IMG/VR virus record: IMGVR_UViG_3300031718_000009
Location: 1-63,967 of that record
Length of the DNA stretch: 63,967 nucleotides
Strand: one strand, 5' to 3'
Source of the DNA: a virus
Taxonomy: Duplodnaviria > Caudoviricetes
Below the pieces are notes generated by a model. That model searched no databases and was not told where the DNA came from. It saw only the letters and a list, made by a program, of their open reading frames with translations. The position numbers and the translations under genes are program-made. How positions within the stretch are numbered: position 1 is the stretch's first letter; the number at the start of each line of letters is the position of its first letter. This document shows positions 1 to 63,967 of the stretch, one piece after another.

Positions 1-127
1 GCACTGCCACCATTTCATTTCCCGCCTCGCTCGCTTCTCAACCTTCATCATGCGTTCGCCGGAGCCCCACCGCCAAACAGTTGCGCGAGGAGGCCGCTCC
101 CTCCAGCATCAGCCGTTTTCCCAAGGT
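1..127. repeat. Terminal direct repeat, copy 1 (assembly overlap of a circular genome)
   Basis: Bases 1-127 are identical to 63841-63967. The ORFs 48..974 and 63688..63891 join across the seam through an ATGA overlap. Confidence 0.97.
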
Positions 128-974
128 ATGGCACCGAGCTCGCGTCAAACCCGGGTTTGTGCGGATCAGTTTGGCCAGGAATTACGCCAGGCGCCGGAGA
201 AGCTGCGGCCGCTGGCTGTTGGACAGGCGCGGCAGCGGCGGGCGCCTGCGCCATTTGTTGAGGCGCCTGAGGCATTCCACCGCCTGGCGTTTGCCCCCCA
301 TTCAGCGCGCTTCCTAGACCACCTAGCGCCGAACCGATGATCCCCTTTTGCTGGATTGGCTGCGGGAGCAAGCCCATGATGCCTTGGCGCCCAAACAGAA
401 GGTTGCCGAGGAGACCGCCACCGCCTTGCGCGAGCTGCGTTTGCCCGACAGGAGGCACGAGCGGCGGCAGCGTTTGAGGCGTTGGCGTGCTTCCGGGGCC
501 GGAATAGGGTGTCGTAGTCTCAGGACCGCCCGGCGCGTTGCCTGGCGTAGCGCCGCCGCCTGGCGCGAAGAAGACATGACCGCCGATCTCGGCTAGCGGC
601 GTGCCTTGCGCCCACTTCGGTGTCGATCGCCCTAGCTGCGCTTGTGCGGCCGGCGCATAAAAATGGGTTGCACCATTGGTTTGATCGGCAACCACGCCGG
701 TGAACACCCCTTGCGCGAGCGCTTGCGCCTGCTTGTACGAGGCGTCGCTTGGGCTCGCGGTCAGCGCCGGGCCGGTTCCTCCAGGCGGATGCCACGCCTC
801 GAACTGGTAGGGAGCGTGGACGATCTCCGATGGCGTTTTGCCGTAGCCGCCAGCTTGGAGGCGATTGCGGATGACGCTCGCGACTGCGGCCATCGAGGCA
901 TGTGTCGCGTTCGGCCCGGCTTCGCCGAGGATCGTGCGAGTTACCGCGTCGAGGTCCGCGCCGGACAGGTCCAT
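48..974 (-). CDS. SleB/Hydrolase_2-family cell wall hydrolase with a long Gly/Pro/Gln-rich C-terminal tail
   Basis: Motifs RTILGEA, AVASVIRNR, PYQFEAW, TNGATHFYAP and IGGHVF. The ATG at 974 overlaps the upstream TGA. Confidence 0.88.
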   Translation of the reverse strand: MDLSGADLDAVTRTILGEAGPNATHASMAAVASVIRNRLQAGGYGKTPSEIVHAPYQFEAWHPPGGTGPALTASPSDASYKQAQALAQGVFTGVVADQTNGATHFYAPAAQAQLGRSTPKWAQGTPLAEIGGHVFFAPGGGATPGNAPGGPETTTPYSGPGSTPTPQTLPPLVPPVGQTQLAQGGGGLLGNLLFGRQGIMGLLPQPIQQKGIIGSALGGLGSALNGGQTPGGGMPQAPQQMAQAPAAAAPVQQPAAAASPAPGVIPGQTDPHKPGFDASSVPYLGKTADAGGSGLLAQLFGGGAPANA

Positions 975-1111
975 CAATCACCCAAAAAGCAAAGCGCTAA
1001 TCCGACGACGCCGCCAACAAAAATACAAGCCTCCACGATCACGCATACGAGGATACAAACATCACCTACGACGAGCATTACGGCGTCGAGGTCAGTGCCC
1101 GGAAGGTCCAT
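974..1111 (-). CDS. 45-aa small membrane protein (MDLPGTDLDAVMLVVGDVCILVCVIVEACIFVGGVVGLALCFLGD)
   Basis: Translated by hand; below the ORF-track cutoff; TGATG coupling to the hydrolase gene. Confidence 0.6.
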   Translation of the reverse strand: MDLPGTDLDAVMLVVGDVCILVCVIVEACIFVGGVVGLALCFLGD

Positions 1112-1157
1112 TATACCCTCTGTAACAATTCGTGATCGCACCTTCTGGGTGCATTCA

Positions 1158-1185
1158 TTGACAATGCGCCGCTTAGGAGTATATT
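1158..1185 (+). promoter_or_regulatory. Sigma70-type promoter of a counter-oriented four-gene cassette
   Basis: TTGACA-N16-TATATT, followed by a GGAG RBS and the ATG at 1227. Confidence 0.65.
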
Positions 1186-1226
1186 CAGGTTATGCACTAA
1201 TCCAGTGCTTATATGGAGTACGGAAA

Positions 1227-1445
1227 ATGACCAAATTCCCCAAGCACATCTCTAACGGCATGAGCGCCAATGCCGGGGGCCCGGTACTGGCCCTCACTGC
1301 CAATAACCAAATCGTATCATACGGATACGATGACCCAATCAATCCTGATGCGGCGTTGAGGCGCGCCGCCAGAGACGGAATGACCGCGATTGCCACGTAT
1401 GCCAACACAGGCACGTTGCACCGCGTAGTGGAGATAAACCAATGA
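1227..1445 (+). CDS. Hypothetical protein, 72 aa
   Basis: RBS GGAG; ATGA-coupled to the next gene. Confidence 0.6.
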   Translation: MTKFPKHISNGMSANAGGPVLALTANNQIVSYGYDDPINPDAALRRAARDGMTAIATYANTGTLHRVVEINQ

Positions 1446-1765
1446 AAGCAATCATCAACGGACTACGCTACGACACCGAGAAGGCGGTCCTGATCGGCGA
1501 GGCGAGCACGCCGTTCACTCGCTTGAGTGGAGACTTTACCCATTGGGAAGCTGGCCTTTACCGCACGCCTCGATCCGGTCGCTATTTCCTGGCCGGTCGC
1601 GGAGGCCCAATGACGCGATTTGCCCATAGCGCAGGACAAAATGAAACGCGCGGCGGCTCTCGCATCTTTCCTATGGACGACGCCGAGGCGCTTGCATGGG
1701 CCGAGGAATATCTGACAACCGACGAAATTGAACGCGGCTTTGCCGCAAAACTAGAGGACGCATGA
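1442..1765 (+). CDS. Phage hypothetical protein (IINGLRYDTEKA...LYRTPRSGRYFL type)
   Basis: ORF track; ATGA coupling at both ends. Confidence 0.75.
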   Translation: MKAIINGLRYDTEKAVLIGEASTPFTRLSGDFTHWEAGLYRTPRSGRYFLAGRGGPMTRFAHSAGQNETRGGSRIFPMDDAEALAWAEEYLTTDEIERGFAAKLEDA

Positions 1766-2010
1766 AAATGCTCACACGCACACTTTTAATCGCGGCCGCG
1801 CTTGTAGCCTCGGCTACATTCGCCACGGCCCAAACCTACCAGAGCCTCGGCAACGGCGTGGTCATCGGCAGCGACGGATCGATGGCCCAGCCGCTCGGCA
1901 ACGGTGTAATCATCACGCAAACACCGCCGTTCCCGCAGTATGGTCAACCGCTACAGCCACAGCGCCAGGTCTACTGCCAGCCGCTGGGGTACACGGTCGT
2001 CTGCAACTGA
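1762..2010 (+). CDS. Small secreted protein with an internal Q-x-LGNG repeat
   Basis: Signal peptide MKMLTRTLLIAAALVASATFATA; C-terminal Cys pair. Confidence 0.7.
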   Translation: MKMLTRTLLIAAALVASATFATAQTYQSLGNGVVIGSDGSMAQPLGNGVIITQTPPFPQYGQPLQPQRQVYCQPLGYTVVCN

Positions 2011-2022
2011 AGGACGAATGAA

Positions 2023-2238
2023 ATGTTCACGCGTGAAATGACAACGTACCAAACTCGAATCCAAGAGATCGAACCTGCGGTTAACCCGCGCCACATCGAA
2101 GGATTGATGCGCGTCCATTACGGGACACTCGATCATCTTAACCACGATGATTTCAAACACGAGGTTCACGTTTGCGCGGTAATTGCGTTGCAAGACTATG
2201 ATACCGCAGAAGAAATAGCAACGAGCTATGGGCTCTGA
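2023..2238 (+). CDS. Hypothetical protein
   Basis: ORF track; RBS AAGGA; converges on terS. Confidence 0.65.
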   Translation: MFTREMTTYQTRIQEIEPAVNPRHIEGLMRVHYGTLDHLNHDDFKHEVHVCAVIALQDYDTAEEIATSYGL

Positions 2239-2240
2239 CC

Positions 2241-2588
2241 CTAATTGGGCGCGGACGGTTCACGCCGCTCGCGCTCAAATTCCCTCGAATATTCGATCTG
2301 CGGCGGACCCAGCCGCGATCTCAACAGCTCCAACGTCTCCGCAATCTTCGAGGCCGGCGATTGCAAACCTCCATCTTTTGCAGCTTGCAGTTGCAGCGGC
2401 AAAATGCGGGCGAGGAGAGCGCAGAACACTTGCGGATTTTGGCGCGCCACCTTCACGAGATAATCCTCGCCGCCAACCTTTTCGAAGGCGTTCATGATCG
2501 CCTCGCGCAGGCTCACGGTGATTTTATTTGGTTTCCCACTTGGGCGCCCCTTGGCCAGCTTATGACCAGGTTGGAACCTTCCCATCAT
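2241..2588 (-). CDS. terS: Terminase small subunit (putative)
   Basis: GRFQPG..KGRPSGKPNKIT.SLREAI..AF...GG..YL...NPQVF..LL..ILP pattern; first gene of the late operon. Confidence 0.7.
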   Translation of the reverse strand: MMGRFQPGHKLAKGRPSGKPNKITVSLREAIMNAFEKVGGEDYLVKVARQNPQVFCALLARILPLQLQAAKDGGLQSPASKIAETLELLRSRLGPPQIEYSREFERERREPSAPN

Positions 2589-2617
2589 ATCCCATTTATT
2601 TTATGTGAAATAACGTG

Positions 2618-2760
2618 TCCGCCTCGGCTCATGGCTCAGTTCGGGTACAACGGATGCGCATGATTGAGCCGGCTGGCGCGTATGAACCGAGGCGAAACTT
2701 GACGAGAGTGTGCCCTAGCGGGCGCGAGGATGCGGGGACCATTTTCCACCTCTTGTCAAG
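2618..2760 (-). promoter_or_regulatory. Late-operon leader/promoter region with nested inverted repeats
   Basis: Stems 2618-2632/2682-2696 and 2633-2640/2663-2670; inverted repeat 2698-2708/2750-2760 containing TTGAC in each arm. Confidence 0.5.
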
Positions 2761-2811
2761 CGGTTGGCACAACTATTTTGTGGGCAACTCAAAATAACCG
2801 CCATATTCGCG

Positions 2812-3327
2812 CTAATAGAGGCCGATCTGTGTGGCACGGAGGGGCTGTGGATGGCACACTTCCCAGACAAGAACCCCGCGCGCATTGAGGGACGCCGCCA
2901 CGATGCAGAGCGCCTTTTCGCGTTTGCGGAAAAACGTCCGCGGAGCCCAAAGCTTATCCGCACAAAGCCGCTTAATCGATCGACCTTGCGAGACACGTAG
3001 CGCCCAAAGACCTGTGACAAGCGCCATACCAGGGTCCTCTCGCCGAAGTTCGCTTAACCACTCGAACGCAGCTTCCATGTGCTTAATCTCCTCTCCGCTC
3101 GGCTGCGGCCGGCGCCCACGGTTTGCCGCCTCCTCGCGCATCTTGCGTTCGATCGGATCAATCCCAAGTTGATCACCCCACTCCGTCATCGTCGTTGGCC
3201 AATTTCCGCCAGGCGCGCGAGGACCGGCAGCCACAGGCATCATGGCCAGCGTGACGAACGCTTGAACGATTGCCTGCCCTACGCGCTCCGCATCCCACAT
3301 TTGCACAGCCTCAATGGTTGTCGCCAT
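2812..3327 (-). CDS. DUF6362-like putative late-gene regulator (Q-analogous position)
   Basis: W....V...AF.TL..MP, P..EI..ME....WL and a C-terminal HTH-like segment; directly upstream of the late leader. Confidence 0.6.
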   Translation of the reverse strand: MATTIEAVQMWDAERVGQAIVQAFVTLAMMPVAAGPRAPGGNWPTTMTEWGDQLGIDPIERKMREEAANRGRRPQPSGEEIKHMEAAFEWLSELRREDPGMALVTGLWALRVSQGRSIKRLCADKLWAPRTFFRKREKALCIVAASLNARGVLVWEVCHPQPLRATQIGLY

Positions 3328-3460
3328 CGTCCGATAAACCCAATTTTCTAAAAACCTCCCTAAGCGCATACCTCCATCCGCATTGAAGACCGGTCTCAAA
3401 CCCTGTCCAAAAACAAATGCAGCAAAAAATATACAGATCGATCCAGAACATCATCAGCAT
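3311..3460 (-). CDS. Small hydrophobic protein
   Basis: TGATG-coupled start; hydrophobic, Cys-rich N-terminus. Confidence 0.45.
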   Translation of the reverse strand: MLMMFWIDLYIFCCICFWTGFETGLQCGWRYALREVFRKLGLSDDGDNH

Positions 3461-3783
3461 CACCCATTGAGCCTGATGTCTCCAGGGTTTGCCACAAGCA
3501 GACCGGCCCGCTGTGCCTGGTACGCCGACTCTGCCTCTCGGCTCGGTGCGTTGGTCCATTGGATCAATCGCGTGTTGAGCATGATCGAGGTGCCGCTAAG
3601 GCACGGCGAGTCGCGCAAAAAGTTTCTAAACAGAATTGTTTTTGGCGGCGCGATTTGCAGAAAACACGGGTATTCGAATTTGATAAAAAACCCAAGTGGC
3701 GTGTCGGTGGTATCCCACGTCGTCTCGCCGATCAGGTCGATACCGCCAACCATCGTGAGGATGACCAGTTGTTTGGGTTTCAT
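3460..3783 (-). CDS. Hypothetical protein
   Basis: ORF track; coupled to both neighbours. Confidence 0.65.
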   Translation of the reverse strand: MKPKQLVILTMVGGIDLIGETTWDTTDTPLGFFIKFEYPCFLQIAPPKTILFRNFLRDSPCLSGTSIMLNTRLIQWTNAPSREAESAYQAQRAGLLVANPGDIRLNG

Positions 3784-4019
3784 TCCGCAATCTCCGGTAT
3801 GCCTGCACCGAGCTTCGCGCGCAGTTCTGGGGATAACGGCGGGAGGGGTTTGTCCCGGTACTTGGCGGCGAGAGCGGCTTCAATGTCGCGATCCGCTTCG
3901 GCATAAAGTTCGTCTCGATTTTTGTGCAACACCTTCTCGAAATCTCTACCGAGAGGTTGCATGCTGTTTGCCAATTCGCGGATTAGCGTGCTTACTGGTG
4001 CTCGATCGTTGGTTGTCAT
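3780..4019 (-). CDS. Hypothetical protein
   Basis: ORF track; ATGA-coupled. Confidence 0.65.
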   Translation of the reverse strand: MTTNDRAPVSTLIRELANSMQPLGRDFEKVLHKNRDELYAEADRDIEAALAAKYRDKPLPPLSPELRAKLGAGIPEIAE

Positions 4020-4594
4020 GTGCAGTCTTTCGCTTCAAGTTTTTTCCAGCAACTTGGCGGTTGCCCCTCGTATGCTGGCGCAAACTCGCCAGCCTTGAAC
4101 AACCGTCCTCCTATCCGCTTTGTCGGTACCCAACGGCTCTCTTGCCTTAATTCACCATTAAAAGACTCTTTTTTAATATTGTAATTGTAATTGTAGAGCA
4201 GAGGGTGTAGCACATCGGTAGCATTGCTATGTATCCTCCCCTTATTTTTCAATGCTTTAGCAGTCCCGCCAAGGTGCCCCGCGAGCTTCTTTTTTTGATG
4301 CCTCGCGAGCGCATTTAAAATCTCGTCGCGAAGCCTCTTTTGCGTTATCTCTTGGCCGTCCGATCCTTCGACTATCGTCATGAAATCCATGATCTTTTTC
4401 TCAATTTTCATCCATTGAGGCATAGGTGCGCCGGCTATCAATGCTAACTTTTTGCTATTTTTTGCTAGCTTTCCGCCATTTCGCCACATCGCCATCAAAA
4501 TGAGGAGGTATGCGCCATGCTCGAACGTCGTCAGGTGGCGTGTGTCGCCCAAATAATCGTCCGTCCAAAGGATCATTCCAGGGATGTCGGTCAT
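4016..4594 (-). CDS. DUF1376/YdaU-family replication initiator (lambda O analogue)
   Basis: N-terminal motif WTDDYLGDTRHLTTFEHGAYLLILMAMW and QKRL; internal AT-rich stretch at about 4165-4230. Confidence 0.82.
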   Translation of the reverse strand: MTDIPGMILWTDDYLGDTRHLTTFEHGAYLLILMAMWRNGGKLAKNSKKLALIAGAPMPQWMKIEKKIMDFMTIVEGSDGQEITQKRLRDEILNALARHQKKKLAGHLGGTAKALKNKGRIHSNATDVLHPLLYNYNYNIKKESFNGELRQESRWVPTKRIGGRLFKAGEFAPAYEGQPPSCWKKLEAKDCT

Positions 4595-4814
4595 TCAACT
4601 AGGCATCCTCCAGCACGCGCTTCCGCGCCGGGCGCCGCCAGAATTGCACCGCGACGTGCTTGATCTCTCTGGTGCCAAATTGGCCAAGCTGATCGGAAAC
4701 TGCCAACCACTCGTCGTCCCAAACAAACGCCGTAGATAGCCGTTGTTCCATGCACAGCCGATCAACCGTGAGGCTGGCCGTACATCAGCGTATCTGTGAT
4801 TTTTGGATCAGCGC

Positions 4815-5819
4815 TCATTCGGCAGCCTCGGCGACTTCGTTGCCCCACGCATCCCACCCCGGCCGCGGCGAACCACGACGGAAAAGCTCGATCTTTGGAA
4901 GCGTTGGAAAATACTCGTCGATCATGTCTAGGAAGCACTCAGGCTTCGCGGAGTGCTTACCAACCGGCGCTTCGATTAACGAAGGCCATTGCGTACCCAT
5001 CGCAGGCGCCGGAATATTTCCATGGACGCCAATTAGCAAAAGCTCATGCTTGTTGCGGTTCCAATATCCGGTCCCAATTTTGTCCTTTGCCCAGACAAAA
5101 TGAGAGCGGTAATCGAACCCCCAATCCGCCATTAATTGAAGCGCTTGAGGAAGCATCGGAACGGTTGACCAAAGGAACAAGACACAATCTTCCGCCGCGA
5201 TCGGAATAAGCCCACTATCAGGAAAAAGGAGCGCTGGAAGCGCGATCGTCGGATAGTGATTGTCAGCCGCGCGGTCCATACCTGTTTCGCGTGACCGTGG
5301 CTCAAAACGCCACGGTGGATCACCGTAAATCAAACCATATTTTTTATCAGGAAGAGCCGTTTGCTTGGCGCCTAGCTCGGCTTCTCGCGCAACCCTCGCG
5401 GCCTTCTTTTCCTCGGTGCGCTCGACAGCGGTTGCCTCCACAGATTTCACGGCATGATGCTTGGCGTGAGCGCACCGCGCCTCAAAACTAACATCGTCCA
5501 AGGCCGCCAATTTTTGCCATCGCGATGACTGCATAGCGGAAACGCCGAGGTCAGAAAGAGTAACCTTATGTGACCCTTTTTCTGGCCTGTTAATTGGGCG
5601 CTCGCCTTTCTCACGCATCTCGGTAAGAAGTTGCCCAGCCTTACGCTCGGCGCGTAAGCGTATTTCAGTCGCCCATTCGATGAGCTGGCCATCCTTGGCC
5701 TGCCGAGCATATTCCTGCATTGCCATGGCTTTGTCGCGGATCGATTTAACCTCATCGACGCGATTAGCTTCGGCCAAGGCATTGCGCGCAGCATCGTATC
5801 GAGTAAGTTGCATGCTCAT
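4815..5819 (-). CDS. MT-A70-family N6-adenine methyltransferase
   Basis: IYGDPPW, VLFLW, WGF.Y, VWAK, GTGYW.RNKHELLL, HSAKP and KIELF.R motifs. Confidence 0.92.
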   Translation of the reverse strand: MSMQLTRYDAARNALAEANRVDEVKSIRDKAMAMQEYARQAKDGQLIEWATEIRLRAERKAGQLLTEMREKGERPINRPEKGSHKVTLSDLGVSAMQSSRWQKLAALDDVSFEARCAHAKHHAVKSVEATAVERTEEKKAARVAREAELGAKQTALPDKKYGLIYGDPPWRFEPRSRETGMDRAADNHYPTIALPALLFPDSGLIPIAAEDCVLFLWSTVPMLPQALQLMADWGFDYRSHFVWAKDKIGTGYWNRNKHELLLIGVHGNIPAPAMGTQWPSLIEAPVGKHSAKPECFLDMIDEYFPTLPKIELFRRGSPRPGWDAWGNEVAEAAE

Positions 5820-6208
5820 CTCAAAATGTCCTTGAGCCTGATCAGCGCGACGGTGAACCTGCCGCCGTCGCCAGCCCTATCTCGCCATTGTCCGGCGCGG
5901 ATCGCTTCGCGCGTAAGTTCCTTTAATCGCCAGACAGGAAACATCAAATAGACGAGCGTGCTGTCATCGCGTCGCAGCTCGTGAACCCATACGTCCGCTT
6001 CAGTCGTTGCGATCCCGGACGGCTCGCCGTTCTGCCGGTATTCGATGCAAATATTACCCGTCTGTTCCCATTGCCATGTCTCGCTTTTGAGCTCGATGCG
6101 CCCATTGCAAAGGATGCCCGCAAGCTCATGTTCGCGCAAACGCGCTTGGCTCAATTGAAGATCAAACTTGTTGTCACGATTGAATTCGATTGGTCCGCAC
6201 CCGCTCAT
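5816..6208 (-). CDS. Phage protein, possible PD-(D/E)XK-type nuclease fold
   Basis: IELK...TGNICIEY...PSGI.TTEAD.W motif. Confidence 0.55.
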
Positions 6209-7422
6209 GACAAAAGCATCCTGCTTAAAACATCGATTTCCTCGGCAAGCGCCTTGTCCTCGGCGACAAGCTTTTCGATCTTTCGCACGCCATGCAATAC
6301 CGTTGTGTGATCTCTACCGGCGAACCGCCGCGCAATGTCCGGCAGTGATCTCAGCGTCAACTGCTTTGAGAGATACATAGCGATCTGGCGCGGGCGCACC
6401 ACGCACGCGGTTCGCCGCGCGGATAAGATGTCGTCGCGGGTTACGTTGAAATGGCTCGCGACCATTTTCTGTATGGCCTCGATCCTGACCTTTTTCCGCT
6501 CTGGCTCGCACACAAGATCACAAATGGCGGACTCGGCGAGCTCCATTGTCACATGGCCTGGAGATTGGTAGTGATGATGCTCAGAATTTTTCACCGACGA
6601 ACACGCTACTAGACGGTTTACCGCTCCCACGAGATCGCGCCCGTTTGTCTGAATAACGCTCGCGATGTAGGCGATAACCTCGGCTGGAACCTCAAAAGTT
6701 TGATGCACCAGTTTGACGGCGGCTATGCGCGCTTCGAGAATTTTGACCCGTAAATCCGCATCTAGCGGACCGATTTCGATGCAGAGGCCGCCGGCAAAGC
6801 GCGAGCGGGTTCTTTCTTCGAGACTTTCGAGATCGCGCGGCGGGCAATCGGCCGCGACTATGATCTGCTTTTGAATGTCGTCGAAAAAGGCATTAAGCGC
6901 ATAACAAAACTCCTGTTGAATCGACTTGCCCTGAAGAAATTGAATGTCGTCGATCACGAGGACATCAACAGCACGTAGTCTTTCCTTGAACGCGCATGCC
7001 GTCTGTGCCTTGAGGGCTGACACGAACCCGTACATGAACCGATCCGCGGTCAAATAGAGGACTTGCCGGTTTGCGGCTGCGGCCTGCGCTACAGCTTGGA
7101 GAAGATGCGTTTTCCCCAACCCAACCGAGGCATGTAGATACAACGGATTGTAAATAGGCTTGATCGCACACGCCGCTCTGTTCGCCTCGACGTATGCCAC
7201 GCGGTTCGAGTCGCCGACATGGAAGCTCGTAAACGTCATGCGGGGATCGAGCGAAGAGCCGGTAATAGGCTCGACTGTCTTCTGTGGCGGTTTGACTGTC
7301 TTCTGTGGCGGCTGGATGGATTTCTTGGGCGGCGGCGGAAACCATGCCTCATGAATGCGATCATGCTCCGCGGCGATATGATCGAGCAGCGATGAACCCG
7401 TGTTGTGGCGAAGATCGGTCAT
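6205..7422 (-). CDS. dnaA: DnaA homologue with AAA+ domain III and DNA-binding domain IV; domain I absent
   Basis: [26 protein letters not shown] (Walker A), VLVIDDIQF (Walker B), RSRF, NGRDL, RQIAMYL and RDHTTVLH. Confidence 0.95.
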
Positions 7423-7751
7423 GCCCGCTCTCCACTATTCTGTCGTTGTTGATCACCGAGAGCGTCAAGATAAGTTCTAGGAGAGTAATATGGTTTTGGG
7501 TCGCGCCATTCTTTATCCTTCGCAGCGCGCTTCATATCGTCAGTAATATTTATGCACCTGTCGCCGCCTTCTTCGCGACACACAGACGAACAAAATTTTG
7601 GAATTGGAACCTCATCATCAAGCTCCCTGACGCTGCAAAATGTTGACCAATTGCGGCCCCAAACTTCAAGCTTCAGGCAAACGCAACAGCAATGGAGAAG
7701 CCTTCCTTCAATCGTTTTCCTTCTTTGCGGTCCAAGTTCTCGATCGGTCAT
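7419..7751 (-). CDS. Cys-rich hypothetical protein (possible Zn-binding)
   Basis: ATG at 7751 coupled to the ruvC-like stop; CCCVC and FCSSVC motifs; flanked by a 22-bp direct repeat. Confidence 0.65.
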
Positions 7752-8347
7752 GCCGGCTCTCCATACATGGTCAATTCCGAAGGAATTGAGCGCGCGAATT
7801 TGGCGCAGCCGTAATCCCACAAAGCACAACTGTTAGCTTCATCCCATCCAGTAGAGCCTTCCGGCAGATAGCCGAGCAGGATGGCGCGGCGAAGAACCGC
7901 CTCGTTGATGAACTTGCGTGCCTCGATCGCTTCTTTCGAGGTCCGCTTGTGGCCACACACCGCAGGTGCGTGCGCCATGCCACAGAAATGCTTGCGAACC
8001 GCCATCACTGGCGCTAACGCGACGTCTACATCGAAGATCGCAGAAACGCCTTGCAAGGTGCCATGTAAATGAAGCTGGTAGATGGTCGCGTCGGCACTCT
8101 TAGACGCCGCCGGATTCATCGGCGCCTCGGTGATGATTAGCTGTTCGCTTGGCCCCTCGCTTTTCCAGTGACAGAGTTTTTCATGCAGCCACTCGCCGAG
8201 AAATCGCGCACGCTTTTCCGCGCTCGTTCCGCGCAAAGTCACGGCCTCGATGTGCGGGCATTCACCAAAGTGGCTCTTGCCAAACAGCGACGAATCGCCG
8301 TCCGCGACGCCCATACGTGTGCCGAGGTCGAGAGCGAGAATGCGCAT
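7748..8347 (-). CDS. RuvC-like Holliday junction resolvase
   Basis: MRILALDLGT..G.A, IITEAP, VRKHFCG and DEA..ALW motifs. Confidence 0.8.
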   Translation of the reverse strand: MRILALDLGTRMGVADGDSSLFGKSHFGECPHIEAVTLRGTSAEKRARFLGEWLHEKLCHWKSEGPSEQLIITEAPMNPAASKSADATIYQLHLHGTLQGVSAIFDVDVALAPVMAVRKHFCGMAHAPAVCGHKRTSKEAIEARKFINEAVLRRAILLGYLPEGSTGWDEANSCALWDYGCAKFARSIPSELTMYGEPA

Positions 8348-8354
8348 GGCTCAC

Positions 8355-8621
8355 TCACCGGAGCTTGTATTCGAATAGCCCTTTTTCAGGCGAAAGCCGG
8401 CTGCGCCGCTGAATGTCATGGCCGCCAAATCTCGCTTTTCTAAAATCTCTTAGCCGAGCGGAAATAGATTGCAGCGGATATCCAGTTTCATTCTGGATTT
8501 CTTGAAGCGTGAGCCATTCCTTGCGATGGAGATAAATGACCTTCCACACTCGATAGAGCTGTCGTTGCAACCGCTCACGGTCACGACCATCGTTATAAGT
8601 TTCACCATCAAACCATATCAT
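8355..8621 (-). CDS. Small winged-HTH protein
   Basis: WLTLQEI..ETG...SISARLRDFRK..FGG motif. Confidence 0.75.
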   Translation of the reverse strand: MIWFDGETYNDGRDRERLQRQLYRVWKVIYLHRKEWLTLQEIQNETGYPLQSISARLRDFRKARFGGHDIQRRSRLSPEKGLFEYKLR

Positions 8622-8657
8622 CGCCCGTATCCTAGCGAAGTCGTTCAGCGGTTATCA

Positions 8658-9050
8658 TCACTCGTTGCCCCAAAGAGCATCGCGAGCCTTAGCCAACGCA
8701 GCCGCAGCCTCACATAAAGCGCGATCATCAACGCCCATCCGGCGCGCGCGAGCCGTTGCAATTTCATGTTCGGCTGCCCTAATTTGTTCAGCGGCTTTGC
8801 GCTCTGTAGCAACACAAAGTCTATCAAATACATCGGCCGCAATCGTCTTTGGTGGCCGATAGCGAAGGGTATGAAGAAACGATATTCGAATGCCCGTGAA
8901 GCGTGCCACGCGATCCCGCGCAAGGCGGCGAGAGCCTGTGGCATCGACCTCTTTGTCTTCGAGCGCTGCCGCCATTTTGCGTGCGTCATCGACAAAACCT
9001 GAAGCATCCATTTTCGTTTGCTCCAAACGTGAACGCGGTTTGCGGACCAT
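8658..9050 (-). CDS. Putative CII-like regulator
   Basis: HTH-like VARFTGI...LRYRPPK; downstream of the cro-like gene. Confidence 0.5.
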   Translation of the reverse strand: MVRKPRSRLEQTKMDASGFVDDARKMAAALEDKEVDATGSRRLARDRVARFTGIRISFLHTLRYRPPKTIAADVFDRLCVATERKAAEQIRAAEHEIATARARRMGVDDRALCEAAAALAKARDALWGNE

Positions 9051-9180
9051 GATAATTTCTCCGTGCGATGGTCAAACCATCGAAGGAGAGCCTTCAAAAT
9101 GTTCCGCGAACGCAACACAGCTACAAACACACTTCAGACGCTCGGCATTGCAGTGCCAAGCGTCACGTCATCGAAGCTCG

Positions 9181-9218
9181 AAAAGGAAAAAGGCCGCGCG
9201 AAAAAGCTTCACGCGGCC
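9181..9218 (-). terminator. Intrinsic terminator (tR1-like)
   Basis: Minus-strand GGCCGCGTGAA/TTCGCGCGGCC stem followed by TTTTTCCTTTT. Confidence 0.7.
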
Positions 9219-9476
9219 AAGCGACTCGCAAGGTGCGAGACGACAAGCAGCGGTGACATGAGCTGAAGCCGCCGCTTGAAAGGGGATAGGATTGATCAGT
9301 TTTTAGGCTGCGCAGCCGCTTTGCATGAGCACCATGGAATCGAACACCACGCGCGCGATATCCGAAATTCTCGCCAGTCTGATCGCCATGCTCGCCGCGC
9401 GCGGGATCATCACACCCACCGAAGTGCTGACACTCGCCGTGATCGCCGAGCGATATGCGGAAAAGTAAGCGCGCGC

Positions 9477-9734
9477 TCATTCCGCCGCCTCGATCTCTCG
9501 AATCTGCGTTGGGGGCGGCAGGAAATCATTCGGCGAGATGCAATCATCGTCGTAATCCGCAATGATGCCGCGACGTTTGCACTCTCTCATAAGTACGACC
9601 GCCGCTATGGGCGGAATGCGGCGCTCGCGCTTCCACTTGCCAACAAGGTCCGCCGAAGGGCGCTTGCCGCGTGCTGCGGCTATGACCTCAAGAGAGGAAT
9701 TCTCGCCGCCAAGCTTATCAAAAATCCTGAACAT
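9477..9734 (-). CDS. Cro-like HTH regulator
   Basis: IFDKLGG...VGKWKRERRIP; divergent from the repressor gene. Confidence 0.7.
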   Translation of the reverse strand: MFRIFDKLGGENSSLEVIAAARGKRPSADLVGKWKRERRIPPIAAVVLMRECKRRGIIADYDDDCISPNDFLPPPTQIREIEAAE

Positions 9735-9740
9735 AGGAGC

Positions 9741-9769
9741 GGTGTAGGATTATTTGTCTAGCTAGTCAA
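9741..9769 (-). promoter_or_regulatory. PR-like promoter, probably giving a leaderless cro mRNA
   Basis: TTGACT-N17-TACACC; ATG 6 nt downstream; no SD. Confidence 0.6.
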
Positions 9770-9825
9770 GAAATTTTATCGCTAGCCGGAAAAATACGAA
9801 TTTGGGGACGAGTCTTTTTACCTTC

Positions 9826-9855
9826 TTGCAACGTTGAGAAAAAAAATCGTATGCC
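9826..9855 (+). promoter_or_regulatory. PRM-like promoter overlapping operator GAAAAAAAATCG (9838-9849)
   Basis: TTGCAA-N18-TATGCC; ATG 5 nt downstream. Confidence 0.5.
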
Positions 9856-9860
9856 TATGA

Positions 9861-10295
9861 ATGGCCAAGCTTGACATAGAGCGCTTGGAAAAAGAGATCG
9901 GCGAACGAATTGACGCGGCGGTCAGGGCCGATCCGCGCCCGCAGGCCGAGATCGCCACCGCATTGGGGTTAAGCGCTAGTGCGCTGCAAAAAATTCAGGA
10001 AGGCAAAAGCACGACGCAATACGCCAAGCTCGCGCAAATGGCCGAAGTCCTATGCCGGACCCCAAATGAATTGCTTGGCTTTGCCGCGGTGGACCGCGAG
10101 GTTCTCAGGGGGGCAATAGAGGGCGCTTGCGAGGGACTCGGATATCCCCAGCTTGCGGCTCAGGCGCTTGCTCTAACTGTTCTAAAAGTAATCGAAACAC
10201 CAGAAGTCGGCGATCAATCATCCAATCCTCTGGAGCGTGCCCGCTCGATCGCCAAGTTTCTAACTCAGCAATCTTCTGAGTTACGACGGCGATAG
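9861..10295 (+). CDS. CI-like XRE-family repressor without a visible S24 peptidase domain
   Basis: PQAEIATALGLSASALQKIQEG...LAQMAEVL..TPNELLG HTH. Confidence 0.8.
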   Translation: MAKLDIERLEKEIGERIDAAVRADPRPQAEIATALGLSASALQKIQEGKSTTQYAKLAQMAEVLCRTPNELLGFAAVDREVLRGAIEGACEGLGYPQLAAQALALTVLKVIETPEVGDQSSNPLERARSIAKFLTQQSSELRRR

Positions 10296-10424
10296 CCCCC
10301 GTTCTCACTCCAATTCGGTCAGTCATTTATGTCCTCGCCGCCCCTGGCGGCTGACATTTCATGACATTTAGTTAACGGCTTTTTCAAGTGGTAAAGGGCT
10401 CTGGACAAAATTTATTTCAATTTG

Positions 10425-10466
10425 CGATTTTTTTTCTTTGACAAACCGATTTTTTTTCCGTATGGT
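10425..10466 (+). promoter_or_regulatory. PL-like promoter with two CGATTTTTTTTC operators
   Basis: TTGACA(10438)-N17-TATGGT; identical 12-mers at 10425-10436 and 10447-10458. Confidence 0.75.
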
Positions 10467-10560
10467 TCTCTCCATTCGCGGTGAAGCGGGAAGGCGGCAA
10501 GCGGCGCAGAAGCAGCGCCGGCGGTCAGGACCCTCGCGAAGCAGGAAATGGAGAGCAAAA

Positions 10561-10707
10561 ATGAAATGGGCAACTTTCACTTCTGAGCAGCAGGAAGCTG
10601 TTGAGCAGTGCTTGCATTGGTGTCGATGGCACCACCACCACATCCTAGCGGAGAACTTCTCCCAATGGTTGAGGCAAGGTGGATACTGGTATCCGGTGTC
10701 GCCATGA
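10561..10707 (+). CDS. Small early hypothetical protein
   Basis: RBS GGAGAG; ATGA-coupled to the next gene. Confidence 0.55.
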   Translation: MKWATFTSEQQEAVEQCLHWCRWHHHHILAENFSQWLRQGGYWYPVSP

Positions 10708-10880
10708 CCCTTGAACCGATCACAATCTCGCTCATCGAGTACCGTGTATTAATCGTCTTTCTGATCGTGGTGCCATCCATCTTGCTCGTGGCGACGATAC
10801 AACTGTCAATATGGCTGGCGAAGGCGTTCCTACAGGTGTGGCTGGCGAAAGCGGTCGTACGGCTGAGGGTGCGCAAATGA
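10704..10880 (+). CDS. Small membrane protein
   Basis: Hydrophobic; ATGA-coupled at both ends. Confidence 0.55.
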   Translation: MTLEPITISLIEYRVLIVFLIVVPSILLVATIQLSIWLAKAFLQVWLAKAVVRLRVRK

Positions 10881-11248
10881 CCGCGCGCTTTACCGCCGAT
10901 CCCCCGCTCGCCTCCGCCGGCTCGTGGCCCGTGCGCCCCTCGCCTGCGCGACTCGCCCAGCTAGAAACGACCTGGCGTGCGAACATGGCGCGCCGAGACG
11001 CCGCCGCGAAGGAATACGGCGAGCCGGAAACCCCGCACGAGTTCTACCGCGGGCGACCAGGATCGCAGGCAGAAACGATTGTCCTCGACTGCTTGCGTGC
11101 GCTCCAAGCGATCCCAGAGTTCGACCGGCTGTTCGCCGACGAGCTCATGGACGTCATTGCGCGCGACTACATCGCTACGGCGACGGGCTCCCCGACAAGG
11201 ATACGTAGGCTCACGGCGCTGCTAGAGATCGCGGGGGGAAAGGAATGA
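10877..11248 (+). CDS. Hypothetical protein
   Basis: ATGA-coupled start within the listed ORF. Confidence 0.6.
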   Translation: MTARFTADPPLASAGSWPVRPSPARLAQLETTWRANMARRDAAAKEYGEPETPHEFYRGRPGSQAETIVLDCLRALQAIPEFDRLFADELMDVIARDYIATATGSPTRIRRLTALLEIAGGKE

Positions 11249-11331
11249 TCACCGCCGTCGCCATATTTATCTGCTTGCTGGTCGCGTCCGCGTGCGTGTT
11301 TCTCAGCTACTTTAACGGGGGCTCACCATGA
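11245..11331 (+). CDS. 28-aa membrane peptide (MITAVAIFICLLVASACVFLSYFNGGSP)
   Basis: Translated by hand; coupled at both ends. Confidence 0.5.
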   Translation: MITAVAIFICLLVASACVFLSYFNGGSP

Positions 11332-11699
11332 GCGAGTTTCACGAAGGCCAAGAGGTCGAGGTGCGCGTAAGCGAAGATGGCCAGATTTATCGCGAATGGC
11401 ACAAGGCGAAGATCATTCCTCATGTCTATGATTCCGTAACCGCAAAAACGCCAGGCCTATATCGCGTCCAATTCCCCGATGGGACTAGCTGCGTCTTCGA
11501 CACGGCGCACATCCAGAAGCGCACGCGCAGCTACGATCCAATTTGCGACGCGGTTGCAGTCCACTTTATGGATAGACCCACCCCCGACTGGCTTGTCGAA
11601 GAGCTTGCGCAGCACATTCAAGACACGATTGAGGATTGGCTTACGTCTGAAAGCGAACGGATCGAGGCGGCGATCGCCAAGGCGAAGGAAACGGCATGA
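11328..11699 (+). CDS. Tudor/SH3-like domain protein (paralogue A)
   Basis: F.EGQEVEV...W.KAKI...Y.VQFPDGT..VFD..HI. Confidence 0.65.
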   Translation: MSEFHEGQEVEVRVSEDGQIYREWHKAKIIPHVYDSVTAKTPGLYRVQFPDGTSCVFDTAHIQKRTRSYDPICDAVAVHFMDRPTPDWLVEELAQHIQDTIEDWLTSESERIEAAIAKAKETA

Positions 11700-12592
11700 C
11701 CGGCCCTGGCCTCTATCCCGACATGCCGGCGGCAACCTACCATGCCGATCCTGCCGACGAGCCGAGCCTTTCAAGCTCGATCGCAAAAATTCTGATCAAT
11801 GAGACCCCAAAGCACGCGCGCGAAGCCCATCCGCGGCTCAATCCGAATTTCACGGAAAAAACAGCAACGAAAGCAATGGATCTCGGCTCTGTCGCGCACG
11901 AAATTCTACTCGGCAAGGGCACCGGGTTCGAAGTGTGCCCATACGATGATTACAAAACGAAGGTCGCCCGCGAGTGGCGCGACGAAATCACATTGAGCGG
12001 CAAAATCCCGATAAAAGAGGATGACCTTGATGCGGCCGAAGCAATGGCCTCTGCCGTTTGTGCAAGGCTTGCTGAAATCCAAGGGATCGAACGTGCGCTC
12101 ATAGAAGGCGCGGCCGAAACGTCAATCATCTGGCGCGACGCGCTAGGCCCAATGTGCCGCGCGCGGCCCGACTGGCTCGATTTAGGTGGCCCCGCCATCT
12201 ACGATCTCAAGACGACCGGAACTGGCCTCGACGACCGTTCCTTGAACGCAAAAATCGCCTCCCCGTATACCGCGTACGACATGCGCGCAGCATTTTATCT
12301 TCGCGGGATCGAACGGCTTGTGCCGGCAGCCGCCGGGCGGATCGTCTACCGCTGGATTTTCGTCGAAAGTGCGCCGCCTTTCGAAGCCCGTGTTGTCGAA
12401 ATGGACGAAATCACGCGCGGCTTCGGCGACAGGAAGGCCGCATACGCAATAGCTAAGTGGCAACGATGCCTCACCGAAAATCGTTGGCCAGGCTATCCGC
12501 GCAAGATCGAGAAGCCGAGTTATCCGCCTTGGGCCGAGACGGCGTGGCTCGATCGCGAATTCGAGGAGATGGTCAGTGACACAGTTTCGTGA
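11696..12592 (+). CDS. RecE/exonuclease VIII-like PD-(D/E)XK nuclease (DUF3799 type)
   Basis: YHAD...LSSS, GSVAH, CRARPDW, DLKTT and Y..RAAFY motifs. Confidence 0.88.
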   Translation: MTGPGLYPDMPAATYHADPADEPSLSSSIAKILINETPKHAREAHPRLNPNFTEKTATKAMDLGSVAHEILLGKGTGFEVCPYDDYKTKVAREWRDEITLSGKIPIKEDDLDAAEAMASAVCARLAEIQGIERALIEGAAETSIIWRDALGPMCRARPDWLDLGGPAIYDLKTTGTGLDDRSLNAKIASPYTAYDMRAAFYLRGIERLVPAAAGRIVYRWIFVESAPPFEARVVEMDEITRGFGDRKAAYAIAKWQRCLTENRWPGYPRKIEKPSYPPWAETAWLDREFEEMVSDTVS

Positions 12593-12821
12593 TGGACAGG
12601 AAGTCGAGGTCGAAGGCATTTGGTTTAAGCGTGGCGAAACAAGCCGCGAGATCGCGTGGCGCAAGGCGAAGATCGTTCCCACGCGCCAAGGAAGCCCCGC
12701 GCAACCACCGGATTTTTACGGCGTCCAATTCCCCGACGGCACGCGCGCCGTGTTCGACGCAGAGCATATCAGGCCAATCGGCGACTTTGAACTTGGTATT
12801 GTTAGGAGTGATTTCCGGTGA
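12576..12821 (+). CDS. Tudor/SH3-like domain protein (paralogue B)
   Basis: F.DGQEVEV...W.KAKI...YGVQFPDGT..VFD..HI. Confidence 0.65.
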   Translation: MTQFRDGQEVEVEGIWFKRGETSREIAWRKAKIVPTRQGSPAQPPDFYGVQFPDGTRAVFDAEHIRPIGDFELGIVRSDFR

Positions 12822-13546
12822 ATGACGACATTCTACGAACCATCGAACCAAAATCAGATCAATTAAACGCTGACAGCTTACTCGGCCGCACGCTCACGAT
12901 CAAAGTCACGAAAGTGATGGTCAGTGATGGGGGCAAGGGCGATCAGCCGGTAACAGTCTCATTCGAGGCTGACGATGGCAAGCCGTATAAGCCGTGCAAG
13001 TCCATGCGCCGCGTCTTGGTCTTCGTTTGGGGGCCGGACGTAAGCGCATGGGCCGGACGATCGATGACGCTCTATCGTGACGAGCATGTGATGTTCGCAG
13101 GGGCGGAAATCGGCGGCATCCGCATTTCGCATATGTCCGGGATAAAGACGCCATGCACGCTGTCGCTAACCTCTTCGCGCAGCAATCGAAAACCATACAC
13201 CGTTCAGCCGCTTACGCAGCGGCGCAACCTGCTTGCGGCACCAGAGGAGCCAGTTGATAGCCTTTCTCTCGTCCTGGATGGCCATCGCATCGCCGAACAA
13301 GGAATGGCCGAGCTTGGCGCTTTCTGGCAGCGGTTGACGCCGGATCAAAAGCGACAGGCGGGCGGTGCCGCGCAGCTCGAAAGCTGGAAGCGCACGGCGG
13401 TTGAGGCTGACCACGCCGCGCTAGTCGATCCCCCCGCCGGTCGCGCCGCGGGGGTGAAGGATACGGGGGCGGTGGAGCCCCCCGATGCTGCCCCCGCATC
13501 CGAGATCAAAGCTGCGGCACAATGGGGAGGAGAGTGGCTGATATGA
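12818..13546 (+). CDS. Conserved phage recombination-module protein (putative ssDNA-binding/annealing)
   Basis: PKSDQLNAD, KPYKPCKSMRRVL..VWG and GGIRISHMS motifs; next to the exonuclease. Confidence 0.55.
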   Translation: MNDDILRTIEPKSDQLNADSLLGRTLTIKVTKVMVSDGGKGDQPVTVSFEADDGKPYKPCKSMRRVLVFVWGPDVSAWAGRSMTLYRDEHVMFAGAEIGGIRISHMSGIKTPCTLSLTSSRSNRKPYTVQPLTQRRNLLAAPEEPVDSLSLVLDGHRIAEQGMAELGAFWQRLTPDQKRQAGGAAQLESWKRTAVEADHAALVDPPAGRAAGVKDTGAVEPPDAAPASEIKAAAQWGGEWLI

Positions 13547-13731
13547 TGACCTTTACCGCTGAGGAAAAATTCAAATGCGCCGCGCGCGAGGCGAAAATGC
13601 GCCTTCGCGTATATCCGCGATTGGTTGAAAAAGGCCAACTGACCGAAGAAACGTCCAAACGCGAGATCGCGTTAATGGCCGCGATCGTCGAAGACTACCG
13701 CGCGCTTGCCGCAGAAGAGAGGCTGATATGA
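13543..13731 (+). CDS. Small phage protein (EK..CA.RE..MR..VYPR type)
   Basis: ATGA-coupled; flanked by a 16-bp direct repeat. Confidence 0.7.
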   Translation: MMTFTAEEKFKCAAREAKMRLRVYPRLVEKGQLTEETSKREIALMAAIVEDYRALAAEERLI

Positions 13732-13982
13732 AACAGACCAAAGTGTTTGAAGCCGACGACGGAACGCAGTTTCCAACGGCGGCAGAATGCAAAGTGTATG
13801 AGGAATACGGATATCTTTATGATCTTCTCAGCGCGCTTGACTCCGCGCAAATCCGTGATGCTCTCGACCGTACCGATGTCAAGCTCGCCGACGCCTTTGA
13901 GCGCGCCGGCGGCATCATCGCGGCGAAGCGGCGCGAGAGCGGCGAATTGCGACGCAGGAAGAAATCGGGACAAAAGCCATGA
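13728..13982 (+). CDS. Hypothetical protein
   Basis: FEADDGTQF...EC..YE motif; coupled to neighbours. Confidence 0.7.
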   Translation: MKQTKVFEADDGTQFPTAAECKVYEEYGYLYDLLSALDSAQIRDALDRTDVKLADAFERAGGIIAAKRRESGELRRRKKSGQKP

Positions 13983-14092
13983 GCTATGATGCCCTTGTTT
14001 TCTGGCTCGGGATATTCATGGGGTTCACAGTCGGCCGTGCCTTCACGCCAATATGCAAGGCTATAAGCGATTTCTGGAAAGGTGCAACATGA
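13979..14092 (+). CDS. 37-aa membrane peptide (MSYDALVFWLGIFMGFTVGRAF...)
   Basis: Translated by hand; ATGA-coupled at both ends. Confidence 0.5.
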   Translation: MSYDALVFWLGIFMGFTVGRAFTPICKAISDFWKGAT

Positions 14093-14352
14093 CGCTCGCT
14101 CTTCCGCTGCGGCTTGATGGTAGTTTCCATATTCTTGATGCAAATGGCGCACCAATCGCAATGCTTTATTTCACGCCACATGTGCCTGTACGCCGCGAAC
14201 ACGGCGAGGAAATCGTCGCGGCCATCAACTCGCACGATCGGCTGCTCGCGGCGGCGAAGGCAGGCTTGGAAGCGTTGCAGGCGAGCGACTTAGACCCACA
14301 ATCATACCAATGGGTGAAAGATGCCATCGCAGCGGCCGAGGCCGCGCAATGA
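14089..14352 (+). CDS. Hypothetical protein
   Basis: IVAAINSHD.LL motif typical of small early phage proteins. Confidence 0.65.
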   Translation: MTLALPLRLDGSFHILDANGAPIAMLYFTPHVPVRREHGEEIVAAINSHDRLLAAAKAGLEALQASDLDPQSYQWVKDAIAAAEAAQ

Positions 14353-14639
14353 CCCGCGACGAACAGCGCGCGAAGTTCGCCAAAACAATGGCCGATGCAC
14401 TCCACGACATGACAGACGACGATCCGTTTTCGCCAGAACAGGAATTAAGGATTGCATATTTTATCCTCGACTCCTTGCACGGCATCGCGTTCGTCAATCC
14501 GATCGAAACGACGGAGGAGATGTGGAAGGCTGCGGATGATGAATGGATAGCGGCCGAAGGCTATATCGATTTTTCTGAGTTTTGGCGTGCCATGGCCGCC
14601 GCTGGCGACCTCACCAACCCGCAGGAGACGAAGCCGTGA
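14349..14639 (+). CDS. Hypothetical protein
   Basis: P.E.TEEM..A motif; coupled to neighbours. Confidence 0.65.
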   Translation: MTRDEQRAKFAKTMADALHDMTDDDPFSPEQELRIAYFILDSLHGIAFVNPIETTEEMWKAADDEWIAAEGYIDFSEFWRAMAAAGDLTNPQETKP

Positions 14640-14968
14640 ACCGCGACGAACGCGACTGGACAACCCCAACCCTTACCGAAGTCCGCTCGCTTCGCCCGGC
14701 CGATCTCGCCAAGCGCTGGCAGTGCTCTGACCGCCACGTCCGCAACCTCGTGCGCGCAATGATCTTGCCAAGTTTCCGCGTCGGGGGCAAGCTGATACGA
14801 ATTCCTCTGGACGCCGTCGAGGCTTACGAGGGGCTAGCGCAAAGATGCAACCAAAGTTTCGGGCAGTCCTCTATCGCGGGCACTACTACGCCGCCTGGCG
14901 GGAAAACGGAACCATCCGCCGCAAAGCGCTTCGTACCCGCGATCGTGAGTGCGCCGAGCAAACGCTGA
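14636..14968 (+). CDS. xis: Excisionase (HTH_17/MerR-like)
   Basis: LRPADLAKRWQCSDRHVRNL...LPSFRVGGKLIRIP; GTG start with GGAG RBS; overlaps the integrase gene. Confidence 0.8.
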   Translation: MNRDERDWTTPTLTEVRSLRPADLAKRWQCSDRHVRNLVRAMILPSFRVGGKLIRIPLDAVEAYEGLAQRCNQSFGQSSIAGTTTPPGGKTEPSAAKRFVPAIVSAPSKR

Positions 14969-15882
14969 AATCTTTCGCCGAGCAGTACGAGATCGCCAAC
15001 CGGCCGCAGGTCATTACCGTGGAGTTTGTCTGGAATGGATACCGTGAAACGCTCGCTGGTCGTCCTGCCGGCAAAACAATGGAATTTGAGGCGCGAGCGC
15101 TGCTTCCATTCCTTGGCTCAATTCCTGCCGGCTCTATCACAGAGAGAGATTGCCGGGATTATCATGAGCGCAGAAAAGCTTCAGGACGCAAAGACGGAAC
15201 AATCTGGACAGAGCTCGGGCGACTGCGATCGGCGCTGAAATGGGCGGAAAGAAAAAACCTGATCGTCAAGGCCCCGGCGATTTATCGGCCGCCAGCGTCC
15301 CCGCCGCGGGATTTGCGCTTGACGCGGGAACAAGCTTCCAAGTTCATGTCCTCATGCGTGATGCCGCACGTCAGACTCTTCGTCATTCTCGCCATGACGA
15401 CCGGCGCGAGAGCTGGAGCCCTCCTCGGGTTGACGTGGGATCGCATCGACTTCGATGGGAAATTGATCGATTTAGCCGATCCGGCGCGCCCGAGGACTAA
15501 GAAAGGCCGGCCAATGGTGCCAATGAACCGCACGGCCGCCGCCGCCCTCCAGGAAGCCCGCGCGGGGGCGCTGACGCCCTTCGTGATCGAATGGGATGGG
15601 AAGCCGGTGCAGAGTGTGAAGAAGGCCCTAGCGGCCGCCGGGAAGCGCTGCGGGCTGCCTTGGGTGAGCGCGCATGTGTTCCGGCATTCCGCGGCGAGCT
15701 GGATGGCCGAGGCGGGGGTGAGCATGGACAGGATCGCGGCGTTTCTCGGCCATACCGACAGCCGGATTACCTCCCGCGTCTATGCTAAGTTTTCGCCCGA
15801 TTATCTGCGCGATGCGGCCGAGGCGCTGGAGATCGATCTATTGAAGGACGGCATTCGTGCTCCGCACAGAAACATTCGATGA
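14845..15882 (+). CDS. int: Tyrosine recombinase/integrase
   Basis: TGAR, HVFRH, LGH and VY catalytic motifs. Confidence 0.95.
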   Translation: MQPKFRAVLYRGHYYAAWRENGTIRRKALRTRDRECAEQTLKSFAEQYEIANRPQVITVEFVWNGYRETLAGRPAGKTMEFEARALLPFLGSIPAGSITERDCRDYHERRKASGRKDGTIWTELGRLRSALKWAERKNLIVKAPAIYRPPASPPRDLRLTREQASKFMSSCVMPHVRLFVILAMTTGARAGALLGLTWDRIDFDGKLIDLADPARPRTKKGRPMVPMNRTAAAALQEARAGALTPFVIEWDGKPVQSVKKALAAAGKRCGLPWVSAHVFRHSAASWMAEAGVSMDRIAAFLGHTDSRITSRVYAKFSPDYLRDAAEALEIDLLKDGIRAPHRNIR

Positions 15883-16162
15883 CGAAGAGTGGCAACTCGT
15901 CCCAAAAAAACCGACGCCTGCTATGCTTGGGAAAGCACTATCCGTAACCGCGTCTTGGCTTAACCTATCAGGAAGCGGCGTAACTATGAATTACAAGAAA
16001 ATGAGCATGAGATACAGAGCTATGTTGTATGCTGCTCCGGTGCCTTATGATCAAGATAAGAATTGGGATAAAGACCTAGAACTGGCATTAGCTGAACGTC
16101 AAGTAATCGAGGCGCTGGAGATCGACACAGTGGCCGAAGTGAAAGGAAAGGTGACGGGATGA
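15857..16162 (+). CDS. Lower-GC inserted gene (WQLVPKKPT..M motif)
   Basis: Lies between the two copies of an 18-bp direct repeat. Confidence 0.6.
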   Translation: MLRTETFDDEEWQLVPKKPTPAMLGKALSVTASWLNLSGSGVTMNYKKMSMRYRAMLYAAPVPYDQDKNWDKDLELALAERQVIEALEIDTVAEVKGKVTG

Positions 16163-16458
16163 GCGGCGAGTGGCAACCGATCGAGACGGCGCCGAGAGAT
16201 GGAACTTGGGTCATCGTCTATCGGCCGAATGCCAACGAATACATTAGACACATAGGTCAGGACCACTGGCGATTGGACCTCGAAGGCGGCTGTTGGGGAG
16301 GATCGCCTGCATTATGCCAGCCTACTCATTGGATGCCTTTCCCGGAGCCGCCTGCGGAGTCGCCCCGTGTTCATCGGGCACGCTCGAAAGAACCTTCCGT
16401 GCCCGAAACGGCTACAAATGCCGGCCCAAAAAAGGCAAAGGACGCCAAAAGCCCTTAG
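16159..16458 (+). CDS. DUF551-family protein
   Basis: WQPIETAPRDGT...PTHWMP.PEPP. Confidence 0.8.
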   Translation: MSGEWQPIETAPRDGTWVIVYRPNANEYIRHIGQDHWRLDLEGGCWGGSPALCQPTHWMPFPEPPAESPRVHRARSKEPSVPETATNAGPKKAKDAKSP

Positions 16459-16478
16459 ATTCCAGTGTGGCCGCTATT

Positions 16479-16523
16479 TTCACACGGGAGGGGTCGTTGG
16501 TTCGAAACCAACCGTGCCCACCA
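16479..16523 (+). other. attP core: 3' half of tRNA-Val(CAC)
   Basis: TT-CAC-AC anticodon loop, T-arm GTTGG-TTCGAAA-CCAAC and acceptor strand CGTGCCC-A-CCA. The 5' half is absent; the site is downstream of the integrase. Confidence 0.88.
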
Positions 16524-16593
16524 ATATTTACAGATATTTAGCCTTTGGGCTAAATTTACGAAGGGTGTTCAAGTGAACGTGAAGCGAGGCAAT

Positions 16594-16821
16594 ATGGCCA
16601 TGATACGGACTTTCCTTCTATGTTTCGTTTCGTTTTGGTGCGGCGTCCTTGCCACCGGGTATCGACAGCATTGGGTTTGGCCTACGGCGGCAGACAAGAT
16701 GAACCAGACCGCCGGGCCACTCGCCGGCTTTTGCTTGCGCGGCTATCCTATTCCGGACCCGGAAGCTCGCGCCGCGAACGAAGCGGCTTGCGCCAATCTG
16801 AAGGGCGCCCTGGCGAAATGA
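16594..16821 (+). CDS. Small membrane/exported protein
   Basis: Hydrophobic N-terminus; Cys pair; located after attP. Confidence 0.55.
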   Translation: MAMIRTFLLCFVSFWCGVLATGYRQHWVWPTAADKMNQTAGPLAGFCLRGYPIPDPEARAANEAACANLKGALAK

Positions 16822-17051
16822 ACCTCTTACAGACCGTCACCTGCCCTCAATGCGGACACAAGAGTTACCTCGACCATGATTATATCGTTGAGCTTGGAGA
16901 CGTTCTTGAATGCGGAAACCACAATTGTTCAATCATGTTCCAGCCGGACGACACAAACACGGAAACGTTTTCATGGGATGGCGTCAAGCTTGTTCACGTT
17001 TCAACCCCTGATAATCGCGGGCCAACAGACCGCGACCTGAGAAACGCATGA
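16818..17051 (+). CDS. Zinc-ribbon protein
   Basis: CPQCG...ECGNHNC. Confidence 0.65.
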   Translation: MNLLQTVTCPQCGHKSYLDHDYIVELGDVLECGNHNCSIMFQPDDTNTETFSWDGVKLVHVSTPDNRGPTDRDLRNA

Positions 17052-17170
17052 CCCACATGAACGGCGCGCACGCGGATATCGTGTTCGCGATCCTATTTGC
17101 GGGCTTTTTCACTTTTTTAGGCCTGCTTGTGATCGCCTTGGCAATTTCCAAATCAGGGAAGGAGAAATGA
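17048..17170 (+). CDS. 40-aa membrane peptide
   Basis: Translated by hand: ...IVFAILFAGFFTFLGLLVIALAISKSGKEK. Confidence 0.55.
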   Translation: MTHMNGAHADIVFAILFAGFFTFLGLLVIALAISKSGKEK

Positions 17171-17174
17171 CACT

Positions 17175-17264
17175 ATGTTGAACGTAATTGCATTCGCCTG
17201 GAGCTACATTGTTCCATTGCTTTTGATCGCCTGGGCGGTTTCCAAATTATGGAAGGGGAAGTGA
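17175..17264 (+). CDS. 29-aa membrane peptide whose C-terminus duplicates the previous gene
   Basis: MLNVIAFAWSYIVPLLLIAWAVSKLWKGK; 47-bp imperfect repeat. Confidence 0.5.
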   Translation: MLNVIAFAWSYIVPLLLIAWAVSKLWKGK

Positions 17265-17581
17265 TGGGACGTGACGCCATGAACGACGCCCTGGACAAGC
17301 GCACGCACCAGGCCGGAAGCTTACCGCCCAAAGACCATCGTGGCAATGACCCTGGGGGCGATAGCTTCCAGTTCCGCCCACACATCGACATAAGAGAGCT
17401 CAATAGCCGCGTCGAAGCTCTCTACGAGCGCATTGCCGCGCTCGAGGCGGCGCTCGCCAAGCAGCGCGCTGTGAATGAGGCGCTAGCCAAGGCCATTCCT
17501 GTTTTTGTCGGCATCGGAACGGTCACACTAATTAACGACATTGACAGTCTTGAAGCAGCCCTTCGCGAAGCGCTGAGATGA
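17264..17581 (+). CDS. Coiled-coil hypothetical protein
   Basis: ORF track; TGATG-coupled. Confidence 0.6.
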   Translation: MGRDAMNDALDKRTHQAGSLPPKDHRGNDPGGDSFQFRPHIDIRELNSRVEALYERIAALEAALAKQRAVNEALAKAIPVFVGIGTVTLINDIDSLEAALREALR

Positions 17582-17589
17582 ACACCTGA

Positions 17590-17982
17590 TTATCCGCGAG
17601 CCTTTTCCAATTTCTTGTCTAGGTCGTTTATCATTTTCTGCATCGCCTCGATCTTGTCTTCCATTGCCGTCCGCTGACTGTTGACGATCTTATGGGTTTC
17701 GTCCGTCACAGCCATATTTTCATCGGCCGACTTTTGGAGCCCAGATAGTCGCGCGTCGGTCGTCTTTGCTGCCTCGACTAATGCCCGCGCAGCATTGGCC
17801 GCGTCACGCGCCGCGTTCTCCGTAGCGATTTGCGCCTTTGCGGCGGCCTCGGATGCACGGTGCGCCGCTTCCTGCGCCTTCCTATTCGCACGCTGATTTA
17901 AAAAGGAGGAGCCGACCGTCGCTATGATGTTTCCGAATAGGCCGATGACGGCCGCGATGATGAGATAGCCGTTTTCAGTCAT
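17590..17982 (-). CDS. Membrane-anchored coiled-coil protein (lysis-module accessory)
   Basis: N-terminal TM helix followed by a coiled coil; end of the late operon. Confidence 0.6.
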   Translation of the reverse strand: MTENGYLIIAAVIGLFGNIIATVGSSFLNQRANRKAQEAAHRASEAAAKAQIATENAARDAANAARALVEAAKTTDARLSGLQKSADENMAVTDETHKIVNSQRTAMEDKIEAMQKMINDLDKKLEKARG

Positions 17983-18170
17983 TGCTTAAGTCTCCTTAAG
18001 CGCCCAGCATTGCGCATGATGTCGGTCGGTTTGCGCATTCTACGAAAGCCGAAAATGTGGCGGAACGCGATACGCCTCGCCCACCGCGATCGCCACATGC
18101 CGGCTCGCGCGCACCGCCATAAAAACCTTATGCCGGTGCAACGCGAACCTCTAAGCACGTCGCCCATTGC

Positions 18171-18404
18171 TTACCTTGAGTGCATACCGAGCGTTGGGAA
18201 CGATGCCCCGGATATTCCAGAGGCAACGACCAACTGCCATATGATCCACAGCACGATGCAGACCAGAACTAGGACCATCAGGACGTACACGATCGTCCTG
18301 AACGGCTCGGCCATCGGGATCAGCGGAAGGAGCGTTTGGATAGCCCACCACACAACTCCGATGATGATGACGATGAAAATTATGCCGATTAGCGTCCCGA
18401 TCAT
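18171..18404 (-). CDS. Two-TM small membrane protein (Thivi_2564-like; holin candidate)
   Basis: LIGIIFIVIIIGVVWWAI...IPMAEPFRTIV pattern. Confidence 0.7.
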   Translation of the reverse strand: MIGTLIGIIFIVIIIGVVWWAIQTLLPLIPMAEPFRTIVYVLMVLVLVCIVLWIIWQLVVASGISGASFPTLGMHSR

Positions 18405-18405
18405 T

Positions 18406-20763
18406 TCAATGTACCTCGATGATGTATGGGTGATCAGTCAGGGGAAGAACTACGGAGCTGATGTTAGTACATGCAGTAGCGCACGGCGCGACCGCCGAGG
18501 TCCCCTGAGTTGGGTCGTACGTATTCACAGTCCCGTAGCTCGCGCCGAGGTTAACGGTCACGCTCTGCGTCGGCACCGGCTGCGTGCAGTTTGTTCCCGC
18601 AGTTGATCCTGATGGGCATTGTTCGTCCCATACAACGAGCTCGAAATTCCCATTGCTCTTTTGCAAGAGAAGATCGTGAACCGTCGCAGGCTCGCTTGTG
18701 ATCGAGTAGTTAAGTGTTCCGGTCGTAAATGCTACAGTGTCGGCGAGGATCGTAGTGAGATTATGGATGTATCCTGCCACCGGTCCAACAGCGACACCGG
18801 AGCTGTTGTACCATTGGAAGCCGTCGCCGGATGCAATGGCATAGATCGCGGTGTACTTATACCCACGCTTGAACTGTGAGAGGTAGGTGGAGAGATCGAT
18901 CTTCGCCCCAATAGCTTGAGCTGTCGCGTCTCCCAAGTACCATCCAGTCTCCGTGGTTACTTTTGGAACACCAGGAGCCTGAGTCGCCGAGTAGCCTTGA
19001 TAACTGTGATACCAAGTATTTTCGTAATCGCTGTAGAACGGATATCCAGTCCCCGGCAAATTACCGTTAACTGGATCGGCTGAGTTCCACGCGACGTTAT
19101 CTTGCGGCGTATATGTGCAATTGGTGCAGATAGTGTAGTTGTGCATGTTCGCCCAATCGGCGAACACGGTGCCAGCGGTCATCAACGTTACTAATGAGGC
19201 TCCAGCGCACGTACTGTCGAGGACCAAGCACTGAGCACCGGCATTATCGATTTCGTGGCCACCGTGCGTCAAGCCCCAGACTGGGACACCGTTTAGAGTG
19301 GCGTCTCCGCGAACTGCGGTGCGGAGATCACGCTGGATTTCCATGACGGGAACCCACGAGTAGGCTGTGCCACCAATAGCCCCCCCAGGGACACCATTGT
19401 AATAACCGCCCCAATTATCAGGTTCATTAGCACCCTCGACACCGATCAGAATGCCGGCGTTTTTTGTCGTATCCGCCGCAGAGATTACCGGCGCGATTTC
19501 AGAGTTAGATGCATGATACGTCGGGCAATTGAAGCCATTGATATCCTGACACATGGACCCCATTCCAACTGTCAGCTTCACGTTCGATCCTACAGCTTGC
19601 GCAAGAGAGACAAACTGCGCAGGGGTAACTGTTCCAGCCTCCGGTGCCCAACCACGTATCCATCGAACGCCTATGTATTGTAGGGCCGTTGGCAACCATG
19701 TAGTGAACCCTGTGCCCGTGCCGGTTAGAGTTCCGTTGATGTCAACGGCAATCGAGCTCAGGAAGTCATTAGCGGCAATGGCGTTCCCATTGGAACCACC
19801 CCCACCGCCTGCTGCCACAATTTGGCTTGTAGCGGCGCTTGTAGAGGGGAGGCTCGGGCCAGCCGCGTTCGTGGCGATTTCTTGGACCATCAAGGTGGTT
19901 CCTTGATCGGCCGTAACCAACGGATAAGATGTCCCCGTTGCGCCGGAGATCGCCGTTCCATTGCGCAACCACTTATAAGCGACAGAGGTCGGGCTGCCCG
20001 TGAAAACACCGGGGGTAACGGTAAGCGTCTGGTTTACCTGTGGAGACCCGCAGATTGCGGGGGGCACAAATACGACCGGGACATTGGCCGTCGCTTGAAC
20101 GAGCGTCACGCCGATGCCATCGAAATAGTTGGCGGGCGAAGACGTCGCTGTTTCAATCGGGGCGGTCCCGGTCAGAGCCAGATCGCCGATGGCCATAGAG
20201 CGTTGCGTATGATCCGTCGCGGCATTTCCAAAGCCAGTTGGCAGGGTGATCGTTTGCGCCGCACCGTCGTTATCCCAAAACCCGACATATTGCTCGGCGG
20301 CGATGCCGTGCATGGCAGGGATTGCGCACGAGGTTGCGTAAGTCCCGCACCCCGCTGACGCATCGATAGGTGTCGGGTTGACGTTCCGATAAGTACGGAT
20401 AACCCCTTCCGGGTACGATGTCCCGCTCCAAGTGTATGAAGCCGGTTCATTATTCGCAACGCGCCACCAAAGCTGAGCGCCTTGGATGGCATTGAAGGTA
20501 GGAACGCCGGTGCTCGTGACCTGCGTCCACCCGGTTGGTGTCGGGATTGATCCGGCCGCCGTTTCTTGGGTTGCGACATAGGCGAGCATAACGTCGCCGT
20601 TTTGCGTGCCTGTCGGGACGGCAATCGTCACTGTGGGACCTACACCAGACCCGAAGGTGGTTCCGATGTAAGTGATCGCCGCGCAGTTTCCTGCGGTAGG
20701 CGTTGCGAGGTATGCCAGAGCGCAGACAAGCGCGCTCACGGCAACGATTTTGGCGTTGACCAT
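18406..20763 (-). CDS. Multidomain glycoside hydrolase (clan GH-A-like) with an Ig-like domain and an N-terminal signal peptide
   Basis: Catalytic-type EGANEPD, NMHNY and TTETG motifs; Ig-like PPAI.G.PQV.QTLT..PG.....Y.W.RNG; signal MVNAKIVAVSALVCALAYLA. Confidence 0.7.
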   Translation of the reverse strand: MVNAKIVAVSALVCALAYLATPTAGNCAAITYIGTTFGSGVGPTVTIAVPTGTQNGDVMLAYVATQETAAGSIPTPTGWTQVTSTGVPTFNAIQGAQLWWRVANNEPASYTWSGTSYPEGVIRTYRNVNPTPIDASAGCGTYATSCAIPAMHGIAAEQYVGFWDNDGAAQTITLPTGFGNAATDHTQRSMAIGDLALTGTAPIETATSSPANYFDGIGVTLVQATANVPVVFVPPAICGSPQVNQTLTVTPGVFTGSPTSVAYKWLRNGTAISGATGTSYPLVTADQGTTLMVQEIATNAAGPSLPSTSAATSQIVAAGGGGGSNGNAIAANDFLSSIAVDINGTLTGTGTGFTTWLPTALQYIGVRWIRGWAPEAGTVTPAQFVSLAQAVGSNVKLTVGMGSMCQDINGFNCPTYHASNSEIAPVISAADTTKNAGILIGVEGANEPDNWGGYYNGVPGGAIGGTAYSWVPVMEIQRDLRTAVRGDATLNGVPVWGLTHGGHEIDNAGAQCLVLDSTCAGASLVTLMTAGTVFADWANMHNYTICTNCTYTPQDNVAWNSADPVNGNLPGTGYPFYSDYENTWYHSYQGYSATQAPGVPKVTTETGWYLGDATAQAIGAKIDLSTYLSQFKRGYKYTAIYAIASGDGFQWYNSSGVAVGPVAGYIHNLTTILADTVAFTTGTLNYSITSEPATVHDLLLQKSNGNFELVVWDEQCPSGSTAGTNCTQPVPTQSVTVNLGASYGTVNTYDPTQGTSAVAPCATACTNISSVVLPLTDHPYIIEVH

Positions 20764-20808
20764 GTTGTGAGTTCCTATTCGATTGTGAGGGTGAAAGTTT
20801 TTAGTGGG

Positions 20809-20931
20809 TCAGAAGAAGATGATGAGCGTGACGAGCCACAGCATCGCTGCCACGGCCGCTGCCCACCGGCCGTATATAATGGCGAGCCCGTCGATGATGA
20901 CCCGCCACATTTCCTTATCGACGCCGGTCAT
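20809..20931 (-). CDS. 40-aa membrane peptide
   Basis: Translated by hand; ATGA-coupled. Confidence 0.45.
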   Translation of the reverse strand: MTGVDKEMWRVIIDGLAIIYGRWAAAVAAMLWLVTLIIFF

Positions 20932-21257
20932 GCGACTGGCGGCGCGCCGGGAACCGGGAGAGCTTTGATCTTCGCCTCAAATTCGGCCCCGAGAGCGGTT
21001 ATCTTTGTCGCCAGCTCATCGAGCGGCGCGACGAATGTATCCAGCACGGCGGCGTGCCCAGCAGGGACCGTTGCAACCATGTCGGTCATCGCGGTATCGA
21101 ATTTCGTCTTCAGTGCGTCGATTGTCGTGCTAATCGCCGTGATCTTCGCGAGGATATCTGAGGATGTTGCCATGATGTCTCTGTGCCTTTTCTGCTCGAT
21201 GTCAAAGAAGAAGTCCAGACGGTCGAGCACCGTCTGTTTAAAGTCTTCGTCGGTCAT
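20928..21257 (-). CDS. Coiled-coil hypothetical protein of the lysis region
   Basis: ORF track. Confidence 0.65.
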   Translation of the reverse strand: MTDEDFKQTVLDRLDFFFDIEQKRHRDIMATSSDILAKITAISTTIDALKTKFDTAMTDMVATVPAGHAAVLDTFVAPLDELATKITALGAEFEAKIKALPVPGAPPVA

Positions 21258-21258
21258 T

Positions 21259-21531
21259 TTAGTTAGCTACGACTCTGTTATTCGCGGCAAACTTCGGGGA
21301 GTCCGCAATGGCCGGAGTCGTCACGACCTTTTGGACTTCAGGAAGAGAAGCAGCCGCGGCGATGGTGTTGGTCGTGTTGTGGGTCCATAACGACCACCCA
21401 AATGATGCTGCGGCGGTCACACCGCCAACCAAAGACGTCATCGTGGATTCATCGATTACGCCTTTGCTAACAGCGGCGCCCCCGAAGGCGAGAAGAACGG
21501 ACCTAATTGTTGCCAAAACTTGCGGGTTCAT
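21259..21531 (-). CDS. In-frame internal gene: Pam3-gp28-like putative holin, 90 aa
   Basis: AAGGAAG RBS before the ATG at 21531; IRSVL.AFGG..V.KG...LVGG...WSLW. Confidence 0.55.
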   Translation of the reverse strand: MNPQVLATIRSVLLAFGGAAVSKGVIDESTMTSLVGGVTAAASFGWSLWTHNTTNTIAAAASLPEVQKVVTTPAIADSPKFAANNRVVAN

Positions 21532-22284
21532 TATTGGGCTTCCTTGTGGTTGAGCCGCCTGGATGGCGGCGGGTTTTTGTAAAAGTGTAGGAAGCGGGCT
21601 TGTTGCCCCCTGCAATTTTCCAAAATCTGCGATTGTCGTTTCGAGGATGGCGATCTCGGCGTCGATCGATGCGCGCTCGGCGACGTAGCTTGCGTGTAGG
21701 GCCGTGAGATTGTCGAGAACCGCCGCAATCCTGCCCGCGGTGGGCGCCGACATCGGCGGAAGCACAGCGGGCGGCGCTGGGGCCGGTTGAATGGGAATTG
21801 GCATCGATGGGGCTGCCGGTTGCGGGATGGCCTGTGGGACGGCCTGGGGCGACGGCACGTCAGCCGTAAGATAAAACGCCGCCTCGGATATCCTGCGCTT
21901 GCGATTCACCCCGCCGTTAGCGTTTTGAAGAGCGCGGATTGCCGCCGCCGTTTTTTCAGGATCGCTTGGCGTGATGACGATCGGAAGGCGCCCGTAGTTG
22001 TAGACGAGCGAAGTGATTGCGGTTTTCTGATTTTCGGTCAGCTTGTCCCAGACGGGCCGCGTCATCCCGGTCTTGCCGTAGATCGCCTCTTGTTGGAACT
22101 GCGGAATGCGAAGCGCGAGATTTTGAAGCGCCCGCGCTTTTGTCGTCTCCATCCCTTCGGTGACATGAACCTGGTCAGGCCCCTCGGTATCGCTGCCATA
22201 ACCGAGGCGCCACGCATTCACGTCCCAATAAGCGCGTCCGGCATAGCCCTCGAACCCGGCTATGAACTCAGCGGTTGTCGTCAC
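21259..22284 (-). CDS. GH24 lysozyme-type endolysin fused to a C-terminal holin-like domain
   Basis: IAGFEG...AYWD...LGYG, NQ..AI.SLVYN.G and RR..EA; Pro-rich linker; two hydrophobic helices at the C-terminus. Confidence 0.85.
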   Translation of the reverse strand: MTTTAEFIAGFEGYAGRAYWDVNAWRLGYGSDTEGPDQVHVTEGMETTKARALQNLALRIPQFQQEAIYGKTGMTRPVWDKLTENQKTAITSLVYNYGRLPIVITPSDPEKTAAAIRALQNANGGVNRKRRISEAAFYLTADVPSPQAVPQAIPQPAAPSMPIPIQPAPAPPAVLPPMSAPTAGRIAAVLDNLTALHASYVAERASIDAEIAILETTIADFGKLQGATSPLPTLLQKPAAIQAAQPQGSPIMNPQVLATIRSVLLAFGGAAVSKGVIDESTMTSLVGGVTAAASFGWSLWTHNTTNTIAAAASLPEVQKVVTTPAIADSPKFAANNRVVAN

Positions 22285-22418
22285 GGCTCACCGTGCGTTT
22301 GGATGGCGGACGGGTAGTTCTTCAGCGCTACATGATGGCCGGAATTGGCGTAAACTGCCAAAGCGCAGCCGATCAGAATACCGAGTATCTGAAAGCACCA
22401 GTCAGGAGGTAACTTCAT
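22281..22418 (-). CDS. 45-aa single-TM peptide upstream of the endolysin
   Basis: Translated by hand (MKLPPDWCFQILGILIGCALAVYA...); GTGA-coupled. Confidence 0.5.
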   Translation of the reverse strand: MKLPPDWCFQILGILIGCALAVYANSGHHVALKNYPSAIQTHGEP

Positions 22419-22422
22419 TCGC

Positions 22423-25400
22423 TTATCTCGCTTGCTGGAAATTCGCGCCTGCTTTGATCAGCGCCTCGAAGACAGCCGTAGCTCTGTCTGGTGGCGCGAG
22501 CGCACGCATTACGCTGCCGCGCTTGATGAATTCGTCGCGGTCGAGCGCTTCGAGGACACCAGGATCGAGGAAGTATTTTCCGCCGATCTGTCGCGCGCCA
22601 GCGATAGAAATAAGAAAGCCACCCGATGGGTGGCCTGTGATCGTGATCGCGCCGTCCGCGGATTCCGCGGTGCCCCCAGGTTTTTCCAGGTATTTGATGA
22701 TTTCTCTCGGCTCTCGAAGTTTTTTGACGGCCCCGGCGACAACTTCCTTGTGCGATGTCTGCGCGCGAGGAGCCATAAGCCCCTGTCGAACGGTGCCATC
22801 ATCCATCGTGAAGTGTGCGATTTGCCCGACCTTGTGAAGTAGATCGTATGCCGCGAGCAAATTCCCCGTGGCGATCACCCGCTTTTCGCGAAGCTCGGAC
22901 TTGAAGCTGTCGAACAGCTTGGCGATTTCTGTGGCACTCGTCTTCGATGGATTGACGTGCATCGCGTTCGCCTCGCCGGTCTCTCCAGTCGTCAACTGCG
23001 AGAAAGGAACAGTCCTTGTGCCATAGCCAGGCATCGCGAGCACCGCGGACCAACTCGACGCGGCGTAGGGATTGATCGTCTTGCCTTCATGTTTTACCCC
23101 AACGACAAGCGCATCCGGCAAGGGCGTCTCATGGTTATTGGTGTGCAGGATGGCGCCAGGAAAGACAACGGCCAACTTGTCTCTCATGGCCTCCCTGCCG
23201 TCCGCCAATCGATTAGCTTGCTCTGCCGCTACCTCCGGGTCTTTGGTAATCGCCGTCATCGCGCTCTTGTATTCGTTGAACGCCTGATCGGCGCGGGTCA
23301 TCATCGCGGTATTGGCCTTCCCGCCAGCCGTTTGGAGCGCTTCGAGCGGCGCGAATTTTGGCACGATTTCTCGTCCCAGCATCGCATAAGCGGATTTCAT
23401 CACGTCATCGAATTTCGGCGGCTTGCGGGCGCTCTTGACGTCATACGTACCGACATGCACGGCGGCTTGGAACGGGCTATCGCCAGTCTTTGGAGAGATG
23501 TCCGCGCCGCCCTCGTACTTGGCCTGGAGATCAAGATGTTTGGCCTCAAGCGCATTTTCCCCGCGCTCGTCGAGATCGTCGATCTTGGCTTTGTATTGGC
23601 TCTCGATCGCGTCGTATATCCGTTCTTGGTCTTGCGGGTCTAGCAATGCGATGCGTCCGGTCGTCTTACGCGCGGCGTCTTCGTCCGGGTCTTTCGGATC
23701 AAGCGACTCTAGCGGCTCGCCAAGGTCGATATGAGCGCGCATGTCATCGAGCATAACCTGCGTCACCACTTCATCGCCGTAGTGGTTCAGGAAATCGACC
23801 GCGCCCTTGCCGGAAAGGCCGCTTTTCGCGTCCGCCGTCGTATTGGCGTTTAGGGAGGAAAGTTTCTTGGCGAGCACCGCCATCGGCCGCTTTTCCGCCG
23901 GTACATCGGCACCAAGATGGGCATAGCGCGGCTTGGACACTTGACCTGTGCGCAGGACACGACCGAGCATTTGCATATGAACAGTGATGTTCGGATGCGC
24001 CTGAGCGATGATCATGGCCCGCTGGCCGCGGCCGCTTTCCGGGAATGCCTCGCTATCGTGAAGCGAGATGCCGGTCGCACCGCTTTCGTTTAGAATGAGC
24101 GCTTTCAGTTTCCCGGAATTGAAATCTTTGACCGTCTGGGTGCGGCCCGCAACGGATTTTTCTTTTGGCGATCTGACCCCGATCCGCGGGATATTGCCCT
24201 TCCCGTAATCGAGCGTGTTGTTGCGGCCGGTGATTTCTGAAACGGAATGACCTGCTTGCGAAATCACCTGCCGTATTTTGTCGATCGGCGAGATCGGAAG
24301 CTTGCCGAAATCAAGCCCGTTGATGATGGCTTGCGCCTGATGATACGCGGCCAACCCCTCCGGTCCTAGCTCTTCGTCGGTCATCGTGTGTTTGTCTTCG
24401 ACGGCGCCGAATGGTTTTTTGATCGTGACGACGCGCGATCGATCGAGATAGCGCGAGAGAAGATCGCCGAAGTTCGCTCTGATGAGGTCGCCGGTCTTTG
24501 CGCCGGTCTGCTTCATGTAGTCAGAGACGAAGCTTTCCAGCGTGTTTGCGACGGCGATTACCGGGCGCTCGCCCCTGTTGATCGCCTCGACCGCAAGCTG
24601 CCCTGCGCGTTCCGCCTTCGAGGCGAGGAGGAATTGCGCAACGACGTTGTGCATGAGGGAGGTAAAATTCGTGCTTTCGGCCCCGGCCGTCCCAACCGAG
24701 GCATCTTGCCCGGCAATCGCGGCCTCGGCCTTGACTTGTTTGTCAATGTCCTTGACGGATTTGCCAGCTTTCTTTGAGAATTCATTAATCGCCCGCAACG
24801 CCCGCGAAAAGCCGGCATAGAGCTCGCGATCGATCGGCGTCACTTCCATATCGTATTTGATGCCGTCGAAAGACCGCTCGCGGCGAAGATACTGGCCGCT
24901 CTCGGCAAGCGCGGACGCAACAACTTGCTGCATCGGCACGCCGCCCTTTTTGATCGCCTCGCCGAGGTCCTTCATATCTGAGACGGCGTAGCGCATGTCG
25001 GTCTTGGAATAGAGCCGCATACTGTCCGGCCGCTTGGCATAGGTCGCCGAGGAATACGCAACGGCCTTGGCCTTTTGGACAAGCTCGCGGGCGAACTCGG
25101 CGCGATCTGCAGGGGGCGGGAGCTTGCCCTTTGCAATGCGCTTCTCGACGGCCGCACCGCCGGCATTATGGCTCTCGTCGAAAAGAATGATCGAGTTCGG
25201 CGCCATGCTCCGCAGAAAGTCCCGCCGCGCCGTATTCTGACCTTTGACCGTTTGCATTTGCGAGTAAGTGGTCATGATCATGTCGTGATCAAGCAGCCTA
25301 GCGCCGACGCGGTTGCTGCCCTGTTGGTTCCCGGTCGCCGCGATGTCGCGGAGTTGTTTCTCCTGCTCTGGGCCGTCCGGCGTTTTCAGAATTGTTCCTT

Positions 25401-28400
25401 GATCGCCGACCGGCAGCTTCAAGTTGCTATTGGTGGGCAGAATGCGCGGCTCGCGACCAAGCATGTCCGTCATCCCAATGTCCGTCATATCGTCGAACAT
25501 GGCGGCGTACAGATTGGGTTTCTCCGTGACGAAAATAGGCGTCATCCCGTTACGGATGCCGTAACGAAGGAGACCGGCAAGAACGCGGCCCTTGCCGATG
25601 CCGGTTTGATCGCCGAGGATCAACGAGGCGCCACGCTCGATGTTGTCGATCGCGAGTCCGAGCGCATCGACCTGCTCGGCGGAATAGTGCTTGCCGAGAT
25701 CGGCGGCTTTGTAGCCAAGCTCGCTTGCAACATATTTGGCGATCGGACCGTGACGACTTTCGACGCGGGCGAGAGCGGCGTCCGAGGCGTCGCGCATGTT
25801 CCGCGGCGCGAGCGTGCCGAGTTTCATGCCGGACGTAGATTTCGGGCTATAGGCTACCTGATTTTCGGTTTCGGCTTCTTTCGGGGCCTCGGGTTGTGCT
25901 GGTGCGGCAGGAGCAGCCCGCGGCTGGCGTGGTTCCGGCTTGAGAACGAAATGAACCTCGTCGTCACCCCACGGGGCCGCGCTACGATTGCGCACGTCCG
26001 AAGGAAGCCCTTCCGGCATATCCAGACGGCCAAGGTTTATCTCGCGCGCTTTGCCAGCCTGTACGAGCCTTTCCTTGAAGCTCGCGAGCGTGCCGGCGTC
26101 TGGATATTTGCGCCCGTAGGCATCATAGACTTGGGAGATCGCGACGCGCGTAGGGAACGGCGGCGTTTCGAGCTTATAGGCCACGTCCTTGACGCGATCG
26201 GCGAAGCTTGGCTCCGGCGTGCTTACTCCAGGTGGCCGTCGTTCGGCAGCACGCGGAGCGCCATGTCCTCCGGGTCCTCCGCGCACAGGACGTTCGGCAG
26301 GTTCAGGTGCGGCAGGTGGTTCTCGATGCTCATGTTGTTGAGGAACATTTGTTGGCCGAAGTGCTCCGGGTTCGACTTCGGGTCGATGTTCGGTTCCAGC
26401 ATTCCCGCGTCCGACATCGATCGGTTTATCCGCCTGATCATGTCCGGGCGTTCCGACTGCGGGACTCGGTGCATTAACGTCTGCGCTCGCGCCGCTAACT
26501 GGCTGCGGATGGCTTGGTTGCTGGGCAACGGCTTTCTCCTTTACTTCGCCCCACGTCTTTAAAATGGGGGGCGCGGTCATCATCGGGTAGGGGAGCGCGG
26601 ATTTCCCGGCCCCGGAAATCGTGATTACATCGACCGGCCAGCCGGCGCCCTGCTTCTCGTAGAGGTCGCCCGCGACGGTGAAATGCCCATCGACATTGAA
26701 CTTGTCATAGAGTGTCTTAAAAAACTCGCGCTTGGTCTTCGATCCGTATGCCTTTGTTCTCGCTTCGTCGGACTTCGCCAACGGCGACGGCCCACCGAGG
26801 ATCAGGACGGCCCGCCCGTCCGGCTTCATCGCGGCAAGCGAGTTCAGCGCGATAGCATGATCGATCTCGCCAGTCTCATAGCCAGGCTGGAAACGCGATA
26901 GGTCAAAACGGTCCCCTGCACCACCTTCGCCGTGACGCACTCCAAAAGGAGGGTTAGCAAGTACAATATCGAACGGACCATCGTTTTGCTTGACCGCCGC
27001 TTCGGCTGTTGCAGGTTTCGAGGCATCTCCGGTCATAGCAAAGAAGCCCTGTGACTTCAATGCGTTTATCCGTCCTCGGTTCAATTCGTTGGCAACAGTA
27101 TCGACGGCGTGCGCCTCAATCAAGAGCGCGCCGTTGCCCGCGGACGGCTCGTAGACTGTCTTGTCCGGCGCGACGCCAGCGAGCCTCGAAGCGGCATAGG
27201 CGAGCGGGATCGGCGTCGAATAAGCCTGGTCGCGCATCGAGGACGAGGTTCGCGTTCCAAGCTTCGGCTGGTCGGCGTAGAGCTTGACGAGCCGGTCGAA
27301 AGTGTCCGCCGGATCGGCGCCGTGGATATTGACGATCTGGCGCGCGGCCTTGACGACGCCTAACTCGACATTTTCCTCGAACGCCTTGAGCTGGTTTGGG
27401 TCCTTGAGATCGTGGCCCGTGACCTTGGCGGCATTCTCGCGCGAGAGCGGGACACTCGCCAGAAGGTGCATTGCGATTTTATCGGCCGGCGTATGGACAG
27501 GTTCGCTCTGGCCGCTCGCGAGGACCAAGCGGCCGGTTTCGAGCGCGTTCTGGGTAGCGGCGGCAAGCGCAGCACTGTCCGCCATCCAGGGTTTTTTGAC
27601 CTGGGCTGATTGTGGCGGCTTTGTGGCTTCTCGTTCATTTAACGAGACTGGCGTGTGAGATAGAAATCCACCCTGATTTCTAACTTTTTCGGCATTCTCG
27701 CGCGCCTCTCGGTCCTTTAGCGCCTGCGGCGTCGCTTGATAGGCACCTACGCTTGGTGCCGCTTCCGGTGCGCCAGGAGCAGGGCTTTTGCCCAGCGCTG
27801 GTAGCGCAACTGGTCCGGTCCTCGCGACAGGCGGGCGAGGCTCTGGAGGCGCCTGAGCAAGGTTTTGTATTGGCTCGGGGGCAGCGGGGAGTTGTTCGCC
27901 ATCTTGGATGCCCTGAACTTTCGGATCGGCGAGCGCCGCCTCGATGACAGCGTGCTCGTACGCTTCGTCCGGCGCCATTCCTGAAGCTTGGTGCTGTTTG
28001 GCGGCGGCCGCGGCCGGCGGATCGATGTCGATCGGACGAAGGCCGAGGGGCGGCGCAATTCCCCGCACAATTTCTGGCGTTGATATTGCTGGCTTTTCGG
28101 CTAATTGCGCGGACGGCGCGGAATTCGGCGCATTTCCTGGCGCAATTGGCTCGAAGCCTTCCGGCAGCGTACCTGACGGTTTGGCAAACGGCTTCTTGGC
28201 CTGCCCGCTCGCCAGCCATGTTTTGAGCTGGTCGATCGGGACTTCGGTAATTCCACCGATACGCTGCGGTGCGGAGCCGTCCGGGAAGGCCGCATCGTAG
28301 ATGCGCGTAGCCTCAGTTACGTTATCGACGCCTGCGACGATCTTGTGCTCGTCAAATTTTCCCGTCGCCGGGTCGTTCTGGTCGATAACGAATGCTTTTC

Positions 28401-29538
28401 CGTTCGGCCCTTTGTCGCCGAGGAAAATATCGACCTGATCGCCATCCTTACCGACTGAGCCCTTCAGATACCCGTAGTCCGCCGGGAGCACGGAGCTCCA
28501 TGGGGCGCCGGTCGGATCGACGCCTGACCGGATCGAGCCCTTGGGATTTTCGATCGTGACGGGGAGCCCGTCATAATTCACATGGCCTTTCTGGTAATTC
28601 CCGGCTTCGGCTTGCGGCGGTGTTGGCGCGGTGTCTACGACGTTGCGCGCGGGCTCGATGTCTTCCGGCGCGGCGATCTTGGCCGGGGTTTGGCGAGTTC
28701 CGGTCTGAGCCTCCGCATTCGGCGGTTGAACTGCTTCTTGGACTTCTGGCGGTTGTGGCGGGGCATTCGCAGCGGCCTGTGGCGGCGCGATCTGCACCGG
28801 GGGACCGCCAGCTTCTTTGTTTTTTATGAACTGGTCAATCTCTGCGCGTGTCTTTGCCCCAGCCGCGCGCGCTGAGGCGATATCCGCCTCGTTCAAGAAA
28901 CGTTCTACATCGGTTCCTTGGATGTCCGTTGGTTGTCCAACCGCTGTGGACAATTTCCCAGCGGCATGTCCAGTCGCCAATTGAGCGGCGAGCTGTGCCG
29001 CGGTCTTAAATCCCTCCGGCGCCGCCTCTGCGGCTGCCCCGCCGGCGCCGCCCGCCGCAGCGCCGATCGCAGCCGTCGTTGCCGTTGGCGCGCCGGTGAT
29101 CGCCTGTGTCGTTTCTAGGGCCGGTCCAGCGAGCGTTCCGGCCTTGCCGAGCAGCCCAACGGCAGTTGCCGGTAGGGTAGCGGCCGCGGCGCCATAACCG
29201 GTCGCATGGGCGATCTTCTCGGCCGTCGTCGCGTCTGGTGCGAGATCAGGGTTGATGCCGACCTGACGCTCAATCTCTCGCAACCACGCCGAGCCCATGA
29301 TGGGCGCCGGGTTGGTTTGCAGACCAACTCCGCGCAATGCCGTGTTGGCGATATCGACCGGAAGCCCGGCTATTCCCGCAATGGCGGCGTTAGGACCGGC
29401 TGCCGCGGCACCGAGCAGCCCGCGCGCCGTGGTTTGGCGGGGCGGCGGCGGGTAGAGTTTGTCATCGACGTATTCAAAGTCGGGAGGGAGAGGATGTTGA
29501 GGCGGCGGCGCAAATTCGGCGAAGAAATTGGCGCTCAT
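22423..29538 (-). CDS. DarB-like polyvalent virion protein, 2,371 aa: inorganic-pyrophosphatase-like domain, N6-adenine MTase and Strawberry-notch SF2 helicase
   Basis: GNYQKGH..IENPKGS.R..DYGY..DGDQVD; QAYSTP, YEPSAGNG and NPPF; GDQTGIGKGR, FDESHN, YSSATYAK, GISLH and QMLGRV.RTGQ. The ATG at 29538 is ATGA-coupled. Confidence 0.9.
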   Translation of the reverse strand: MSANFFAEFAPPPQHPLPPDFEYVDDKLYPPPPRQTTARGLLGAAAAGPNAAIAGIAGLPVDIANTALRGVGLQTNPAPIMGSAWLREIERQVGINPDLAPDATTAEKIAHATGYGAAAATLPATAVGLLGKAGTLAGPALETTQAITGAPTATTAAIGAAAGGAGGAAAEAAPEGFKTAAQLAAQLATGHAAGKLSTAVGQPTDIQGTDVERFLNEADIASARAAGAKTRAEIDQFIKNKEAGGPPVQIAPPQAAANAPPQPPEVQEAVQPPNAEAQTGTRQTPAKIAAPEDIEPARNVVDTAPTPPQAEAGNYQKGHVNYDGLPVTIENPKGSIRSGVDPTGAPWSSVLPADYGYLKGSVGKDGDQVDIFLGDKGPNGKAFVIDQNDPATGKFDEHKIVAGVDNVTEATRIYDAAFPDGSAPQRIGGITEVPIDQLKTWLASGQAKKPFAKPSGTLPEGFEPIAPGNAPNSAPSAQLAEKPAISTPEIVRGIAPPLGLRPIDIDPPAAAAAKQHQASGMAPDEAYEHAVIEAALADPKVQGIQDGEQLPAAPEPIQNLAQAPPEPRPPVARTGPVALPALGKSPAPGAPEAAPSVGAYQATPQALKDREARENAEKVRNQGGFLSHTPVSLNEREATKPPQSAQVKKPWMADSAALAAATQNALETGRLVLASGQSEPVHTPADKIAMHLLASVPLSRENAAKVTGHDLKDPNQLKAFEENVELGVVKAARQIVNIHGADPADTFDRLVKLYADQPKLGTRTSSSMRDQAYSTPIPLAYAASRLAGVAPDKTVYEPSAGNGALLIEAHAVDTVANELNRGRINALKSQGFFAMTGDASKPATAEAAVKQNDGPFDIVLANPPFGVRHGEGGAGDRFDLSRFQPGYETGEIDHAIALNSLAAMKPDGRAVLILGGPSPLAKSDEARTKAYGSKTKREFFKTLYDKFNVDGHFTVAGDLYEKQGAGWPVDVITISGAGKSALPYPMMTAPPILKTWGEVKEKAVAQQPSHPQPVSGASADVNAPSPAVGTPGHDQADKPIDVGRGNAGTEHRPEVEPGALRPTNVPQQHEHREPPAAPEPAERPVRGGPGGHGAPRAAERRPPGVSTPEPSFADRVKDVAYKLETPPFPTRVAISQVYDAYGRKYPDAGTLASFKERLVQAGKAREINLGRLDMPEGLPSDVRNRSAAPWGDDEVHFVLKPEPRQPRAAPAAPAQPEAPKEAETENQVAYSPKSTSGMKLGTLAPRNMRDASDAALARVESRHGPIAKYVASELGYKAADLGKHYSAEQVDALGLAIDNIERGASLILGDQTGIGKGRVLAGLLRYGIRNGMTPIFVTEKPNLYAAMFDDMTDIGMTDMLGREPRILPTNSNLKLPVGDQGTILKTPDGPEQEKQLRDIAATGNQQGSNRVGARLLDHDMIMTTYSQMQTVKGQNTARRDFLRSMAPNSIILFDESHNAGGAAVEKRIAKGKLPPPADRAEFARELVQKAKAVAYSSATYAKRPDSMRLYSKTDMRYAVSDMKDLGEAIKKGGVPMQQVVASALAESGQYLRRERSFDGIKYDMEVTPIDRELYAGFSRALRAINEFSKKAGKSVKDIDKQVKAEAAIAGQDASVGTAGAESTNFTSLMHNVVAQFLLASKAERAGQLAVEAINRGERPVIAVANTLESFVSDYMKQTGAKTGDLIRANFGDLLSRYLDRSRVVTIKKPFGAVEDKHTMTDEELGPEGLAAYHQAQAIINGLDFGKLPISPIDKIRQVISQAGHSVSEITGRNNTLDYGKGNIPRIGVRSPKEKSVAGRTQTVKDFNSGKLKALILNESGATGISLHDSEAFPESGRGQRAMIIAQAHPNITVHMQMLGRVLRTGQVSKPRYAHLGADVPAEKRPMAVLAKKLSSLNANTTADAKSGLSGKGAVDFLNHYGDEVVTQVMLDDMRAHIDLGEPLESLDPKDPDEDAARKTTGRIALLDPQDQERIYDAIESQYKAKIDDLDERGENALEAKHLDLQAKYEGGADISPKTGDSPFQAAVHVGTYDVKSARKPPKFDDVMKSAYAMLGREIVPKFAPLEALQTAGGKANTAMMTRADQAFNEYKSAMTAITKDPEVAAEQANRLADGREAMRDKLAVVFPGAILHTNNHETPLPDALVVGVKHEGKTINPYAASSWSAVLAMPGYGTRTVPFSQLTTGETGEANAMHVNPSKTSATEIAKLFDSFKSELREKRVIATGNLLAAYDLLHKVGQIAHFTMDDGTVRQGLMAPRAQTSHKEVVAGAVKKLREPREIIKYLEKPGGTAESADGAITITGHPSGGFLISIAGARQIGGKYFLDPGVLEALDRDEFIKRGSVMRALAPPDRATAVFEALIKAGANFQQAR

Positions 29539-29732
29539 CGCTGGCGCACCATCCAACACCACCAAGTCGGCGGGGGCTTCCAATCCGGGATTGAATAATC
29601 TATCATGCCAGGATCAACCCAGACCTCTGTCATCCCTAGAGCCGCCTTTATCCAATGGATTATTAACGCGACAAATAGAACACAATTGATGAAAACCAGA
29701 CAACGAAACAACAGACCATATTTATTCATCAT
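29535..29732 (-). CDS. Small membrane protein
   Basis: Hydrophobic N-terminal half; coupled to the giant gene. Confidence 0.5.
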   Translation of the reverse strand: MMNKYGLLFRCLVFINCVLFVALIIHWIKAALGMTEVWVDPGMIDYSIPDWKPPPTWWCWMVRQR

Positions 29733-29821
29733 TCCACCTTGACATTTCTCCATTTATACTGAATATAGTGAGTTGTTCATGCCTGACACGCGGAACAAAT
29801 CAGTATAAATGGAGAAGTAGA

Positions 29822-30040
29822 ATGTCAAAACATAAGCAAGTTCCGGCTGTTACCGAGGCCGCTAGGCAAGCGGGCGCTCAGCTCGCAACATGGAAGGCGG
29901 TCGAGGCTATGGGCCAAAGGGTCATGGCCGAATCCGAAAGGCTTACGCAGCGTGACGACTTCGCCGAATTCCTTCTTTCCGGCAGCGGATCGAAGGCTAT
30001 CGTCAGGATCGGCGGTTCGATCTTCAGGATCGAGGACTAA
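29822..30040 (+). CDS. Counter-oriented moron-like gene
   Basis: RBS GGAG; upstream TTGACA at 29739; downstream GC hairpin at about 30047-30077. Confidence 0.55.
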   Translation: MSKHKQVPAVTEAARQAGAQLATWKAVEAMGQRVMAESERLTQRDDFAEFLLSGSGSKAIVRIGGSIFRIED

Positions 30041-30218
30041 ACGAAGAACCGGGGCCGGCCTGTTGCCGGTCCCGGCTCGCCGCAAGCTGTCCGCACGGCG
30101 TGCCTTCGCAGCAATATGTGATGCCAGAGCCGCCGCACGCCGGACATGGGCCGTATCCATTCAATGTTGGGTATGGCCCGAAGACCAACCCTCGCCCGTG
30201 GCATTTTTCGCAAATCAT
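30024..30218 (-). CDS. Small CxxCxGxG zinc-finger protein
   Basis: CEKCHGRG...CPACGGSG...CCEG. Confidence 0.6.
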   Translation of the reverse strand: MICEKCHGRGLVFGPYPTLNGYGPCPACGGSGITYCCEGTPCGQLAASRDRQQAGPGSSFSPRS

Positions 30219-30220
30219 GG

Positions 30221-30622
30221 TTAATTCACGGTCTTTGAAGCATCAGGTTGCGGGTCAAGTATCTCATGTAGTCTCGCAACCATCACCGGGTCAGAGACTT
30301 TGTCGGCCCGCTTGAGAATGAGAAGCTGATCTTCATGCTTGATCACTGGATGGTCTTTCCCAAAAAGTGATATCGCAAGCGCCCCAGCCCGAGCGCTGTC
30401 AGGGTCATTGGGGATTGGCATGGCAAGAATCGATTGAATCGTGTTCCCGACCGTCATTTCCTCTAGTCTCGCGCAGCTTTTCCCGTCCTCTGAATTTTCG
30501 AGGCAGAGTTTTTTGACGGTCACTCCATCCGGCATGAAGATTTTGGCAGTTTGATCGACGGTCAAATCGACGGCGAAGGCCGGGGAAGAAAACAGAAATG
30601 CAGCGACGAAAAACTTTCTCAT
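30221..30622 (-). CDS. Fibre-associated accessory/chaperone-like protein with a signal peptide
   Basis: MRKFFVAAFLFSSPAFA|V; Cys pair; follows the fibre-like gene. Confidence 0.6.
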   Translation of the reverse strand: MRKFFVAAFLFSSPAFAVDLTVDQTAKIFMPDGVTVKKLCLENSEDGKSCARLEEMTVGNTIQSILAMPIPNDPDSARAGALAISLFGKDHPVIKHEDQLLILKRADKVSDPVMVARLHEILDPQPDASKTVN

Positions 30623-30634
30623 CTCAACCATCCT

Positions 30635-32299
30635 TTAGCAGTGTGTGACCAAGCCGCCCTTCGAGGAGAAGCTAGCTGTCGGCGATCCTGTTGCGCATGT
30701 GACCCCGGCCGTTCCAGCGGACGAGAAAATCCCGGTATTCGAAATGCTGGCCTCTGTGGTGCCGCCCGTCGTGCGGAAGGTCCATGAACCACCGGCGAGG
30801 TCATCGAAGAACATATTGGTTGAGGTTTGATCGAGCAGGATTTGGCCGCCGTTAGTCCCTGAATTTGTCCCCCAAAATACTTGCCCTGCTGTTGCTGGAA
30901 GCCCAAGTGTATTCAACTTCCCGTTGCCACTGCCGTCAATAGACGCGCCTGGGCTTTTCCACGCGAAATTCGTGATGGTTGTATTGCCGCCTCCGGTCAG
31001 ATCGAAGCCAGAGCCAATAGTCGCAACCTCGTTCGCCGTGGCAAGCAAAGTTCCCGTGGGCCCAACGCCAAGGCCGCCGAATCCATCCGTGCGTCCAAAC
31101 AGAATTCCTTGATTGGCTCCGACGCTCCCATTCGCGTTGAACATCCAAATGTTCGCGTCAACCACTGACCCGTGGGCCGTATCGCCGCCCAAGTGCGCGA
31201 GAAGAAGCATCGACTTGGACGAAACGCTTGACCCGTTCGCCGCGTTGATATCGAGCTCCAAGGATTGCAAGGAACCAACGAACGCCGCGAGCGGTCCCAG
31301 GGAGGCCGTCCCCCAAAGACCATAGTAATTCCCCTTGGGAGTGCCAACTGTTCCCCCATCTCCTGAGAGGGAATTGATCGAGCCCTGCGCGCCTACATAG
31401 TCGGGGAACGCATTATAAGATGCCGACGCAGCGGTTTGAGTGAGCGCCGCATAGAGCATGATGCGGCCGCCGGTCGCAGTTGATCCTCCAAAATTAGTGT
31501 CTTGAATTGTCTGCAAGTTCAGGAATGCGTTACCCGGTGCTCCAGATACCGCTAGCGTGTCAGTCGTTACATTCAAGGCGCTGATGGTCGCCGAAGTCGC
31601 CGTGCCGGCCGATCCAGTGGCAGAATACGTTGTGTTGATCCCTGGCACCGCGCCGGAGGCATAAGGCGTCGTTGGGGTCTGAGCGAGCGAGCCGGTTGAA
31701 GAGACAGTAAGTTGCGCGGCAGACCCGGCTGAAAGTGAGTTGAGAGTAGCGAGTCCAGTCGATAAGAATGTCGTCGCGTCAACAACCCCCGCAGCCGTGC
31801 AGCCGATGCACGGGGGAGACGCAAAAAGCGCCGTTACCCCTGCACCAGACAGCGCGCCCGTGACGGTTAGGTTCGTGAAGCTCGGCGACAAGGCAGCAAT
31901 GTCAGCCGCTACGAGCGCCCGGAACGCTGGCGCGACGGGCGAGCCAGTCGTTGGGCCAGCAAGGAGGGTATTCGCCGTAGCCGTGGCCGCGCCGGTCCCG
32001 CCATTGCCTGCCGCGATGACCAGCGGAACCCATGCGGTTCCACTCCATTTGTTGAGCAGGCCGTTTTGGACATTGCTCGCGTCAAACCATAGGTTTGTGA
32101 ACGGATCGAACTGATTCAGGATGGTGTTCAGGGAATTCGCGGTAATGCCGCCTGGAAGGCTAGGCGCGATGGCGGTATTGGTAGCGCCCTGTATTTGCGT
32201 CGGCGAGAGCGGAACAGAGTTCGGCGCTTGCGCATTGGCGATGCCGCTCAAGAGGATAATGAGCGGAAAGAACGCCTTGAGAACGGTCATTTTTCGCAT
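30635..32299 (-). CDS. Tail-fibre-like protein with a signal peptide
   Basis: MRKMTVLKAFFPLIILLSGIANA|Q; GNGGTG and LAGPTTG...PAFRALVAADI fibre motifs; GLVTHC end. The start is placed after the upstream stop. Confidence 0.65.
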   Translation of the reverse strand: MRKMTVLKAFFPLIILLSGIANAQAPNSVPLSPTQIQGATNTAIAPSLPGGITANSLNTILNQFDPFTNLWFDASNVQNGLLNKWSGTAWVPLVIAAGNGGTGAATATANTLLAGPTTGSPVAPAFRALVAADIAALSPSFTNLTVTGALSGAGVTALFASPPCIGCTAAGVVDATTFLSTGLATLNSLSAGSAAQLTVSSTGSLAQTPTTPYASGAVPGINTTYSATGSAGTATSATISALNVTTDTLAVSGAPGNAFLNLQTIQDTNFGGSTATGGRIMLYAALTQTAASASYNAFPDYVGAQGSINSLSGDGGTVGTPKGNYYGLWGTASLGPLAAFVGSLQSLELDINAANGSSVSSKSMLLLAHLGGDTAHGSVVDANIWMFNANGSVGANQGILFGRTDGFGGLGVGPTGTLLATANEVATIGSGFDLTGGGNTTITNFAWKSPGASIDGSGNGKLNTLGLPATAGQVFWGTNSGTNGGQILLDQTSTNMFFDDLAGGSWTFRTTGGTTEASISNTGIFSSAGTAGVTCATGSPTASFSSKGGLVTHC

Positions 32300-32303
32300 T
32301 GTT

Positions 32304-34481
32304 TTACTGCCCTGCCGCATAAGGTTGCATTTGGCCGGTATTCGGATTGTGGAGAACCAGCGGGCCACCATTTTTGTGGCGGGCGAGTCTCCAAGTGGCC
32401 GGAACCGCGGGTTCCGCTTGCTTTTGGTCCGGTTCGCCCTGTTGCATTTCGGCCGGCGTCATGGCGCGGATCGAGCCGCTAGCACCAGGCGCACCCTGTA
32501 GGGATTGCGGCGCGCGCGAGACGAGACCCAATATTTTCGATGTCGTCTCAGGCGGCGCACCAATATCGTGCATCTTGGCGGCGAATTGCTGTACCGCGAC
32601 GGGATCGGGGTTCAGGATGATCTTGCGCGCCTCGTTCAGGACGGCCCCACGCATGGCCGGGTCAACGTTCTTCACATAGCCAACCGCTTCCCGAATCAGC
32701 CAATGCGGATGTCCAAGAACAGCGGCCGCGCCGAGCTTAATCGATTGCCCTACGTCGCTGGCTGAACCCTGATCCTCGGCGATCCGCCGGGCCGTGTCCG
32801 GCCCTCCCAACGCTTGGCGCGTTGTTCGTGCCATGTCCGACTCTGCCTGCATCCTCTGCGCAAAGAGAGCATGACTGTCCTCGTCCGGGGCGATGATCTT
32901 AAGTTTCTGGCCAAGCGCCGTTCCTTTGACAACGGCATCGGGCAAGCCGTTCGTTCCTGGCGCGCGCGCGATCGTTTCGCGGAGCGAATTCCCGGCGCCA
33001 AGACGGAACATATTTTGCTCGCCTGGAGAAAGATCGTTGAAGTCGGAAGCGAGCTGTTCTCGCGTATAAGATGGATCGGCAAATTTGCTCCCGAGCGCGA
33101 GCGCATCCTTCATATCCGCGTCAGATTTCCAGACGGCGTTGGCCTGCTTGTAATTGTCGCTCTGATTATAGAGCTCGGAACGGAGGTCGTCGCTAATGGT
33201 CCTCATTCGTCCGGCAAGTTTCGGTTGACCAGAATCGTAAAGTTTCCCGATCTTATCGTCGAGGGCTTCCTTCATTGCCTGCCACGGCTCCAACGTCGAA
33301 AGATCAACTTGGCCACCGCCCAATTTTACGTAATGGGACGCCTTATCGTAGGCACCTGATTCCTGGAGACGAGGGATGAGCTGTGCCAAGGTATCATTCA
33401 TAGTGATCGGATCATTGGCGGCAGCGGCGTAAAGGGGCTTGCTTGCGGTCTTTTGCCTTTCCGTAATCGCTTTTTCCGCCGCTAGGCTGCCAGTATCGCC
33501 GTTACTTCCACCAAGGTAGTCCGCAACCGCCTGATCGTTTCGGACGCGCGCTCCCGTATCGAGCCCGTTACCGTACTGCCGCTCATTTAGAAATTCGCTT
33601 GTCGGCGCTCGGCCTTCCCCTGGCTGGCGTGAGATCGATCCAGGAAGGCCGCCGAGTTTGTCTTGCGCGGCGTCCGCGAGCGTGTAATCCGTCTGCCCGG
33701 CCGCGTGCATGGCAGCAACCTGGTCGGCTAGCGCCTGCGGATCGGCGCCGCCTTGCTGCAACCTGTCCTGGACCAGCTTTTCGCCGGCCGCCTCCGGCCT
33801 GAACGTTGCGCCGATGTGGCCTACGACGCGCCCGAATAGTTTACCGAGCAGCCCCAGCGTGCCACCGATCCCCGCAGTCGTCGCCCCGCCGGTTAACGCG
33901 CCCTCGGCTGCCGCGCGCGGCATATCGGCGCTCGTTGGGGCCGCGCCCGTGGAATTGAGGGCGCCATAGACCGCGCCGGTCGTGCCAAGATTGCCGAGCG
34001 TGCGCGCGGCGTTCGCGATCGTGCTGCCGCCCTTGGCGAGCGCAAGGGGTTCGGCCACCGGGAGCGCGAGACCAGCTCCAACGCCGCCAGTAATCTCACC
34101 GAGCCCATAAGCGCCAGGATGCGCTTTGTTGAAAAGCTCGCTTTCCGCGCGCTGTTCGTCGAATGCCTTATCGTAGGCTTGCGTGCCTCCGGTTCCAAAA
34201 AGTTTGGGCAAGAGATTTTCGCCGAGAAGCCGTCCGGCTCCAATCGCCGAATTGCCTGGACCGTAGGCTTGCCCCTCTTCTTGGAACGGCGACGCGGCGG
34301 ACATGGCCGCTATCCGGTCGTACCAATTCTGACCGCCACCTTGAAGCGCACCCTGCAAAAATGAGCCGGAAGTAGGGATATTCGAAGCCTTGAGAGCTGC
34401 TAGCCGTGCCTCCAACGGCGTCTGTGTCTGAAAATCTGGCGGTGGTGATGGCGCGAATTCGGCGAAGAAATTATCGTTCAT
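32304..34481 (-). CDS. Internal virion (ejection) protein
   Basis: Ala/Gly-rich and helical; position in the ejection cluster; GPDTARR motif. Confidence 0.65.
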   Translation of the reverse strand: MNDNFFAEFAPSPPPDFQTQTPLEARLAALKASNIPTSGSFLQGALQGGGQNWYDRIAAMSAASPFQEEGQAYGPGNSAIGAGRLLGENLLPKLFGTGGTQAYDKAFDEQRAESELFNKAHPGAYGLGEITGGVGAGLALPVAEPLALAKGGSTIANAARTLGNLGTTGAVYGALNSTGAAPTSADMPRAAAEGALTGGATTAGIGGTLGLLGKLFGRVVGHIGATFRPEAAGEKLVQDRLQQGGADPQALADQVAAMHAAGQTDYTLADAAQDKLGGLPGSISRQPGEGRAPTSEFLNERQYGNGLDTGARVRNDQAVADYLGGSNGDTGSLAAEKAITERQKTASKPLYAAAANDPITMNDTLAQLIPRLQESGAYDKASHYVKLGGGQVDLSTLEPWQAMKEALDDKIGKLYDSGQPKLAGRMRTISDDLRSELYNQSDNYKQANAVWKSDADMKDALALGSKFADPSYTREQLASDFNDLSPGEQNMFRLGAGNSLRETIARAPGTNGLPDAVVKGTALGQKLKIIAPDEDSHALFAQRMQAESDMARTTRQALGGPDTARRIAEDQGSASDVGQSIKLGAAAVLGHPHWLIREAVGYVKNVDPAMRGAVLNEARKIILNPDPVAVQQFAAKMHDIGAPPETTSKILGLVSRAPQSLQGAPGASGSIRAMTPAEMQQGEPDQKQAEPAVPATWRLARHKNGGPLVLHNPNTGQMQPYAAGQ

Positions 34482-35905
34482 TTTTGCGGCCCGAGCACCG
34501 CATCCGAGGCGCCAGGACCAAACATCGCATCGAAGTCCGCGCGCTTATCAGGGTTCGCCTGCAATTTCTTGATGGCCCCCGGTGGGACAGCCGCCAACGG
34601 CGACGGCGCGGCGTTGGCTGACGAACCAAGCGCATCTATCCCGGCAGCACTTGGGGGGGCCGCCGTGACCTTGCTTGGCGCCGGACCGGCGGCGCGAGTG
34701 GTTCCTGGCGTGGCCTTCAGAGGCGCGAGGTCCTTATCAGGGTCCCAATCCGAATACGGGTCCGGCGCTTTGTATCCAGCCTGAAACATCCTGCGAGATT
34801 TGATATCGTCTAGGGTCGTATATTCGCCCTTAAGCGCTGCTTCCCGCCTACGGATGATATTGTCGAGAACCATGCGCATCGCCTGTGGCGAATTCCCGGA
34901 ACCGGGAGTGAGGTTTTGCATGACCCGCTCTTCGTAATTCGTCACCCGTCCGAAATAATCCTTGCCGAGTGGGAGCACCGCGCTCTTGACGGCGTTGTCG
35001 TAGGATGTCGTTCTCGCGGCCTTGTCGAGATCGACCGCCATGCCGGCCATACTGCCAGGCAGTTTATTTGCGGCCGCAGTTGCCGCGCTTGCTTCAAGGC
35101 CGGTGTAAATGTCTCCGGTGTCTAGGATGTTTTTCGCCTGCAACAGCATACCGCGCGAGGCTTGAAGCGCCTCAATTTTATTGCTTGAGGCGAGGACCCC
35201 TCTTTCTTCCGTGGGGTTTAGTGGGGCATCCGCGCCCTGTGGCTTGTTTGGCCATTTCGCCGTCGCGTAGAATTCTGTGCCTTCGGGAGTCTTCGCGGTG
35301 GTTCCTTCCGGCAAGCCATGCGCGGTGTCGATCGCCTTTAATATTTCGCCGCGTTTTTCAGCGTCTGCGACAACATCAGTATCCTTAGCTTTTGCCGTGG
35401 CAAGCGCGCCTTGAATCGTTGGATCTGTCTGCGCCTTGTAATAAGCGTCTAGGCTCGCGTCTCTCTTCGCCTGTTCCGCCTGCGAGGCCTCGGTGTTTTT
35501 CTGTTGGAATAGCGTCTTATAGAGTTCGAGATTGTTTTGAAAATTCTGGCTTTGCACTTGCTGGGCAAGAAGTCCTTGCTTCGAGGCGTCCCCAAGGCCG
35601 CTGGAAAGACCGCTGGCAAATGCCGCTCCTCGCGACATGCCGCGCACGTCCGGCGCCCCAGAGAATATGTGCGGCACCGTTACGGCGGGAGGCTTGGGCG
35701 CCCCGCCGGTTTGCAGTCGCGCGAGGACATTGCCAGGCGCCGCGGCTGGGAGAGCAGTTTCTCCGGTTGGGTCGATCGGGGCGGCTTGGGGGACGGCGGT
35801 CTGTGGAGGCGGCGGCGCGGGCTGTTGTTGTCCTAATCCGGCTAGGAAGGCCAGCGGATTGGGGCCGCCATTGCCGGCCTGGCTGAGAAGGTCCGAGAGA
35901 GCCAT
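34478..35905 (-). CDS. Internal virion (ejection) protein
   Basis: Low-complexity composition; C-terminal FDAMFGPGA motif; position. Confidence 0.6.
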   Translation of the reverse strand: MALSDLLSQAGNGGPNPLAFLAGLGQQQPAPPPPQTAVPQAAPIDPTGETALPAAAPGNVLARLQTGGAPKPPAVTVPHIFSGAPDVRGMSRGAAFASGLSSGLGDASKQGLLAQQVQSQNFQNNLELYKTLFQQKNTEASQAEQAKRDASLDAYYKAQTDPTIQGALATAKAKDTDVVADAEKRGEILKAIDTAHGLPEGTTAKTPEGTEFYATAKWPNKPQGADAPLNPTEERGVLASSNKIEALQASRGMLLQAKNILDTGDIYTGLEASAATAAANKLPGSMAGMAVDLDKAARTTSYDNAVKSAVLPLGKDYFGRVTNYEERVMQNLTPGSGNSPQAMRMVLDNIIRRREAALKGEYTTLDDIKSRRMFQAGYKAPDPYSDWDPDKDLAPLKATPGTTRAAGPAPSKVTAAPPSAAGIDALGSSANAAPSPLAAVPPGAIKKLQANPDKRADFDAMFGPGASDAVLGPQK

Positions 35906-36099
35906 CAGCGGTGTAATTCGTCCAGAGGCGACATGAAATTGCGATATGATCTATCGCACCATTTTAGTTCCGCAGACGTGCCGGTGATCCGTACTATTTC
36001 ATATTTGAACTTGTACCTGTCTGGAATTCGCTTGAATTCATCCTCAACCAGCTTTGAATGATAGACCACATCGCCGACCTTCATTGCTTCCTCCATCAC
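35905..36099 (-). CDS. Small hypothetical protein (KOW-like start)
   Basis: MKVGDVV; coupled to neighbours. Confidence 0.5.
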   Translation of the reverse strand: MMEEAMKVGDVVYHSKLVEDEFKRIPDRYKFKYEIVRITGTSAELKWCDRSYRNFMSPLDELHR

Positions 36100-36254
36100 G
36101 CCCTCACTTCTAACAGTTCTGGGCGGTTATCACGAATCCATTGGATCAAATCAATAACATCGATCTCCGGTTCAAATCCTTCGACGCTCACGACATAGCG
36201 CCCATCCTTAAGTTCGATAGCGGCACCAGAAGGGTTTGATTTCACCCCCCTCAT
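36096..36254 (-). CDS. 52-aa hypothetical protein
   Basis: Translated by hand; GTGA-coupled. Confidence 0.45.
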   Translation of the reverse strand: MRGVKSNPSGAAIELKDGRYVVSVEGFEPEIDVIDLIQWIRDNRPELLEVRA

Positions 36255-36268
36255 GAGAATTTTCAAAG

Positions 36269-37327
36269 TCATGCTGCAATCCTATTGATGATGTCGATCA
36301 AGCGAGCGCCTTCCGTGGCCTTCCCGTAATCGACGGCCTTCATGCCGCTCGGCATTGTCACCACGGCATCCGGTCGCGTCTTTTGGACTTCCTGCGCCAT
36401 AAGCCCGATCCGCGGTGTCCGATCGCCCTTATAGCGGAAGGCATAGACATTTTGACCGTCGTAAAGCTTCCCGACAGGCGCGATATCGGTCTTCAGGCGC
36501 ACATCGGAGCTCAACAAGCCAGTGCTTCCCCCGGCGAGGCCGGAATTGCCCAACAGCGAACCAAGCAGCCCATAAAGCACATTGTTCGGCTGGGAGGTCT
36601 GGCCGAATGTCTGGCTGTTCCCCCAAGTGTCTTTCGGGATGCCGGAAAGAATGCTGGCGAGCGTCGCGCCTTGCGCCAACGGCATCATCTGATTTTGTTG
36701 GTTCAAATTGATCGCGTTTTGAATGCCGGTCTGAGCGACATTTTGCTCTTGCGCACCGAGGCCAGCGAGCAAATTGCCAGCGCTTGTTTGCTGGCCGGCC
36801 GCGCCCAGAAGGTCGGCGAGGCTGTTTTGCTGCTGCTGGATGGCGGAATTGTAGGCGTTGGAGTAGGCTTGCCCCGAAGCATTGGCAACATTCTGATTGG
36901 TGAAATAGTTGGTGAGCGCGTCTTGCACGCCCTGGCCTGTCCCGCCGTATGCGCCAGCTAGCGTCGCGGCGGCGCCAGTAGCCTGATGTTGTTGTTGGTT
37001 CGCGGTTTCCAGATTTTGCAGCGTCGGGTTGAGCGTCGCCTGAACATAGGGGTTCATGTACTGGCCGGGGCCAAGCGACGGATTTATCGAGTTGATGACC
37101 GACGCGAGCGGCCCGGATTGTCCTGTGGCTGTCCCGGTTGCGGTTTGCTGCGCGGTATTCTGGGCGCTCGTCGGTGCCGCGGAAGTGGGGCCGCTGTATG
37201 GTGTCCAACTCGGATATTGGTTCGCGAGGCCTTGATAAAGATTTTGGCCCGCGTTTTGCGTCCATTGCGGATAATTCTGCGACGATGATGTGTTTTGCTG
37301 TTGGGTGCTTGTCGATTGCCCGCTCAT
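36269..37327 (-). CDS. Internal virion protein with a C-terminal peptidase S74 (intramolecular chaperone) domain
   Basis: YMNPY and GAYGG; SDVRLKTDI..IGLMAQEV..AVDY. Confidence 0.8.
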   Translation of the reverse strand: MSGQSTSTQQQNTSSSQNYPQWTQNAGQNLYQGLANQYPSWTPYSGPTSAAPTSAQNTAQQTATGTATGQSGPLASVINSINPSLGPGQYMNPYVQATLNPTLQNLETANQQQHQATGAAATLAGAYGGTGQGVQDALTNYFTNQNVANASGQAYSNAYNSAIQQQQNSLADLLGAAGQQTSAGNLLAGLGAQEQNVAQTGIQNAINLNQQNQMMPLAQGATLASILSGIPKDTWGNSQTFGQTSQPNNVLYGLLGSLLGNSGLAGGSTGLLSSDVRLKTDIAPVGKLYDGQNVYAFRYKGDRTPRIGLMAQEVQKTRPDAVVTMPSGMKAVDYGKATEGARLIDIINRIAA

Positions 37328-37818
37328 TGCATCAGCACCTTTGGTTCCTCTGGATGGATTTCCATAGTCACGCCTGCCGGAAAGCAGCAAAACACGTGGC
37401 CTATGCGGTCGATGTCGTCTCGCACGCGCACGCGCTTATCGTTGAATATCCGCAGAAAACAGGGGATTTGCGCGCGGTCGCAGAGATTTTTCACTTCGTT
37501 CAACAACAGGCTGAACGCGCCTGCATCCAGGCTCTCGGGACGATATGAGGGCATTACGTAAAACCATTTATCTATTAACCACGGCGAATCGCTGTAAAAT
37601 AGGCCACCGTACAAAGGAGCGATGCCAACGCTTGCGACAATCAACCCGTTGTGCTCGACGATGAAACAGGCGTGATTTCTCACCGTCTCGACGATCTCCG
37701 TACATGCCTTTTGAGGATTGAGCGGGCAACGGCCAACCTCCTGGTACATGCACAAGAGCAGTTTCGCGATTGCCTCTTCGTCTTCCTGCGTGGCCGGGCG
37801 AGAGGTCAATTCGCTCAC
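37324..37818 (-). CDS. GNAT-family acetyltransferase-like virion assembly protein
   Basis: RPAT.ED...WFYVMPSYR; typical podophage position. Confidence 0.7.
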   Translation of the reverse strand: MSELTSRPATQEDEEAIAKLLLCMYQEVGRCPLNPQKACTEIVETVRNHACFIVEHNGLIVASVGIAPLYGGLFYSDSPWLIDKWFYVMPSYRPESLDAGAFSLLLNEVKNLCDRAQIPCFLRIFNDKRVRVRDDIDRIGHVFCCFPAGVTMEIHPEEPKVLMQ

Positions 37819-38189
37819 TATACCTTCCCGACTTCGGCTTCCCCCTCAAAGGTCAGCGCCGACGCTGTGCCCGCGCCGCCAACAAGGAAGTCGGCAGCAT
37901 CAAGCCGCAGCAAACCGAACCAATCAACAAAGGAGTTCGCTGCAACTGACACCCCTTGACCTATAACCTCGGTGCCGGCCACGTTGCCGCCCGTGGCGCC
38001 GAGCCAGAATGAAAAGGTAGCGGCCGATGCCGTCTTGTTCGTGATTCTGATGTGCCGGATTAGCAGGAAATCGGCTGTCGCCGTGTAACCAACGGCGCCC
38101 GTCCCGGCGATTGCCGGGTTGACGACGTTGGTCGTGAGTGTGGCCGATAGGATGACCGGGCCGAGCCGGATGATTTTGTTCGATGCCAT
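37818..38189 (-). CDS. Small beta-rich structural protein
   Basis: IRHIRITN...F.FW...SVAANS...L..ADFLVG. Confidence 0.65.
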   Translation of the reverse strand: MASNKIIRLGPVILSATLTTNVVNPAIAGTGAVGYTATADFLLIRHIRITNKTASAATFSFWLGATGGNVAGTEVIGQGVSVAANSFVDWFGLLRLDAADFLVGGAGTASALTFEGEAEVGKV

Positions 38190-40124
38190 TTATGCAAGCC
38201 TTTCGATTGTTGCCTGTTGAATGGTCCAGAGATCACCAGCTACAACAACAGACATAGAGAACTGTAGGAAGATGTTAGTAGTGGCGCCAGTTGGATTAGC
38301 TGAAACAGGGGCTATAGTCTGAAGTGTATATACTCCAGTAGTAGAATTTAAAGCGGTGAATATCGATCCAGTTAAATATGCTGCTATCGCTGAAGTACCA
38401 ACAACAAAGAATTCAATACGAAAATTAGTAGTCTGGGCAGTAGATGCCGCAACAGCTAACGAAATACTACCAAGATTAGCCCCCCATTTAACACCAACCA
38501 CCGCATTCCTAGCCGTAGCACTCGACACGGCTGCGAATGTACCGATTGCCGTTAGTCTATATACCTGAGAGGCATTAGGCGGCGGTGTTGAATAACTAAC
38601 CCCTGAGCTTGTTGGCGTAACCGTGGCTGGGACTGTGTTGGCGCTTGACAGAGGCGCCCCTACCATCCCCAACGTTGGGACGGCGGGTCCACTTGGCTGG
38701 ACTATCGGCTCGTCTGCTTCCGGCGCCTCAAGGTAGACGGCTGGCCCGAGTGGACCTTGAGAGCCCGTGATCCCCTGAATTCCCTGCGGACCAACAACCG
38801 GGCCAAGCGCCACGGCCTCGTCTGCTTCTGGAGCTTCAAGATAAACCGGCGGCCCAAGAGGACCCTGCGCGCCGGTTATGCCCTGAATGCCTTGCGGGCC
38901 AACAACAGGAACGACAACCGGTTCATCGGCTTCGGGGGCTTCGAGATAGACGGGAGGTCCGACAGCGCCAGGCACCCCTTGAATGCCCTGGATGCCCTGG
39001 ATGCCTTGAGGTCCTGGCTGCGTTATCGGCTCGTCTGCTTCCGGCGCCTCGAGATAGACCGGTGGGCCAAGAGGACCCTGCGCGCCAGTCGAGCCAGTCG
39101 AGCCAGGCACGCCTGGAGGCCCGGCAACACCGGGAAACATAACCGGTTCGTCGGCTTCGGGGGCCTCAAGATAGACTGCCGGCCCTGTGGGGCCTTGTCC
39201 TCCCGTCGTGCCAGGCGCGCCGGCTAATCCTTGCGGTCCAGGGATGACGATAGGTTCGTCAGCCTCGGGGGCTTCTAGGTAGACGGCAGGGCCGATCGGT
39301 CCAGGCGCGCCGGTCGTACCAGGAGCTCCCGTGGTTCCCTGTGGGCCAGAAGGTCCCGGAATGGCGATCGGCTCATCGGCTTCCGGCGCTTCGAGGTAGA
39401 CGGGAGGCCCAAGGGGTCCTTGACTGCCAGTCGGGCCTTGAATGCCCTGAATGCCTTGCGGACCAACGACCGGAATAACAACCGGCTCGTCTGCCTCCGG
39501 CGCTTCGAGATAAACTGCGGGACCCGCGGGCCCCTGAGCACCGGTACTGCCGGGCGGGCCAGCGGCACCGGGAACCCCTGGGATGATGATCGGCTCGTCG
39601 GCTTCCGGGCCTTCGAGGAACACTGTGGCACCTTGAGGACCAGGAACCCCTGGCGCGCCTGGAAGCCCCGCGGCGCCCGGCACCATGACAGGTTCATCCG
39701 GGTCCGCCGGATCGAGAAACAATGTTTGGCCTGGTAGCCCGCTTGCACCAGGCGCGCCGGGCGCTCCAGGAGAGCCGGCGGGGCCTGCCGGACCCGTAGG
39801 ACCAGGTGGACCTGGCGGCCCTGGCCCACCACCGCCGCCTCCTTCGTCCTCGGCAGCAACTCCATCGCCGCCCTGCACGCCCCGCTTCTGCATGTCGCGG
39901 AGAAAGGTCGCAAGAACCTCCGCGGTTTTCGTCGGCGTGTTGTTGGTAATGTCGAGGGTTCTAAGCGGCGGGGTAGGTGCCTTTATGGTGTAAGCGTCGG
40001 CTAGTGTGCCCCCCTCTTGCCGCGAGAAGGCGGCAATCGTCGTAAGCGCCTGCATACACCAGGCAAGTTTTGCATCGGTCGAAGCGTTTGGCGGCGGCAT
40101 TCCGGTTAAGGAAAGCGCACGCAT
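38190..40124 (-). CDS. Collagen-like fibre with ten acidic interruptions
   Basis: G-X-Y tracts separated by V(Y/F)LEAPEADEP-type units; lower-GC C-terminal beta domain. Confidence 0.8.
   Translation of the reverse strand: MRALSLTGMPPPNASTDAKLAWCMQALTTIAAFSRQEGGTLADAYTIKAPTPPLRTLDITNNTPTKTAEVLATFLRDMQKRGVQGGDGVAAEDEGGGGGGPGPPGPPGPTGPAGPAGSPGAPGAPGASGLPGQTLFLDPADPDEPVMVPGAAGLPGAPGVPGPQGATVFLEGPEADEPIIIPGVPGAAGPPGSTGAQGPAGPAVYLEAPEADEPVVIPVVGPQGIQGIQGPTGSQGPLGPPVYLEAPEADEPIAIPGPSGPQGTTGAPGTTGAPGPIGPAVYLEAPEADEPIVIPGPQGLAGAPGTTGGQGPTGPAVYLEAPEADEPVMFPGVAGPPGVPGSTGSTGAQGPLGPPVYLEAPEADEPITQPGPQGIQGIQGIQGVPGAVGPPVYLEAPEADEPVVVPVVGPQGIQGITGAQGPLGPPVYLEAPEADEAVALGPVVGPQGIQGITGSQGPLGPAVYLEAPEADEPIVQPSGPAVPTLGMVGAPLSSANTVPATVTPTSSGVSYSTPPPNASQVYRLTAIGTFAAVSSATARNAVVGVKWGANLGSISLAVAASTAQTTNFRIEFFVVGTSAIAAYLTGSIFTALNSTTGVYTLQTIAPVSANPTGATTNIFLQFSMSVVVAGDLWTIQQATIERLA
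38700..39830 (-). repeat. Coding tandem repeat: collagen tract plus VYLEAPEADEP unit, x10
   Basis: Eight copies of VYLEAPEADE plus two degenerate copies (LFLDPADPDEP, VFLEGPEADEP). Confidence 0.9.
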
Positions 40125-40346
40125 TTACGCGCTGACTTTCTCTACACAAGCAGGCGCGAATTCAGCATCCTCGATGACAAGCGCGAAATCATCTTTGCCT
40201 TTAAAAATGCCCGTGTAGCACCGATCATAAAACTCGTTTAGATCATTGTTTTCGGTGTTGGTGTACCATCCACCGCTCAATCGCTTTCCAAGAGATATTT
40301 TCTCGCCGGTTGGCCTATGAACAAGCCACAATCGATTATTCGCCAC
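40125..40346 (-). CDS. Small hypothetical protein
   Basis: ORF track; fits exactly between two structural genes. Confidence 0.6.
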   Translation of the reverse strand: MANNRLWLVHRPTGEKISLGKRLSGGWYTNTENNDLNEFYDRCYTGIFKGKDDFALVIEDAEFAPACVEKVSA

Positions 40347-40348
40347 CC

Positions 40349-41965
40349 TTACCTCCTAGTCCCAGAGATGCCCATTTCGAGGCGTGGAACACCTAGCCTG
40401 AAATCGCATCCGAGCCCGTCGCCGGATAGCGTCAAGGCGAGCTCTCTTCCGGCCACTCGCATGTCGATCGCTGATGTTGTGGGGTCCGCCGTACCGGTTG
40501 ACGTATCGACGATTGGCGAGCCCGGCTGCGTTCTGTCGGTTGCCACGATGGTTGCAGTCACGTTTCCGACTTGCCGCTGCATATCGATGAAAACGCCGAG
40601 CGCTTCGATCCACGCCTGGCCTCCGACCACAGCCACTTGGGCGCTTCCAAAAGAGCCGGCTTCAACCGGGGCGTAACTGATTGACCACGGCTTATGAACG
40701 CCATTTGCGTCGAGCCCTACATTATCCTCGTACAACAATCCGTCGATGCCGAAAAACAACGGGTTGGTTATCGGGCTCGATAGGCTCGCCGCCGATGATC
40801 TTGAGACGATCATAGTGTCGGTGTACCAGAATTGCCCAGATATGTTGTAGATAACGATGATCGAATTTTCCAAACTGCCGTTTATCGGGATCGCCCAAGA
40901 TACCTCGTTGAAGAATTGATCATACCAGCATACAACATTGGCAACGGCGGTCGGGGTGAGATTGCCAAATACGAATTCACGAATGTTGTCTTGGTTCGGG
41001 ATCGCCGACACGCCGCCGGAATAAACGAAAAATCCTTGCGTGCTCATCCAATATGCTGTCGAATTCACAACAGCAAAAGCCATTGGTCCGATGAGGCCAC
41101 ATTGAAGTCCAAGAGGGTATCCGTCAAAGACGAACTGTGACCCTGTGTACTGGAGAGCATAAAGCGAGAAATCTGTCCAGAATAGTGTGATGTGCGTGCC
41201 GAGATCGGCAGCCGCGATGATCGCGTTGCCCTCGTTTATCCTTCTGACTTGCGACGGCGCGCCGTTTGGACCCGCAATCGCGAGCGTGTTCCAATTCGTA
41301 TAGTCGCCTTGCGCGGAGTTCCATATTTGCAACGGATCGGATCGGCCGCCGGCAAGTTGCGTGGCGGGGTTGAAATTCGTACCATAGGCGATGAGAATGT
41401 TATCGGATGTCGATACAATTCCGGCCGCTGTCGGCGCGGTCGGCACAATGGCCGCTTGGCCAACAAGTGCTGACGGGTCCCAAAAATAAATGCCGCCAGG
41501 ACCGCCAGGACAAAACAACCCTATCCTGCCGAAATTCCCCATCGACCAAATGCGGGGCTGTCCAATGATGAATTGTCCTGGCTGCGATCTACCCCAGGCA
41601 CCGCGCCCGTAATATCCAGTGCCCCAGCCGGAGAGTTGCGTTTGATAGATGTTCCCAGCCACTAATCCAGCCGGGGTGATGTCCATCGGGACATAATTCG
41701 TGTCGGGGATTGCATAGAGTTTCGAGGCTGTACCAACCCCGATCAACTCTCGCCCTGTAAGGTCGTTCCATGCGAATGACCCGCGCGGAATACCCGCGAG
41801 CGGCGTAGCCGTGAGCGCTAAGAACCCTGCTCTTTTTTCCGGGAAGTTATTTCTGAACCGAACCCCGAAACCACCGGTAAACTGGCCCTTTGAGGCGAGC
41901 GGCGATTGGGTGAGCAAAAAGCCAGGCTGCGCAACGAGCGGGATTGGATCGTATTTCGTTCCCAC
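40349..41965 (-). CDS. Tail nozzle/packaged-DNA stabilisation protein (P22 gp10/T7 gp12-like)
   Basis: VRFRN.FPEKR.G, GWGTG.YG.GAW, WS..NFG, CGLIGP, YWMS..GFF.Y and EVSW; beta-propeller-like. Confidence 0.75.
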   Translation of the reverse strand: MGTKYDPIPLVAQPGFLLTQSPLASKGQFTGGFGVRFRNNFPEKRAGFLALTATPLAGIPRGSFAWNDLTGRELIGVGTASKLYAIPDTNYVPMDITPAGLVAGNIYQTQLSGWGTGYYGRGAWGRSQPGQFIIGQPRIWSMGNFGRIGLFCPGGPGGIYFWDPSALVGQAAIVPTAPTAAGIVSTSDNILIAYGTNFNPATQLAGGRSDPLQIWNSAQGDYTNWNTLAIAGPNGAPSQVRRINEGNAIIAAADLGTHITLFWTDFSLYALQYTGSQFVFDGYPLGLQCGLIGPMAFAVVNSTAYWMSTQGFFVYSGGVSAIPNQDNIREFVFGNLTPTAVANVVCWYDQFFNEVSWAIPINGSLENSIIVIYNISGQFWYTDTMIVSRSSAASLSSPITNPLFFGIDGLLYEDNVGLDANGVHKPWSISYAPVEAGSFGSAQVAVVGGQAWIEALGVFIDMQRQVGNVTATIVATDRTQPGSPIVDTSTGTADPTTSAIDMRVAGRELALTLSGDGLGCDFRLGVPRLEMGISGTRR

Positions 41966-41971
41966 AGCCAG

Positions 41972-42937
41972 CTACGTCCTTATGATGAAAGGCGCGGCTA
42001 TATTTTTCCCTACGGTTTCCGCCGATCCCGTGCTCTGATTGACGGCGGTAGCATTATTGATCGTGAGCCCTGTCGCCGCGGCGCCGGTGCTGCCTGGAGT
42101 GCTTGAATTAACTGCGGTAGCCCCACCTGCCGCAAAGCTGTTAGACGTAACGATTGAGCCGTAGGAATGCGTATGGCCGGATTCCGTCGTTCCGTGCGCG
42201 TGTGCATTTTGAATATGGGTATGCGACGCAAACATATCCGCCTGGTAGGATGCAAAAGCACGTCCAACATCAAGACCTTTCCCACTGTCCAGCCCGCGAA
42301 GCCCAACGCCACGCAAATCCGGTACATGGAAAGAGCCGGTTGGCGGGGCCGCTGTTTGGTTCCACGACGCGCCATCAGTCCCGCTTGTTCCAAGTGCCGC
42401 AGCGAGCGCCGGATAGGTCGAGATAAGGTATGCCGTGCCATTGCAGAGTAGCCACCCGGACGGAGCCACCACCCCGCAAAATGGCATAATGACACCAGGC
42501 GGCAAATACGCCGCGAGCGCGGCGGTAATAGCGGCACCGCTCGCCGACGCATCGAAAATAAACTGGCCGTCAGTCCAATAAACATGGGTCTGGCTCGTCG
42601 ATGGCGGAATTATGAGCGGCACACCTGCGCCAGCCTGCAAACTCAGCGAGAACGGCCCCGTCGTCTGATTGGAAACGATGAACTGTCTCGATACCGGCGG
42701 GAGCGTTACAAGCGAATTCGAGAGCAGCGTTCCAGTGAAAGCAAGAACCGCCGCGCTAGCTTGGGCAATCGTTAGAGTTTGGGCAGCGCCTGAGATGGGG
42801 ATGATGCTAACCCCGGCAATCGCGGCCTCGATAGTATTTAAATTCGCATTGGTGGTGTCTCCCCACGTATTATAATCGAGGCCGTCTCCCATCAATGTAA
42901 GGCCGAGGAGCGGCGAGACTGAATCAATGACTGCCAT
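41972..42937 (-). CDS. Tail fibre with a phage tail-collar domain
   Basis: WGDTTN.NL; PPGVIMPF.G..APSGWLLCNG..F.VPDLRG; APFIIRT. Confidence 0.85.
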   Translation of the reverse strand: MAVIDSVSPLLGLTLMGDGLDYNTWGDTTNANLNTIEAAIAGVSIIPISGAAQTLTIAQASAAVLAFTGTLLSNSLVTLPPVSRQFIVSNQTTGPFSLSLQAGAGVPLIIPPSTSQTHVYWTDGQFIFDASASGAAITAALAAYLPPGVIMPFCGVVAPSGWLLCNGTAYLISTYPALAAALGTSGTDGASWNQTAAPPTGSFHVPDLRGVGLRGLDSGKGLDVGRAFASYQADMFASHTHIQNAHAHGTTESGHTHSYGSIVTSNSFAAGGATAVNSSTPGSTGAAATGLTINNATAVNQSTGSAETVGKNIAAPFIIRT

Positions 42938-43052
42938 AGACCAACCACACTGCTACTAAGCAAAGATAAATGCTGCGCTCAACGAGCCCCATAGATCGTA
43001 TGCCGTATACCAGCAATATCATCGCTAGTATTCCACATACCCAAGAAACCAT
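42924..43052 (-). CDS. 42-aa two-helix membrane peptide
   Basis: Translated by hand (MVSWVCGILAMILLVYG...); low-GC gap. Confidence 0.35.
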   Translation of the reverse strand: MVSWVCGILAMILLVYGIRSMGLVERSIYLCLVAVWLVYGSH

Positions 43053-43097
43053 TAGAAGGATGCCCCGTTATAATGGCCACCGCTATGCACGTGCGAG

Positions 43098-43769
43098 TTA
43101 ATCGGCATCAACCTCGATCCCGCGGTTCACGAGGTCATCCTGCGTCTTCGCATCCTGAACGAGACCGGTAAGGCGCTGTATACACCTTTGATAGTCGGCA
43201 TCATCCTTGCGGAAATCAGCGGCAGCGGCGAGAACGCCCGCGCGCAAAATGTGTGGGTACCGATTGGTGAGAAAATTGGTATTTGTGGCTGGGCCGAGCG
43301 AGGGCTGCGTGCCGTAATAAATCATCCAGTAAATCATCGACACATTGGCGGCGACGTCGAATTGAAGCTGCTCGCCGAAGATCGACGCGAAGTGCGGGAC
43401 ACCTTGCTGCCAGGCCGCAGCGGTCAAAAAGTCTTGAGGGTTGAAGTCGGGAAATGCAAAATCGCCTGTCTGCGCAGTCACGAACCGGCGCTTTAACAGC
43501 GATTCCGGGTCTTTCATAAAGACAGGAGCGAAAGACGCATCGTGGACCGAGATCGGATCGAGGAAGCCTGCCGGCAACGCTACGCTGATGGCACCGACAG
43601 CAAGAGGGATCGGCAACGGCCCGATGCGCATTTCACGGACGCGAAGCCTTTGATAGATGAGAGCTTGAGCATCTATCAAGACTTCTGTCGCCGGCGCCAG
43701 CCCGTAATTGGCATAGTTGGCGATCGAGCCGGGAGTGGTCTTCGGCCCGATCAGGTCGTTGTAGTTCAT
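43098..43769 (-). CDS. Head-tail adaptor (tail tubular protein A-like)
   Basis: MNYNDL, AQ..I..RLRVREM, LP.GFL and TNFLT..YP. Confidence 0.75.
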   Translation of the reverse strand: MNYNDLIGPKTTPGSIANYANYGLAPATEVLIDAQALIYQRLRVREMRIGPLPIPLAVGAISVALPAGFLDPISVHDASFAPVFMKDPESLLKRRFVTAQTGDFAFPDFNPQDFLTAAAWQQGVPHFASIFGEQLQFDVAANVSMIYWMIYYGTQPSLGPATNTNFLTNRYPHILRAGVLAAAADFRKDDADYQRCIQRLTGLVQDAKTQDDLVNRGIEVDAD

Positions 43770-43773
43770 GGTG

Positions 43774-43878
43774 TCAGAACAACATGAACGCCGAATGCAA
43801 CAAGATCGCCAAGGTGCCAAACATGGCAATAATCAGCACTTCACGCAGACTCAAGCCGGTTGTCTCGATGGCGCGCAT
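43774..43878 (-). CDS. Small membrane peptide
   Basis: GGAG RBS; hydrophobic C-terminal half. Confidence 0.45.
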   Translation of the reverse strand: MRAIETTGLSLREVLIIAMFGTLAILLHSAFMLF

Positions 43879-43972
43879 TTTTAGGACTCCATTTCCTGGT
43901 GGTATAAGGCCAACATCCAGATGATGCCCGCTAAACCACAATTGAGCATATTTATATCCACCCAATCTAAGG

Positions 43973-44440
43973 TCATCGGTTCACATCGCTTTCCGCGATC
44001 TTTTTGTTGTCCACCATCCAGGTCAGGATGGCGTCTCGTGTGTCGCCGGCATAAGCGTATTGCTCTTTCACGGCTTTCCTGACGGCGAAGAAGGGGTATT
44101 GCTTCTGACCCCTCGCCCAGGCCACGAGGTCGATGCCGCCAGCATCTACGGTCGCGGCTTGCATGACGTTCGTGAGCGCATCCTCGCCCTCAAGATCGGC
44201 TGGCGTCAGGCCGGATTGTTCGAGGAATTTTTTGCGCGCCTCGGCCGCTGCGGCATCGGCCTTCTTGCGATTTTCGAGCTTGCGCAAACGCTCCTTGGCC
44301 TCGTCGTCGAGCATGAGTTGCGCGAGGACGCCATGGTGGTCAAAATAGAACCCATCTTGATGAAAATGGGCTCCATTTTCGGGTGGAACGACCACGGCGA
44401 ACGGTTTGCTTTTGTCCAATTTGACGAGTGGCGAATCCAT
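43973..44440 (-). CDS. Hypothetical protein of the head module
   Basis: ORF track; RBS AAGGA. Confidence 0.75.
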   Translation of the reverse strand: MDSPLVKLDKSKPFAVVVPPENGAHFHQDGFYFDHHGVLAQLMLDDEAKERLRKLENRKKADAAAAEARKKFLEQSGLTPADLEGEDALTNVMQAATVDAGGIDLVAWARGQKQYPFFAVRKAVKEQYAYAGDTRDAILTWMVDNKKIAESDVNR

Positions 44441-44535
44441 GAGCTGTTCCTTATTGAATGTCCTCGCCCGCCGCGCTGACGCCGGGGCTTCTATCCGGCT
44501 TTAATGGCGCCATGCCAGTTGAGCGGCGGACGAGG

Positions 44536-44844
44536 TTAGCGCGTCGCCGATTTGATCGTGGTGTCTTTCCTACCGCCAATATCCGGGCCGGTCACAACCG
44601 CCTTTGAGACTTTGCAGCCGTCGAGCGAATGCCCGATATAATCATCGGCGTGTGCGAGATCGCGTCCGCATTCCTCCTCTTCCTTGCCGTGCATGGTCGA
44701 GCGGTCGAGCGGGTGTGGAACGATCAGCGTTTGCCCAAAGTCTGCCTTGATGCGGTACATGCCGCCGTTGGTTTTCCCGGAATGCCCGGTTTCCATCATG
44801 TCAGGCACCTTGTCGTCGATGCCGTTGCTTCGAGTTCTTTTCAT
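44536..44844 (-). CDS. Hypothetical protein
   Basis: TGATG-coupled start. Confidence 0.6.
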   Translation of the reverse strand: MKRTRSNGIDDKVPDMMETGHSGKTNGGMYRIKADFGQTLIVPHPLDRSTMHGKEEEECGRDLAHADDYIGHSLDGCKVSKAVVTGPDIGGRKDTTIKSATR

Positions 44845-45122
44845 CAGAGTTCTCCGACTTTTATGGTGACGTGATCCCAATGCGGATCAGCGCCTTCGCT
44901 CGCCGGAACAGCCGGCGCCTTGCTGGGATTTACTGGAACACCGAACGGAAAGAATGGCTCGGTGCGGTCTGTGCGATCGAGCACCTCATAACCGGCCTTC
45001 GCCACTTCCATCGGGGTTTGAGCGAGCCGGGCATTGCCGGTTCGCTCCGTGTCATGGTGCGGCGCCGAGTCTCGACCAAGCGGTTGGAGCTTGTAGAACG
45101 GCGCGCGTGGATTGAAGGGCAT
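44844..45122 (-). CDS. Hypothetical protein
   Basis: RBS GGAGG. Confidence 0.65.
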   Translation of the reverse strand: MPFNPRAPFYKLQPLGRDSAPHHDTERTGNARLAQTPMEVAKAGYEVLDRTDRTEPFFPFGVPVNPSKAPAVPASEGADPHWDHVTIKVGEL

Positions 45123-45137
45123 TTCCGCCTCCTCTGT

Positions 45138-45653
45138 TTAGCCTACGTCTGATAGCTCGTAGACGATAACAACGTCGGCCACGCCAGCATTACCGGCGCC
45201 GGACGGGACAACGAACGACACAACAAGTCCGGTCGCCGAGCTTGCGAACAGGAATGCCCCGGAGACGCCCGCCGATGGCGCATTGGCCGGGTTGCGGCCT
45301 GTCATGCCGCTTTGATCCGACGTGCCAAGGCCAGCCGCCGTAAGCCCGGCGAGCGGCGGTGGCTTGTCCAAGATCATCTTCGTCTGCCCAGCCGTAAACG
45401 GAGCGGCCGTCAGGTTCGTTTGCAACTGCCCGAACTTATTGACGGTCGTACCATCGCCAACTTGGATCACGCCCCAATTGGTCGTGGCGCCTGCGAAGGT
45501 CGTCGTGCAGATCGCCATGATCCCGCGCACTGACGCAACCCATCCGGCCGGAACCGGGATATTCAGCGCCGTGATGGCGCCGCCGAAAGCCAATGCTGGA
45601 TACCGCATGGTAATCAGCAAAGGACTATTTACGTTGTAAGCTGCACCGGGCAT
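45138..45653 (-). CDS. Putative capsid decoration/cement protein
   Basis: Beta-rich; directly after the MCP gene; strong RBS AAGGAGG. Confidence 0.65.
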   Translation of the reverse strand: MPGAAYNVNSPLLITMRYPALAFGGAITALNIPVPAGWVASVRGIMAICTTTFAGATTNWGVIQVGDGTTVNKFGQLQTNLTAAPFTAGQTKMILDKPPPLAGLTAAGLGTSDQSGMTGRNPANAPSAGVSGAFLFASSATGLVVSFVVPSGAGNAGVADVVIVYELSDVG

Positions 45654-45760
45654 TGCGCCCTCCTTGTGATTTGAGTTGCGAACAGACCCGCAACGCAGGT
45701 CTGCTCTGCCAGTCTTGACCGGTCAGCTCTGTCAGTCCTGACCGGGAACGAAAATGACGC

Positions 45761-46195
45761 CTACGTCGCGCTGTCCCACATCACGATCTTCGCGTTCGCC
45801 GCGTCGGGGTGCGCAATGCCGAATCCGCCCAAGTAATACCAAGCGACGCCGCGACTTCTTCCGTAGTCGTCCGGGATTTTGGCGCGTATCTCCTCGGGGA
45901 GCGCAATAGCTTCGGTCACTGTGTCGGCGCCGAATAGGAATGCCCAACTAGACTGTCCGTTCGCCCATGGGTCGGATACTTGCGCGTACGGATCGAATAG
46001 CACGGAAGCATCGGAACCGCCAGCCGGGATGAACGTCTGTTCAATAAAGCGGGTGTTTTCGTAACGGCCGATCTCGCCGGAGAAGATTTCGGCGATACCA
46101 AGGACCGTATACTGCTTGATGCCTTCGAGGGTGTTCTTGAACGGCCGGTAGGTCGTCGGCCGCGAGATCATCATATAGTCGTCGTCTTTGAAAGG
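45761..46195 (-). CDS. Major capsid protein, exon 2 (144 aa)
   Basis: PFKDDDYMMISRP...GEIGRYEN.RF.E...DYGR..GVAWYY; N4-gp56-like MCP C-terminal half. Confidence 0.9.
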   Translation of the reverse strand, partial: PFKDDDYMMISRPTTYRPFKNTLEGIKQYTVLGIAEIFSGEIGRYENTRFIEQTFIPAGGSDASVLFDPYAQVSDPWANGQSSWAFLFGADTVTEAIALPEEIRAKIPDDYGRSRGVAWYYLGGFGIAHPDAANAKIVMWDSAT

Positions 46196-46989
46196 CTTAG
46201 TGTTCGCTCTGGTTCGCTACACCAGAACCGCCATTTGGCCGCTGCAACTTTCATTGCAGAACAGACTATATCTTGCTCCGTTATCCACAGAGACTGAGCG
46301 CTTCGGGCCGCTTGGCCCTACTCCCTTACGGGATAGTCGTTGAACGTTATCGAAGGATATGAAAGAGTGTAACCGTATCCCCCTTTCATGCGGTGAAACA
46401 TGAGACGACAACATCACTTCGCCACCCCAATGACGCCCTTTAGCGACATCGAAGCGGCTTACATCGCTGGAGTAATTGATAGCGATGGATGCATCCATTT
46501 CGAAAGAGCACGCCGTAAGAACGGCGGCTTCCGCTACAGGATCATCGTTGCCGTCGATATGTGCGATCTGCCTACTATGGAGCACATTTCCAAAACCACT
46601 GGAGGGCGTCTCGTCACAAAACGCTCTCTGCGCGGGTCGCTAACCAAACGACCATTCATTTATCGTCTCACTTGGCGGAACGGCCCTGCCGAAGATTTTC
46701 TTCGGAGGATTCTTCCGTTCCTGCACAACAAGAAACGGCAGGCAGAGCTTGGTATTGAATTCCAAAACCAAGTTGCAAAGCCCCTTGGAGTGAAATTCAC
46801 TGCTGATGATTTCACCATTTGCGAGCGCTTCTATTTAGAAATGAAAGCGCTCAACAATCCTTCCGATCTTCGCTGCTGATTGCCCAATCCTGCCAGTTTT
46901 CAAACCGTCGCGTTTATCCTCGCGGATTCCGCTGTGGTTGGCAGGCTCTAAGGGGTTTCCAGACAATTCACTCAGTGTACCCAAACTTT
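46196..46989 (-). ncRNA. Group I self-splicing intron, 794 nt, in the major capsid gene
   Basis: 5' exon ends in U with a P1 U-G pair (UACCU/GGGUA). Core elements P AAUUGUCUGGAAA, Q AAUCAGCAG, R GUUCAACGACUA and S AAGAUAUAGUCU are present, with a terminal G. Splicing restores the frame. Confidence 0.93.
46400..46879 (+). CDS. Single-motif LAGLIDADG homing endonuclease, antisense within the intron
   Basis: AAYIAGVIDSDGCI...ILPFL..KK.QA...F. Confidence 0.9.
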   Translation: MRRQHHFATPMTPFSDIEAAYIAGVIDSDGCIHFERARRKNGGFRYRIIVAVDMCDLPTMEHISKTTGGRLVTKRSLRGSLTKRPFIYRLTWRNGPAEDFLRRILPFLHNKKRQAELGIEFQNQVAKPLGVKFTADDFTICERFYLEMKALNNPSDLRC

Positions 46990-47547
46990 AGGTATGTTTT
47001 GCTCCTTCATATAGTCCGAAAGAGCTTTGATATGCCCTGTATTCAAGCCAACGTTGTTGGTGATCGCTGTTGAGCCGGTCGTTGAGACCGTTACTGACGT
47101 GAGGGACGTTCCGCCGGTCGGTGCAGCTCGAAGCGGGGTCTGCTTGAACTGCAAGAAGGCGACGATGTCGAAGAATTTCCTGGCGTCGTTCTTCAGCGTC
47201 TGATTGATGATCGCCATGATGTCGTGTTTGGCGAGGTCCATCAGCTTGCCGGTGAAGGGAACGGAGATACCGGCTTCGGTGATCGTCAGCGTCCGCTGAA
47301 GGATCGTAAAGCCGCCTTCCGGCATGGCTTGGCGCTCGTCGAGCTGGCGCCCTTGAGTGCCAATATTCGTATAAACGTTCCAGTGAAAGAGATCACCGCG
47401 GTTTAGACCTTTCTGTTCTCCGTCTGGAGCGTCGCAAAACTGTCTAAACTTGGTTAGCGGTTGAGTAACGGTCCGCATATAGTCGGAAAGTTCGTCCGAA
47501 TACGCGAAGCCGCCCTCGCTTGAGACCGTCCAGATTTGTCCGGCCAT
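46990..47547 (-). CDS. Major capsid protein, exon 1 (186 aa; spliced product 330 aa)
   Basis: KFRQFCD, G..FHWN, TITEAG.SVPFT; follows the scaffold gene. Confidence 0.9.
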
Positions 47548-47550
47548 GAT

Positions 47551-47583
47551 AATTACCTCTACGTGTTGGCACGTAGGGGAATT
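47551..47583 (-). promoter_or_regulatory. Hairpin sequestering the MCP ribosome-binding site
   Basis: AATTCCCCTACGTG-CCAA-CACGTAGAGGTAATT, with GAGGT in the 3' arm. Confidence 0.55.
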
Positions 47584-47589
47584 GTTCTT

Positions 47590-48933
47590 TTACGATGTTG
47601 GTTGGAAGCGTGCCTTTCGCATCTTTTGAATTGCTGCCGATGCGACGGCAATCCGATCTTCTGGCGCGGGCGCCGGTTCGGCGCTTCCCATCTGAGAAGT
47701 TCCGCTACGTGCGAGTGGGGGCATGAGCGCGCGTTTCTCCGCGATGCGGGAATCGGCGACTCTGGGTTGGGGCGGGACCGGCGTGAAATTTGGCCTTGTC
47801 TTGGCTATGTTTTCTTGCGGTGTCCCAAAAGTTTCAGTGAGCTTGTCACTCGCTGCCTGGAAAATTTTATCCGGTGAGCGAACCGGTCTCCCCTCCACTA
47901 GCGCGGCGGTCAAAACATCCGCTGCAAGTCTGGGGTTGGTCGCGATGGCCGCATACTGGTTGTCATCCACGAGGCCGAGCGCCTTGATGTCATCGGCGAT
48001 TTCTCCAGCGACGAACGAGATGTGCGCCCTGGACAGATACGGACTCGCTATGATGTTGTTGTTGTTGGCTGCAAAGCTCTCTACGGCTCTGGCGTACTCT
48101 TGCTGCACGGAGCCCAACGCGCGCGTGTGGTCATTGGTACGGAGGGCATGGCTAACGCCAGCGTCGAAGACCTCTTGAAGGGCGCGCGCGGCCTCCTCAG
48201 GGTCGCCTAACTGAATTTTCTCGATTGCGCTGATGAGCGCCGGATCGGGTCGCGCAGGCGCGATCGCTGGTGCCTGAGTCGGCGCTGGCGGCGTCTGTCT
48301 GCGCGCTTGATCCTTGAGAGCATTGGCTTCCGCAAGGCGATTTGAGAACGCGATTTGCTTTTGCGCGAGCCGCTGGAGCGACACTTCGCTGAATTGCTCG
48401 GCATCGGCCGGATCGACCTCCGCGTAGCGAAGCAGCTCCTCGCGGGAGACACTGAATTGATTGCCGTCAACCTTGAGCAAATATGTCTTGGTGGTGGCCT
48501 TCCGTTCCTCGGCGGCGCGGGCGGCAAGCTCCTCACCCTCGATGCGCTCTTTCTCTCTGGCCGCAGCATCGGGATCGACCGGCTCGGCAGGCTCTGGTTC
48601 GGCTCCCTCGACCGGAATTGCGCCGGGGATATCCGGGTTATCGCCATCGATGAACGGGACATGGCTCGCCGGGATGAGGTTTTTACGCTCGGCGGCTCGA
48701 TCAGCCTTGAACCGTTCGGCGATTATCTCGCGCTGGCGATCTCTAAATGCGGGCGTGCGGTCCCCGGTGACAAGAGGAGCTGCGGCAGGCGGTGCAAGCG
48801 CGGTCTTGCGCGCGGCATCCTCGCCTTCGTGCGGCGCGGCCGGAGGCGCGCCTGTCCCGTCTTCGACGGGCTGCGGAACGTTCGACTTCGGATCGTCCCT
48901 GTAACCGGCAAGTTTGTCTGTTGCCATACTCAA
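47590..48933 (-). CDS. Capsid scaffolding protein
   Basis: Acidic/Pro-rich N-terminus, LKVDG...V..EEL, coiled coils and a basic C-terminal helix; upstream of MCP. Confidence 0.8.
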   Translation of the reverse strand: MSMATDKLAGYRDDPKSNVPQPVEDGTGAPPAAPHEGEDAARKTALAPPAAAPLVTGDRTPAFRDRQREIIAERFKADRAAERKNLIPASHVPFIDGDNPDIPGAIPVEGAEPEPAEPVDPDAAAREKERIEGEELAARAAEERKATTKTYLLKVDGNQFSVSREELLRYAEVDPADAEQFSEVSLQRLAQKQIAFSNRLAEANALKDQARRQTPPAPTQAPAIAPARPDPALISAIEKIQLGDPEEAARALQEVFDAGVSHALRTNDHTRALGSVQQEYARAVESFAANNNNIIASPYLSRAHISFVAGEIADDIKALGLVDDNQYAAIATNPRLAADVLTAALVEGRPVRSPDKIFQAASDKLTETFGTPQENIAKTRPNFTPVPPQPRVADSRIAEKRALMPPLARSGTSQMGSAEPAPAPEDRIAVASAAIQKMRKARFQPTS

Positions 48934-49292
48934 TCGTCCACCATTGTTGCGTCACCGCCTCTTGTCAGTACCGCCATGTGCATGTTTTCGCGCTCCTCGA
49001 TTTTCATGGCGGCGTAGATTGCGGAGATTTGCTCACCCTCGTTGATGGTCTTGCCCACCCACCGGATAAGGTCGAGATGCATCGTGATCTTGTTCTGGAG
49101 GCTACGGATGACGCTTGGCGCGTCAGCATCGGCATCGATCAAAGCCAGAAGTGACTCTGCCGCCTCGGCCCTGGAGCAAGCGAGAAGGTGCAGGATCGGG
49201 CCACCTTTTGGCAGCACAAGCTCTGCGAAGTAGTTGTCAGAGAAAGCCTGAATGGCGCGCGCGGCCATGTCGGTCGAGTAGTCACGACTCAC
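48930..49292 (-). CDS. Hypothetical protein of the head module
   Basis: ORF track; coupled to neighbours. Confidence 0.7.
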   Translation of the reverse strand: MSRDYSTDMAARAIQAFSDNYFAELVLPKGGPILHLLACSRAEAAESLLALIDADADAPSVIRSLQNKITMHLDLIRWVGKTINEGEQISAIYAAMKIEERENMHMAVLTRGGDATMVDD

Positions 49293-49452
49293 GTTCTGGT
49301 AATTCCGCTACAAGCGCTTCTATTTCTTCCTGAGCGCGCGTGAGTTGCCTTGCGAGCACGACAATATCGGCGTCTGGATCGAGGTCCGGGTTATCCAAAA
49401 GACTTGCTGCCAATATCAGCGCGCGCCGTCTTTCCGAGATGTAGGTGCTCAT
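49282..49452 (-). CDS. 56-aa hypothetical protein
   Basis: Translated by hand (MSTYISERRRALILAASLLD...). Confidence 0.45.
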   Translation of the reverse strand: MSTYISERRRALILAASLLDNPDLDPDADIVVLARQLTRAQEEIEALVAELPERES

Positions 49453-49509
49453 TTTTCATAGAGCTTTCGCAATCCAGTTATGCTATACAAGGTTAAAGGA
49501 GATACAGAG

Positions 49510-49701
49510 ATGCCCGCCATGGTTGCAATTCTATTGGCAACGAGCATGATCACGCCCCCTATGACCAAGCCTCATCTCGAAGCCCAGCCCGCTTGCGCTC
49601 CAGGTATGAGCGATCAAATATGCCAGGATGCGATCGATCGGAACAAACAGGCCTTAAGGCAGCTTCTATTTAAGCCTAGGGCCACGGACCAAAATAACTA
49701 G
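49510..49701 (+). CDS. Counter-oriented small exported peptide (moron-like)
   Basis: RBS AAAGGAG; hydrophobic N-terminus; Cys pair. Confidence 0.55.
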   Translation: MPAMVAILLATSMITPPMTKPHLEAQPACAPGMSDQICQDAIDRNKQALRQLLFKPRATDQNN

Positions 49702-50599
49702 GTGGCCCCACACTGTTCGAAAGCAGCCAGGGCATACCGTTGGGGTCTCCCGCAACAAACCATGATGGAACATTTTGAGGGGTCACATCGCTGGTCACAT
49801 TTCCTTGTGTCGCGTCGAATGAAAGAATAGGAGTCATGTTGCCAGGCCCCGGCCCAGAATAGGACAGAGCTGGGAAAAGGGCTCGTCCATTGTGGTCAAT
49901 GGTATGGCCTACTTGAGCGCTCGACAGCCATGTGGCAGGATTCCCCGCGTCCTCTATTTCTTGCTCTGTTGGGAAATCGCTCACGCTGCCGCTGATAGGA
50001 TGATGCGGAGCCGGCGCATTCCAATCCGGCAGATCGACAGGCCAATCATCAACTCCATTCCCCATGAACCATGCCGGATGATCGGCGGGGGAAAGCCACA
50101 TTTCAAGAGGATGACTTACACTGGCGCCCATAAGCGCCTTAGTTATATCTTGGCGAGTAGCGCGCCTCCCCGTATTACTTAGCCCTCGTATGCTGATCAC
50201 GCCGGGGGTCTCGATTTCTGTCCTCATGCGAGCGGTTTGCTCTTGACCAAAGACGAAGATCGCGAAACCAGTTGGGCCAAAGTACGGAGCGTCTGCCCAT
50301 AAATCGCCTGGTACACTCTGCACGCCCAATTGGCCTAGCGCCCGCTGTACGGCTGCTCCGGGGCCACCTGGATAAGCAGAAGACCGCGACGCAATAGAGG
50401 CGGTAGCAGGATCGAGATTAGTTGGAACACCAGGAATGACGAAATCGTACGAGGATGGCGTGTTGCCGTGAGGGTTCCACGTGTCTGCCGTGCCGCCATG
50501 CCCACTTGACGACCACCACGGGATTGTCGTGCCAGGCTGCCCATTTGGTCTATCTGGGGTAACTAAAACTTCCGGCAGCTCACCACCATCGTAAGGCAT
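49676..50599 (-). CDS. Hypothetical protein (possible virion accessory)
   Basis: RBS AGGAG; Pro/Gly/Trp-rich. Confidence 0.7.
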   Translation of the reverse strand: MPYDGGELPEVLVTPDRPNGQPGTTIPWWSSSGHGGTADTWNPHGNTPSSYDFVIPGVPTNLDPATASIASRSSAYPGGPGAAVQRALGQLGVQSVPGDLWADAPYFGPTGFAIFVFGQEQTARMRTEIETPGVISIRGLSNTGRRATRQDITKALMGASVSHPLEMWLSPADHPAWFMGNGVDDWPVDLPDWNAPAPHHPISGSVSDFPTEQEIEDAGNPATWLSSAQVGHTIDHNGRALFPALSYSGPGPGNMTPILSFDATQGNVTSDVTPQNVPSWFVAGDPNGMPWLLSNSVGPPSYFGPWP

Positions 50600-50610
50600 T
50601 TACAATCTCC

Positions 50611-51360
50611 TCATCGCATCGGCCCGAAGTTGAGAGGGCCGCCGAGTGTCCTGTATGGTGTTTGCGTGAACGTTGGAAGGATTGTAGCCGGGGCCAAACT
50701 ACCTGTTGGGGGGTGAGGAGTCCCGGAGCAAGTGATCACGTACATTATATTATTAGCTGCGAGGATATTCGCAGCGCTTGACGAACCGAACCCAAGTGAA
50801 CCGGCACCAAAGTAGACACCAGAGAATTGCCATGCGCCTGAGACACTATCGATATACAGGTAGTAGCGTCTCACAACGACGCCGCTTATAATTTGAGACC
50901 CCAATGCCGCGCCGATCGCCTCATCTGCCGCTGTAAAATCGGACGCCGCGGACGGAGAGTTGCCTGGAATGTTCCAGACATAATAGTTGTTATTTCCCGC
51001 GGGCGGCGAACCACCGCCCATGCCTGATGTCATTATGCTGGGGAACGCGCCGACCGTTGTCCATGTATAGGCCGTTCCAGGGCCAGGGTCAGCGACTGGC
51101 ACGGTATTCGAACCGGAATTGGGATGAGCCACGCCGGAGCACGAAACTGTTGCAACCGTGAAAATCCCACTGGCATTATAAACGTATGTGACCCAAAGAT
51201 ATCCCCACATACCAAGCGGCGAGCTGTCTACGTAACGCCAGGAGTCTGCCGGGGGATTGCCGAGCGCAAGTGCGATCTTGGAAATAGTCTCGTCACGATC
51301 CGACACCGCGGCTGTTGGAGGGATTACGACATTCAGTCTGTTTATTGATGATCCAATCAC
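50611..51360 (-). CDS. Hypothetical protein with an internal duplication
   Basis: RBS AAGGAG; two I..ALG...Y...CSG..HP units. Confidence 0.7.
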   Translation of the reverse strand: MIGSSINRLNVVIPPTAAVSDRDETISKIALALGNPPADSWRYVDSSPLGMWGYLWVTYVYNASGIFTVATVSCSGVAHPNSGSNTVPVADPGPGTAYTWTTVGAFPSIMTSGMGGGSPPAGNNNYYVWNIPGNSPSAASDFTAADEAIGAALGSQIISGVVVRRYYLYIDSVSGAWQFSGVYFGAGSLGFGSSSAANILAANNIMYVITCSGTPHPPTGSLAPATILPTFTQTPYRTLGGPLNFGPMR

Positions 51361-51375
51361 AACATTCTCCTTTGT

Positions 51376-54039
51376 TTATGCCGCTGGTGCCATCTCAGGC
51401 GCAGGGTTCTGTGTGGGCATCATGCCCGGATTCTGCGTTGGCTGATTTGCGCCGCCGGCCGTTCCGCTGCTCGCGTTGCCCATGGTATTGCCAAAGAGCT
51501 TCGCAAGGTCTGAATTTTGCGCTGTACGCGCCTGGTGCGCATGGTCCTGCGCCTGCGAATGCAGCTTGTGGACATGATCGGCGGCTTGCTTGCCGCGGTC
51601 ATGCCCCATCGAGACAACGTTCTTGGCGAGCTCCGCGCGCGCGCGCATTTTCTCAAGCTCGATTTTCGCAGCGTCCTGGCGGTCCTTTTGGGCGATTGCG
51701 GCCATTTTCGTCTGGTTATCTTGCTGATTCTTCTGCGCGGCGATCATGTTGGCCTGGCGCTTTACGTCCTGCTCGGCCATCATCGCCTGCGCCTTCGGGT
51801 CCGGCGCCTGCCCTTGTGCCCCGCCGAGATCGACAAAGAAGCGGTCGCCGCCGTCGCGGAAGCCAGCCGCGCCGAATACCGTGTTGATGATTTCCTCGAC
51901 GTTTGGAGTTGGCGGCTTGATCACGCCGGCCGCGACGAATGGCTCAAGCACCCCCCCAATCGTTTGCGCGGCCATTTGGAATTTCTGCAGCCGCTGCATC
52001 GGCAAATTCGCAGCACCAACCCCAACTTTGATCGTGAGGCTCGTTTCCGCCGTAAGCAGGTTGTCGGTTATCTCAGACATTCCAAATCTCTGAAATAACC
52101 GCGCCTTCTCGCCAGCAATCGCCAAAACAGTCTCGTCGCTCTCGTAATACTCTTCCAGGTGCATGACCTGGTTGAGGACCGGCGCGACCCATGTCTCGGT
52201 TTCGACCGATAGATCGAACTCGGACGTTGACGACGCATCGCCGGCGAGCAGGTTCATCCCGCCGACCGTCTCATTGAGCTGCCGGTTTGTCTGGACGGTT
52301 CCCATGTTCATGACGCCGGCCAGGCTGTCGAAGTCGCTATTGAGCTGGGCATCCTGTTGCGCCGCGGATTGCGGGATATCCGGGATTTGCGCCCATTCGA
52401 CATCACCCGGATTGGTGATCATGATGATGCGATCGGCGCCGCGCTTCTGGATCGCCTTGAGATCGACATCCGCACCACGTTTGACCACGGCGGGCGGAGA
52501 GACACACTGCTTCAAGTGATCAAGCCGAAGGTTGACTTGATCGTTCAATTCGAGCTGGAGCGGCTGCCAGGACTCGACCGGCGACATGGGGTAGGGGCGG
52601 AACGCCTCGATTGCCCCAAGGCCAATAACGATCGGCCGCGCGCCGCCCTGTTCCGGGTAGGCGTCAGCGGTTAAGACAGGATCGGACAGCATCCGCGTGA
52701 TGCCGAGGGTCCAAAACGTGTAATCCGCCCCGCCGATTCGCATGTACCATTCGTAAAGCCAGACCCTTCCGAACGTACCGCTGACCATCATCATCGGGTC
52801 TGTGCCCTCGTTACGGGCTACCCGGCTTGCGATGCTGTCCGAGGGGCCGGACGTCGGCGAGACGGCTGATCTGAACACCTCGATCGGCGTATCGACGAAC
52901 GGAATTTTTTTACTCTGGCCTTGCGAGCGCGAGACGAGCAGCCATGCGTCGTCAGCGCTCATCGGATGCGCGATGCGAAGGTACTGCGCGGATTGGGCCG
53001 GGTCCGTCCAGTCGCAATTCGGATCGAAGATTACGTTCTCCGGCGGGAAAAGCTGAATGTCCGGCCGGTCCTCGATGACCCGTGTCTTTTGCGGCTCCTC
53101 CGGCTCGAACGGAGGCGATTGGATCGACGCCTGCAATTGTCCTGGCGGATTGGGCGGTGGCGCGGGCTGCGCAGGAGGAGCACCGCCGAGCGGCGCTCCT
53201 CCTGGCCCAGGAGGGCCGCCTGGCGCTGGTTGCGCCCCCCCTGGAACTTGAGACCCTGGAGCCGGCGGGGGAGCGCCTGCACCAGCCCCGGACGGTGATA
53301 TGGTTGCCGGCGGCGGCGGCGGCGCTCCCCCTGGCATCCCGCCTCCTCCTAGCCCCATGGATGACGGCCCTGGCGGCGGAATGCTTTGGGACAAAGCGAA
53401 ACTTTGTTCGTTTTTGCGCTCATTCTCACCGCGGGCGTCGGTTTTCTCCTCCTTGAAAATCCACGACTGCTTTGAGACGCAGAGCCCGGTGATCTGCATC
53501 GTCTGGACGGCGCCGGATGCGGTCAGGAACCATTTGATCCCGTTGCGTTTGGTCTCGCGGGCCAGGCGATAATTTAGCAGCTCTTGCTTGAGTGCCGCGC
53601 TTGCGGCCTGTACCTGATCAGCCTCGTTCTCGGGAGTGATCGAAACCACATCACCAGTCGAAAACAGCGCCGTCGCGGCTGCCTGCATCTTCTTACGAAC
53701 CGCGTCGCGCGTCTTCGGGCGAAATGTCTTCGACCGCCCGGAAAAACGCGAATGAAGATATTTCGAGCCCTCAAAATGCTGCGAGCGATAGGCCCGATAA
53801 TTTCTGGCCCAAAACGAACGAACTGCCGTCTGGAAGAACGTGGCACCTTGGCTCTCCGCTTCTTGGGCAAGTCTCAATATCTGGCCGGGGCGAAACGCTT
53901 CCTCTTCCAAGAGCACGCGCGGATCGTCACTCTCGGAAGCTGTCGGGCCTCCCGAAGTTCCACCTTGCGCGCCACGAAAGCCAGGGGTTGATTGGTCACT
54001 GCCATCAACCGGAAAGTTCCCGGCTAGCGTTGGGATCAT
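51376..54039 (-). CDS. Portal protein (P22-like) with a Pro/Gly-rich insertion
   Basis: RSKTFRPKTR, EN.IFDP, QLELN..VN.RLD, ETVGGMNLL and a Q-rich C-terminus; size and position. Confidence 0.88.
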   Translation of the reverse strand: MIPTLAGNFPVDGSDQSTPGFRGAQGGTSGGPTASESDDPRVLLEEEAFRPGQILRLAQEAESQGATFFQTAVRSFWARNYRAYRSQHFEGSKYLHSRFSGRSKTFRPKTRDAVRKKMQAAATALFSTGDVVSITPENEADQVQAASAALKQELLNYRLARETKRNGIKWFLTASGAVQTMQITGLCVSKQSWIFKEEKTDARGENERKNEQSFALSQSIPPPGPSSMGLGGGGMPGGAPPPPPATISPSGAGAGAPPPAPGSQVPGGAQPAPGGPPGPGGAPLGGAPPAQPAPPPNPPGQLQASIQSPPFEPEEPQKTRVIEDRPDIQLFPPENVIFDPNCDWTDPAQSAQYLRIAHPMSADDAWLLVSRSQGQSKKIPFVDTPIEVFRSAVSPTSGPSDSIASRVARNEGTDPMMMVSGTFGRVWLYEWYMRIGGADYTFWTLGITRMLSDPVLTADAYPEQGGARPIVIGLGAIEAFRPYPMSPVESWQPLQLELNDQVNLRLDHLKQCVSPPAVVKRGADVDLKAIQKRGADRIIMITNPGDVEWAQIPDIPQSAAQQDAQLNSDFDSLAGVMNMGTVQTNRQLNETVGGMNLLAGDASSTSEFDLSVETETWVAPVLNQVMHLEEYYESDETVLAIAGEKARLFQRFGMSEITDNLLTAETSLTIKVGVGAANLPMQRLQKFQMAAQTIGGVLEPFVAAGVIKPPTPNVEEIINTVFGAAGFRDGGDRFFVDLGGAQGQAPDPKAQAMMAEQDVKRQANMIAAQKNQQDNQTKMAAIAQKDRQDAAKIELEKMRARAELAKNVVSMGHDRGKQAADHVHKLHSQAQDHAHQARTAQNSDLAKLFGNTMGNASSGTAGGANQPTQNPGMMPTQNPAPEMAPAA

Positions 54040-54407
54040 TGTGGGACCGCGCTCTTACGCCCGACCTTTGCGCGGGCCTCGAGGAACGCAACCTCAGCCA
54101 TTTTCATCGGCGAGCGTGGGATTTTGTAGCGCACGAGGAGATCGCTCGCCGCTTCGAGCGAATATCGTCTCATGTCGTTCTCTGTGCAAAGAAAGCAGCC
54201 CGGCACGATTTGATAGGTATGTGGTGGAAGCAGAACAGGCAGCGAGATCGCCGCGCCGCGGTATTGGCCGGTTAAATTCACCTTCACCGTCCAGATAAAT
54301 CCAGGATACTTACGCTCGATGAATTCTAGAATGCGGCGCGCCATTTCGATTTCGCGACGAGCGATCGAGGCGCTTTCCGCGCCTTCCGAGGTTTGGTTGG
54401 CAATCAT
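54036..54407 (-). CDS. Phage protein upstream of the portal
   Basis: YPGF.W.V motif; coupled to the portal gene. Confidence 0.7.
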   Translation of the reverse strand: MIANQTSEGAESASIARREIEMARRILEFIERKYPGFIWTVKVNLTGQYRGAAISLPVLLPPHTYQIVPGCFLCTENDMRRYSLEAASDLLVRYKIPRSPMKMAEVAFLEARAKVGRKSAVPQ

Positions 54408-54410
54408 GTC

Positions 54411-54917
54411 TCACAGACCGCCGCTCGTCGTGTGAACGGGGCCAACCGCAGCACTGACCGCCTCGGCGCCGGCCCCTATACTGTTGACCCCCTCAACGCC
54501 TGCCGACAGCATGGCACCGGCATCGCCAACAGTCGGAACGTAGAATTTCGACGCGGCGCCGATGATCGGAACGCCGTTGCGAAACCAGCGATAGACAAAC
54601 TCCGTTGGCGATCCTGTCCACACTCCGGTCGGGACTTTGAGCGTTATCCCAACGACTGGCGGCAACCCTTGGGAAATGACCGGGATTGCAGTGTTGGCGG
54701 GTGCCCCGCTAACCGGCGGCGCGTAAGGTCCTAAGACGTAGGGATCGCCGTAGAAGTTGCGGGCGCGGTGCCCGGCCTCCCCGAACGGGTACATTAGCTC
54801 GTCGTGCTTATCGCGTTCGAATGTCGGCTCGAGGTCGAGGACGACGCGCAGGAACGGGATCGCGATCGAAGTGACAGTCCGGCTCGACGCCTGTGTCGGG
54901 GGCGCTGGGTTGGTCAT
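54411..54917 (-). CDS. Ig-like domain protein
   Basis: P.NT.IPVIS...VG.TL...G.WTG.P....Y.WFRNG. Confidence 0.75.
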   Translation of the reverse strand: MTNPAPPTQASSRTVTSIAIPFLRVVLDLEPTFERDKHDELMYPFGEAGHRARNFYGDPYVLGPYAPPVSGAPANTAIPVISQGLPPVVGITLKVPTGVWTGSPTEFVYRWFRNGVPIIGAASKFYVPTVGDAGAMLSAGVEGVNSIGAGAEAVSAAVGPVHTTSGGL

Positions 54918-55266
54918 TAGGCGCCATCCGCACAAGAAAGAACGAAGTATGAATGACCTGTGTTTGGAATTTCGGTAAGACCATTCGCAAAACCAAACGT
55001 AAGGTTAGTCAGCGCCGTCTCGCAAAGCTCCCGTGAGGTATATTCAATGTGTCTGGTCTCGTGGCACGCGGAAGCTCTACACGTCATCCACACGAGGAAA
55101 ACAGCCATCATTTTCTCTATAACCCCGTCATCGCGATAAGATCGATGACAGCGGCGATACCGAAGCAAAGACCGCCAACGTCGAGCAGGAGCCGGATGAT
55201 CATTTGCGCTTCGACTTCGCGTTTGATTTGTTCACCGCCGCGTTACCGGCACGAACGGCGCGCCCC

Positions 55267-55500
55267 TCATCGCCAGTGGATTTGAGAACCGAATTTGATG
55301 CCTCGGCGAACGCGCGTTTTGATTTCGCCGTCTTCGCCTTTTTCGTGTGCCTCGTCGCATCGGCTGGAGTCCACGGCATGTCGATTTTCCTCCAAAAGCG
55401 CGCGCAGGAACCGCATATTTTGTTCTTCGCTTATCCGAACCGGCGGATCAGCTTTCATGATGTCCATGTCGTACTCTGGTCTTCTTCTCGGCTTCCGCAT
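55267..55500 (-). CDS. Small hypothetical protein
   Basis: ORF track; coupled to neighbours. Confidence 0.5.
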   Translation of the reverse strand: MRKPRRRPEYDMDIMKADPPVRISEEQNMRFLRALLEENRHAVDSSRCDEAHEKGEDGEIKTRVRRGIKFGSQIHWR

Positions 55501-55600
55501 CAGTCTCTTCTGGCGATGAGCGCGACAAAATAAAAAATTGTTACCACACTCCCGACGACAAGCCCGATGATGAGCCCGGCTAGGAACATTGGCATGACAC

Positions 55601-55792
55601 CTATTTGCCCTTGCCGAGTTTAGCGTCCGCCCTGCGGTCGATCTTGGCTTTTAGAGCTGGGCTTGCGTGCTGGGCCGCGCGAGCCTTCGCGTCCCTGGCG
55701 TGAGATTTATCTTCGACCGGATAAGTACGATTAGGACCAGCGAATGCTGAGTCCGGTAGAGCGTTTCGCGCTTTCGCGGTGAGCTTGGCCAT
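55601..55792 (-). CDS. Small basic protein (DUF6582-like)
   Basis: MAKLT...RNALP.SAFA.P.R.YP..DK.HAR.A.AR. Confidence 0.7.
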   Translation of the reverse strand: MAKLTAKARNALPDSAFAGPNRTYPVEDKSHARDAKARAAQHASPALKAKIDRRADAKLGKGK

Positions 55793-56046
55793 CACTCGAC
55801 CTCGCAAAGTTCCTTAGCGGCGATGGGATTCTTTTCTATGATGTCTTGCGCCATCGAGCTGCGCGGAGCTGGCTTGCGCACCTTATCGCGGCCCTTGGAC
55901 GGCGGAACGAATTGCACAGAAACGACCCGTTGATCTGTGTTGACTCGTTCATGAGCTATCACGCGCCAATCGGACGATGACCACCACATTGCGTAGCGGG
56001 TAAACGTCCCGTCGCCGTTGGGATAGTAGGTTCGGTCAGCGTCCAC
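55792..56046 (-). CDS. Hypothetical protein
   Basis: ORF track. Confidence 0.5.
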   Translation of the reverse strand: MDADRTYYPNGDGTFTRYAMWWSSSDWRVIAHERVNTDQRVVSVQFVPPSKGRDKVRKPAPRSSMAQDIIEKNPIAAKELCEVE

Positions 56047-56200
56047 GGCCGCTCTTCTTCATGAACGGTGGCGCCATGCCTTTGCCGGACTTGCCGTCGC
56101 GCTTGTCCTGCGCTGCGTCGGTCTTGCTGCCTTCCGGCTTGCCGTGCTTTTTGTCGGCCTTCTTATCCTTGGCCGATTTCTCGAATGCTGCGGGTTTCAT
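56036..56200 (-). CDS. 54-aa Lys-rich peptide
   Basis: Translated by hand (MKPAAFEKSAKDKKADKKHG...); RBS AGGAG. Confidence 0.65.
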   Translation of the reverse strand: MKPAAFEKSAKDKKADKKHGKPEGSKTDAAQDKRDGKSGKGMAPPFMKKSGRGR

Positions 56201-56322
56201 TGTTATCTCCTAAAGAGCCGGCGAGCCTCAGGAACCCGCCGGCCTAGTCATGGGATTTTGCCATGTCCCCGCGCCAGCTTTGGCGGCTGACGCGAAGCTG
56301 TTTTATGCCGCGATCGCGGCTG

Positions 56323-56982
56323 TTAGTTCATCGCATTTATCTCAAAAAAGAACAGAACGATGTCGGCAACGGCAGTCGTGGCATTGCCCGTAACCGCGAT
56401 GATGATCGCGGCGTTTTCAGGCGCTGTCGGTAACACCGGAATACCGAGCGCGCCAGCGGCGCCCAACCCAAGGTGCGTAGAACCGAAAATGGCGCCAGTG
56501 CATTGGGCGTACTGCGTGTTCGAGCCAGCGGCACCGGCCTTGAAGACGTTCGCGGAGAGCGTCCATCCAGCGTTTACCGTCGTTTGGGCGCCAGTGTCGG
56601 CGATGAGCGTGCCGCCGGACACCGTGCTACCAACAACCGCGGCGGTGCAGGCCCAATAGAGACGCACCGTCTTGTTGGTGGCGTTGGTCGGCCCGGATCG
56701 GCCGGCCGCGGTCAGAGCAATGCCGCGCCCGGCGATATCAAGTGTGCCGGCCGGAAGCGTGTAAACGGCGAGCACATTGTCCGCGCCGGTCGCACCCGGA
56801 TTGATACCAGTGGCAGAAACCTGCCGAAAGATATTGCCTTCCCTCGACATTGCGGCGAGCCCACCACCGAACGGCTCGACGAAGTTTGGATTTTGATAAA
56901 TGTCGTTAAAGACCGCATCGACGCCGTAGCCGTCCTCTTGCGGGTTGACGTATTTCTGAGTTGTGCCGGTCGGCGCTACCAT
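56323..56982 (-). CDS. Beta-rich virion appendage protein
   Basis: RBS AAGGAG; its 30-aa N-terminus is homologous to that of 57663..59918. Confidence 0.7.
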   Translation of the reverse strand: MVAPTGTTQKYVNPQEDGYGVDAVFNDIYQNPNFVEPFGGGLAAMSREGNIFRQVSATGINPGATGADNVLAVYTLPAGTLDIAGRGIALTAAGRSGPTNATNKTVRLYWACTAAVVGSTVSGGTLIADTGAQTTVNAGWTLSANVFKAGAAGSNTQYAQCTGAIFGSTHLGLGAAGALGIPVLPTAPENAAIIIAVTGNATTAVADIVLFFFEINAMN

Positions 56983-56992
56983 CGTTGTCTCC

Positions 56993-57538
56993 TTAGTGGG
57001 TGAAGCCCCAAAGAATCACAGTGATTCCGGTTCCCGTGGCGTCTGCGGTGGTTGCAAGCGAGATGGCGGTATTGACGGCGCTGGCCGCGAGGCACGGGTT
57101 ATAATTTCGGATGAATGTCGCGCCTGGCGCGACGAGGGCTTGGAAACCCTGATAGGTAATCGTGCCGCCGAGAACACCAGTCAGCGTCATTGGGCTAACG
57201 CTTCCGGTCGCGCTACCTACTGCGTCAACCTCGATACCGCAGATATAGTTGGTCTTGCCGGGGACTGCGGCCATCGTCGCGGTGACGATGCCGGTCGTGC
57301 CCGATGCGTTGTTGACCGTCGTCGCGCCCGGCGTCAGGCAGTTGTTCGGGTTGTAGGCATCGCAGACTGCGACGTTCCCCGAGAGGATGCCGACCGGTCC
57401 GGGATTTGGATTGCTGTTCTGGACGGTCTGAGCGGCCACCGTCTCGCCGAACAGGACGAAGACACCCGGCGGCAAAGCCCAATCGACAAACAGATATGCG
57501 AGGATCGATGCAAGAAAAAGCCGGCTCGTGTGTCTCAT
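56993..57538 (-). CDS. Beta-rich protein with an N-terminal hydrophobic/signal sequence
   Basis: MRHTSRLFLASILAYLFV...; Cys pairs. Confidence 0.65.
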   Translation of the reverse strand: MRHTSRLFLASILAYLFVDWALPPGVFVLFGETVAAQTVQNSNPNPGPVGILSGNVAVCDAYNPNNCLTPGATTVNNASGTTGIVTATMAAVPGKTNYICGIEVDAVGSATGSVSPMTLTGVLGGTITYQGFQALVAPGATFIRNYNPCLAASAVNTAISLATTADATGTGITVILWGFTH

Positions 57539-57545
57539 TTGACCG

Positions 57546-57662
57546 TCATCTCCAAACGTTCTGTGTCACTATCAACACAAGCCACGCTATGCTGGCGACC
57601 GCGGCGATTGCGAGAAGCAGCTTGATCCATAATGTCTGTTCTTGATTGAAGTTGTAGTTCAT
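57546..57662 (-). CDS. 38-aa membrane peptide
   Basis: Translated by hand (MNYNFNQEQTLWIKLLLAIAAVASIAWLVLIV...). Confidence 0.5.
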   Translation of the reverse strand: MNYNFNQEQTLWIKLLLAIAAVASIAWLVLIVTQNVWR

Positions 57663-59918
57663 TTATAGCCCGTCGATTGCTTGCAGGGTCGCGGTTGGCG
57701 AGCCTCCGAGCGCGGTCAGAGTGACGATGAAGTCGCGGTATGCCCCAACCCCCACATTCGCGCCGCCGAGGATGGTCCAGCCGCCGCCGCTTGCCACAAC
57801 CGAGCTCGTGAAGTTGCTGTCGAGATGATAAAGCTCGGCGAGACCTGCTTCCGTTCCCGACCACGCGGAAGCCGGCGGGGTGTAGCTGGCGGTGTGAAGA
57901 GCGGTATTCCAAATCGACACTTCGTCGATCTCGCCCTGCCATGGAGAGATTAAAGTCCTCGCCCTTGCCCCTATGGCAAAATTCGGTCCTTGGCTTGCGT
58001 CCGCCACATGGGCGGAAGATGTCATTCGCAGGTTGCCATCAACAAAAAGCTTGCCGCCTGGAGATTGCAGAACAACCTCTAATAAATGCCATGCTCCATC
58101 ACATATATTTAATGTATCTGAGAAGGTAAATTGAGTGCCGCCGCTCACGTACCCCCAATTAGCAACTCCGCTGGTTAGTATAATAAGTTGCACCGTGGTA
58201 GCTGTTCCGTTATCAAAACAAACAACAAATCCGTTCGATGAAGGCACGGCGGACTTTTTAACCCAAGCCTGAATAGTTCCTGTAGATCCAGGCCAACTAG
58301 GAAATGCTCCCGAAGATCCGTAACCGGTCAACAGAGCGCCGGTCCCGAATTGCATCGTGCTTGTGTCCCAAGTCGGTGTCCCACCGCCGGTTAGATTAAG
58401 GAATGACCCTCCGTAAGTTCCGTTGATCGTCCATATACCTGAGCCGGAACCGCCCTTGTTGATGAAGCGTAGCCTAAACGTCTGTCCAACCTGTGGGTTG
58501 GTCATCGCGCCGAGGAGAGATGTCACAGACGGGAGGGTTGCGGCCGACGCGGCGGTGATGGCGCCAGTCAGGCTTAGAACGTGCGTGTCCGATTCGCCGC
58601 CGTAGACATCGGCCGTGACCAGTTGCAGAGTCGCCAGCGTAGAGGAGTTCTGCGAGTATCCGTATGAATTAATAAACCCAGGGCTTGCAATTGGCGCCGT
58701 ATTGTCACCAATCTTGTAAGTGAGAAAGTTAGTCTGTTTCGCCGGCACGCCTGTAGTGAAATTGCTTGCTAGGCTCAGATTGAATGCAGTGCTTTTTATA
58801 TTGCCCTGAAAGAGGCCATAAACCTTGCCGTCTATGTTGGTAAGATTTAATATTGGGACTTGCGGATTAGCAAACGGAGTCTGGAAATCAAAGTTGTCAA
58901 GCGTGACTGTCCATTCCGTCGATGTCGTAACATCACCAATAATCGGCGTGTTGCCGCTTTGCAACATCTGGATGCTGCCATTTCTAATCCATAAAGATTG
59001 CTTAAAATTATTGTTATAATTCGCAAGCGTCCCAGCAAGGAACTTAAATAGACCGCCCCCAAGCTCGGAGTAAAGCGAATCGATGGAAAGAGCGCCGGTA
59101 TCCCTGAGGATCAGATTGAAGTCCGTTGATGTACAATAAAGATTTCTAATGAGCATATTAGAAATGGTATCAATGCAATTGGTAGACTGCTTAACAAGTA
59201 GAGTATCGAATGAAATAGCCGAGGCATTCGGGTTCTGGCTCCAAATGCCAATACCCGTAACCCCATTAATCATCACCATTCCAAATTTATTCGTGTCTCC
59301 GTTAACTGTGCCTGAGAAGATAATTCCATTGGTAAGCTGAGAGTTGGTGCCGTCAGTATCAATGCCAAACGTCTGACCTATCCATATTTGGTCAAACGTT
59401 CCTTCCGTGCAATTTCTATTTTCTGATGGATTACTAAAACTGTTAGTGACTATGCTGTATTTGCCGGTATCCATCAGGATTGCGCAAAGCGGCGGCGCCG
59501 AGGTAAGGCCTTTGAACATAACCCCGAATACGCCGCCACCAAAATCGCATTGGTGGACGTACATCGGCAATCCAGCCGGCCCAACCCATTGCAGGACCGA
59601 CCCGCCTAAATTTTGGTGTAGTGTGCTGCCCCAACCCCCAAACCCGAACAGTCGAGAGCCAAAAAGACCGAGGCCACCGCTGTTTAGCAGAGACCCATTA
59701 ATCGGCACGGTGCCTTGGATATAATAATCGCCGCCTTGCGCGAGCGCCGCATTTATCGCAGCGACGTTGGCCGAGGCATTCGCTGGTAACGGACTTGTCT
59801 GAATGGGCGCGGCGAGAGCAGCGATTCGGCTGTAGATATCGGTGAAGATCGCATCGACGCCAAAGTTATCCTCCGGCGCGTTGATCCATAATCTCGCGGC
59901 GGCAGACGGCGCTGTCAT
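57663..59918 (-). CDS. Spike-like protein: beta-helix-like region plus LamG/concanavalin-like domain
   Basis: NVAAINAAL..GG entry motif; TIQAWVK..DGAWH..LFVDG..GEIDEV.IW LamG motif; low-GC core. Confidence 0.7.
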   Translation of the reverse strand: MTAPSAAARLWINAPEDNFGVDAIFTDIYSRIAALAAPIQTSPLPANASANVAAINAALAQGGDYYIQGTVPINGSLLNSGGLGLFGSRLFGFGGWGSTLHQNLGGSVLQWVGPAGLPMYVHQCDFGGGVFGVMFKGLTSAPPLCAILMDTGKYSIVTNSFSNPSENRNCTEGTFDQIWIGQTFGIDTDGTNSQLTNGIIFSGTVNGDTNKFGMVMINGVTGIGIWSQNPNASAISFDTLLVKQSTNCIDTISNMLIRNLYCTSTDFNLILRDTGALSIDSLYSELGGGLFKFLAGTLANYNNNFKQSLWIRNGSIQMLQSGNTPIIGDVTTSTEWTVTLDNFDFQTPFANPQVPILNLTNIDGKVYGLFQGNIKSTAFNLSLASNFTTGVPAKQTNFLTYKIGDNTAPIASPGFINSYGYSQNSSTLATLQLVTADVYGGESDTHVLSLTGAITAASAATLPSVTSLLGAMTNPQVGQTFRLRFINKGGSGSGIWTINGTYGGSFLNLTGGGTPTWDTSTMQFGTGALLTGYGSSGAFPSWPGSTGTIQAWVKKSAVPSSNGFVVCFDNGTATTVQLIILTSGVANWGYVSGGTQFTFSDTLNICDGAWHLLEVVLQSPGGKLFVDGNLRMTSSAHVADASQGPNFAIGARARTLISPWQGEIDEVSIWNTALHTASYTPPASAWSGTEAGLAELYHLDSNFTSSVVASGGGWTILGGANVGVGAYRDFIVTLTALGGSPTATLQAIDGL

Positions 59919-60130
59919 GCTTCCTCATCTTTCAGTAATGCGCCCTCCAACGCGATGAGACAATCTGCACTTACAACTTTGTCGCGCAGTGACACCAAGC
60001 CTGCCAAAGCGGTAAATAAATCCCGAGGATTGCCGCCGCGTTGCTCATATTGGAGCGCCAAACTTTCCGCGAAAGCAGCGGCAGAGAGTACGCTAATAGG
60101 AATTTCGCCAGTGACCCCGGCCGGGATCAC
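59915..60130 (-). CDS. Hypothetical protein
   Basis: ORF track; coupled to neighbours. Confidence 0.55.
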   Translation of the reverse strand: MIPAGVTGEIPISVLSAAAFAESLALQYEQRGGNPRDLFTALAGLVSLRDKVVSADCLIALEGALLKDEEA

Positions 60131-60475
60131 GACTTACCCCCAGTGTCCTCACCGCGGGAAAAACGGAACACATCGGAAACGCTTAACGGCCCCCTGCATC
60201 GGGTGCGCTCGGACGGGTTCTTTCTGAGCCTTTCCGCGATGGCGTCTACCTGACGCTTATGGGTCTGAACAAGGGGAAGATGCGCGATCGACTGGCTGTA
60301 GTCCCGCCCCCTGCGCATGATCTGCTCCGTACGGAGAAACGCCGCTATGTTCACCATCAAAACACCATCCCGGATGTTGGATCGTAAAACATAAGTCCGT
60401 TCCTCCACCAAATGACCCACATCGCGAATATCGCGACCAGCGCCAATGCCAAGAGAACGTCCTTAATTCTCTCCT

Positions 60476-60766
60476 TCAAAATTCTTTTCCGGTGTTCGAA
60501 CGCAGGTGATCCAACGGGGAGGGGACGTGGTAAGGGGGTCCCATATCAATGGCCGCACGCTGGACCGTCGCCGCTTTTTCGAGCGCGTCCGCGATGCGCT
60601 TGAGCGAGATCGCGATCGAGGCGAGATATTCTTCACTCCAGCCCTCATGATAAGAGCGGATGACGCCAGGCTCGATACGCCCAAGGATGTCAGCAACACC
60701 ACCGGCTTGCTGTGGTCTCAGCTCATCATATTCGCGCGCCGCCGCCTCTACCTCACTTGTCATCAA
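60476..60766 (-). CDS. Hypothetical protein
   Basis: LASIAISLKRIADALE motif; coupled. Confidence 0.65.
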   Translation of the reverse strand: MMTSEVEAAAREYDELRPQQAGGVADILGRIEPGVIRSYHEGWSEEYLASIAISLKRIADALEKAATVQRAAIDMGPPYHVPSPLDHLRSNTGKEF

Positions 60767-61392
60767 GTTGCACCTTCTCTAAGTCCGCCCATAACCGCGT
60801 CCAAAAGTCGTGTATCGCTCTGTGCGAAACGCTTGAGGCGGCGCAATGCTTTTTTTTCGATTTGGCGAATGCGCTCAACAGAGCGCGCACCTGAAGTGCT
60901 CTCATCTCCTATTTGTCCGAGAGTCTTCTCTTTCCCATCGATCAGCCCAAACCGTTCGTTGATGATATTGCGCTCGCGAGGTGGAAGCACCTCAAGAATC
61001 GCATCGAGGGCGTTCTTAGATTCACGCATCAATAGCTTCTCATCCGCGGGAAGCGCCATTGCGCGCAGCGAACTGGAAATCTGATGAATATCCGCCGCAT
61101 TGGCCGTGAATGTGGCTTCGTTCTTCTCCAGCGCCTTACGAATTTGCGCAGGCGGAAACATATCCTCGGGAAGGCAGCGTAGACACTCGGCAAGACGTAA
61201 GGCGGCAGGACTCCATTTCGAGGCGTTGTAAGGCAGCGGCGCCACCTTCATGCCGATATATGAACCAATCTGTCCTTGGCTTACGCCGCACGCGCGAGAG
61301 AGAGCAGCTACACTCTCATACCCGGCTTCACGTATTTTTTCGATGAGACGATTGTTTCGGACTTTGATCGTAACGGAATAGTCGCGCGGCAC
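60763..61392 (-). CDS. XRE-HTH plus sigma70 region-4 domain protein
   Basis: LPPRERNII..RFGL..GKEKTL.QIG......SVERIRQIEKKALRRLK; N-terminal HTH. Confidence 0.8.
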   Translation of the reverse strand: MPRDYSVTIKVRNNRLIEKIREAGYESVAALSRACGVSQGQIGSYIGMKVAPLPYNASKWSPAALRLAECLRCLPEDMFPPAQIRKALEKNEATFTANAADIHQISSSLRAMALPADEKLLMRESKNALDAILEVLPPRERNIINERFGLIDGKEKTLGQIGDESTSGARSVERIRQIEKKALRRLKRFAQSDTRLLDAVMGGLREGAT

Positions 61393-63129
61393 TTAGGCGT
61401 CCTCGAATATGAATTCGTTGATATCGTCGGCGATCTTCTGCTCGTCGAGATCGGGCGCAACCGGCTGCATGTCGTAGAACCGCGACGTCGCGTCCGCCAA
61501 ATCGTCATGCGGGGCGAACTTGAAATAGAGCAATTCGTCGATCAGCATCCGCGTCAAATCGTAAGGCTCGCCATCAGCGTCCTTGCGGCGCAATCCGCGA
61601 ACGAGGTAGCTGTCGCGGCCTGCGTCCTTCGCGTCACGCATCGCGCGTGACGGGCCTTTCATCGGGATCGTTACAACGTGGTTACGTGCGCCGTCACCTG
61701 ATCGCCCGTCTGCCGAGGCCATGTGCCAGTAACAATCACCGAGCCCCTTAACGGATATGAGAGCAGGAAAATAAAATCGTCCGTCGCGGATGTCCGGTTC
61801 CAGGCGCTCGATGCGCGACCACTTCGAATGCTCTCCCTCTCGCGGCCATGCAATCTCTTCGATGGCGAAGACCTCTCCGCTTCGCTGCATTTCGAGCTGG
61901 AAATATTCGAGATCGGCCTGCATTCCATATCGTTCGTATCCGACCTTTACGAGCTTGACGCCGGGCGCCGACTTCCACTTGCGCCGAAGTCTTTTCAGAC
62001 GATCCCAGCGCTCGGTCAGCGACATTCGATGGCAGTAGCCGTCGAGGAAATACCTCGAGCCGCCCTTATCAACGCCAACGACAGCAATCGCGGTATTGTC
62101 GCTCGATCTCGTCCGGCCGGCTGATGGGTCCGCCATGATGTAGACGTTAAGCACCGCCGGGCGAACTTCCCAGCGGCTCTCAAACCATTCCGGCTTGAAC
62201 ACCTGCTCGCTCCCGGCGAGCGGGTTTTGCAGCATTTGGGCCGAGAACGTCGAGCGCTGCGTTCGAAGCTTTTCCTTCCATCGCTCGCCGCTCATCATGA
62301 CCGGATTGCCGGTTGGCGTTCCGTCATCGCTGCCCGGATAAATCCGAGGCTTTAAAATGTTCCGTTCGAGGATTTGCCCGTATGTGTCACCAAAGGAATA
62401 CCGCGTGCCCACGTGCTGCTTGCGCACGTCGCCAGCGCCGAGGTTGTCCGAAAGCTCCCACGCCTCCATGGCCTTCTTGACCATCTCGGGGTTTCGCACC
62501 GTCTCGACAGTCACGACATCATCGTATTTGAGGATCGTATAGTGGCCGCCTGTCGGCATTCCGTCGATGAGGCCCCACGCCTCGATCGTCGCCTCTTTTG
62601 GGTTCGATTGACGCTTCAACACGAGCCCGTCGAGGCCCCATCGCGGAGCTTCGATCTTCGGATTTGCCCAGATTACGTCAGCGTAAGCCCACCGCAAAAG
62701 CGCGTTGGTTTCGAACTCCTGCTTGATCTGATGCAGAAATTTACGCGCGGCCTTTTGCGTGCAAGAGAAGATCGCGACCGTCTGCTCGGGATCGCTCACC
62801 ACGTCCTGGATCGTGCCGGCCCAGGTGATGAGCGTTGATTTGTAGTGCTCTCGTGCCCAGAGGTCGAGATAGCCGTCCGGCGCGGCCTCGACTTCGCGGC
62901 ACCGATCATAGACCCACGGATGGATCATATCGCGCCGGCCAAGGATGCAAACGCATAGAAAAAAGCGATCGAGACAACCTAGAAGCGCGTAATCGGTCGG
63001 GCGAAGCTTGCCAGAGCCTACCAGGTTCTCGTAGCTCGCCATCGCGGTTTGCATGTCTGCGTAGGCAAGTGTCGCGGCGAGATCGACGAGCTGGCGATTA
63101 GCCGCGTCGATGTAGCGCTCGCCCTTCAT
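61393..63129 (-). CDS. terL: Terminase large subunit
   Basis: WAREHYKST (Walker A-like), YDDVV (Walker B), VGTRY, MADPS, DNTA and HDDLADA nuclease motifs. Confidence 0.92.
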   Translation of the reverse strand: MKGERYIDAANRQLVDLAATLAYADMQTAMASYENLVGSGKLRPTDYALLGCLDRFFLCVCILGRRDMIHPWVYDRCREVEAAPDGYLDLWAREHYKSTLITWAGTIQDVVSDPEQTVAIFSCTQKAARKFLHQIKQEFETNALLRWAYADVIWANPKIEAPRWGLDGLVLKRQSNPKEATIEAWGLIDGMPTGGHYTILKYDDVVTVETVRNPEMVKKAMEAWELSDNLGAGDVRKQHVGTRYSFGDTYGQILERNILKPRIYPGSDDGTPTGNPVMMSGERWKEKLRTQRSTFSAQMLQNPLAGSEQVFKPEWFESRWEVRPAVLNVYIMADPSAGRTRSSDNTAIAVVGVDKGGSRYFLDGYCHRMSLTERWDRLKRLRRKWKSAPGVKLVKVGYERYGMQADLEYFQLEMQRSGEVFAIEEIAWPREGEHSKWSRIERLEPDIRDGRFYFPALISVKGLGDCYWHMASADGRSGDGARNHVVTIPMKGPSRAMRDAKDAGRDSYLVRGLRRKDADGEPYDLTRMLIDELLYFKFAPHDDLADATSRFYDMQPVAPDLDEQKIADDINEFIFEDA

Positions 63130-63454
63130 ACCGCGCGCTCAACCTCTGTGCGATGAAATCAGGCTCAGGTTGCCCGTTTATCATTTCCTTCAAACTGGCT
63201 AGCTCGCCGGGGAGAAGTCCTACCTTCTGCGCGAGTGACCCAATGAGGGCGCCGGTGTCTTCGACTTCGGTGATGCGCGAGGTAAGATCGTCCTCGAGGT
63301 CTCCCATTTCCGACCGATCAAGAGCCCGGAGACGGCGCATCTCGTCGAAGGTCTTAGCAAGCCGCCTCTCAAGCGCGGCAACGCGTTGCTCTAGCAACGT
63401 AATGCGCGTCTCTGATTTTGTTGCGCGTACCGTCAGCGTTAGGCGGCGTTTCAT
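63098..63454 (-). CDS. Coiled-coil hypothetical protein
   Basis: ORF track, internal ATG. Confidence 0.6.
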   Translation of the reverse strand: MKRRLTLTVRATKSETRITLLEQRVAALERRLAKTFDEMRRLRALDRSEMGDLEDDLTSRITEVEDTGALIGSLAQKVGLLPGELASLKEMINGQPEPDFIAQRLSARYEGRALHRRG

Positions 63455-63458
63455 GAGG

Positions 63459-63695
63459 CTATTTTCCCGCCTCACGGCATTCCTTGCACGTAAGGACGTT
63501 TTCCTGGAACTTGGTTTGCAAGTGGGATAGCCCTTCAATCAATTTCCGCACGGTCTCGCTATTCATCGTCCACCCACATTTTGGCACACCTGCGCGGTTC
63601 GAAGCGCAGTACGCGAATGCGACAAATTCGCCGGCCTTTGCTTGATCCAATAGCCTCTCAATTTGAGCGACGATCAGATCATTTGTCTTACCCAT
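63459..63695 (-). CDS. Hypothetical protein
   Basis: ORF track; internal ATG overlapping the upstream gene end. Confidence 0.6.
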   Translation of the reverse strand: MGKTNDLIVAQIERLLDQAKAGEFVAFAYCASNRAGVPKCGWTMNSETVRKLIEGLSHLQTKFQENVLTCKECREAGK

Positions 63696-63891
63696 CCGAC
63701 GCGCCCGCCATGATCGCATTCCAAGCTTCACGATAGACGGCGCGTATATCATCTGTTGGCACATCCCAAAAGAGCCAACCGCTTAGAATAAGATCGCCCT
63801 CCGGGTTAATGGCCGCCGTCGTTCGCCACGCGCGATAGTCGCACTGCCACCATTTCATTTCCCGCCTCGCTCGCTTCTCAACCTTCATCAT
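63688..63891 (-). CDS. Hypothetical protein spanning the circular seam
   Basis: Start is ATGA-coupled to the hydrolase stop. Confidence 0.6.
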   Translation of the reverse strand: MMKVEKRARREMKWWQCDYRAWRTTAAINPEGDLILSGWLFWDVPTDDIRAVYREAWNAIMAGASDG

Positions 63892-63967
63892 GCGTTCGCC
63901 GGAGCCCCACCGCCAAACAGTTGCGCGAGGAGGCCGCTCCCTCCAGCATCAGCCGTTTTCCCAAGGT
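63841..63967. repeat. Terminal direct repeat, copy 2
   Basis: Identical to 1-127. Confidence 0.97.

Follow-up and report, generated by a model that had tools for sequence, protein, structure and literature searches.

The major capsid gene of an uncultured soil phage is very probably split by a mobile group I intron of the IA type, as is typical of phages, and this intron carries a homing-endonuclease gene on its opposite strand within the P6 loop. The stretch of DNA analyzed here (the window) is a complete phage genome of 63,967 bp with terminal repeats, to which all coordinates refer. A portal gene and a scaffold-like gene are located directly upstream of the major capsid gene, and a scan of the window for tRNA genes found none. 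The temperate lifestyle proposed in the initial annotation is plausible because an integrase gene is present (phrog_1, E 8.5e-56). Its proposal of an alphaproteobacterial host has a single basis, namely that the two nearest genome matches are metagenome-assembled genome (MAG) contigs labelled Rhizobiales and Rhodoblastus. In length the two contigs are comparable to a phage genome, and their placement with those bacteria may simply reflect binning.

Translation and tblastn delimited the parts of the capsid gene, which is encoded on the minus strand. Exon 1 (47547..46990) comprises 558 nt or 186 codons and ends with ...AAC ATA CCT at 46990, encoding ...KEQNIP, such that its last base is a U in the RNA. 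Exon 2 (46195..45761) comprises 435 nt, or 144 codons plus the stop, and opens with CCT TTC AAA at 46195, encoding PFKDDDY. The intervening 794 nt (46989..46196) begin with AAAGTTTGGGTAC and end with ...CACTAAG, the final base being G. When re-read from the minus strand, the exon ends and both ends of the insert coincide exactly with the junctions proposed earlier, and the joined exons yield the anticipated protein of 330 aa (186 codons plus 144 codons). The predicted spliced RNA joins AACAUACCU directly to CCUUUCAAA. Without splicing, the reading frame of exon 1 reaches a stop 5 codons into the insert.

Comparison with uninterrupted genes places the junction at the same point. The two exons align with adjoining parts of the same capsid proteins, as in Vibrio phage D279 (OZ195853.1), wherein tblastn aligns exon 1 residues 1-186 with nucleotides 5935-6486 and exon 2 residues 2-144 with nucleotides 6490-6885. 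An uninterrupted homologue was found in 85 of 106 loci, aligned from residue 1 to about residue 330 in one piece, and none of the 85 has a gap where NIP meets PFK. The expectation that intronless homologues should align across the junction was therefore borne out in every case. The insertion point falls between codons 186 and 187, inside MKE(R/Q)NIPP, which is the most conserved motif of the protein. The closest comparison is provided by a sister phage (L003), whose capsid protein is 98% identical over residues 59-330 and reads ...KEANIP PFKDDDY..., with the insert absent exactly at this point. At the DNA level, the capsid genes of the two phages share only 87% identity (127 mismatches over 993 nt), and this difference from the protein value, together with the intactness of both exons, indicates that the split gene is maintained by purifying selection. 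As a check for co-conversion, we counted the mismatches in bins and found eight in coding nucleotides 541-570, just 5′ of the insertion site, with other bins equally high. The intron sites are reciprocal: where the window has its intron, L003 has none, and an intron of L003 occupies a site that is uninterrupted in the window. Exon 1 of the L003 gene also contains a stop, an AGGAA and an ATG, and resembles a split gene.

Profile searches are consistent with the interrupted gene encoding the major capsid protein. Exon 2 matches the major head protein family phrog_1357 (E 3.3e-6), and exon 1 by itself gives a weak match of 16.6 bits to TIGR04387. A full-length homologue (L004) aligns with positions 32-339 of the 356 in the phrog_1357 profile (E 2.7e-15), and homologues in phage PTXU04 and Vibrio phage 1.232.O carry the annotation of major capsid protein. 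Against the N4-gp56 equivalog model TIGR04387, L004 scores 50.6 bits (E 1.7e-13), which is below the curated cut-off of 60. On the basis of this score, the protein appears to be a related, N4-gp56-like capsid protein with the HK97 fold, yet not an equivalog of that family. The AlphaFold model of L004 is poor (mean pLDDT 58.5), and the 30 top Foldseek matches listed for this low-confidence model are mostly phage capsid proteins with a few encapsulin-type cages (TM-scores 0.19-0.40).

The insert has the boundaries of a group I intron. The exon-1 U at 46990 pairs with the G at 46982 in P1, and the intron terminates with G 46196; the same combination is present in all four aligned relatives, in which P1 co-varies, and in L109 and L112. 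By blastn, the intron resembles introns in 307 phage records. Positions 1-253 of the Rfam group I model RF00028 align to 47030..46242 of the minus strand, with a score of 33.2 bits (E 3.3e-6 when the region is searched and 1.1e-4 when the whole window is searched). The covariance-model check suggested in the initial annotation thus recovered the full model, but at a score below the gathering cut-off of 50 bits. Rfam at gathering thresholds reports no match anywhere in the window, and the intron surfaces only at E-value thresholds; at E up to 0.1, the sole additional match in the whole window is a chance-level one to mir-363. We attribute the low score to a 518-nt insert in P6. In the Michel-Westhof classification, subgroup IA is marked by the hairpins P7.1 and P7.2 between P7 and the 3′ strand of P3. 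Both hairpins are present in the window intron (46333-46322 and 46318-46305) and are kept in all four relatives, and we consider the intron to be IA-like. The empty sister allele, the contiguous homologues, the Rfam match, the covariation described below, the U at position -1 and the terminal G together uphold the earlier view that the gene is interrupted by a group I intron.

We assessed the ribozyme helices by folding alignments domain by domain and by checking the duplex at each helix. A single RNAalifold run on a four-sequence MAFFT alignment, from which the insert columns were removed, recovered only part of the structure. In P1 (46978..46994), found by duplex folding, the exon sequence UACCU (46994-46990) pairs with the guide GGGUA (46982-46978) and places a U.G wobble at the 5′ splice site. 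The exon and its guide co-vary in L038, L048 and L087, and P1 is therefore present as had been noted. The same is true of P3, for which ACTGAGTG (46976-46969) and CGCTCAGT (46300-46293) form the best duplex at the site (-12.1 kcal/mol). P1 and P3 are not separated by a P2 hairpin. The P10 pairing (AAAG/CTTT) that was also reported can form but is weak, with a best duplex of -1.9 kcal/mol, and the relatives lend it no support.

Alignment folding of the P4-P5 domain (P4, P5 and P5a-c; 46862..46970) yields 26 pairs, 15 of which show compensatory changes among eight sequences. A covariance model of this domain (R1) scores 106 bits on the window, which is one of its training sequences, and a search of 99 sources with R1 matched only the window intron and other interrupted capsid genes, with no uninterrupted locus among the matches. 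P6 (46349..46867), identified by duplex folding, is a 10-bp stem with one bulge (46867-46857 with 46358-46349) that closes a loop of 498 nt containing the antisense open reading frame (ORF), and the sequence of this stem differs in each of four related introns that have it at the same place. P7 (46264..46338; 46338-46334 with 46268-46264), assigned from the Rfam alignment, encloses P7.1, P7.2, the P3 3′ strand and P8, and shows one compensatory change from U-A to C-G in L038. P8 (46292-46276) differs in sequence in all four introns and always pairs. The 3′ end (46196..46259) consists of the P9 hairpin with a GAAA loop (46259-46242), two more hairpins and the terminal G; five of seven P9 pairs are compensatory in the four-sequence alignment of the 3′ domain, as are 12 of 39 pairs of that domain overall. 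P1, P3, P6, P7 and P8 thus pair in all four relatives despite different sequences, and the core from P3 to P8, including the guanosine site in P7, is supported by covariation.

The P6 loop is filled by an ORF on the plus strand (46400..46879), antisense to the intron, that encodes a single-motif LAGLIDADG homing endonuclease of 159 aa, or 149 aa from the second ATG (phrog_5046, E 7.4e-21). This gene, the element's most unusual feature, does not appear in the initial annotation. Its last codons and stop overlap the complement of the 5′ strand of P6 and the 3′ strand of P4. The single motif reads IAGVIDSDG (residues 22-30), and A23, G24, D27 and G30 are invariant in both endonuclease alignments. 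Against PF00961, the window protein scores 18.7 bits, below the gathering cut-off of 23.1, and its homologue in L048 scores 27.7 bits. A profile of six enzymes from capsid-gene introns matches I-MsoI (9.7e-21) and I-CreI (about 1e-9) over nearly the full length. Homologues are found at this antisense position in L048, L087 and L108-L114, and intact ones share 30-67% identity. Across the endonuclease gene, the strand read for the capsid protein contains stops in the window, but in L087 it has a sense ORF of 284 aa. With the single protein as query, no distinct related locus was found; the profile search found at least 80 loci, and in each of the closest seven among the best 80 a P4-P5 domain directly adjoins the 3′ end of the ORF and is encoded by the other strand.

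A scan for sigma-70-like consensus sequences found no promoter upstream of the antisense ORF, the sole plus-strand site being downstream of it (46938-46967), and the number of sites from the promoter and terminator scan equals the chance expectation. We also considered TTGAAC, the complement of J6/7, as a promoter element for the endonuclease gene. Inspection by eye revealed a good -10-like hexamer after it in L112 but not in the window, L048, L087 or L109, and we therefore claim no promoter.

Related introns are found at this capsid gene in other phages. L038 carries an ORF-less intron at the same codon that scores 69.7 bits with RF00028, and 8 of 10 matches of this model in related capsid-gene introns reach at least 50 bits. 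In L109/L110 and L112-L114, whose capsid proteins are about 50% identical, related introns interrupt the gene exactly at NIP/P or NIP/A. The L038 capsid gene contains four insertions, of which three match Rfam group I models. In a survey of the best 80 of 476 stretches, related introns reside at no fewer than six sites of this gene, positions that a single lineage of IA-type introns has colonized in uncultured phages of soil and water. Its cargo consists of LAGLIDADG or HNH genes in either orientation, or is lacking.

Three other explanations deserve consideration. The insert might be a decayed remnant that no longer splices, in which case the capsid gene would be broken and the phage defective. 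The Rfam score under the gathering cut-off, the weak P10 and the absent P2 agree with such decay. However, neither the core helices nor the J8/7-P7 consensus show any damage, they co-vary with those of the relatives, and the low score is due to the P6 insert, as illustrated by the higher score of the ORF-less relative at the same site. The exons are also intact, with more identity to the sister phage in protein than in DNA, and the record, with its terminal repeats, is classed as complete. For these reasons we regard a dead intron as improbable.

Alternatively, the insert could be a free-standing endonuclease cassette, with the capsid made as two separately translated polypeptides and no RNA splicing. 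T4-like phages contain split genes with an endonuclease gene between the halves, and the stop, AGGAA and ATG in L003 exon 1 resemble such an arrangement. In the window, by contrast, the first codon of exon 2 in the capsid frame is CCT (Pro), and its first listed start codon is an ATG at 46174, seven codons into the exon, which opens a 137-aa ORF. Moreover, the flanks of the endonuclease ORF form a full group I core, and versions without an ORF occupy the same codon, which renders the two-polypeptide explanation very unlikely. Finally, the record is a metagenome assembly, and the contig could be a chimera of a capsid gene and unrelated intron DNA. The sequencing runs listed as containing the sequence include no RNA run. 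When contigs from two soil DNA sequencing runs were compared with the window, no joints were seen; one run, which may be the source of the record, has the whole stretch in a single contig with no differences, and the second run has no coverage of the intron. Given that L048, L087, L109 and L112, which are independent contigs drawn from other samples, have this arrangement too, the probability of an assembly artefact is close to negligible.

We thus favor a functional, mobile intron, for which the following pathway can be proposed. A late minus-strand transcript would fold into the ribozyme, and P1 would present the U.G pair at 46990 for attack by an external guanosine. Docking of the terminal G 46196 would then allow the exons to be joined, giving the 330-aa capsid protein of the N4-gp56-like (HK97-fold) type. 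The P6 loop, closed by its 10-bp stem, would be extra cargo of the ribozyme whose other strand encodes an I-CreI-like, presumably homodimeric endonuclease. This enzyme would need a plus-strand transcript of its own. Its expected targets are the capsid alleles of related phages that lack the intron, and repair after the cut would copy the intron into the broken gene (homing).

The endonuclease mRNA would be antisense to the capsid pre-mRNA and overlap P4-P6. One tentative idea, which we think has a small chance of being correct, is that the backward ORF is a conserved design that frees endonuclease expression from the late capsid operon. In that case the enzyme might be made early in infection or from a silent prophage and serve as a weapon against superinfecting relatives that lack the intron, and its mRNA could hold down splicing and capsid synthesis until the late transcripts prevail. 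Such a role would resemble that of the intron endonuclease of phage PhiPA3, which, in the excerpted account (PMC11620839), interferes with a competitor phage.

If the intron splices as predicted, the most abundant virion protein of this phage would be obtainable only after RNA splicing, and hence the ribozyme would have to be very efficient. More can be learned from the family as a whole than from this one example. Natural pairs of alleles with and without the intron are suited to studies of homing, of the shift in insertion site (codon 183 versus 186) and of ORFs antisense to a ribozyme core. Gene callers break such capsid genes into two 'hypothetical' ORFs, and recognizing the intron family should therefore improve phage annotation and capsid-based classification.

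Several known systems share features with this element. The td intron of phage T4 is a group IA2 intron with P7.1 and P7.2 whose endonuclease, I-TevI, is encoded in the P6 loop and which homes into intron-less alleles of related phages. The IA-type core, these two hairpins and the P6-loop ORF are common to td and the window intron, whereas I-TevI belongs to the GIY-YIG class and is read from the sense strand, and the td host gene functions in nucleotide metabolism rather than in the virion. The homodimeric enzymes I-CreI, I-MsoI and I-CvuI (PDB 1g9y, 1m5x and 5a74) resemble the window enzyme in having a single LAGLIDADG motif and about 150-170 aa, and the six-enzyme profile matches them with E values of 1e-9 to 1e-20. 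Their genes, however, are in sense orientation within rRNA introns of algal chloroplasts, and their sequence identity to the window enzyme is low. An antisense ORF in a group I intron is also known from the rDNA of Didymium iridis, where, as the excerpted report describes (PMC3073962), I-DirII needs its own promoter; this system differs in being eukaryotic and nuclear, with a Pol II promoter, a spliceosomal intron, a poly(A) tail and an rRNA host gene. The gene orf142 of Staphylococcus phage Twort is reported to have three group I introns (Landthaler and Shub 1999), and several such introns in one gene are likewise seen in relative L038; the gene and host group differ, and the window has a single intron.

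A close parallel is the temperate mycobacteriophage LittleE, and the excerpted text of its report (Pope et al. 2013; PMC3706429) also cites a capsid-gene intron in lactococcal phage Tuc2009. The novelty that the initial annotation attached to an intron in a capsid gene was accordingly overstated. Like the window, LittleE has a major-capsid-gene intron of about 0.8 kb (819 bp compared with 794 nt) that follows a U as the last base of exon 1 and closes with a G, and its endonuclease gene 14 lies inside the intron in the orientation opposite to the capsid gene. In that excerpt, the LittleE enzyme is called HNH and the intron 'most likely group I', whereas the window enzyme belongs to the LAGLIDADG class and the window core was assigned by Rfam and covariation. 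The LittleE host is an actinobacterium, and splicing was demonstrated there by RT-PCR and N-terminal sequencing, whereas it is predicted for the window intron. The element described here is a selfish element of a type already known from other phages.

The major capsid gene lies on the minus strand in two parts, with exon 1 running from its start at 47547 to 46990 (186 codons, ending ...AAC ATA CCT) and exon 2 from 46195 (CCT TTC AAA) to a stop at 45761 (144 codons). The intervening insert, read on the same strand, extends from 46989 (AAAGTTTGGGTAC...) to 46196 (...CACTAAG). Without splicing, the exon 1 frame reaches a stop five codons into the insert, and the joined exons encode a protein of 330 amino acids. 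When used as tblastn queries against 50,697 phage records, exon 1 matched 32 records and exon 2 matched 35. Both halves match the same genes in Vibrio and Escherichia phages, and exon 2 additionally matches two Bacillus phages and one unclassified phage record. In the matched phages the two halves lie side by side in one frame, as in OZ195853.1, where residues 1-186 of exon 1 correspond to 5935-6486 and residues 2-144 of exon 2 to 6490-6885. The joined protein was also run by tblastn against 106 fetched loci, and 85 of these yielded a single alignment from residue 1 to approximately 330. None of the 85 uninterrupted homologues has a gap at the junction, so the alignment check put forward in the initial annotation, together with the minus-strand reading, bears out its proposed junctions and 330-residue product. 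The junction falls within MKE(R/Q)NIPP(Y/F)xxDDY, which in these alignments seems to be more strongly conserved than any other block of the capsid family.

Among the tblastn matches, genes of Vibrio phage 1.232.O and Escherichia phage PTXU04 (the latter with a TIGR04387 note) are annotated as major capsid proteins. A full-length homologue from a related locus (L004, 73% identical) matches phrog_1357 'major head protein' (E 2.7e-15, profile positions 32-339 of 356) and TIGR04387 of the N4-gp56 family (E 1.7e-13; 50.6 bits, below the curated cut-off of 60). The AlphaFold model of this homologue is poor (mean pLDDT 58.5); the 30 top matches listed for it in a Foldseek search of the PDB are mostly phage capsid proteins with a few encapsulin-type cages, include cyanophage P-SCSP1u (1.3e-4), Ralstonia phage GP4, and N4, and lend weak support to the capsid identity.

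A search with group I models, also proposed in the initial annotation, aligned 47030..46242 (minus strand) to the whole of Rfam RF00028 (positions 1-253) at 33.2 bits (E 3.3e-6), which is below the gathering score of 50 bits, with a 518-nt insert in P6. This was the sole group I match when the whole window was searched. By blastn, the 5′ part (approximately nt 11-122) and the 3′ part (approximately nt 634-789) of the intron resemble sequences in 307 phage records, many of them in or beside genes for DNA polymerase, ribonucleotide reductase, primase/helicase, or HNH proteins. In phage nepoznato (L107, MN850571.1, 143326-143548), both parts occur within 223 nt between two unnamed coding sequences, an arrangement that suggests an ORF-less relative of the window intron. 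The nepoznato element is unannotated, spans approximately 220-340 nt, and is flanked by two adjacent 'hypothetical protein' coding sequences that are probably one split gene.

Compensatory changes are found in 15 of the 26 predicted pairs of the P4-P5 domain among eight related capsid-gene introns and in 12 of the 39 pairs of the 3′ domain among four introns, the latter including five of the seven P9 pairs and, in P7, a pair that changes from U-A to C-G. Per-helix duplex checks established that P1, P3, P6, P7, and P8 form in all four introns despite their differing sequences, in agreement with the P1 and P3 assignments made earlier. Because P1 pairing is kept across the differing sequences of the window (UACCU/GGGUA) and the interrupted capsid loci L038 (CAUCCCU/GGGGAUG), L048 (GAGCGU/GCGCUC), and L087 (UGCGU/GCGCA), the exon strand and the internal guide co-vary. 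In the same four, U is the last base of exon 1 and G the last base of the intron. The P10 pairing (AAAG/CTTT) that had been called present is possible but weak. Two conserved hairpins, P7.1 and P7.2, lie between P7 and the 3′ strand of P3, and by the classification criterion for this subgroup they place the window intron in subgroup IA. A covariance model of the P4-P5 domain (R1), for which the window was among the training sequences, matched only the window intron and interrupted capsid genes among 99 sources searched, with no match in the uninterrupted loci among them. These findings support the original interpretation of the insert as a group I intron interrupting the major capsid gene, and splicing, homing, and endonuclease expression are inferred for the window phage.

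The P6 loop contains an antisense LAGLIDADG ORF that the initial annotation left unmentioned (46400..46879, plus strand; 159 aa, or 149 aa from the second ATG, the start used by gene callers). It carries IAGVIDSDG and matches phrog_5046 (E 7.4e-21) and, weakly, Pfam LAGLIDADG_1 (18.7 bits; cut-off 23.1). A profile built from six capsid-intron LAGLIDADG proteins matches I-MsoI (9.7e-21), I-CvuI, and I-CreI (about 1e-9) over nearly full length, a resemblance that argues for a single-motif enzyme that is presumably homodimeric. On the ribozyme strand, a 10-bp P6 stem (46867-46857 with 46358-46349) encloses the ORF, and the P6 5′ and P4 3′ strands are complementary to its last six codons (..DLRC) and TGA stop (46857-46879). 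The C-terminal -RC is shared by three of four homologues, suggesting that this overlap of coding and ribozyme sequence is constrained in two ways. A promoter scan of the window found no convincing promoter for the ORF.

A profile search with the endonuclease recovered at least 80 loci. In all seven of the closest of 80 (L108-L114, approximately four distinct phages), the R1 domain lies on the opposite strand and abuts the 3′ end of the ORF; R1, which detects only window-type introns, matched one of the remaining 73, on the same strand as the ORF. The capsid genes of L109/L110 and L112-L114 are approximately 50% identical to that of the window and are interrupted exactly at NIP|P or NIP|A. Endonuclease homologues in L048 and L087 (39% and 30% identity) occupy the same antisense position. 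Across these loci, the antisense ORF-in-intron layout is conserved.

Homologues of the window intron in L048 (2752-3491) and L087 (2769-3491) are located 9 nt upstream (MKER|NIPP, after codon 183). Their internal guide sequences are changed to match the shifted site, and a single intron lineage has thus moved its insertion site. In L087, the intron opens with 11 nt that are almost a copy of the beginning of exon 2, and the capsid-sense strand has a frame of 284 aa (2790-3644) that stays open across the whole antisense endonuclease gene; the window has nothing comparable to this frame.

The closest relative, sister phage L003 (an IMG/VR contig of 62,352 bp), encodes a capsid protein that is 98% identical over residues 59-330 and reads ...KEANIP PFKDDDY... 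without an insert at the window's intron site. A different group I intron (3232-4000; Rfam 17.4 bits, E 0.74) is located after codon 58 of its capsid gene and carries a 189-aa LAGLIDADG gene on the sense strand (3350-3919), so each phage has an intron at a site that is empty in the other. The two capsid coding sequences have 127 differences in 993 nt but encode nearly identical proteins, indicating that both split genes are under purifying selection. Exon 1 of L003 also holds an in-frame 36-nt insert (3127-3162) between the R35 and Q36 codons, with a TAA stop at its start, AGGAA inside, and ATG at its end. This insert, which has no counterpart in the window, may mark a stop/restart split in the capsid gene or a bypass site, or it may have arisen as an assembly error.

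Among 103 capsid loci (L004-L106), 84 are uninterrupted, 8 are interrupted (including L006, the same contig as L003), and 11 are cut by contig ends or partly matched. In window codon numbering, insertions occur at approximately 52-58 (L003, L028, L038, L102), approximately 93-96 (L028, L038, L072, L105), 183 (L048, L087), 186 (window, L038, L109, L112), 191 (L038), and approximately 287-305 (L072, L102, L105). Rfam returned 10 group I matches in six of seven submitted loci, and eight of the 10 reach the gathering score. The capsid gene of L038 (254-2159) has four insertions, after codons ~56, 93, 186, and 191, three of which match Rfam group I models at 53 bits or more each. The second (662 nt), which contains a LAGLIDADG ORF in sense orientation, had no match to Rfam at E up to 1. 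The third and fourth are separated by a 15-nt micro-exon (1893-1907, PYTAD), and the closest intron-less relative has PFTAD at this position. All 11 intron ORFs scanned match endonuclease families, six in antisense orientation (four LAGLIDADG, two HNH) and five in sense. Insertions near codon 96 in L072 (2242-3230) and L105 (2165-3224) carry antisense HNH genes of approximately 250 aa, located 5′ of a ribozyme core that Rfam places in the last ~300 nt; these genes may reside in a P1/P2 loop or form a separate cassette.

The window has direct terminal repeats and is rated complete (whole IMG/VR record, 63,967 bp), with terminase, portal, tail-fibre, and lysis proteins encoded mostly on the minus strand. 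The temperate life style claimed earlier is made plausible by two plus-strand genes, one for a tyrosine integrase (14845..15882; phrog_1, E 8.5e-56) and one for a repressor-like regulator. The alphaproteobacterial host also named there agrees with the labels of the closest capsid homologues in genome assemblies (Rhizobiales, 74% identity; Rhodoblastus, 70%), but the assignment is weak because these MAG contigs are about the size of a phage genome. The stretch is present in two soil-metagenome DNA runs. A giant ORF of 2,386 aa (22423-29583, minus strand) probably encodes an internal virion protein or one that is ejected; over residues ~260-470 it matches families with the names endolysin, DarB-like antirestriction, and virion structural protein.

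In the literature searched, which included few subscription journals, we found no published report of this intron family or of a phage intron carrying a LAGLIDADG gene in antisense. We consider the conserved antisense layout and the repeated invasion of one capsid gene to be of moderate interest. Like the window, the temperate mycobacteriophage LittleE has an intron in its capsid gene, and Pope et al. (2013, PMC3706429) demonstrated this 819-bp intron by RT-PCR and N-terminal sequencing and also cite a capsid-gene intron in lactococcal phage Tuc2009. The antisense arrangement likewise resembles that of Didymium I-DirII, whose endonuclease ORF is described in PMC3073962 as lying antisense within a group I intron.

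What the first reader, a model, noticed from the sequence alone, without database searches (positions are those of the whole stretch)
46400..46879. LAGLIDADG homing endonuclease encoded antisense to its intron, ending inside the ribozyme core
The ORF is on the + strand, inserted between the Q and R elements. Its last codons and TGA are the complement of the Q element (AAUCAGCAGCGAAG). Known phage intron endonucleases are mostly GIY-YIG or HNH and usually sense-oriented. It needs its own transcript, which would be antisense to the MCP mRNA and could affect splicing or decouple homing from late expression.
Basis: partly seen in the sequence, partly recalled or inferred. Interest (0 to 1): 0.75.

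Follow-up and report, generated by a model that had tools for sequence, protein, structure and literature searches.

The report
Backwards homing endonuclease in capsid intron
A self-splicing intron in a soil phage's capsid gene carries its DNA-cutting "homing" gene on the opposite strand, an arrangement that is real, is kept in related phages, and has one published phage precedent.

Summary
The window is a complete 63,967-bp temperate phage genome. Its major capsid gene on the minus strand is split by a 794-nt group I intron (46196..46989). A 159-codon plus-strand ORF (46400..46879) lies in the intron's P6 loop. It encodes a single-motif LAGLIDADG endonuclease of the I-CreI/I-MsoI type. Its Cys codon and TGA stop are the complement of the six P4' nucleotides UCAGCA.

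A sibling phage (L002) has the uninterrupted allele, which fixes the splice junction at NIP|PF.

Four diverged relatives (L003, L006, L007, L008) carry the same intron, at or within 9 nt of the same capsid site, with the endonuclease gene again antisense in P6. Their capsid exons are 48-66% identical to the window's and their endonucleases 32-56% identical. Helices of the ribozyme covary, and the ORF is under purifying selection (pN 0.32, pS 0.77).

The layout is not unprecedented. Mycobacteriophage LittleE's spliced capsid intron has a bottom-strand LAGLIDADG gene (Pope 2013), and nuclear rDNA introns have expressed antisense His-Cys genes. I therefore call it a new member of a known kind, with new anatomy: P6 position, stop codon inside P4', and a conserved family.

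Expression, promoter, cleavage and any antisense effect on capsid mRNA remain untested.

The parts
46990..47547 (-). Major capsid protein exon 1 (186 codons, ends ...KEQNIP; last base is the U before the 5' splice site)
   Evidence: ORF list. PHROG major head protein hits. 97% identical to L002 capsid residues 59-186. Lengths and frame.
46196..46989 (-). Group I intron, 794 nt, with P7.1/P7.2 hairpins (subgroup IA-like). It begins AAAG and ends ...CUAAG.
   Evidence: RF00028 at 33.2 bits, E 2.4e-6, full model. It is the only group I hit in the window. Boundaries come from the U/G rule and the intronless L002 allele. Helix coordinates. Covariation. GC is 0.47-0.54 against 0.56-0.65 in the flanks.
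45761..46195 (-). Major capsid protein exon 2 (144 codons plus stop; begins PFKDDDY)
   Evidence: 50.7% identical to Vibrio phage capsid genes. 51-66% identical to L003 and L006-L008.
46400..46879 (+). Single-motif LAGLIDADG homing endonuclease gene, 159 aa, antisense to the intron, inside the P6 loop. The motif is YIAGVIDSDG with the acidic residue D27.
   Evidence: D27 is invariant in 41 aligned relatives. pN 0.32 and pS 0.77 against the L003 copy. The N-terminal HHFATP is shared with P0002, which supports the 46400 start. In the homodimer model the interface runs through residues 16-30.
46874..46879 (-). P4 3' strand (UCAGCA), part of the classical Q element. Its complement is the Cys codon TGC plus the stop TGA of the endonuclease gene.
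   Evidence: cmscan alignment. Coordinates. Columns 150-156 are invariant and paired in 5 of 5 family members, including G-U pairs that exist only on this strand.
46959..46965 (-). P4 5' strand (UGuCUGG)
46978..46982 (-). Internal guide sequence GGGUA. It pairs with the exon-1 end UACCU (P1), with U-G at the splice site.
   Evidence: Read from the sequence. This is an inference from the group I P1 rule.
46969..46976 (-). P3 5' strand ACUGAGUG. It contains the stop codon (46972..46974) that ends the exon-1 reading frame five codons into the intron.
   Evidence: It pairs with 46293..46300.
46334..46345 (-). R element GUUCAACGACUA (P6 3' side and P7 5' strand), 54 nt before the endonuclease start codon on the other strand
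46264..46272 (-). S element GAUAUAGUC (P7 3' strand)
   Evidence: Invariant in 5 of 5 members.
46293..46300 (-). P3 3' strand CGCUCAGU
46305..46333 (-). P7.1 (UCCC-GUAA-GGGA) and P7.2 (GGGCC-AAGC-GGCCC) hairpins
   Evidence: Compensatory changes occur in P7.2.
46209..46259 (-). P9 (GAAA tetraloop hairpin) and the P9a/P9.2 hairpins before the 3' splice site
   Evidence: Compensatory changes occur in most pairs.
46391..46395 (+). GGTGA, a Shine-Dalgarno-like motif ending 4 nt before the ATG. L003 has GGTGA before its ATG in the same place.
   Evidence: Read from the sequence. This is an inference.

Best explanation
This is a mobile group I intron of the phage type (P7.1/P7.2, IA-like) in the major capsid gene of a temperate soil phage.

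Inferred from structure and family: the ribozyme, on the capsid-gene strand, removes itself from the late capsid mRNA and joins NIP to PF. Ribosomes entering from exon 1 stop five codons into the intron, at P3.

Shown: the P6 loop holds, in inverted orientation, the gene of an I-CreI-type LAGLIDADG endonuclease. Its coding frame runs into the catalytic core, so that TGC-TGA is the complement of P4'.

Inferred:
- The enzyme works as a homodimer.
- It is made from a plus-strand transcript of its own, with a GGTGA ribosome-binding site.
- It cuts intronless capsid alleles of co-infecting relatives near the NIP|PF codons.
- Break repair then copies the intron and neighbouring exon bases into them.

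Inferred: the inverted orientation keeps ribosomes that translate the endonuclease off the folding ribozyme. It also frees endonuclease expression from the very strong late capsid transcription.

Shown: the unit of ribozyme plus antisense gene is old and stable. It is found intact in five capsid genes that have diverged to about 50-65% identity.
For: Ribozyme:
- RF00028 matches over the full model.
- The homologue L007 reaches 51.5 bits, above the gathering score; L006 reaches 38.7 and L008 37.2, all on the strand opposite the ORF and spanning it.
- RNAalifold on five members gives 27 pairs in the 5' half, 11 with compensatory changes, and 27 pairs in the 3' half, 16 with compensatory changes.
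- P4 is invariant and has G-U pairs possible only on the minus strand.

Splice junction:
- There is a U before and a G at the end of the intron, and the joined frame is open for 330 aa.
- L002 has the uninterrupted allele.

Endonuclease:
- Sequence and fold matches to I-CreI, I-MsoI and I-CvuI.
- D27, G24, G30 and K111 are invariant in 41 relatives.
- Against the 56%-identical L003 copy, 105 non-synonymous changes fall on 330 sites and 79 synonymous changes on 102 sites. Synonymous sites are therefore saturated while the protein is kept.
- Only the plus frame 0 is open in both copies.

Homodimer:
- The model scores 0.77; the best of 3 controls scores 0.00.
- The mark was reached by 20 of 30 proteins solved as pairs of one chain and by 1 of 23 solved as single chains.
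- The runs agree in at least 75% of contacts, and the partner's pLDDT is at least 80.
- I-CreI-type dimers are solved, so the pass may come from memory of those structures.

Family:
- L003, L006, L007 and L008 are homologous capsid genes. Exon 1 is 48-64% identical and exon 2 51-66% identical.
- Each has the intron on the capsid strand and the LAGLIDADG ORF opposite, in P6.
- In the window, L003, L007 and L008 the ORF ends ...RC-stop on CGCTGCTGA.
- Of the 48 single-domain proteins among the best 150 profile hits, 7 end in RC, and P0011 reads the same DNA in another frame.

Homing trace:
- Against L002, 8 mismatches lie between -15 and +3 of the insertion site.
- The background is 0-4 mismatches per 30 nt for about 350 nt upstream and 1-3 per 30 nt for about 180 nt downstream, rising to 4-8 per 30 nt near the gene's 3' end.
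- The intron's GC content is lower than that of its flanks.

Precedent that such a layout works: the LittleE capsid intron splices efficiently with a bottom-strand LAGLIDADG ORF.
Against: - No plus-strand promoter was found upstream of the ORF. The sigma-70 scan gave one site, downstream of the ORF, against 1.4 expected. A relaxed scan gave only 8-of-12 matches.
- All neighbouring genes for about 40 kb are on the minus strand.
- The window's ribozyme and the Pfam LAGLIDADG match are both below their curated cut-offs.
- The intronless site has no significant two-fold symmetry of the kind homodimeric LAGLIDADG enzymes usually recognise. The best match is 7 of 11, and 667 of 2000 shuffles reach this or better.
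- The splice sites of family members are not identical. L006 is 9 nt upstream and L003 probably 4 nt upstream. Simple homing does not predict this.
- Splicing, transcription, translation and cleavage were not observed.
Confidence: 0.7

Rival explanations
1. The endonuclease is mainly a weapon or exclusion factor made by the prophage, or early in infection, rather than a purely selfish homing gene. Being antisense to the silent late operon, it could be expressed like a moron from the lysogen. It would then cut the capsid gene of incoming intronless relatives, with homing as a by-product.
For: - The phage encodes a tyrosine integrase on the same (plus) strand, 14845..15882 (phrog_1, E 8.5e-56).
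- The only published phage parallel, LittleE, is also temperate (abstract seen).
- An intron endonuclease that mediates competition between co-infecting phages is in print (search listing and abstract only).
- The sibling phage L002 differs at 8 positions around the site, as expected if alleles escape cutting.
Against: No promoter was found and no expression data exist. Whether the relatives L003 and L006-L008 are temperate was not checked. Ordinary homing explains the same data.
Confidence: 0.15
2. The ORF is a silent passenger. It would be a formerly free-standing endonuclease gene that landed backwards in P6, is no longer expressed, and persists only because the intron does.
For: No promoter was detected. 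The ORF is the only plus-strand gene in a roughly 40-kb minus-strand block. Cultured-phage relatives of the protein are free-standing and co-oriented with their neighbours: CcrRogue, StenR_269 and cyanophage PP.
Against: - The frame is intact in 5 of 5 family members, although synonymous sites are saturated.
- The catalytic Asp and the fold are kept.
- SD-like motifs lie before the ATG in the window and in L003.
- A silent ORF would have decayed.
Confidence: 0.08
3. The protein's selected role is that of a maturase that helps the ribozyme fold. Alternatively, its antisense RNA tunes capsid mRNA splicing or levels.
For: [quoted passage not shown] A plus-strand transcript would be complementary to about 480 nt of the unspliced capsid pre-mRNA.
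Against: No data support it. The catalytic residue is conserved, which maturase-only proteins often lose (recalled). Duplex formation with the most abundant late mRNA would more likely be a cost than a function.
Confidence: 0.07

Closest known systems
Mycobacteriophage LittleE major capsid gene intron with gene 14 (Pope et al. 2013, PMC3706429; record JF937101)
   Same: It is a phage of a temperate group. A group I intron in the major capsid gene has been shown to splice. A LAGLIDADG ORF lies on the opposite strand inside the intron.
   Different: - In LittleE the ribozyme core is compact (L005 1059..1262) and the ORF lies after P9 (1265..1798). Here the ORF lies in P6 and overlaps P4'.
- The proteins are barely alike: 26% identity over 50 residues. 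They fall in different Pfam models, LAGLIDADG_3 and LAGLIDADG_1.
- The capsid genes are unrelated and the hosts differ.
- No conserved family was described for LittleE.
Nuclear rDNA group I introns with antisense His-Cys box endonuclease genes (Didymium Dir.S956-2/I-DirII; Dsq.L2066/I-DsqI)
   Same: The endonuclease gene is inverted relative to the ribozyme and its host gene and is expressed from its own promoter on the other strand. The question of antisense interference is raised explicitly.
   Different: They are eukaryotic and depend on Pol II, with spliceosomal introns and polyadenylation. The enzymes are His-Cys box proteins and the insertions lie in P9/P9.2. The host gene is rRNA, so there is no coupling to translation.
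I-CreI, I-MsoI, I-CvuI (homodimeric LAGLIDADG enzymes of chloroplast 23S rDNA group I introns)
   Same: They have the same single-motif size class and fold, with TM 0.68-0.73. The sequences are similar. A homodimer through the LAGLIDADG helix is predicted.
   Different: Identity is only about 18-24%. Those genes are sense-oriented in organelle rRNA introns (recalled). The target here is a phage protein-coding gene, and no clear palindromic site was seen.
Phage T4 td/nrdB/sunY-type introns with sense-oriented endonuclease genes
   Same: They are phage group I introns of the IA type with an endonuclease ORF looped out of the core, and they home by double-strand-break repair with co-conversion of flanking exon (review passages; subgroup recalled).
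   Different: The T4 enzymes are GIY-YIG or HNH and are encoded on the intron's own strand.
The sense-oriented LAGLIDADG intron in the same capsid gene of the sibling phage L002
   Same: It has the same host gene, a LAGLIDADG ORF placed in P6 just after the Q element, and a weak RF00028 match.
   Different: It lies at a different site (after FHWNV), is sense-oriented, has an unrelated LAGLIDADG_3 protein, and its ORF runs into P7' at its 3' end.

Membership tests
Group I intron (Rfam RF00028) | Match to the covariance model at the curated gathering score | tested here: not met
   The window scores 33.2 bits against a gathering score of 50, with E 2.4e-6 over the full model 1-253. The homologous intron in L007 scores 51.5 bits. 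The long ORF insertion costs score.
Group I intron (Rfam RF00028) | Conserved core helices (P3-P9) kept by compensatory changes | tested here: met
   In five family members, 11 of 27 pairs in the 5' half and 16 of 27 pairs in the 3' half show changes on both sides. P4 and P7.1 are invariant. P3 and P7 were read by eye only.
Group I intron (Rfam RF00028) | U at the end of the 5' exon paired with G of an internal guide; G as the last intron base | tested here: met
   In the window...CCU|AAAG... pairs with GGGUA, and the intron ends ...CUAAG|. The same rule holds in L006, L007 and L008.
Group I intron (Rfam RF00028) | Removal restores an intact host gene that matches intronless homologues | tested here: met
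   The joined exons give 330 aa without a stop. L002 reads through the site uninterrupted.
Group I intron (Rfam RF00028) | Self-splicing with guanosine | not testable with these tools
   No RNA contig or read crossed the junction.
LAGLIDADG homing endonuclease, homodimeric I-CreI type | LAGLIDADG helix with the conserved acidic residue | tested here: met
   YIAGVIDSDG aligns with LAGFVDGDG of I-CreI-derived chains. D27 is invariant in 41 relatives.
LAGLIDADG homing endonuclease, homodimeric I-CreI type | Alpha-beta-beta-alpha-beta-beta-alpha fold | tested here: met
   The model has pLDDT 91.8 with elements H-E-E-H-E-E-H. Foldseek gives I-MsoI, I-CreI and I-CvuI at probability 1.00 and TM 0.68-0.73.
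LAGLIDADG homing endonuclease, homodimeric I-CreI type | Pfam LAGLIDADG_1 at the gathering score | tested here: not met
   18.7 bits against 23.1, E 0.0033. PHROG 5046 matches at 7.4e-21 but is labelled 'HNH endonuclease'.
LAGLIDADG homing endonuclease, homodimeric I-CreI type | Dimer through the LAGLIDADG helices | tested here: met
   The model scores 0.77 against a best control of 0.00. The mark was reached by 20 of 30 solved pairs of one chain and by 1 of 23 single chains. The runs agree in at least 75% of contacts and the partner's pLDDT is at least 80. The interface is residues 16-30. The pass may come from memory of solved I-CreI dimers.
LAGLIDADG homing endonuclease, homodimeric I-CreI type | Site-specific cleavage of the intronless allele | not testable with these tools
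   This needs a cleavage assay. No significant palindrome was found at the site.
Group I introns with antisense endonuclease genes (LittleE; Didymium rDNA introns) | Endonuclease ORF inside the intron on the strand opposite the ribozyme | tested here: met
   The ribozyme is on the minus strand and the ORF on the plus strand. The same holds in L003 and L006-L008.
Group I introns with antisense endonuclease genes (LittleE; Didymium rDNA introns) | ORF placed in the peripheral P9 region, outside the core | tested here: not met
   Here the ORF is in P6 and overlaps P4'. In LittleE it lies after P9. In Dsq.L2066 it lies in P9.2.
Group I introns with antisense endonuclease genes (LittleE; Didymium rDNA introns) | Expression from its own promoter on the opposite strand | tested here: inconclusive
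   No sigma-70-like site lies upstream. The host and its promoter type are unknown.

The most novel reading that the evidence does not exclude
The inverted orientation may be the point of the design, not an accident. In this conserved family of temperate-phage capsid introns, the endonuclease would be transcribed when the late operon is silent, from the prophage or early in infection. Sense and antisense RNAs would then never meet. The enzyme would lie in wait to cut the capsid gene of incoming intronless relatives, acting as a homing drive and a superinfection weapon at once. The ribozyme core itself supplies the gene's Cys-stop ending, which locks the two partners together.
Probability: 0.18. 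Interest if true: 0.65.

Novelty: new member of a known kind. Interest (0 to 1): 0.42.

Why it matters
Homing endonuclease genes in bacterial and phage group I introns are treated as sense-oriented passengers whose expression is tied to the host gene. The one phage exception in print was a passing remark.

This work shows a family of at least five diverged phage capsid introns that keep the gene inverted in P6, with its stop codon written on the complement of the P4 helix. The arrangement is therefore stable and selected, not a one-off.

The family offers a bacterial system for asking how an antisense endonuclease gene inside the most heavily transcribed late gene is expressed without harming it. 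That question has so far been studied only in slime-mould rDNA.

The family also adds small I-CreI-type enzymes with new protein-coding targets.

Tried and rejected
- **Rfam at gathering threshold.** It found nothing in the window. The intron appears only with E-value thresholds.
- **NCBIfam.** It gave nothing useful.
- **Single-protein and first alignment scans for relatives.** They found nothing in viral contigs or genome contigs.
- **Promoters.**
  - The sigma-70 scan found no plus-strand site upstream of the ORF.
  - I considered the complement of the R element (TTGAAC) as a -35 box with a -10-like hexamer 17 nt on. This is seen in L003 and only weakly in the window. I dropped it because in L008 the start codon lies too close to the R element to leave room.
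  - The complement of the S element as a -10 box has no usable -35 partner. This was read by eye.
  - No repeated motif links the ORF's upstream region to other places in the genome.
- **Target symmetry.** The best 22-bp pseudo-palindrome at the intronless site matches 7 of 11, and 667 of 2000 shuffles do as well or better. It is not evidence.
- **Public runs.**
  - Three runs held parts of the stretch. X1 may be the source sample. X2 holds a 508-nt identical piece of exon 1.
  - The only RNA-library record, in X3, is a 151-nt contig on 45708..45858, at the 3' end of the capsid gene. It may be DNA carry-over.
  - Nothing covered the intron or the ORF in X2 or X3, and no spliced joint was seen. 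This says nothing about expression or splicing either way.
- **tmRNA 3' exon.** My attempt to find it behind the opposite-strand ORFs in the Bacillaceae loci failed. That side observation stays open.
- **Regex screen.** The screen of 160 loci for R, S and Q motifs is crude, because the Q pattern gives many chance hits. I used it only to choose 20 loci for Rfam. The strand counts among those 20 are therefore biased and are not a frequency.
- **First AlphaFold run.** With 4 sequences it was poor, at pLDDT 67.7, and it was replaced.
- **Literature.** Six full-text searches found no other phage or bacterial case of an antisense intron endonuclease besides LittleE. The library lacks most subscription journals, and supplements were closed. 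The supplements of Pope 2013 and of the tmRNA database paper may list orientations that I could not see.
- **The search of earlier findings.** It was closed.
Full report
**What the window is.** The window is a whole virus record of 63,967 bp with direct terminal repeats, rated 100% complete. The structural genes run on the minus strand: terminase large subunit at 61393..63129, portal at 51376..54039 and further virion proteins. A tyrosine integrase lies on the plus strand at 14845..15882, so the phage is temperate. The public runs that hold the DNA are labelled soil metagenomes.

**The observation.**
- Two minus-strand ORFs, 46972..47547 and 45761..46174, both match PHROG major head protein families.
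- They are separated by about 800 nt that hold one plus-strand ORF, 46400..46879, of 159 aa.
- Rfam's default threshold finds no RNA family. With E-value thresholds, RF00028 (group I intron) matches 46242..47030 on the minus strand over the whole model. The score is 33.2 bits. E is 2.4e-6 locally and 1.1e-4 for the whole window, where it is the only such match.
- The alignment shows 518 extra nucleotides between ...AAUCAGCAGCGAAG (Q; P5', P4', P6) and ...GUUCAACGACUA (R; P6', P7). The ORF therefore occupies the P6 loop on the other strand.
- The last plus-strand codons CGC TGC TGA (46871..46879) are the complement of GCG + UCAGCA. UCAGCA is the 3' strand of P4.

**Splice sites.**
- Exon 1 ends ...AAC AUA CCU (NIP), with the U at 46990.
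- The first 12 intron bases contain GGGUA, which can pair with UACCU to form P1 with a U-G pair at the splice site.
- The exon-1 frame stops five codons into the intron, inside P3.
- The intron ends ...CUAAG at 46196, and exon 2 starts CCU UUC (PF).
- The joined frame is 330 codons plus a stop.
- A related 62-kb phage contig, L002, has a capsid protein 97% identical over residues 59-186 and reads straight through ...KEANIPPFKDDDYMMISRP.... The intronless allele therefore exists in nature and the junction is as proposed.
- Against L002, 8 mismatches cluster between -15 and +3 of the site. The background is 0-4 mismatches per 30 nt for about 350 nt upstream and 1-3 per 30 nt for about 180 nt downstream, rising to 4-8 near the gene's 3' end. 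This fits co-conversion during homing or escape of the L002 allele; I cannot tell which.
- The intron is also poorer in G+C, at 0.47-0.54, than its flanks at 0.56-0.65.

**The protein.**
- Pfam LAGLIDADG_1 is below its cut-off, at 18.7 against 23.1 bits.
- PHROG 5046 matches at 7e-21 but carries the misleading label 'HNH endonuclease'.
- Against PDB sequences the best hits are I-CreI derivatives, I-MsoI and I-CvuI, at 8e-7 to 7e-4. YIAGVIDSDG aligns with LAGFVDGDG.
- A profile search of 1.84 billion representatives gave 9869 hits at E <= 1e-3 but only 5 at E <= 1e-30. This is a small clade of a very large superfamily.
- With 41 aligned relatives the AlphaFold model reaches pLDDT 91.8 and has the alpha-beta-beta-alpha-beta-beta-alpha order.
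- Foldseek returns I-MsoI, I-CreI and I-CvuI at probability 1.00 and TM 0.68-0.73.
- D27, G24, G30 and K111 are invariant in the 41 sequences.
- A two-copy model passes its controls, with a score of 0.77 against a best control of 0.00. The mark was reached by 20 of 30 proteins solved as pairs of one chain and by 1 of 23 solved as single chains. The runs agree in at least 75% of contacts and the partner's pLDDT is at least 80. The interface runs through residues 16-30, the LAGLIDADG helix. Since I-CreI dimers are solved, this shows likeness rather than independent proof.

**Relatives of the whole unit.**
- The word-index protein search found only P0002 (67% identical) and P0003 (55%) as close relatives.
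- A metagenome contig, L003, carries a 146-aa homologue (56%) on the plus strand. A homologous capsid exon 2 (66% identical) and the same ribozyme lie on the minus strand.
- A wider alignment scan of IMG/VR gave 80 loci.
- The three best, L006, L007 and L008, have endonucleases 38, 32 and 41% identical. All are homologous capsid genes: exon 1 is 64, 50 and 48% identical and exon 2 is 65, 51 and 57% identical.
- In each of the three, RF00028 lies on the strand opposite the ORF and spans it, at 38.7, 51.5 and 37.2 bits.
- All four diverged relatives that could be examined therefore share the antisense-in-P6 layout.
- In the window, L003, L007 and L008 the ORF ends ...RC-stop on CGCTGCTGA. In L006 it stops 13 nt earlier.
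- Of the 48 single-domain proteins among the best 150 profile hits, 7 end in RC, and one more (P0011) reads the same DNA in another frame. This suggests that the overlap is common in the clade, but I could not see their DNA.
- A covariance model built from the five 5' halves found only two further places in 162 loci: a second site in L008, and L087.

**The ribozyme and the ORF are both under selection.**
- RNAalifold on the five 5' halves predicts P4, P5 and the P5 extension: 27 pairs, 11 with compensatory changes.
- On the 3' halves it predicts P7.1, P7.2, P9 and two further hairpins: 27 pairs, 16 with compensatory changes.
- P4 is invariant and includes U-G and G-U pairs that would be mismatches on the plus strand.
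- Between the window and L003, the endonuclease genes differ at 77% of synonymous sites and 32% of non-synonymous sites. Only the plus frame 0 is open in both.

**Expression.** This is the weak point.
- The ORF is the only plus-strand gene within about 40 kb of minus-strand genes.
- A GGTGA lies just before the ATG in the window, and likewise in L003.
- The N-terminal HHFATP is shared with P0002, which supports the 46400 start.
- No sigma-70-like promoter was found, and the host is unknown.
- A transcript of the ORF's own is therefore inferred from the conservation of the ORF. It has not been shown.

**Comparison with what is known.**
[quoted passage not shown] It does not use the words antisense, opposite or orientation (passages and term counts).
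- Pope et al. 2013 showed, by RT-PCR and N-terminal sequencing, that the capsid gene of mycobacteriophage LittleE has a spliced intron. [quoted passage not shown]
- In the LittleE record the ribozyme core lies at L005 1059..1262 (+). Gene 14 lies at 1265..1798 (-), after P9. It matches LAGLIDADG_3 and is barely similar to the protein here.
- Nuclear rDNA introns of Didymium carry antisense His-Cys genes that are expressed from Pol II promoters and cut their sites (passages seen).
- Relatives of the present protein in cultured phages (CcrRogue, StenR_269, cyanophage PP) are free-standing and co-oriented with their neighbours.
- The general kind, a group I intron with an antisense homing endonuclease gene, is therefore known, including one case in a phage capsid gene.
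- What is new here is the position in P6, the coding overlap with P4', the I-CreI-like clade, and the demonstration of a conserved family.

**Verdict.**
- The feature is real and correctly described.
- Most likely it is a mobile IA-like intron whose homodimeric LAGLIDADG enzyme is made from the opposite strand (confidence 0.7 for the whole statement; about 0.95 for the anatomy).
- It is a new member of a known kind, of moderate interest (0.42).
- The boldest reading not excluded is expression from the prophage as a combined homing drive and superinfection weapon, with the orientation serving to separate the two transcripts in time. I give it about 0.18.

Noticed in passing
L002 3129..3164: The sibling phage's capsid gene has a 36-nt in-frame insert between ...TKFR and QFCD.... 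It starts with TAA and holds an AGGA-like motif and an ATG. It could be a split gene, a scar of a lost element or a translational bypass. The window lacks it.
   Followed up: no
L002 about 3232..3999: The same capsid gene in L002 has another insertion after FHWNV. It has a weak group I match (17.4 bits, E 0.083) and a sense-oriented 189-aa LAGLIDADG_3 ORF (3350..3919). The ORF starts just after the Q element and ends in the S element. The window is uninterrupted at that site.
   Followed up: partly
L008 2602..3242: L008 has, besides the antisense unit, a second hit of the family model (3126..3242, minus strand, 24.4 bits). It lies beside a sense-oriented LAGLIDADG ORF (2602..3183, minus strand) further upstream in the same capsid gene. 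One gene therefore holds two introns with opposite endonuclease orientations.
   Followed up: partly
L003, L006, L007, L008 splice junctions: The insertion point is not identical in the family. The window, L007 and L008 split NIP|P. L006 splits KER|NIPPY, 9 nt upstream, with a matching guide sequence. L003 probably splits 4 nt upstream. The 3' ends of the window, L007 and L008 introns carry a degenerate copy of the last exon-1 bases (AAYAY...).
   Followed up: partly
L089, L096, L100, L103, L128, L133, L134, L160, L164: In nine Bacillaceae and Clostridium genomes a related LAGLIDADG ORF lies on the strand opposite a tmRNA gene. In L100 and L128 it also lies opposite a group I intron match that abuts the tmRNA 3' end. 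The tmRNA database paper reports LAGLIDADG genes in tmRNA introns but, in the passages seen, not their orientation.
   Followed up: partly
L087 1477..2029: A Saccharibacteria MAG contig has a 147-aa relative on the plus strand. It is followed at once by a minus-strand hit of the family's 5'-half model (29.6 bits, E 2.7e-4), and an R element lies before its start. The interrupted gene was not identified.
   Followed up: partly
L138 1131..2604: An Omnitrophota MAG contig has a distant homologue of this capsid gene on the plus strand in two pieces. A plus-strand LAGLIDADG ORF (1477..1977) lies between them, which would be a third insertion site in this capsid family.
   Followed up: no
window 14845..15882 (+): This is a tyrosine integrase (phrog_1, E 8.5e-56), so the phage is temperate. 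It lies on the same strand as the endonuclease gene.
   Followed up: partly
PHROG phrog_5046: The family that matches the endonuclease at 7.4e-21 is labelled 'HNH endonuclease', although its members here are LAGLIDADG proteins. Several GenBank and RefSeq phage records repeat the label.
   Followed up: no
window 46298..46345, run X1 record 2: A different 12.4-kb contig of the probable source sample matches the R/P7.1 part of the intron, with 6 differences in 48 nt. Another group I intron of this type is therefore present in the same sample.
   Followed up: no
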